From Parasitella parasitica NRRL 2501 (taxonomy: Eukaryota > Fungi > Mucoromycota): a stretch of DNA of 32,354 bases. Both the position numbers and the translations under genes were made by a program. The notes under the pieces were generated by a model. It did not search any database. It worked only from the letters and a program-made list of their open reading frames with translations, and was not told where the DNA came from. The stretch is taken from positions 1-32,354 of the forward strand of contig MU619434.1 in assembly GCA_025201805.1 (NCBI GenBank), written 5' to 3'. Below, one piece after another: positions 1 through 32,354 of the stretch. Each line of letters starts with the position of its first letter. Position 1 is the stretch's first letter.

Positions 1-1
1 A

Positions 2-309
2 ACATAAATTTTTGGTGACTTATTTAAAATACTAATCGATACTAATCGATAAGAATAATTTGCAAGCAACATCATATCCTTAACAGGGTACGATGTATTA
101 TTATACTACAAGGTTATTGATCTTTGATCTGACAGTTGTACCTTATTGTTTGTCAATCATACAGATCTGTGGTACAGATAACCTTCCTGATTTAAAACGA
201 GGACTTTATTCTCCTGTTTCGACAAGTATAACAACACATCATTGGGCAATCTCCAATCTTTAATTGAAGTACGCTATCATGATCTCCTAACCTACATTAT
301 GGCAGATCA
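2..309. repeat. Dispersed repeat family W, copy 1 (decayed minus-strand coding relic)
   Basis: Colinear with 25239-25553. Shared blocks include ACATAAATTT(T/A)TGGTGACTTATT, ACAGGGTAC, GATCTGACAGT, ATAACCTTC(C/T)TGATTT, CATCATTGG(G/A)CAATCT, ATGATCTCCT and TTATGGCAGATCA. Minus-strand translations of both copies share VLQLKI(G/E)DCPMM with synonymous codon differences. Confidence 0.85.
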
Positions 310-904
310 TAAACTTAATATCTGTGTATGCTAGTATCGACTCATCTTAGGAGATCATTTCAGCACGAATTGATAGTGACATGACGATAAAATTTGTCAT
401 TTCTAATGTGCCAATTGCTTAGAATTGGTGTACCATGTTATGTATATGTCAAAAGTCTGATAAAAAAAATTTGCCAAAGAATTACACTTTTATTTATAAT
501 ACATCTCTCGATGTATTACATACACATTTATCACACTATGGTTCTACTGTCGAACTGCATAATGTAAATCATGGCTACACCCTTGATTTACTTACTGTAA
601 GAACCTGATACTGATCTGAGACCCTGATTTGAGACCTTGCCATGTTATTGATATAACATCTCAATTCTAAAACCGTATGCCAATATAATAAAAATTCATA
701 CTGAAGAGTAAAACATCAGCTCATTATATAATATGAAATGACATTTGGGATAAATAGAATCAAACTTTTATCTCCAGGATCTCATCACTAAAACCTTTAT
801 CCTCGCTTCCCTCACTTCATAGAAAGTATATAAACTCTTTATTTTGAATATAATAAACGGATATTTACCAGATTAATTTCTATTTAAATTTTCTGATAAA
901 TCAA

Positions 905-963
905 AGAATAACGAAACATAGACAGAAAAATACAATTAGAACTGAATATGTTTATTTTCCTAT
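905..963. repeat. Short dispersed repeat, copy 1
   Basis: AGAATAACGAAACATAGACAGAAAAATACAATTAGAACTGAATATGTTTATTTTCCTAT matches 19037-19095 with only a few mismatches. Confidence 0.85.
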
Positions 964-1049
964 TTATTGTATAGAATAGCCGCTAACATTTAACCCTGGA
1001 TCCGAGCAGAAACGGCCGTCATGACAACAAGTTGAAATAGTTGGATTTT

Positions 1050-1450
1050 TATGGATACAAAGAGGACATTGTGGATACAATCTCAATATTTTCATGTTTC
1101 CTGAATTTAGATGTAGTCTTTGAAGAGAATTACTGTCTAGTAGTTCTATTACTGTGGAAAAATGTGGAATCAGGTTTGGATATTTGAGGTTGTCTATTTA
1201 AAAATTTCAGCATGGATACATTAGATGTATTCATGCACTGTTTGATCCCACCATTACCAACACAGTTCTGCTCTACTCAACAATTGATCTCTCAACACAT
1301 ATCTACAGTAGCTATATTTACAGTTTGTTCCAAATTATTGAGGAAACTGACTGTTATAAAAAGGAGAATGTCTCTAATTTTGTGGACAAGCTGTTCAACT
1401 AGTTTCCCCTTATTGAGAATAGCTTCAGAATGATGATGTAAATATGGTTG
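1050..1450 (-). pseudogene. Decayed ORF of unknown, probably transposon-derived, origin
   Basis: One minus-strand frame (HHHSEAILNKGKLVEQLVHKIRDILLFITVSFLNNLEQTVNIATVDMC*EINC*VEQ...) stays open for about 130 codons except for TGA/TAA stops explicable by C-to-T changes. No family recognised. Confidence 0.4.
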
Positions 1451-2201
1451 TTATAAAAATTACCTACAAATTAACCCAATATTTCAAACGTTTCGCACCA
1501 TTATTCTTCTAATGGTTTTACCTCTACATTGAAGCTTCTAAAATGTACATTTACCTACGACTTCGAGTAGGCGTTAAGCTCAGGTAGCATTATTTTCCGA
1601 TTACTTGATTGGCTGAAATGAAATTAGACCTGGTTCCATGGGTCGTTAAACAGAAGGGTTGGACGAAATTTTTTCATCACATCTTTCTTTCTCGATAATC
1701 GCGTTATTGCAGTAGTGTTTTTTTTTCTTAGTTGAACCACCTGCATGGCTATAAAACTAGCATGGAAATATCTAACAAAAGGCCTAACTTGACTTTTAGT
1801 CTGATGATACCGGCGAGGATTTTGAAACAATACGTTTGTTAATGATATAGATATTTTTTAGTTTTATACGGTTTTTGTTCAAGAGGAATGATTTTGAGAA
1901 ATTAACCACTGTAATCAAATGCTTATTCGCCAAGAAAGATGAATTGTAATTGATATGATTATAAAAGAGGACCAGAATGTTGTATTTGTATAAAAATTTA
2001 TTTAGTATAACAAGTGTTGGTTTTAACTTGATCTTATATGATCTATTACAGTTTATATTAAAAAGAAAAAGAAAAAAAAAACTAGAGGGTACGATAAAAG
2101 AGACAAGCAAGGAGGATGTACAAAGAGTAGATAGTATTAGAAAGGAAGATAATAAATTAATTTTTAGATGTATGTGATAATAAACGTTTTTTTTTTTTGG
2201 T

Positions 2202-5200
2202 CTACAAGATACCCTATGTTTCCGTTCAAATTAGTACCTTATTCATTAATAACCACATCATAATGATATATATGTTGGTACCTGTGAGTAATATTGGTAT
2301 GTATCATAAAGCCGAGTGAATACATTGCAGCAACTACTCATGATCAATTTATCCACAAAAGTCTCTACTTGAGGTTCTGTCAAATGCAATTGGAAACGGT
2401 CCCTGAGGGCAGAAAGTGCATGTTGACCTCCATTTTGAAAACACGGTAATTTAGACTCTTTAGACATCATTTCAGTCAATAACAAAATGTTGTCACTGTG
2501 TTTGCGAACAGCTAAAAATGCTTGCTTTGTCAACGCTTTGTATTCAGCAAACATAGGGCTATTCACACCACCCAAGATATCGATGTACTCTTGCGGCAGC
2601 TTGAATGGAGCCATCTCAAAACCAACAGAACCGGGAGAATTGGACAAGATGAAGCCAAAATCTATATGAATAATATGGCCTGCATCATCAACCAAGAGGT
2701 TACCATTATGTCGATCTTTGATCTGCATCAAATAAGAAGCAATCGAGTACCCTGCTAAACTTTTCATGAATGCGACTTGGGCCTTTTTGTAACCTTCACT
2801 TTCAGGTGATCCCCAGCGCTACAGAGAATGAAAATGTTGGTATATAAGTTATATATCTCAACAGATAACCAAATGGACTTACCCTAGTATAATAGTCTTT
2901 CAATGAGAATACAGCGCCTTCTTCATTCCACTTCCTAGTATAAGCTTCTTTTTTTATAGAGTGAATAGATATCGAGTTCTTGACCGTTTCAATCAGACCA
3001 GAATCATCTGAAGTAACCAATACACGGATACTAAACAAAAACAGTTTAAGATAACATGACATGTGCAAGTGTGAATATCTACATACACAAACAATACTTA
3101 CTATTGAACCCAAACGTCTGTTTTAGTATCCTGCCAAATCTTTTGCATTTCTCGAATGAGTTGGATGGCAAACTGTTCTTGACGAAGATCTGCTCCATTC
3201 TTCACGATGACAGAAATTAAACGCCAGTTAGGCAAATGGCCATAAGGAGATGCAGAGCGGATACGTTCTTTCTTAGCATCCCAGTCTTCTGAAAAGACGG
3301 CAGCACTAGGATCTTCCTTGTTTACTACCATGGCAACACGCACTTGATCATCCAGTTTCTTTTCATTGCCAGCTCCTTCTCCTCCTCCACCACCGACTCC
3401 CTTATCAACGCCCTCCATAGCCATCTTTTCCATACGGTCATCTTCAAGTGCCATCATTTCAGCAATAATCTTTTGTCGAATCCCTTCTGTGCTAACTCGA
3501 ATCGTCAGATTGTCTTGCTGAGAAGGATGGTCTAATTGGAGTTGAGCTAACAAAATGGCGGCAGTCTTCATTTTCTCTGCGAATTCCTCTGCATCAAACG
3601 TACTCATATGCTCTTGATCTGAGTTGTCGTCTTTTGTATCCTTTGCATTCAAAATACCACACTCTTCGATCATGGTTTCAGAATGGTATGCGTTGTGATG
3701 AACCTCAATGGCAGCTGTTCCAATAGTAGAGGTGGAGGTTGAGCTCATAAGGTCTATGCTACGAGAGCTAGTTGGTGACCCAAGATCACCTATGTCCACA
3801 GCATTACTTTCTTCCAGCGACAGTTTTTTTTTGCTATTTCCACCCGAAAATCGCTGACTCTTTCGCTTGCTCTTTTTTATTTTGCTCAGCGAAGATTTGA
3901 ATCCATTTTCCAAACTAAGTTCGTCGTCCAACACCTCAATCATTAATAAATATGGCGCCTAGGCACATGTTAATTACTAATATACGGCAGATTTGTCTGT
4001 ATATATATATACAAAGAGGTACTTACTCTTTCTGCTGAATTCAAAACAACAGCGTCTGTAGGGCTAATTCTGACGATTCGATGATGATAAGGTCTGTCTA
4101 CGGTAGCAGGACACCACAAAGGCATACAGATTTCGGCAGGTAAATTGTGGTTCAACAAGGTCAATTCTGCATGCAGGGCACTTAATCTAGCCGGTTTCGG
4201 CACAATAACTAAGCGAGTGGCAATATCAACCAAGGCGAGTAGAAACTGCATCTCGGAACGAAAGTAATTTGATCGAAGCAAATGACGGCGATCATCAAGG
4301 CTCAACTTGGCCAACGCATAGACTTCATCGTCATCCGAGCTACTATTATTCACTAGATCATCCTCTTCTGTTTGGCGATGATAACGTTGTAAATCAGCCG
4401 AGGCAGACCGCTTCGGAGGGCTCTGTCCTAAGGCTTCTTCTGATGAAACGGAACGACATGGTGTACCTGGTGTAGTAGGCGTTGTAGGCGTTGTTGGCGT
4501 TGAAGGCGAATTAGCCAAGGGCACAGAAGATTGAGCCATGGCTTTCATGCTGGCAGGATTCATTCCTCTGCCCATCAGTAGCTGAGGTGGTGCGTTTGCA
4601 TCATGAGAGACCAATGTGGAACGGACTGTATGGTTAATCTTTTGTTGAGCTTGTTTCAGATACCGAGACACACTGAATGCTTTGCCTCGATGTAAATCTT
4701 CTAACGAGACGGTAAAGTGATTAGAATCGCCCAAGATGGAAGAAAACGCGGATGCTGATTTGGGTCGACTAGTATTTTTTTTAAGGGGTAATTGTGGATT
4801 TGAAGAAGACTGAAATGGTAATCTTTGCAGATCTCCATTGGAGGCGGCATCGGGAGGAGGGAGGGTGGAAGCATCAGACTCAGTTTCATCTAGTGTACTA
4901 TTACGGCGACTGACGACAGAAGCATCCACCGAGTTGAAAGTTGTGCGAGGCTTGCGTCCTTGAGCAATAGCTACACTACCAACAGGCCTTGTGGAAAGGG
5001 GTTGGCCAATACCGGCAAGCATAGCACCCATGCCTACCAATGCTGGAAACGCATTCTCACGCACATGCTGCGTTTTATTCAATTCAGCTGGATCGTCCTG
5101 ATTTTTTTCCGCAAAGATGATGGCTTGGCATCTATTCAGCACTCTTTTGCACAGTTGAAATGAAGGGTTCTGCGGATTGGCAGCTAAATCAGAGAGGTAG

Positions 5201-5601
5201 GCCTGGAGATACCAAAGACTCTACCCGACGGACGTCAGTTATCTTTTTTCATTATATCTAAGCAAAAGGATGGCTTACCATGACAGCAATATGTGTTGAT
5301 TGCTCACATGCATCTATGACATAGCATTCAAGAGCAACCGATTCTGTGGGACGGGTGATTAAAAGATGCCTAAATACAATCGATTGAGTAAAGAAATTGC
5401 CTTGTATCACATTGTCAAGTGTCTACAATACATGAGTTGAGGTAAAAAGAACTCAATTTCAGCTATAGGAAACTTTCTTAACTGGGTGCACAGGTAGTGT
5501 TGGATGCCGACATTATCAGGATAACGAAATATGTACGATATAGCAATCCAAGCATTGAAGTATTCAGATGTAAAGAGTCGCAATAGTAAGGCGTTCGACA
5601 T
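2202..5601 (-). CDS. PIK1: Phosphatidylinositol 4-kinase type III beta (Pik1), about 1002 aa
   Basis: Exons 5601-5432, 5369-5279, 5220-4027, 3958-3102, 3030-2883, 2818-2282, 2213-2202, all GT-AG and in phase. N-terminal LLRLFTSEYF...FFLPQL helical/LKU region; IVKNGADLRQE; QIKDRHNGN; HIDFGF; canonical C-terminus YQYYSQGIL*. Confidence 0.96.
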
Positions 5602-6139
5602 GGCTGGATAGTACTAGACAAGGGGAGATTATTCTATATTTTTGTTACTGCAACAAGCCGGTATAAATTATCATGTATATTTCAAAGTGTGGTATATAAT
5701 CTTGACTGCTGTATATGGTTATCACACAAAAGATTAGAGAAGCAACAGGCGTCCTTGCATGTATAAATACCCTTTCTATACTCAAAATTCTCGGTTTAAC
5801 AATATGTTCTCTGTCGATGATATGCGACTCTGTGGGTAGAACGGCGAGGGAGGAAAATAGAAAATAAGAAAAAGAGAGAGAGAAACAGCAATACTTCAAA
5901 AAACTCCAACTATATGGACTATATGTACTATATAGTCGGCCAATGAATGGACAATGTATTTGGAAAGAGAATGAATATGACGATGTCATAAAAATGCAAG
6001 AACAATAGTAACTGCTGGTACAAACAAACATAAGCAGCACTTTACAACTTTTATTTAGAAGGTTGTCCTACACAAACAAGCAAGAATAGCATGAAAAGAC
6101 TCTTTTGAGAGTGGATGCAAAATGGGACGAGTTTCGCTA

Positions 6140-6161
6140 CCACCACCACCACCACCACCAC
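6140..6161. repeat. (CAC/ACC)n microsatellite in the PIK1-PGI1 divergent intergenic region
   Basis: About 7 ACC units read directly from the sequence. Confidence 0.8.
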
Positions 6162-6448
6162 TACATCTCTTTGAAATGTATATTTTTAGACTGAACCCTT
6201 AGATTGAAAAGTCTATTCGCATAATTAATTTAGCAGCAATCTGGTAATTTAACTCGAAAACGGTGAAACACACGCCGGATAAATCTAGAAACGTAAAAAG
6301 CATTGCGTTCACTTTTTTCAAGGCGTTATAATTTAAAACAGAGACGTATGCACAGCCTTAAAGATGCGGATACACAAAAAAAAAAAAAAAGAGAAACCCT
6401 TGAGTTATGGAAAATTTCATATAAAAAGGGATCTGGAAAGTCGCTTAG

Positions 6449-8345
<1,897 letters not shown>

Positions 8346-10569
8346 AATGATTGAATTATTCAGTCGTATTTTTCTTTTTTTTATTAGAGTTTAACCTTTG
8401 TTATTAGTTTGACTCATTTATCTCCCTCTTTTTTTCTATCATACTTCATAAACACATTGCTGCCTTTGCCATTTCAAATATAACATGTGCCTAGGATGCA
8501 ACATGAATAATGCTTATGTTGTTGTTTGTCATTTCAGCCTCATTAAGTGAGATTCCACATGTATTACATTTGAATGATTATCTAATAATACCAAACCTGA
8601 TCTTTCAAACACCTTAAATTATTTTCCTTTGGTTCCAAATTCGTTTAGTTAAACGCTGCCCTTTATTTTGTGAAGCAGTATTTACAGTAAGCGCGACACT
8701 AAAGGGCGGCTACTGTTTTCAATTATTTCAAAAGACTGTTGCTGTTTTATTTTGAAGTATGGACCAAAATTGTTCAATAGTATTAAGTTCAGGCGAGTAA
8801 AAAGGGAGATAAACGCACTTATATCCTCTCTCTCTCTCTCTGTCACCATAGTATCAATCTCTTTATACGTATAGATTGCTATATAATCCATGGCTATATA
8901 ATATCCTTTCATTTCCGGAATGTAATTTTTTTTTTTTTTTTTTTTTGAATGAAACGCTGCATTGTGTTTTGAGGAAAATTTTCACACTAGATTCTTTCAG
9001 TGTTCTTTCAGTGTGAATGATTCGAATTTTTCGAGAAGTGAGCAAATTGCATCCACAACCTTGGCTTGAGGGTTACTGTCATAAAAAGTTAAAAGGTGCT
9101 TCTCATCAAGCTGGCCTGCTGATTTATTGATTTATTGGTTGGTTTTTCGAAAATGTTCTGATCTTTCGTTGGAAACTAGATTAAGGAATAGTAATTTTAT
9201 TTTCACAGTGATGGCTTAGCCTCGCTCCAAAAAGAACAATGGGTGTCGCTTTGAATATGTCTTGCTCTAATATTACTTTACTTGATTCTTTACGAGCAAT
9301 TTAACTGAAAACCATTTTTAAATGCAAAATCTCCAATTACAAGCTTTTGAATACCAGTAGACGTTTTGTATCGAAGGCGAGAATGTGCAGCTGACACTGT
9401 GATACGAGTAAATATTCAGAGTGTTTAAATATCTCAATGTCTGTATCATGTCGTAATACAAATCAGCCGGAATTGAGGCATTCGTGGTACTGAGATGATC
9501 GCAAAGAATAGAGCGCTGCTTGTATGGCTATACAATTGTATTGTATTACTTTGATGATTATGATGCCCTGTCTTGTAGTTTTGTTTTGGTTAGAAAATAC
9601 TCGTATATATTAATAAAGTATTCAATTCTTCTTTATGCTTTCCGTACAAAGACAAGGTTAGAATCAGCGCATCTTCATAATATGAGACCTCCTATGGAGT
9701 ATCTATCTATTTATTTGCACGTAGTATATATTATCAAAAGATAGCAACTCGCTTTGAAAGAATCGATTTGTCAACTGGAAGAGTGTAATTTTGGCTACGG
9801 TGAGTGCCTGAGCATAGATGGTATCATTTTAATTTTTCTTAAAGAAAAATATAAACTAATCCAAAGAATATAAAGACGATTTTAAGCTTTAACTTTAATA
9901 TTTTACAATGTCAACAAATGCTACTTTGTCTACCAGCGTAAGGATTTGAAGCATTTGGATATAAACAAGATCTTGAATTCACTGATTTAGTGGCTAGTAT
10001 CGAGCATTTATAATCGAGAGCAATCATTGGGTGCCTAGTACGTATGTATAATGTCGAGCCATCTCTTGCATATGTATATTCATTGTTGTTGTATATGCCT
10101 ATTCTAAGGAGAAATAGGGGCTGTTGTAACAGTTTTAAATGATTGCCTACAGGAAACTTCACATCGAAAAGGCTGCTTTTAGATCCTGCCTATGTAATCT
10201 ACATGCATTCACAGAAAACAATGTATAGAACGTAAACCAAATGCATAGTAAGCGATAATGATAAAACGAACAAAGCAGGCATTTAGTCATCAAATAATTG
10301 AGGTGAAGTTGTCCACACGAATATAAATAAAACTAAGCCCTTCTTTTATTTTATCATTAGGAGTAACATCATGTCGAATAAAAGTAGGAGAGCCACCTTT
10401 ATATATTATTAAAAGGAGAAGAGTTTAGTTTGTGGCTCTAGATATAGCTCGTCAAGAATAATTGATTATTTGAGAAGGAGTAGAAGATGTCAAATGAGGA
10501 GATGCAAGGGAGGCAAAAAGAAACATGCGTCGAACAATGAATTTGGTGTTACAGGCGAGAGATTTTTTT

Positions 10570-11399
10570 TTACAATAACAAGGATGCAGCTGCGAAAGTC
10601 ATGCCGATTGCAGCAGCACCAAAGATGGAGGTAGTAGAACCAGCGCTTAGAGCGCTTCCGGTGGCATTTGCATTATTTGATGTTTTAGGAAGAAGGATGG
10701 AAGGATTTGTTGAGGCAGGCTGAGTAGCGGATGAAGAGTTAACGGCAGCGGAAGAGTTAGTGGTAATGGAAGCATTAGTGGCTGCTGAAGCTTTAATATC
10801 AGTACCAGCAGGCAGGGTAACATTTGCAGTCGAATTGGATGCTCCAATAACATCACCAATGGGGACAGTGACAGCAGTACCATCAGACTATATAGGTAAA
10901 AAGTCAGTATATGTATGCAGATGGCTAGTTGCGCAACTTTTATATACATACGCAAGGTTCTTGCATACAGACACAGAAAGGCTTGTCAGTATCGAGGTTA
11001 TCACAATCCTGTTTAAAATGAAATTGTCAGTTTTTTTCTAAAGTCAAATACAGATTGTGGTATATACTAGACATACATGCTTTTCACTGTGATGAAGTCC
11101 AGGGTTCTGCAATAAAACGAATAGATAAAAGGCATTAATAACTCCATTTAATACAAATTGTGTCTTAAAGTACCATTTTGTAGAAATCAGATTCTTGAAG
11201 CTGGAATCGAGCAGCAACAGATACACATGTATCAACTGCGGTGACTGTATACATAGATGTTTGTGTTAGATTTGAATATTTATATTATGTACAGGTTGCT
11301 ATATTTACTGGTATAATTCTTAAGACACCCTTCAGCAGGCTTTGCAATTGCTTGGCCGATAAAGAGGAGAGCAATGGATGATGCAGCGATGAATTTCAT
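10570..11399 (-). CDS. Secreted LysM-domain protein with Ser/Thr/Ala-rich stalk and probable GPI-anchor signal, about 188 aa
   Basis: Manually spliced exons 11399-11309, 11244-11174, 11106-11077, 11008-10952, 10887-10570, all GT-AG and in phase. Signal peptide MKFIAASSIALLFIGQAIA; fungal LysM CLKNYTITAVDTCVSVAARFQLQESDFYKMNPGLHHSEKHDCDNLDTDKPFCVC; S/T/A/N-rich region; hydrophobic tail SIFGAAAIGMTFAAASLLL*. Confidence 0.9.
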
Positions 11400-12359
11400 T
11401 TTGTGTTTGTTGCGAGTTTAAGGTGATAGTAGATCATAAGAATTGAAAAAAAAATGGAGGTTTTTATAATGCAAATCCTGTATTGATTATAGCATCCGTT
11501 GCTCGTGCTTATAAGCTTATTATGGATAGCTACAGGATATATGCAAATGGAAATACCAAACTCAAAAGAGTTTTATCCAACTCCTTTTTGCATTGTTTGG
11601 CTTTTTTAGTTTGAAAAGTAAGGAGTAGCCAATTGCACTGATTTAATTGCATGGCATCCCGCGCAAAGTAGACTGAATATTCTCGGTAAACTAACCTAAA
11701 CTATCATGCTAGTGTATCACATTAGATCAACGGCTTGTTTGCAGGGAGGCTGTAAATCATGTATGGATGTAAAATAGGTTTAGGCACTATTAGTGGAAGG
11801 AGGAAGTCAGACACGGCACACTGTGCAAATAATCGCACGCGAAGTACGGGCAAGTAAATTAAATTCTTTATTGCTGTGGTTTGATAATGATCTTTGTGGC
11901 ATTCAAAGTAAATACCACATACACGCTGTAACTATTGCCTCCCCCCCCTTTCTAATCGAGAATTAAATTGCATACTTGACAAGTTAATGATTACCCCTGG
12001 TCGAAGAGCGATTCCCTCTGAATCTATCTTGAATTCAATTCCGAGAACAAATTAGACGAAAAACCAAAGTTTATGTTCCATTCATAATGAGCAGATTACT
12101 GCAAATTCATTTCTAATAAATTAATTACTTACAGAGCAGAAACGAATTTAATCTGTTTGTTTTTAATATTTGGTGAAGAATCAATTTATGTGGTGACATA
12201 TTGGCACACGAGTAGGGATTTAATACATATTATGAACTATTAATGCGAAAGATTTGTTCCCTCAAGGCGGCAAGGTGTACTTGAGTATCTTTAAATGATT
12301 TCAAGGCGCTGCATCTGATGTAATGCGTCCACTTTTGGATGGAGTTCTAGCGCCAAAAG

Positions 12360-13390
12360 CATTGACTCAACCGCCCAAACCTAGCTCCAAAATTATAATT
12401 GTTGGTGCTGGCTGCTTTTATTTGTCAATTGCATATGCTCTATCAAAAGATAAAACAAAAAACTATGACGTCTGGAGATACGACAAAGGTACAATCCCTG
12501 TCTCGGACGCAGCTTCGACAGGTATACCGCAAATAAGCCCTTTATAATAACAAGAAATTGAATATACAGACATCAGCAAGGCTGTCAGAATGGATTATAG
12601 GACCAATACAATTTAAATGCATCTAGCCCTTGCAGCTATTGATGTTTAGAGGCAGCGAAATGCAGACAGGGCCAAGAAAAGGTTAGGCCTGTTTATGGCA
12701 ACACTGCCGTGCTTTTTTTTTTTCAATAAATAGCCAATATGCAGACTATGAAAAGGAAAATTTAAAAAGCATTTGAAGAGCATGCTATGGAGACTGGATT
12801 GAAGAACTACATGCAACTATAATTAAAGACAAATAATCTTTCTTGTCTGATATGACATGGCATATTCAAACAAAACTGGATGTTATGATCAATTTAGATA
12901 AAATAAGCACCACTGATTGTCAAACAAACAAGGTTGGTGTGACTCTTCAGAATCAATCAAGCATTTGTATGATGCATGTGTCCGTAAAAGCGCCAGCTTT
13001 GTCCTAGGTAGCAAAGCTGGGAATTTCAAAGAACTGACGGTGGATTATGACAATGTAATAGTTGGCATTGTCCCTACCGATGACAAACAACCCCGCGCAG
13101 ATCAAGTTATTCTTGCTACTGGGTCTTGGACGCCTTCCGTCAGTGACATGCATGGGCAGTATATGATTCATTTTAAGCTCTCAAAAGAGGACCAGAAACG
13201 CATAGCAAGATTTCGCAGCAGAGAGGACTTGCTAGTATCAGCATGTATTTCGTATTGCGCCATTTGTAAGTTTCTTCCTGTCATTGGTGATAAAATCCGT
13301 GGTACCATAGAAGATGTTGATTCTTACAGTATAAGCGTATCTGGGCTTGGAAGCACAAGAGATTCTATGACAGACCTTTGCTGGTAAAGA
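12360..13390 (+). pseudogene. Pseudogene of an FAD-dependent oxidoreductase (fructosyl-amino-acid oxidase / sarcosine oxidase-like)
   Basis: KIIIVGAGCFYLSIAYAL (GxGxxG degenerate), DAAST|DISKAVRMDY across intron 12522-12569, GWCDS, ADQVILATGSWTP. In-frame stops TAA 12614-12616 and TAG 12647-12649, further disruptions, and a C-terminal part that looks deleted or scrambled. Confidence 0.85.
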
Positions 13391-13749
13391 AGGGCGATGA
13401 TGATACTAGAATGGCAGCATTGGAAGAGCTACGAGCAAATAAAGACTAGATTGTTTCAAACGTCTACAGCTTGAGCAGGTTTTTAATCTGAAAATAGATT
13501 GCCCCAACTATATTTTTCCTCGTACCTGAGAGTTAATCGTCAGAGCTATCAATTTTGAAAGGTCTCAGGAACTGCTTTTCTCCAACAAGAGCAACGGATT
13601 TTTAACATTCCGTCGCTTTGGTTGAACTGAGATCGATGTGCTTTGTTTATTTTTACAACAGTGAAACCAGCCCAAAAGCAAAAAGACGCAAATGGCGTGT
13701 TTATTTTACGGGTTTGAATTTTATTTCATGACAAAAGGCCAAAAAACAC

Positions 13750-13796
13750 GAGGAAGGGAAGGGAAGGGAGGAGGAAGGGGGAGGGAGGGGGGGGGG
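13750..13796 (+). repeat. Pure purine, G-run tract (G-quadruplex/triplex-capable)
   Basis: GAGGAAGGGAAGGGAAGGGAGGAGGAAGGGGGAGGGAGGGGGGGGGG has six runs of 3 or more G. Confidence 0.75.
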
Positions 13797-13908
13797 TAAA
13801 TGACATTTGATATATATATATGATAGTTATGTCTGATTCTTTTCTTTTTGTTTTTTTCTATAAAAGAGAGATAATAATAATACAATACTTTACAATAAAC
13901 AGGTTCTT

Positions 13909-14175
13909 CTAACAGAGTATTTTCGATAACAAAGGAGCATCAGGTAAATCAGCTACGATAGCATTTCTGCGACGAAGAGCGTATACAGGTAATTCGATGC
14001 TCGTATCATCGTCAAACATGACAAATGTTGCCCTGGCGCGAGGACTCTTCTGGAGCCATTCATTGATCGAAAGGGCTGATAGAAATTCAGAGTTTGGTTC
14101 CTCTAATATAGTGTCACCGTCTTGGATGGAGCGAGTATAGGAGCATGTTGGATGGACAAAGACTTCGGTAGACAT
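13909..14175 (-). CDS. 88-aa hypothetical microprotein with PKI-like pseudosubstrate motif RRRNAI
   Basis: Single-exon ORF with GC above its flanks, good start context (ATAACAAATG), CT-rich leader, TATAAAA about 65 nt upstream and an AT-rich 3' region. No family recognised. Confidence 0.7.
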   Translation of the reverse strand: MSTEVFVHPTCSYTRSIQDGDTILEEPNSEFLSALSINEWLQKSPRARATFVMFDDDTSIELPVYALRRRNAIVADLPDAPLLSKILC

Positions 14176-15080
14176 TTGTTATATATGTGGTGTAGAGATG
14201 AAGAAAAGAAAAGGAAATGAAAAGTGAGCACTTGTTTTTTATAGTGATTCCAACGTTTGATTTTCATTTGTCAACATGGTGTGTGTCTGTGTCTATTTGT
14301 GCACAAACATGGCAAACACAAAGACAAAAAAAGCACGCGACCACTCGAGCCACGTGGGACACTGTGTTATCTTGTCTATTTCCTGTATGATTTGCGCATC
14401 CACTGCTCATTTTAAACAGGATATTGAGCCATGAGTCGCCCAAGGCCTGTATATAGCAGCCGCTATTCAGGTTGACGTATCCAGCTCGAGTCAAAAAGAC
14501 TGAACGCCATATTTTTATGCGGTCTGAACACAATAGAATCTTTCCGTTCATGCATGGTAAATTAGTGATGGGATGCGGTGATTTTGTATGTAAGTAGTAT
14601 ATTTCACAAACTGAATGGCAATAATTATGAACTAGGCACATCATGCCAGCAAAGAACAAGTTCTGTCAAACGGGATCAATCATGTACATGACCAAGACAT
14701 GCGAGTTGTAAACCTTTTTTTTTTTTTTTTTTTCTTTCAAAGATCAACATTGAGAAACGGATTACTACATATAATCAATGCATTTCCAATGAATAGCCAA
14801 GGAGCTCACAAAGGGTACAGTGTCATGACCTACCAATACCTGATACATTTACATTTGAGCACAAAAGAATTCTAGGCCCTGATTCAACTGATTCAATGTG
14901 AGATCCAATAAAATTCATTGCTCTGTTGCCTATAAAGTAAAGCGCCTGAAAAGGAATGGTTACTCCAATAAGCCATCTTACAAGAGTGCAACTAGTTTGA
15001 TACAGTCTTGACTCATGTCGGAAACTGCCTGCTTTTGTCTTACCCATCGCTTCGTCTACTATTTTATTACACATTTAGAT

Positions 15081-16657
15081 CTATTCAAATGAAAATGAAT
15101 CTGCAGCAGTTTGTCCGGTCCATCGCTTTTCAGCATAAACGTCGTTCATCCACTGCCTTTGTTTCATGAAATCAGTGGATATATAAAGAACAGAACTAAG
15201 AATAGATGATTTCCTGGGGTTTTCTAAAGTCTCTGCATTTAATCTTTTATACTGATTTCTTCGTAATTCGGTTTCCATGGAGAATGCTTTTTGAGTCATT
15301 GACAAGTAGGCATATTTGAATGCTCGGACTACCATCGACGAGTTGTATGATTTCATGCCGATATCGTTCGAGGAGTCCAATGGATCTTTAATCGAAAATA
15401 CAGCTTTACCATTCCTACACACAACATGGGACTGACTGTGCGTGTTAGAACTGTAGATCTAAAAAGCGGATGGGTACAGACATACCTTGTCATAGTAGCT
15501 TCCTTTTCCCTTTATATCAACCCCTGTTTCGTTCATGTTGAAGTTGAGCCCATACAGTTGAAAGAAATCTAATAATAAGACACCGATGTTCTGCATTGGA
15601 TCAATGGAGCCAGAAGCAACTTTTGGGTGCATTTGCAAAAAGCTGACAACCAAGCATACAACGGCATATCCGCCTAAACCACCCGTAAATACTTCATTGA
15701 GCGTACGCAGCGATAGTAAATGTTTGACAATAAGTGATAAAGGTCGAAGTCCAGGATACTGGATAAGCAAGCCGTTGATCTCTTCTGCACTATCCAAACC
15801 GCTGGTTGAATTCAGGATGATGTCGACTTTGAGGTTGGTCATGGAATCTGCAAATTTAATCACAGGAACCTATTTTGATGGCTCAATGAGCTGAGAATGG
15901 CATAATTCAACTGAAACTTACCGATGCGTGTTCAATGACTTGTGGATCGTGACATATTCCATCTGCTACCAGTGTATTTGCTAACCTTAGAAGGCGAATT
16001 TGGGTGGACGGAGGAAACTGAACAACAAGATCAATATCGCTGTTGGGTAGATACAGCGTTGTTGAAAAACTGCCAAATACCGACACTGTGGCTTTTGGCC
16101 ATTTTGCTTGCACTGAGGTTCGGATTCGATGGACAAGATAGTTCCTCAGCTTGATTTCGATTTCTGTTGGCTGGACATACTGAACAAAGCAGGTAACTTC
16201 ACGTTGTAGTAGTCGAATAGCTGAGAGTGGTTGTCTAAGACGATTTGATCCCATTAATTCCATCCAAGGATAGCATAGAAGCGTCTCTTGATTATCGTCT
16301 GAATCGCTATCGTCGCCTCGCTTACGCTTCAATTCAGCTCTTTGTTCGCTGCGCCTTTGTTGCCTGCTACGAGTGTCTACTTCTGTGTTTAACGAAATGA
16401 AATCCTCTTCTTTATTTTCATTGTCTGAATCTGAGAAAGAGCCCTCCGAACGAGTGTCTAATGCGATGTTGTATTGATGAGTCAGCCTATCGTGTGCTTT
16501 ATCAAAAAGAAATCCTACCATCTTCGTCATCATTTTCAAGATACTGATCATAGCTGGCATTATCTTCTTCACTCTCAGAGTAATCAATGTAGCTATGATC
16601 TCGCTTGTAGCTTCCCTTCTTCCATTTGGTCTGCTTTTTGCTCCTTCCTCTAGCCAT
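15081..16657 (-). CDS. TRF4: Non-canonical poly(A) polymerase Trf4/Pap2 (PAPD5/7, TRAMP subunit), about 469 aa
   Basis: Exons 16657-16519, 16457-15922, 15869-15486, 15431-15081. FGSFSTTLYLPNSDIDLVV (GS..DxD), VPVIKF, KVDI, LNEVFTGGLGGY, SIKDPLDSSNDIG (PAP-associated region). Confidence 0.93.
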
Positions 16658-17016
16658 GGCGACTGGTAATGATTGTATTAAATGCTGTTGTGGGTTAATA
16701 ATAAAAAATAAAAAGAGGAGGAAAAAAAGGGAAAGCATCACTTGTCAGTTATCCATTATACAAGCCACCAATGAATTGCATATTGTAAAATGCTGGTACT
16801 GAACAATTAGGTGGATGAATCTTGTGGATATAAAGGGCTCCCCTTAAAGTTCTCATGCAAGAATACATTAAAAGTCGTCTTTAAATATAATCGTTTAATG
16901 GGTATATAGAATATGCTAAAATACATGAAAGATAAAACCAAGTTGCTGTGCCTGTTTGTACACGAGCTGTGTAGCTGAATGTTGTATCTTCTGGGGTGCA
17001 AGTGCAATGACATGCC

Positions 17017-17818
17017 TTATTTTGCATCCACACCATCCACGCCTTCCATCGCTGGACTCTTCATGTTTGGAATATCCTCCATTGCAGGATCTTCGGCAAC
17101 AATTTTCTTTGGTCGTGGTTTATACCCTAATGCCACAAAAAACCCCTCCGTTGATTGTTTCCTCGATGCATCAGGCTTTTCAGTCTTTACTTTGGCAAAG
17201 ATAGTTTGTAGTCTCTTTCTGAACTCGTGTTCTGTGCCTCCCATCAAAAACTAGCCGATTGTAAATATAGAATCCCATTCAATGCATCATTAACGTGCTC
17301 ACCTTTGTTACGAATGAACCATCAGGCGATAAAACCTTCTCGGCAAATGTCAATGCTGATTCACATAGTTCTATACTTCTTGCATGGTCTGCCGTATGAT
17401 TACCTGAGAAACTAGGCGCCATATCTGAGCAAACTAGGTTCACAAGCCTGCCTTGCAAAATGTCATGAATAGCATTTTGTGTTTTCAATCGCATGAAATT
17501 TCCATTGATTAGATGTGCATTAGGAATTGGGTCAATAGGCAGCAGGTCAATCCCAATAACGAGCCCCTTTTTTGTCACCTTCTCGGCTGCCACTTGTGTC
17601 CATCCACCAGGTGCTGCTCCACAATCCACAACCACATCGTTACGCTGAATAATGCGATATTTTTCATTAATCTGGATTAGTTTGAATGCACTGCGTGCTC
17701 GATATTGGTTGGCTTTAGCCAGCTTGCAGTAAGGATCCCTGGCTTGTCGTGACATCCATTTCTTGGAAGATGTGGAATAGAGTCGTTTAAACGGTAATAG
17801 CGAACTCATCGTTGTCAT
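17017..17818 (-). CDS. MRM2: Mitochondrial rRNA 2'-O-methyltransferase (FtsJ/RlmE family), about 249 aa
   Basis: Exons 17818-17303 and 17250-17017. Basic, Ser-rich presequence-like N-terminus; W..RQ..DPY; YRARSAFKL; DCGAAPGGW; SDMAP; K-D-K-E tetrad (AFKL, SDM, VTKF, STEG). Confidence 0.93.
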
Positions 17819-19036
17819 AAGAATGTAAAAAATGTAGTAATGGCAAGGGACCTCGAAATGACTTTTGCGCTACTTCAAACAGATGATACTCGTAGCACAC
17901 ACAAGTCGATACAGGCATAGGTCAGCCCATGTAATTTTGGTTGTAGAAAGATGCAAAGATGATTGATCACTGCCTCAATGATTAGCAGAGATAGTTTATA
18001 TTCAAATTGCAATTGTATAGTATGCCAGGCCTCGCTATTAGCCTAGGCCTACTTGATGTATCTCTTATTTATCATGTCAGATTAAGTGCAACATTTTGTG
18101 GCAGTTTTGATATTTATTTAGGAATTGATAGACATGATATACCGTATCTATAGTGCGGTCAGATATATCTTAGCTTCCAATCCATAATAAGACGACAACA
18201 GAAAAAATCTATAGTCCCATTCTCTAGATCACACCATTTCCCACACTTACATCTTATCCCCATCAGTCCACTTAGATTCACTGGGCGCGCGGGCCATCCA
18301 AAAGGCTGAAATCCTTATTAAATGCAAGTTAGAGTATAGGGGTTGACCCTAATTAGCAGAAAACCGACAAGTATACATCATTTTTAGCATAGTCTTATTT
18401 AGTCTATGACATCAATACTAAATGCCCAAGTATCAAGTACTGTAACATTGAGTAGTCTTGTTTAGCATTATGTAGTATGTCTGTAGCATGTTATGAAAAT
18501 TTCTACAGCATTGCACATATTGCACAAGTCTCTAGTACATAGTATATGTCGTTTGTAGGTATTTACCAGGAATACCAGAAATTTAAGGTCTTATTGGATA
18601 ATCAGCGATTTATAGGTAACAGAAGATATGCAGCTAGATCTATTTAAACAATAAGACTATTATTAATTAATAAAGGAAAGTGGGGATTAGATAAGAGAAG
18701 TTGCTAGGGGGCCAGCAAGAATATTTTTCTTCTTTAGATCTCCCATTGCATTCGAAATGGCTTCTTTTTATATTTTTTGCGAGCTATCCAGTTCAAAGTT
18801 TCAGTGAACTAAAATATTCATTCAATAATAGGGATTAATTAGGTAATAATCTAGTGTGTATCAGTAAGGTGATAATGATAACATGGATCAAATAGGCAAG
18901 AATGACAACATGAACTAGTTAGGAGAGAACGATGATGCGGATTAGTAGATATAGGCAAGAGCGAGTCGAGATAAATTGTCTCTTTGGAGATAAATATGAT
19001 TGTTTCTGGTTTACGCTTGGCAGGTTCATTATGTTT

Positions 19037-19095
19037 AGAATAACAAAATATAGCCAGAAAAATACAATTAGAACTGAATATATTTATTTTGCTAT
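19037..19095. repeat. Short dispersed repeat, copy 2 (runs into an assembly gap)
   Basis: Near-identical to 905-963. Confidence 0.85.
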
Positions 19096-21904
19096 NNNNN
19101 NNNNNNNNNNNNNNNNNNNNNNNNNNNNNNNNNNNNNNNNNNNNNNNNNNNNNNNNNNNNNNNNNNNNNNNNNNNNNNNNNNNNNNNNNNNNNNNNNNNN
19201 NNNNNNNNNNNNNNNNNNNNNNNNNNNNNNNNNNNNNNNNNNNNNNNNNNNNNNNNNNNNNNNNNNNNNNNNNNNNNNNNNNNNNNNNNNNNNNNNNNNN
19301 NNNNNNNNNNNNNNNNNNNNNNNNNNNNNNNNNNNNNNNNNNNNNNNNNNNNNNNNNNNNNNNNNNNNNNNNNNNNNNNNNNNNNNNNNNNNNNNNNNNN
19401 NNNNNNNNNNNNNNNNNNNNNNNNNNNNNNNNNNNNNNNNNNNNNNNNNNNNNNNAAATAAAGTCATTCCATTCTACTACGCATTTCTACTCATGCTCGC
19501 TTTATGATGTATTATACAGAGTATAATACATTACCGCTAAGATTTGATCTGTATCCTAAACACATTACATGCATGGAAGCTGGAAACACACATCTAAAGC
19601 ATAAAACTTAAGTGGCATAAGCTCGTAGAACACACACTAAATCTAGTGAAAAATGTCTCTCTCGTAGGCTCCTGTCGGAATACAAGTATAAGTCTATAAA
19701 ACGTCATCCATTCTATTGGCGGTGGTCTACCATATCTTTATCAATATGAATTGTGAATCATCTAAACTGTGCAGAGGCGGAAATGTAGTCTATTCATCAT
19801 CTAAAACTTAAGACAACAACTGGATGAATTATGAAAGAAGAATGCGGATCGTTAAATAACGAATGTGCTTCATTGTATTTTCTCGCTGTGTTTATTTCAT
19901 AATTTACATTTTTATTGATATTTTTCTCGTAAAATTTATTAAAATACATTAAAAATGTGCAGAAAAATTATAAATCGCGCAATTTGATTGGCTAAAACAA
20001 CCCCTACGCGCACCCAAATCCTAAAAACAAAAAAACAGGGTTTCCCCCTGTTTTGATGTAGGGCGGAGCTTAAAATTTGACCAAAAATAGAAATTGGTAA
20101 AATTTCAATGAATACCCCCCCTAAATAGCCGAAAAATGCCTTACCACACTTCACAGCTTCGAATAAAATGGCCCATCTCAAGAACTGCTAGGGTAAGCAC
20201 AGTCAATGAGTAGAAACAGCCTACATGCTCCTGTATGACCCGGATAAAAACCTAATGTCAAGTTTCAATGATAGGCCATCCACTTGACATGAAGAGAGAN
20301 NNNNNNNNNNNNNNNNNNNNNNNNNNNNNNNNNNNNNNNNNNNNNNNNNNNNNNNNNNNNNNNNNNNNNNNNNNNNNNNNNNNNNNNNNNNNNNNNNNNN
20401 NNNNNNNNNNNNNNNNNNNNNNNNNNNNNNNNNNNNNNNNNNNNNNNNNNNNNNNNNNNNNNNNNNNNNNNNNNNNNNNNNNNNNNNNNNNNNNNNNNNN
20501 NNNNNNNNNNNNNNNNNNNNNNNNNNNNNNNNNNNNNNNNNNNNNNNNNNNNNNNNNNNNNNNNNNNNNNNNNNNNNNNNNNNNNNNNNNNNNNNNNACA
20601 GCAAACAATATAAAGTGGCTAAACTAGGGGAAAAACTATAATCTGGTGCACCAAAGCTATGTGATAAGTAAACTTGATGTTGTTGAATAGAATATCTTTT
20701 ATGTTTTGAAAATCGGTTGTTTGGAAGAAAAGTTATTTCAATCTAAAGTCTTGATGAAAAGAGGAAAAAAGGGGAAAAACAGTTATATCAAGTCTCATTG
20801 TTCTGATCTAGATTTTTACTTATGACAGCCGAGTTTGAATGCATTGTAGCATTCGAATGGTGTATTACAATTGACATATGGGTTGTTTCTCGTATCTCTA
20901 CACTGCTTAAAACAAATATGCGAAATTGAGAAATTTGCGACATACATCAGTATTATTTTGAAGATATTACACGGTTATAACGTATTTCGTGTTTTTTTTT
21001 TTGGTATTGTATTCAGAATATAGAGATTCTGATCTATCTTTTACTACTGATTTCTGGAAAAGAGATGATTCCATACTGATATATCATGGTATATATAGTA
21101 ATCAGCTATACCTTCAAAGCCTTTGATTGAGCACGCAGCTGAATTTAAAAAAGCAAGTGCATTTTTTGTTCTAAATCGTTCAGTTTGTCAAAAAAAAAAC
21201 ATTTTTTATTTTTTTTCATTGCATATATTTGATGCCAAATTCATAACAAAGTCTCCATGTATAATAAAACAAAATGAAACAAGAACTGGTGCTCTATCTT
21301 AATATGCAAAGATTAAATTACATTGTATTATTTGTTATGCGCAGAGGATATATAAGTATGATCTGCTCAAAAAATGTATAACTTTATGAAAATAAAATCA
21401 GACACAAAAACTAATGACTTTATTGATAAGAAAATGCCATCTTTTTATACTAGATTATATCTATTGTAACACTATTTGTCATTGCAATGGAATGGTATAA
21501 CTAAAAGCAAGTAACTAAAAAAAANNNNNNNNNNNNNNNNNNNNNNNNNNNNNNNNNNNNNNNNNNNNNNNNNNNNNNNNNNNNNNNNNNNNNNNNNNNN
21601 NNNNNNNNNNNNNNNNNNNNNNNNNNNNNNNNNNNNNNNNNNNNNNNNNNNNNNNNNNNNNNNNNNNNNNNNNNNNNNNNNNNNNNNNNNNNNNNNNNNN
21701 NNNNNNNNNNNNNNNNNNNNNNNNNNNNNNNNNNNNNNNNNNNNNNNNNNNNNNNNNNNNNNNNNNNNNNNNNNNNNNNNNNNNNNNNNNNNNNNNNNNN
21801 NNNNNNNNNNNNNNNNNNNNNNNNNNNNNNNNNNNNNNNNNNNNNNNNNNNNNNNNNNNNNNNNNNNNNNNNNNNNNNNNNNNNNNNNNNNNNNNNNNNN
21901 NNNN
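19096..21904. other. Region containing three assembly gaps (about 19096-19455, 20300-20597, 21525-21904)
   Basis: Runs of N. Confidence 0.99.
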
Positions 21905-22456
21905 GTCATCATGGTTAAACATTGAACTTGGTATGTAATACCAAGTTTATTACATGTTCTATTGTACATTAATAGCTTATTTCTTGTCATTGTATACAAA
22001 GAATTACCAATTTAATAATTGCCTAATCTCATGCCTTTCTGGCACAACACTATTGAAAATTAACTACTGGATTAAACAGAAAAACCTAAATTTTGATTTT
22101 AGACCAAATTGTCCGATTTTTTATACTTTAATGTATGAATAAAGATTGTGGATGACATACTTCTAAAGCTAATAGGTAATGTACAGTATTCTCTAGATTC
22201 TTAGCAGTGTCTTTACACTCTACAAACTTAATATTTGTTCCGTTCAAAGAACGTGTAAAATAAAGCAAAAACAACAAAATATAACTGTAATCACAAGAAG
22301 AAGGCTTTTTTTTTAGGTTGCGTAAACTACTGCATACCAAGCGCTTTCTGTCCCTATTGACACAAATCAAGTTGCTCTTAAATGTGAGTTTGACAAAGCA
22401 ATCGTTAAAATTATGTATATATTCTTTTTTAAGAGAGCATCTTTTCCCGTATAATT

Positions 22457-25180
22457 TGGAATATTGTGTTCTCTTTAAAATTATCTCTGTTTTACCCAAT
22501 ATAAAGCGCACACCGAAATTTTGTGCAAATGTGCTTTTTTAACGTAATAAAGACTTTCTCACAGTAAAACTCCAAATACACAACTGGAGACTTTTATAGA
22601 CGTAAGACTTGATCAATCTTTAGCCATATAACTTGCTATAAATTCAGCAAAATCTTGTTTTGGCGTTATCTCGACAACTAAGATAGATATTGGAATTCAG
22701 AAAGCGCGGTCGACGAGATACAGTTATATTGTACTAGTGCTAGAACAAGGTAGATAATTTCCTTGGACCCTAAATCCATAACTCAAAATGATCCTGAAGG
22801 TTACCGCAAATTTGCAAATTGAAAATCTAATATGAGGTGTGGCGTCCAAACTCATTGTTATATCAATAACATGCCATAGACCTTGTAGCAAGATCAAGGA
22901 GCTAAAACCCAATGTACATATGGTAAATCAGGGATTTACACCGCATGCTTTATATATAAATGTTGGTTACAGTTGTGTATGATGACGTTAGCACATAATG
23001 TTAGTTAATAAAAATACATTCAGAGGATGTGTTTCTAATAAAAGTGTAACTCTTTGGCAGAATCATTTCACTGACTTATTTTGACATAACACTCATAGCA
23101 AAATCTGAAAAATGATCTGAAATATTTGAGAATTGGATATATGTTGTTATATAGAATAGTTCAAAGTTCAAATGGAAATTCTTTTGGCTGAAAGTTGTAC
23201 CTTCATCGCATAATAGTTTGTTAGCATAGCAGTAATTGGAAATTATGCTTTTGAGCGTGGAAAAGGGTTATGTCTCTGTTTTGGTGGTATGAACTTTACC
23301 CAAAAATGAAGAAGGTATATAAAAATGGGTTTTGAGTTCGTATTATTATGCGGTATTCCGGCTATCGATTCGTATTGAGACATCATACCCAAGTTACCCA
23401 TTAGAGTCGTGCTTTTTTTTTATTAAATTGAGAATAATAGGTGATGCACTCCTTTATAGCGGAAAAAAAAAAGACTGTAGATTGAATCTCAGCACTGTGT
23501 TTCCATTTGACTCAAACCAGTTTCGAGATTTTTTTTGCATCGTTCATTGCTAAATATCTCATAAACGCAATAGGTATATTGGATATGTGAACTAAGTGTT
23601 TTATGACAAAAATTAAATTCTGCACCCAACCATATTTATTACAAGGCTATGCAAACACCTTTTTTATTACCAATTTTCAAATATTCAAAAAATACCATTT
23701 TTGATAGTTTTTGAGTAAAATCAAGCATATTTTGAGCACATTCAGCTCTGTAAAGTTGACCAAACAAACCATCATGTCAATGCCTACAAATCAATACTTT
23801 GTTTACAACTGTAGCTTTATTATATCTGCCAAAAATCAAAATCTTGTCTCGACCAAAATGAATCCACCATTTTCCGGTCCTATGTTTAGAGGGCCAAAAT
23901 GAAGCCATTCAAAAGGGTAAAAATCAATGTCGTTTTTCGAGATTTTCTCGCTCAAAAATTGGTATTTTTTGACCAAACTAAAATCTTTTGGTAGCTATTT
24001 TGTAGCTCCATTTTAGTATTGGTATATCATGTATCTTTAAATACCATTTACTGCTCTGAAAACTGTGAAAGTAAATGAAGCCTCTGCTAAAAACATCTGA
24101 AAAAATTTTTTTTTCGACATATCTATTTAACACTAATAAAACTAGCAGAAAACTAAATTTTAAAAATATTTTAGTAATTACTCAGGCCAAGTTGTCATAG
24201 TGGTTTGTAGAGAAATAGGGAGACAAAGTTTAACGTAAAAAGACAAAATTGGCTCTAGATTGTCGAATTCGAGCTTTTGTACAACATGTTTAACACCAGA
24301 AGGTGCACCAAAATGTGCTTTATTACTTCACTTAGGAACGTAAACTTGGTTTAGTTGCAAAATAAGGTACTTGTACTAGGAACATATACTGTAAAATCCG
24401 CAAAATCTGAAAAATTTAGTTGTGGTAATATTTCGACAACAAAGATAGATATCGAGAATCGGAAGACGTAGTGAGGTAAAGTTGTCATACTAGTATTATT
24501 AGCCTTTATTCTTAGTTTGGACCTCAAATCCGTACCTAAAAATGACCCTGAAGGTTGACCCAAAGTTGAAAATTGAAAATCGAATCTGAGGTTTGGGGTC
24601 CAAACATAGCAAAATTTGAAAAATGGTCAGTGATGCATGAAACTCGGATATGCTGTAGAAGGACGCAAAAAAATAAGATGTTGGCTGAATGTTGTGTCTT
24701 TATCACTTACTAGTCTGAAAAGATATCAGAGATTGTAGATTATGCCTTTAAGCGGGGAAAAAGGTGATGGTCATGATTAGGTGGCATTTATTTCAACCTA
24801 AACATAAAGCCAAATAAAAATAGCTTTTATATTCATATTTTACAGCATCTTGGGTATCGATTCATGTAATGACATAACCAGATTGTTTTTGGAGTTCATG
24901 CTCTGCTCCTTAATTGAAATAAGTGCTTCACTGCAATAAAGAGCTGTATTCGCAGTGGTAAATTCAAGCTCAGAAATATGTTTCCATTGCAACTTGCGCA
25001 TATCCCTAATTTTCATTGCTTAATATCTCAAAAAATAGTATTGGAATGTGTTCTCTTTAAAATCATCTCCGTTTTACCCAATATAATGCGCACAGCGAAA
25101 TGATGTGCAAATGTGTTATTTTAACGTAATTTTTGGATCAAAAAAGATAATAAAAACTAAATATTAACGAGATACAGAAA
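22457..25180. repeat. Degenerate tandem array of palindrome-rich ~0.8-kb units
   Basis: 22457-22548 matches 25041-25130 and weakly 24290-24325; 22638-22855 matches 24392-24607; 23095-23565 matches 24606-25035. Module order X-Y-Z recurs. Confidence 0.75.
22856..23091. mobile_element. Solo LTR (236 bp) with 5-bp target-site duplication CTCAT
   Basis: Termini TGTTATATCAA...TTGACATAACA (10/11 inverted match, TG...CA); CTCAT at 22851-22855 and 23092-23096; internal TATATATAAA (about 22951) followed by AATAAA; the paralogous repeat unit at about 24600 lacks the insert. Confidence 0.85.
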
Positions 25181-25238
25181 CTTTAAGATACTTTATTTAA
25201 GATCAAAATTGGATCTGCTATTTATACTTTTTACAGCT

Positions 25239-25553
25239 ACATAAATTTATGGTGACTTATTCAGATTACTAATTTTTGACAAGACTAATTCACAGTGACA
25301 ATCTACTACTTGACAGGGTACAATATGAGGTTAATACAACAAGGGCTACACGTATTGGATCTGACAGTGCCTTAACCTTTATTCTGGTGCTCATATCTGT
25401 GTTACTTACAGGAATAACCTTCTTGATTTGAAACAGAGACTTTCTTCTCCAATTTACACAAGCGTATCACATCACATCATCATTGGACAATCTTCAATCT
25501 TCAATTGAAGCACATTGCCAATGATCTCCTGTCTATAGTTATGGCAGATCAAA
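25239..25553. repeat. Dispersed repeat family W, copy 2
   Basis: Colinear with 2-309. Minus-strand relic reads ICHNYRQEIIGNVLQLKIEDCPMMM*CDTLV*IGEEKSLFQIKKVIPVS. Confidence 0.85.
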
Positions 25554-25592
25554 TATGATATATATTGATGTGATGGATTGTTTGGTTGACTG

Positions 25593-25967
25593 CTCTTGCG
25601 GGTTACTCCGCTGACTCAGACTGACCTCGTCTCGCTGCGCTCCTTGGCCATCCAATTCTTGCGAAAGAACATCTTCCCCGTCATCCCATGGAAAGTATGG
25701 ACTCTCCCAAAGGAACAAGGTGGGCTTGGAGTTGTGGATATCCAGGTTCAAGCTTCGGCTTTATACTTTCGCTGGTTACAGCCGCTGCTGGCATACGATC
25801 AAGCTGCTCCCAGGGGTTGAAAAAGCAAAGAAGTGGTACTGTTGTTATGCTTTATCGTGCCGTTGACCGTCTTCCTCGGTCGTATGCTGCTGCCCGTCTC
25901 AATCCTGCCACTGCCATGGTATTGCCTTTACAAGTTGCCTTCTATGTGCCCCCGTCTTCCTCCTTTT
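25593..25967 (+). mobile_element. Fragment of L1-like non-LTR retrotransposon ORF2 (post-RT region)
   Basis: RVTPLTQ...FPVIPWKVWTLPKEQGGLGVVDIQVQASALYFRWLQPLL fits the W..xxPKxxGGLG...ALxxxW signature downstream of RT in L1/Tx1-type ORF2. Abrupt GC rise; frame change after about 25820. Confidence 0.85.
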
Positions 25968-25979
25968 GATCTGCCATAA

Positions 25980-26613
25980 TGACATGAGAGAAATGGTGTT
26001 TGTAGCATATTTCTTTTTATTTTTGAAGCTCAATAGGATACTGACAGTTGATGTTTATTTTCTTTGATGTTATTATGGTCGAATTGGTGGAAAGGGTTCA
26101 AAATATGGAATGAAAGGCTCTCAATTTGGATTTCATCTAATTAACAATAGCAATAACAACATATATATCTTTCTTACAACAGAAACAACAAGAATAATGT
26201 CAACAAAATCATCTCTTCGATCACATTCTTCTATTTAATTTTATTTTATTTTAATTCCTTATCATATTCAAGCATCTGCCGCACAGATTGCAACATTTTC
26301 TAGTTAGCCATTTAGTATAAATATCTCTTTCAATTGCAGGATTTTAATAAAAATAACTTTCCATTTTTATTTTTATAGGTTTCATTTTGACAAGACAACA
26401 TTAGACGTTATTTTCTGTGTTCCTTAATAACTTGTAAGTTACATGATGATGATTACAGAGAGGATCAACTGGATGATGTTTATTAACATAGCTCTGATTC
26501 ATTTTGTAATTTTTAGCTTGTTAATTACATCTAAATCCAATATCCTTCAAGTTAAAGAATTTCCATTTGATCAAACCGATCATATTTCGAACTATTCTCA
26601 TTTATCCGTTTCA
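25980..26613 (+). repeat. 5' LTR (start certain; end either ATGTCA at 26202 or TTTCA at 26613)
   Basis: Start fixed by identity with 32260 onward. TATAAATA (about 26316), AATAAA (about 26346) and a TGG-starting PBS candidate at 26617 favour the longer LTR. The perfect TGACAT/ATGTCA inverted termini favour the 223-bp LTR. Confidence 0.6.
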
Positions 26614-26616
26614 TTT

Positions 26617-26635
26617 TGGAGCAGCTACCGTGTTT
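26617..26635 (+). promoter_or_regulatory. Candidate primer-binding site TGGAGCAGCTACCGTG
   Basis: TGG follows ...TCA plus TTT, about 85 nt before the gag ATG. The cognate tRNA was not identified. Confidence 0.4.
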
Positions 26636-26700
26636 ATTTTCTATTCTTGGTTATCTCTGTTTATCATCTCCTATCAACTTACCTGTTTCTGTTTTATCGA

Positions 26701-27711
26701 ATGCCTGAGAAGAAAGAAAGCGCTACTGAAGGATCAACATCTGTTAGAGGGTCGTCTTCGTCGTTTGCTTTGGAAGATGTACGTACTGGTGCCACGGCTC
26801 GCATGAGCAAGTTTATCAACCGTCCTAAGTTGTTTTCGGGTATAATGACTGAGGGAGGAGAAAGGCCAAATCCTCGTGCGTGGTTAAGATCGTTGGACAC
26901 CCTGAGAAAGGGAATGGAATTTAGAGATGATGAAATTATTTTGGTTGCTGGTTCTTACCTGGTTGGTCCTGCAAATATTTGGTGGAATGCAGTCGAGTCA
27001 ACAATCAATACATACAATCAGTTTGTTCGTGAATTTACTGCACAATTTGCAAGTCAAGCCCAAATAGATGAGTGGTGGTCAGAATTGGAATCCATGAAGC
27101 AAGGTGATAACTCTGTGGATAGTGTCAAGTTTAGACTTCTGGAGTTATTTGAAATCTTGGGAATCTCTGGAGATAGCTCTAAGATTCGTTATTTTATGAA
27201 GGTGATTAGGCCGTCAATCGCTCAAAAGATTGCAGATCAGGGAAATGATAATGGGAATTGGGAGGAAGTGACTCTTGCTGCCAAAAGAATTGAGACTTCA
27301 GACATCAAGTATTCAAGGAGGATTCAGCAAGACGATGTGATCGTATCTAAGCCAGCAGTGTTGATTACTGACAAGATGAGAACCGTAATGAACGATCAAG
27401 ACAGTGACAAACGTAGTAATGGTGGTTCATCCTCACATCCGTTCCCTGATTCTGAGAGTGTTCAATCATTTTCGTCGTTATCCACTATAATGAAGGAGTT
27501 GTGCCAAGAAATGAGTGAATTGAAGTTAACACTGAATACTCAAGCCAATGCCGCTCGTATGCCGCCTCAGTCTGCTCCTCGCTCCGTACCCATTTGCTAT
27601 GATTGTAAGCAGCCAGGCCACATTTCTAGGTATTGCCCAGGCCAGCAACAGAGGCAAAGTGTTTCTTTCAACGATGGATTGTCGGGAAAAGAGGAGGGAC
27701 GTCAACAATAA
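26701..27711 (+). CDS. Gag (capsid plus CCHC zinc knuckle), 336 aa from the probable ATG
   Basis: PKLFSG...PRAWL...YLVGPANIWW...FVREF...MKQG (retrotransposon gag domain); CYDCKQPGHISRYC. Confidence 0.92.
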   Translation: MPEKKESATEGSTSVRGSSSSFALEDVRTGATARMSKFINRPKLFSGIMTEGGERPNPRAWLRSLDTLRKGMEFRDDEIILVAGSYLVGPANIWWNAVESTINTYNQFVREFTAQFASQAQIDEWWSELESMKQGDNSVDSVKFRLLELFEILGISGDSSKIRYFMKVIRPSIAQKIADQGNDNGNWEEVTLAAKRIETSDIKYSRRIQQDDVIVSKPAVLITDKMRTVMNDQDSDKRSNGGSSSHPFPDSESVQSFSSLSTIMKELCQEMSELKLTLNTQANAARMPPQSAPRSVPICYDCKQPGHISRYCPGQQQRQSVSFNDGLSGKEEGRQQ

Positions 27712-27751
27712 ATGCTGATTCTCCAGTTGACGCCCCTAATTTAGAGAATCA
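27684..27751 (+). promoter_or_regulatory. -1 programmed ribosomal frameshift signal: slippery heptamer plus H-type pseudoknot
   Basis: G_GGA_AAA at 27684-27690 is in correct gag phase and pol is in the -1 frame. Stem 1 pairs 27695-27706 with 27726-27737; stem 2 pairs 27716-27723 with 27744-27751. Confidence 0.85.
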
Positions 27752-30524
27752 AAACTCTGAAACCTCTTCTCCAATGGCTAGGAATTACCTTGTTGATACA
27801 GTTCAGCCTTCGGATGGTGTAGATGTTTTTTATGTTGCCAAAAGACACCATAATACTAGCTCGTCCAATGACTCAAATGAAAGGCCAAGTAGAAGACGTC
27901 AGAAGAACCATGATATCAGGAAGGAACCAAGAGTGATCATCAAAGTCCCTCCTAAGTCTAAGCCTGTTGTTGACCCTGCTGATTCAGATGTTGCTGGTCC
28001 TTCTTCACTTTTGGTCGAGCCACCTGCCCCTGAATCAATGATAATTGAGCCGCCTGTTGCGGTGAAGAGGCTGCGTGCTCCACCTAAACGTCTTCCTGTT
28101 GAAAGGAGGGCTCTTGACACTTGGGACAAACTAGATTCGGTTGGTGCACCAATTACATTCAAGGATTGGCTTCTGAGTGATAAAAATGCAAGAGAACAGT
28201 TGAAGCAAGGTTTACGGTTTATTGATGGTCGTAAATCTAGGAAGCTAGAAAAGAGACAGATGAATGGTGTGAATAACATTACTACAGACCAATATACTTA
28301 CAGCTTGTCTTCGGAGGAGTATGATTCCACATCATCGGATGTTGGGTCATCTTACGACGACGGGTACAATGAGAACCAATCAATAGGAAGCCTGGATGTT
28401 CTGGATAATAATGATAGCGATGATGACACTATTTACGATTATCCTTATCATAAACAAGCCTTGTTGTCATCGACGCCCTTGTATGTGAACGGCACCATAT
28501 TTGATCGAAAAGTCAAGGTGGTTATTGACTCTGGATCAAGCATCTCGCTCCTTAGTAAATCAATAGCTATTGAGTTGGGCCTAATTGGTACTGGTGATTG
28601 TATTCCTATTTCTACCTTGGATACAACATCGATAGATCATGTCAAATCTGAAAAGGAACGCGATTGTGAAGTTACTGTAGCTGTTCCTGTTCGCATTGGT
28701 GGCAAGCTTCGAAGCGAACATATGATTATCAAGGACGATAGTGCTTGTATTCGTGGTGAGGCAGTTGTTCTTCTTGGTATGACTTGGTTGCGACAATACG
28801 ATATTAAGATTCATACAAAGGAGGCACTGATTGAGATTCCAGTCAAGAATGGAGGCTCGTCAATTCTAGTTCAAGGATGGTGCACTGAAGAAAGAGGGGT
28901 ATTGACTTCACCTGCTTCTATAAGAGAAGTTTTTGCTGTATCTGTGTTTGGAGGTAGTTCTGTGACTGATGAGGTCAAGATCGGTCCAATTGATACAACC
29001 TTTAACCTGGACACTCAATACAAGTATATCCCTGACACCTTAAGGTCTTATCTTGAGGAGGCATTACCGAGTGACGATGAGGTACCCGACACAAGGTCTA
29101 AAGTGGATGACGATGTGGAGAAATACTTTAACGAAAGACTTAAGGAGATGCCTCAATCATTAGCTCGTTTACTGACAAAATGCAAGTTACAATTCTCGGA
29201 GTTTGGTGGCCTTGGTTGTATTAAGGGTGCAGAACATAGAATACAATTGAAGCCTGGTGTAACGCCGGTGCGATCAAGACCTTACAAGATAACTTGGGAA
29301 GAAGATGAGTTTTTGCGTGAAGAATTGGATCGATTGTTATCTCTTGGTGTCATCCGCAGGTCTTCTGGTTTGTGGACTTCACCAGTATTTTTTGTCAAAA
29401 AGAAGCCAGCTGGTCTTAGAATGGTTTATGATTTGAGAGCTTTGAACCAAAGGACTGTTCGTGAAGATTTCCCTTTACCAAGGATTCAAGATCTGCTAGA
29501 CGGTTTCCATGGTGCCAAGTACTTTTCAGTATGTGACGCTTGCAGTGGATTTTTGCAAATCAAGTTGTCAGATGATTCCATTCCTCTCACAGGGCATATT
29601 ACTAAGTATGGCTGTTTTGAAATGACTCGAATGCCGTATGGATGTCAAGGTGGTCCTGGGACCTACTCTAGGGAAATGCTTAAGATGTTAGGACCTTATA
29701 TTGGTGAATGTTTTCAGGTTTTTATTGACGACATTTGTATTTTTTCTGCAACGTATGATGAGCATTTGAAGCACCTTGAATTGTTATTTAATATCTGTAA
29801 TGAATACAACTTGAAGTTGAGATTTGCCAAATGTCATTTTATGAAGCCATCAGTGGAATATTTGGGACACACAATATCAAGGAAAGGCGTAACGTCGACA
29901 CAAAGAAACGTACAGAAGCTGCTCGATATGGAGGTGCCTAAGGACACTGCGGGTGTAAAGTCTTTTGTGGCTACAGCAAACTTTTACCGTCGAAGCCTCA
30001 AGAATGTTGCTTCGGTTGCAGTTCCTTTGACTGGATTGCTTAAGAAAGGTGTCAAATTTTTATGGGGAGATGAACAGCAGGAAGCATTCGATCAAATCAA
30101 GCAAATGCTGACCACGGCACCTATTTTGGCGTACCCAGACAAGAAGCAAGTGCAGATATTGACGACTGATGCTTCATCTAGAGGTATTGGCTGTATTTTG
30201 TCTCAAAGTCCTGATGGGTCAGAGGCTAATGAAACGGTGGTTGCCTATGGGTCAAGAACATTGCGAGGTGCAGAAACAAGGTACTCAGCTACCCATTTGG
30301 AAGCATTTGCTGTGGTTTGGAGCGTGAATTACTTTAGGCACTATCTGGCTGGGAGACGATTTGTTCTGAGGACAGATCACAGTTCCCTCAAGTTTATTTT
30401 CAAGAATGAAAATCCAACTCCCAAGGTCGATAGGTGGGCTGCTGCTTTGATGGGCTATGACTATGACGTGCGTTATATACGCGGCGTTGACAACCCAACT
30501 GATTCTATTAGTCGTCTTATTTAG
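27684..30524 (+). CDS. Pol: aspartic protease, reverse transcriptase and RNase H (no integrase), expressed by -1 frameshift
   Basis: VVIDSGSS (PR); SPVFFVKK..LRMVYDLRALN, MPYG, FIDD, YLGH (RT); TDAS, LEAFAVVW, TDH, NPTDSISR (RH); TAG at 30522-30524. Confidence 0.96.
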   Translation, partial: GKRGGTSTINADSPVDAPNLENQNSETSSPMARNYLVDTVQPSDGVDVFYVAKRHHNTSSSNDSNERPSRRRQKNHDIRKEPRVIIKVPPKSKPVVDPADSDVAGPSSLLVEPPAPESMIIEPPVAVKRLRAPPKRLPVERRALDTWDKLDSVGAPITFKDWLLSDKNAREQLKQGLRFIDGRKSRKLEKRQMNGVNNITTDQYTYSLSSEEYDSTSSDVGSSYDDGYNENQSIGSLDVLDNNDSDDDTIYDYPYHKQALLSSTPLYVNGTIFDRKVKVVIDSGSSISLLSKSIAIELGLIGTGDCIPISTLDTTSIDHVKSEKERDCEVTVAVPVRIGGKLRSEHMIIKDDSACIRGEAVVLLGMTWLRQYDIKIHTKEALIEIPVKNGGSSILVQGWCTEERGVLTSPASIREVFAVSVFGGSSVTDEVKIGPIDTTFNLDTQYKYIPDTLRSYLEEALPSDDEVPDTRSKVDDDVEKYFNERLKEMPQSLARLLTKCKLQFSEFGGLGCIKGAEHRIQLKPGVTPVRSRPYKITWEEDEFLREELDRLLSLGVIRRSSGLWTSPVFFVKKKPAGLRMVYDLRALNQRTVREDFPLPRIQDLLDGFHGAKYFSVCDACSGFLQIKLSDDSIPLTGHITKYGCFEMTRMPYGCQGGPGTYSREMLKMLGPYIGECFQVFIDDICIFSATYDEHLKHLELLFNICNEYNLKLRFAKCHFMKPSVEYLGHTISRKGVTSTQRNVQKLLDMEVPKDTAGVKSFVATANFYRRSLKNVASVAVPLTGLLKKGVKFLWGDEQQEAFDQIKQMLTTAPILAYPDKKQVQILTTDASSRGIGCILSQSPDGSEANETVVAYGSRTLRGAETRYSATHLEAFAVVWSVNYFRHYLAGRRFVLRTDHSSLKFIFKNENPTPKVDRWAAALMGYDYDVRYIRGVDNPTDSISRLI

Positions 30525-30850
30525 TTTAGTTATGTGTATTGTAGGTTGAACATTGTTAGTCTGCACATTTGGTATTTTAAATTGTTCTACATTTTTATTT
30601 AGCATAGTTAAGATTAACATTATCATTCCTCACATTTACAAAACATATATCTATGAGCCTTAGTTTCTTAAAAAAAAAAGAAAAAGAAGAAGGGACATCC
30701 ATCAAAAACAATTCAAATTTTTATCTTATATCGTATCTTTTATTGAATAAACCTTTTACTCTATATATTTTATTTTATTTATTAGGGGGAATTCTTCTAA
30801 GGAAGAGCCCTTTTGTAGTTCCCATTTTATCTTGCACTCAGTTTACCTTA

Positions 30851-32194
30851 ATGGATTACTCGGATTACATTGGTCTTTTTAACTATTTAACAAGAGGGAT
30901 CTATCCAACGGACGCTACCCTAGGGAGGAAGGCTACTATTAGAAGAAAAGCTAAGAAATATGTAACGCAGGGAGGAAGGATTTACCAAAGAACTATTCAA
31001 GACGGCAAGGAATATCTAGGCAAGGAGCTATTACATGAGGGCATCATTGAACAGATGATTGTTCGGGTTCACCAAGAAGGGCATACTGGAATCTCTAATA
31101 CTTGGAAAAAGGTCAATGTTCAGTTCGCTGGTAAGAAATTGTACGAAAGGGTGGTTTCCTTGGTCAAGTCGTGCATTACCTGTCAAATGAGGCAGAGGAT
31201 ACCTCATCTTCGCGTTACTCCGGGCCATCCAATTCCAACACCTTCAAGACCTTTTTATATGGTTGGTACTGATTGCATTGGTCCCTTGGAAAGAACTCGT
31301 TCAGGTAATAAGTATATCATGGTGGCAAGCGATTATTTGACTCGGTGGCCGATTGCTGTTGCTTGCAGGAAAATTGACGCAGTTACTACTGATAAGTTTC
31401 TCTTTAATAATATTGTTTCCGTATATGGTGTGCCTTCGTTTTTGGTCAGTGATCGTGGCAGCAACTATATGAGTGCTTACTTGCAGTCCTTTTTACGCAG
31501 CTTGGAATGTACACATCGCTTCACTACAAGTCGTCGTCCTCAGTCAAATGGGCAAGTAGAAAGATTGAATCAAACGTTAGTACAGACTATGGCTAAGCTA
31601 ATGCGTGATGATTCTGCTGGAAAACACTGGGACGAATATATCATTCCTGCCTTGATGTGTATACGAACGATGGTAAATGAAGCAACGGGTTTTAGTCCGA
31701 GTATGTTATTATATGGTTACGATATACGTACTCCTTCTACTTGGGTTCCGCCAACTTATGAATTTGATGCTGGTACTACAAATATTGCGATTGAGATTGC
31801 CATTAGAGCGAAGGAAATTGAAGGATGGCTTGTTGATGTGAGGTTGGCAGCGAAGAAGAACTCGGACGACAGGAAGAAGGCAAGAAAGAACATATATGAT
31901 CGTCGTGTAGTACCTAGAGAGCCATTCAAGATTAACGATAAGGTATTGATGAAGGACCATTACCCGTCAAACAAATTCGCTGATCTTTACATTGGTCCGT
32001 TAACGGTGGTCAAGCATAATCCTGGTACAAATACTTATTATTTGATTGGCCCTAATTCAAGACGTGTTGAACATGCTGTTCATGGTGATATACTGCTGCC
32101 ATTTAAGGAGAGATTGAATATGGTTCCTGCTGATCAAGTTACAAGAGCGATGAATAAATTTCAATCATGGTTGGATAAGGCTGCGCTGAATTGA
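30851..32194 (+). CDS. Stand-alone Gypsy-type integrase, 447 aa from ATG 30851 (frame open from ATG 30653)
   Basis: N-terminal YLTRGIYP...IRRKAKKY helix region; HQEGH...CITC (HHCC); GTDCIGP, SDRG, then E 35 residues later (D,D35E); GPY/F-type C-terminus YIGPLTV...VHGD; no chromodomain seen. Confidence 0.93.
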   Translation: MDYSDYIGLFNYLTRGIYPTDATLGRKATIRRKAKKYVTQGGRIYQRTIQDGKEYLGKELLHEGIIEQMIVRVHQEGHTGISNTWKKVNVQFAGKKLYERVVSLVKSCITCQMRQRIPHLRVTPGHPIPTPSRPFYMVGTDCIGPLERTRSGNKYIMVASDYLTRWPIAVACRKIDAVTTDKFLFNNIVSVYGVPSFLVSDRGSNYMSAYLQSFLRSLECTHRFTTSRRPQSNGQVERLNQTLVQTMAKLMRDDSAGKHWDEYIIPALMCIRTMVNEATGFSPSMLLYGYDIRTPSTWVPPTYEFDAGTTNIAIEIAIRAKEIEGWLVDVRLAAKKNSDDRKKARKNIYDRRVVPREPFKINDKVLMKDHYPSNKFADLYIGPLTVVKHNPGTNTYYLIGPNSRRVEHAVHGDILLPFKERLNMVPADQVTRAMNKFQSWLDKAALN

Positions 32195-32248
32195 TTACGG
32201 ATGAATTTCGATGGTGTTGAAGAAGGAAATATACAAAAGAAATAAGCT

Positions 32249-32256
32249 AGGGAGGA
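32249..32256 (+). promoter_or_regulatory. Polypurine tract
   Basis: AGGGAGGA lies 3 nt before the TG of the 3' LTR, within a purine-rich stretch. Confidence 0.8.
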
Positions 32257-32259
32257 TTA

Positions 32260-32354
32260 TGACATGAGAGAAATGGTGTTTGTAGCATATTTCTTTTTAT
32301 TTTTGAAGCTCAATAGGATACTGACAGTTGATGTTTATTTTCTTTGATGTTATT
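32260..32354 (+). repeat. 3' LTR (partial)
   Basis: Identical to 25980-26074. Confidence 0.97.

Follow-up and report, generated by a model that had tools for sequence, protein, structure and literature searches.

In the LTR retrotransposons and retroviruses that have been studied, integrase enters the particle as part of Gag-Pol, which also sets its ratio to reverse transcriptase (RT). Foamy viruses make Pol from its own spliced mRNA, although this Pol still contains integrase. In Ty3, a canonical member of the Metaviridae, the protease frees integrase from Gag-Pol within the particle (PMC4974528). DIRS-1 encodes its recombinase in a frame separate from RT and RNase H (RNH) (PMC5006619). Foamy viruses and DIRS are functional analogues of the element described here in that an enzyme is made apart from its usual partner, but DIRS uses a tyrosine recombinase and neither system frees a DDE integrase from RT. 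The first-pass annotation of this locus had also named Skipper as splitting Pol around the protease, which is not supported by the domain order given for Skipper-1 ORF2, PR-RT-RNH-IN-CHD (PMC5006619). YPYY-type Gypsy integrases carry a Y/F-P-Y/F-Y/F motif of ~40 aa upstream of the zinc finger and include those of Gypsy-1-I_RO from Rhizopus oryzae, DGLT-A and Athila/Tat-related groups; Ginger1, GIN1 and GIN2 are described as free, Met-started Gypsy-like integrases with YPYY, H2C2, DDE and GPY/F parts (Bao et al., 2010, PMC2836005). A literature search, with Repbase and GyDB outside its scope, found no description of a stand-alone-integrase layout with a long spacer.

The window, a 32,354-nt stretch of contig MU619434.1 from Parasitella parasitica NRRL 2501, contains an intact Ty3/Gypsy element with three ORFs (gag, pro-RT-RH and integrase) between LTRs (Table 1). 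Pfam located gag/CCHC, protease, RT, RNase H and integrase H2C2/rve domains in these ORFs, which are undisrupted as first annotated. The element resembles Ty3 in its direct LTRs, in the order of gag (capsid and CCHC knuckle) followed by PR-RT-RH-IN, in a frameshifted Gag-Pol (predicted here) and in its integrase fold. It also has the HHCC, D-D35-E and GPY/F-type C-terminal modules, and both RT and integrase group with Gypsy elements in trees calculated without curated reference elements. In contrast to Ty3, RNase H and integrase share no ORF, being separated by a stop codon and a 326-nt spacer. Because its integrase is not encoded within the Pol polyprotein, the element is a derived variant lineage of Ty3/Gypsy (Metaviridae) and not a canonical member. 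It is also not assigned to the chromoviruses, as the integrase C-terminus gave no Chromo match in Pfam at E 0.1. The hairpin following the putative frameshift heptamer has a folding energy of -15.3 kcal/mol (z -2.19) and was equally stable in 3 of 200 shuffled sequences. No tRNA genes were found in the window. The candidate splice-donor-like GTAAGT is kept in a diverged LTR variant that has several changes in the 24 nt before the site (loose end in X6 behind 26410).

Table 1. Features of the Parasitella parasitica element, in window coordinates.
Feature	Position	Strand	Basis
5' LTR, 634 bp, TG...CA ends	25980..26613	+	direct repeat with 32260; loose contig ends at 25980 and 26613 in runs X6/X2
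GTAAGT, candidate splice-donor-like site within LTR	26434..26439	+	pattern scan
Putative primer-binding site, TGG start, 3 nt past LTR	26617..26630	+	position and TGG start only
gag, 336 aa, capsid and CCHC knuckle	26701..27711	+	Pfam, ORF
Predicted -1 frameshift: G GGA AAA heptamer in gag frame, then hairpin (27695-27737)	27684..27737	+	sequence and folding
pol frame: protease, RT, RNase H; stop two codons past NPTDSISR	27630..30524	+	ORF, Pfam
AT-rich spacer, 326 nt	30525..30850	+	sequence
Stand-alone integrase, 447 aa	30851..32194	+	ORF, Pfam, alignment, structure model
Purine-rich tract, putative PPT, directly before 3' LTR	32235..32256	+	sequence position
3' LTR start (TG), 95 nt identical to 5' LTR; window ends inside 3' LTR	32260..32354	+	direct repeat

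The stand-alone integrase begins with a YPYY-type extension (identified by eye on alignment columns 1-50 against the description in PMC2836005), followed by the zinc-binding residues H74, H78, C108 and C111 and the catalytic residues D141, D201 and E237. Its C-terminus consists of a GP-type SH3-like domain and a terminal helix and lacks a chromodomain. This helix is common to the fused sister elements described below, and no C-terminal motif specific to split integrases was found. The structure model (pLDDT 80.1) has the integrases of PFV and Ty3 as its best Foldseek matches. The N-terminal motif is shared with the YPYY-type Gypsy elements, for which no separate integrase ORF was found in the description in PMC2836005.

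At the junction, Pol ends two codons after the last RNase H motif (NPTDSISRLI-stop, TAG 30522-30524) and the spacer has a GC content of 26%, compared to 41-43% for gag, pol and integrase. The pol frame meets another stop at 30600, and the integrase, beginning MDYSDY, is in a different frame from pol; these features all agree with the first-pass annotation. The spacer contains a purine/A tract (30670-30695), a pyrimidine tract and a CAG (30839-30841) nine bases before the integrase ATG. Its only ATGs are at 30532 and 30653. The latter, not mentioned previously, is in frame with the integrase, whose frame is open from 30608, and could serve as an alternative start codon adding 66 aa. As had been noted, terminal inverted repeats (TIRs) are lacking at the spacer, within which no inverted repeat of at least 25 nt was found; together with flat contig depth in runs X3, X5, X6 and X2, this indicates that the spacer is not a dispersed repeat. 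A 14-nt word shared by spacer and LTR (0 of 60 shuffles) is T-rich and of low complexity and was not considered meaningful.

Contigs from four runs (four studies) span the spacer without gaps, ruling out a misassembly. Single contigs in X3, X5 and X6 cover positions 26466-32288 with nine substitutions and no gaps, all substitutions lying outside the stop codon and the spacer, and a single X2 contig covers 27032-32288 with four substitutions and no gaps. The X1 contig breaks at a poly-A run inside the spacer, and in X4 the element has no internal cover. A possible RNA run (X14) yielded one 147-nt LTR-like piece and none on the ORFs.

The same layout occurs in sister elements across Mucorales, which was the main check proposed for the locus: Pol stops after RNase H and is accompanied by a separate, Met-started integrase. 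Pol ends 1-45 aa after NPxDxxSR in 39 of the best 42 RT-RH matches (median 4.5 over 40 including the query), the remaining three comprising two proteins truncated earlier and a fish protein of 34% identity. All 77 integrase sequences scoring at least 490 bits on a clade profile lack RT and RNase H, although this profile, derived from 27 split sequences, favors such sequences in its scores. The best fused integrases reached 38% identity over most of the integrase in a search of long proteins and 455 bits in a length-free profile search. Residues H74, C108, C111, D141, D201 and E237 are conserved in 77/77 integrases, and H78 is present in the 27 rows aligned. A Met occupies profile position 1 in 69 of the 77, with four having it 2-3 residues earlier and four being N-terminally truncated; as ORF callers begin at Met, this count is inflated for proteins without upstream extensions, but 13 integrases with such extensions still show Met at this column. 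In ten integrases, the reading frame extends 16-94 aa upstream, with an AT-rich codon make-up like that of the spacer and without an RNase H motif; this points to long non-coding spacers as opposed to overlapping stop and start codons. In three annotated contigs, a truncated Pol and a free integrase carry neighboring locus tags (INT47_007113/4, INT47_005641/2 and G6F70_008831/30), and integrase and RT identities co-vary among nine elements paired on same-sized contigs (rho 0.60, 10/5000 permutations). The layout, together with intact catalytic residues, extends to dozens of relatives with identities as low as ~40%. One of 13 metagenome loci (L001) belongs to the clade, and locus searches found no members in viral contigs or prokaryote genome contigs. 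The three-ORF layout is therefore conserved in the Pol stop after RNase H, the Met column and the catalytic residues.

At unrelated Gypsy loci used as a control, RNase H and integrase are fused at 42 of 50 junctions; the other eight are broken and end in irregular tails of 25-273 aa. This general frequency of broken copies is all that speaks for disruption of a normal Pol by a private insertion, by decay or by an error in assembly, an extremely improbable explanation that is ruled out by the independent contigs spanning the spacer and by the layout conserved in dozens of relatives; in addition, the LTRs are identical over the visible 95 nt, as first reported. The separate integrase is a lineage trait and not the result of decay.

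A lineage-wide layout could also be produced if the spacer were an intron, with splicing removing the stop codon and restoring a fused RT-RH-IN while unspliced RNA serves as the genome. Pyrimidine tracts and YAG sites do occur in the AT-rich spacer, some joins would keep the frame (for one of them, 30524 to 30663, the donor falls within the stop codon), and a Met that is also kept in fused sisters need not be a start codon. However, all in-frame donors preserving the RNase H end read GTCGTC, GTCTTA or GTTTAG, whereas the two host introns read in the window begin with GTATGT and GTAAGG. Furthermore, the Pol tails of relatives are 1-45 aa long and several are acidic like fused linkers, unlike intron read-through, the four integrases without Met at the column have one 2-3 residues upstream, and upstream extensions are not conserved. 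Splicing back to a fused Pol is thus disfavored on sequence grounds and appears improbable.

L001 provides the single other junction at the DNA level, with RNase H followed by a 20-aa tail, a stop codon, a 323-nt spacer and a Met. Its spacer is unrelated to that of P. parasitica, as expected if the layout is kept while the spacer sequence diverges: no similarity beyond chance was detected (longest common word 10 nt, matched in 25 of 60 shuffles), and these two spacers, the only ones examined at this level, share no common motif. Neither contains stable structure (folding z +0.5 and +2.4), and they contain two (P. parasitica) and one (L001) ATGs. These features would suit a route without a subgenomic RNA, in which ribosomes enter the full-length genomic RNA internally, or reinitiate once past the Pol stop, to translate the integrase; so would the A-rich tract of the P. 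parasitica spacer and the K/E-rich, i.e. A-rich, stretches carried by three long upstream extensions. Against this possible but rather doubtful route, stop and start codons are more than 320 nt apart without overlap at both loci, the depletion of spacer ATGs (P 0.004 against base shuffles) loses significance when dinucleotides are shuffled (P 0.09), and L001 lacks a clear A tract. Moreover, little protein would be expected from reinitiation downstream of a long ORF whose own translation depends on frameshifting.

RT and integrase trees agree in giving one Mucorales split clade, showing a single origin of this clade in both. It received SH-aLRT supports, from quick searches, of 100 in the integrase tree (93 rows of 311 eligible) and in the RT-RH tree (66 rows), and of 99 under a mixture model (38 rows); all rows were hand-picked to thin near-copies and sample outgroups. 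The clade is nested with fused elements of Calcarisporiella and Harpellales. Fused sisters from Calcarisporiella thermophila, Zancudomyces culisetae and Smittium culicis are the nearest relatives in both trees, although the Harpellales proteins P0100-P0103, gene models without an RT core, are absent from the RT tree. In contrast to the split elements, their RNase H continues into the integrase through a linker of 18-51 aa. A feature overlooked in the first-pass annotation is that 13 of 15 fused sisters carry a Met at the integrase start. The start codon therefore predates the split, and Met conservation alone does not show initiation. Since the trees give no firm order at the base where Calcarisporiella, the Harpellales group and the split elements meet, the direction from fused to split rests on the fused outgroups.

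This loose basal order leaves some room for a separate state that is ancestral, or for an integrase captured from a Ginger1-like DNA transposon, with the fused sisters representing later fusions. The YPYY-type N-terminus as in Ginger1 (PMC2836005), Atlas look-alikes named GIN1-like (0.97) and the many stand-alone, Met-started YPYY-type integrases outside the clade are compatible with such a history. Nevertheless, we consider it very unlikely, as all sampled RT outgroups are fused and RT and integrase trees share the same fused sisters, indicating that the integrase was not swapped. Ginger1 itself has TIRs, a single transposase without RT and a C-terminal OTU/Ulp1 domain, whereas the integrase described here lies between LTRs with gag and RT, and the element contains neither TIRs nor an Ulp1/OTU domain. 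The sole Ginger1-like protein in the tree (P0377, integrase plus Ulp1) falls outside the clade of split and fused-sister elements. Of the link to Ginger1/GIN1 drawn initially, the resemblance in the YPYY N-terminus and the Atlas look-alikes thus holds, while descent does not. Fission at an old cleavage site, and not Ginger1 capture, is the most likely origin of the split.

Taken together, the element is intact and belongs to a Ty3/Gypsy lineage that spans Mucorales. We favor the view that its integrase is probably made from a subgenomic mRNA, with translation starting at the Met of that ORF, and probably reaches the cDNA by non-covalent binding. In a fused ancestor, protease cleavage would have placed the mature integrase N-terminus at or near the conserved Met. 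A stop codon may then have arisen after RNase H, with the linker growing into a non-coding AT-rich spacer and the pre-existing Met becoming the start codon. We infer the steps of integrase expression and packaging from sequence features: Gag and Gag-Pro-RT-RH would be made from genomic RNA via the predicted -1 frameshift, and integrase from a shorter RNA generated either by a spacer promoter or by splicing of the LTR donor at 26434 to an acceptor such as the CAG at 30841, two routes that we do not rank. The free, basic integrase might enter the particle or meet the cDNA by binding RNA, DNA or Gag-Pol. More speculatively, and with lower likelihood, the integrase may be a freely expressed, trans-acting protein with its own mRNA and regulation that is not loaded via Gag-Pol, is perhaps unpackaged and captures finished cDNA like a transposase; a Met at the old cleavage site would ease fission, which may have occurred repeatedly in fungi and may mirror the origin of free Gypsy-like integrases.

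A lineage spread over several Mucorales families without a Gag-Pol-integrase link suggests that this link is dispensable, and polyprotein fission may have followed a simple path, as suggested by the Met that fused sisters already carry. Annotation software built around a single Pol ORF will tend to call such intact elements broken or to list their integrases as hypothetical host genes, as database names illustrate. In genetically tractable fungi, these elements offer a natural system for studying how integrase finds cDNA and whether RT needs integrase.

As first annotated, the element contains three open reading frames (ORFs), with pol stopping after RNase H and the integrase (IN) following a spacer in another frame (see table), and its visible LTR parts are identical (95 bases from 25980 compared with those from 32260). 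The hairpin behind the predicted frameshift heptamer was equalled in stability by 3 of 200 shuffles. The IN frame is open from 30608 and includes an in-frame upstream ATG at 30653, which the first-pass annotation overlooked; the predicted IN structure (pLDDT 80.1) best matches the PFV and Ty3 integrases. The sequencing runs also yield diverged variants of the LTR (26059-26613) and several further LTR flanks, which means that the genome contains related families or solo LTRs. Just 5' of the element, a very high-copy dispersed repeat (25000-25552; contig depth hundreds of times that of the flank) is related to partial copies at 1-309, 22465-22851 and 24517-24605.

Features of the element and neighbouring host genes (window coordinates)
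Feature	Position	Length	Remarks
Host gene (-), with introns	2258-5220		presumably phosphatidylinositol 4-kinase-like
Host gene (+), with introns	6449-8345		presumably glucose-6-phosphate isomerase-like
Host gene (-), with introns	15081-16677		presumably Trf4-type poly(A) polymerase-like
Host gene (-), with introns	17279-17869		presumably FtsJ-type rRNA methyltransferase-like
5' LTR	25980-26613		borders fixed by loose contig ends at 25980 and 26613
gag	26701-27711		overlaps pol frame
pol frame	27630-30524		protease, RT and RNase H; stop at 30522-30524
Predicted -1 frameshift	27684-27690		G GGA AAA heptamer in gag/pol overlap, hairpin behind
Spacer	between pol stop and IN	326 nt	26% GC
Integrase	30851-32194	447 aa	frame different from pol
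3' LTR start	32260 to window end		repeats 5' LTR

More than 90% of sampled window words were present in six of the 16 listed runs (five studies), and one of these six may be the window's own source. Single contigs span the RNase H-spacer-IN junction without gaps in runs X3, X5, X6 and X2, and assembly error was rejected as the cause of the pol/IN break on these grounds; X3, X5 and X6 carry the same nine substitutions and therefore may be one strain. X1 contigs end at a poly-A run within the spacer, and no internal cover was seen in X4. The differences in X9 equal the number of C on one strand in 28097-30111 (341/341) and of G on the other in 30359-30653 (53/53), which is the pattern of a base-converted library. 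Taken as such, X9 also shows the pol stop, together with 129 nt from the 5' end of the spacer. Full conversion in its contigs over 26503-30653 would imply little cytosine methylation of the element in that sample.

The first-pass annotation had proposed examining whether relatives keep the stop, the spacer and the IN Met while the spacer sequence diverges; the stop and the Met were recovered across relatives, and a diverged spacer at one other locus. Pol ends 1-45 aa past the RNase H motif in 39 of the 42 best Pol matches, the others being two proteins truncated earlier and a distant fish protein; matches under about 41% identity are mostly fused, i.e. with RNase H and IN in one ORF. Three pairs of adjacent locus tags join such a Pol to a stand-alone IN, and RT and IN identities co-vary over nine elements (rho 0.60; 10 of 5000 permutations) paired by assuming that contigs of equal size hold the same element. 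Among control junctions from unrelated Gypsy loci, 42/50 are fused and the eight broken ones have irregular tails; five further loci without integrase in reach were excluded. Some clade members (P0165, P0167 and P0200) appear with Gag and Pol in one protein, in contrast to the predicted frameshift of the window copy; this difference may reflect genuine variation or the merging of gene models.

A protein search with IN returned 96 matches of 245-783 aa (39-93% identity), mostly integrases of 435-450 aa, with names from Parasitella, Rhizopus, Mucor, Choanephora, Absidia, Lichtheimia and Circinella. As this search was unable to show fused forms, a long-protein search (59 matches, the best being Smittium and Zancudomyces proteins at 38% across most of the query) and a length-free search with a profile built from 27 split sequences (best 150 listed) were added. 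A near-whole integrase domain is present in 311 proteins; all 77 of these that score at least 490 bits are stand-alone, and the top fused protein reaches 455 bits on that profile. All 77 retain the six zinc and catalytic residues; Met lies at profile position 1 in 69 and two to three residues earlier in four, and four are truncated. The split layout is conserved across Mucorales and is a real lineage trait, and its presence in dozens of relatives with intact catalytic residues agrees with the earlier judgement that decay was unlikely.

At L001, a metagenome locus of the clade and the only other junction read as DNA, a 20-aa tail and stop precede a 323-nt spacer and Met, and no similarity beyond chance to the window spacer was found. 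In ten INs that are extended upstream by 16-94 aa, the codon make-up of the extension is AT-rich (FYINK 0.35, GARP 0.11) like that of the window spacer (0.37/0.10; off-frame pol, 0.20-0.25/0.17-0.24), and no RNase H motif was found in these extensions; non-coding spacers of great length thus seem to be general in the split lineage.

Splicing that restores a fused Pol is quite improbable, as it would require GTCGTC, GTCTTA or GTTTAG as donor, which do not resemble GTATGT and GTAAGG at host donors in the window, and Pol tails in relatives vary and are often acidic, resembling linker remnants. Judging from sequence features, we moderately favor expression of IN from a subgenomic mRNA, for which GTAAGT at 26434 in the LTR, retained by a diverged LTR variant, is a candidate donor and a pyrimidine tract with CAG nine bases 5' of the IN ATG a candidate acceptor; the spacer could equally act as a promoter for this mRNA. 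Internal ribosome entry or reinitiation, although compatible with the unstructured, ATG-poor spacers, is an unlikely source of IN given the more than 320 nt between pol stop and IN start and an ATG deficit that is not significant (P 0.09). According to PMC4974528, Ty1 and Ty3 IN is freed from Gag-Pol within the particle; in contrast, a free IN would need a non-covalent route, binding RNA, cDNA, Gag or RT. Split INs are basic (mean K+R-D-E +19 over 75), a value that does not discriminate, and no split-specific motif was found in the IN C-terminal region.

No account of a Gypsy lineage that encodes integrase in an ORF of its own was found in the literature searched, which lies outside Repbase, GyDB and most subscription papers. 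Text passages of PMC3248453, PMC6431247, PMC5911963, PMC5006619, PMC2582038, PMC4427930 and PMC5941688 contain none, nor do those of PMC9963178 and PMC11943222, whose drawings of Mucor Gypsy ORFs could bear on the matter. According to PMC3248453, the most successful element of R. oryzae is a Gypsy clustering with no other, and separate ORFs in PMC13468544 concern an additional RNase H.

The comparison of RT and IN trees suggested earlier yielded a single split clade with integrase (35/93 rows, SH-aLRT 100), RT-RH (40/66 rows, SH-aLRT 100) and a mixture model (12/38 rows, support 99), these supports stemming from quick searches without bootstrap, and basal order in the trees being unsettled. 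The nearest relatives in both proteins are fused elements, among them Calcarisporiella thermophila and, for IN, also Zancudomyces and Smittium elements. Of the 15 fused sisters (including two pairs of near-copies), 13 have a linker of 18-51 aa followed by a Met at the column of the split IN start. A single origin from fused ancestors is most likely on these trees; the simplest reading would be fission at the old IN N-terminus, putatively a protease cleavage site, whereby a Met already present became the start codon. Seven Harpellales Gag-Pol models (P0100-P0103, P0288, P0290 and P0305) have protease, RNase H and IN without the RT core, and are either gene-model artefacts splicing out RT or RT-deleted elements. 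P0294 (443 aa), a stand-alone, Met-started IN, is sister (100) to fused P0289 in a Harpellales-like group; it may represent another split, arisen independently at the same Met, or else a broken copy.

The resemblance to GIN1 and Ginger1 in the first-pass annotation held for the protein: Atlas look-alikes of IN are GIN1-like clusters (0.97), and IN has in common with Ginger1 and some Gypsy integrases a YPYY-type N-terminus, which Bao et al. (PMC2836005) describe also for Gypsy-1-I_RO of Rhizopus, an element for which the supplement gave no match. Further stand-alone, Met-started INs of 413-632 aa form a separate group (P0309, P0313, P0318, P0320, P0328, P0344, P0357, P0362 and P0377) and may represent either transposases of the Ginger1 kind or additional split lineages. 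P0377, an integrase that like Ginger1 carries an Ulp1 domain, falls outside the split-plus-sister clade in the integrase tree, so the split lineage would, judging from this single protein, be an analogue of Ginger1 and not its source.
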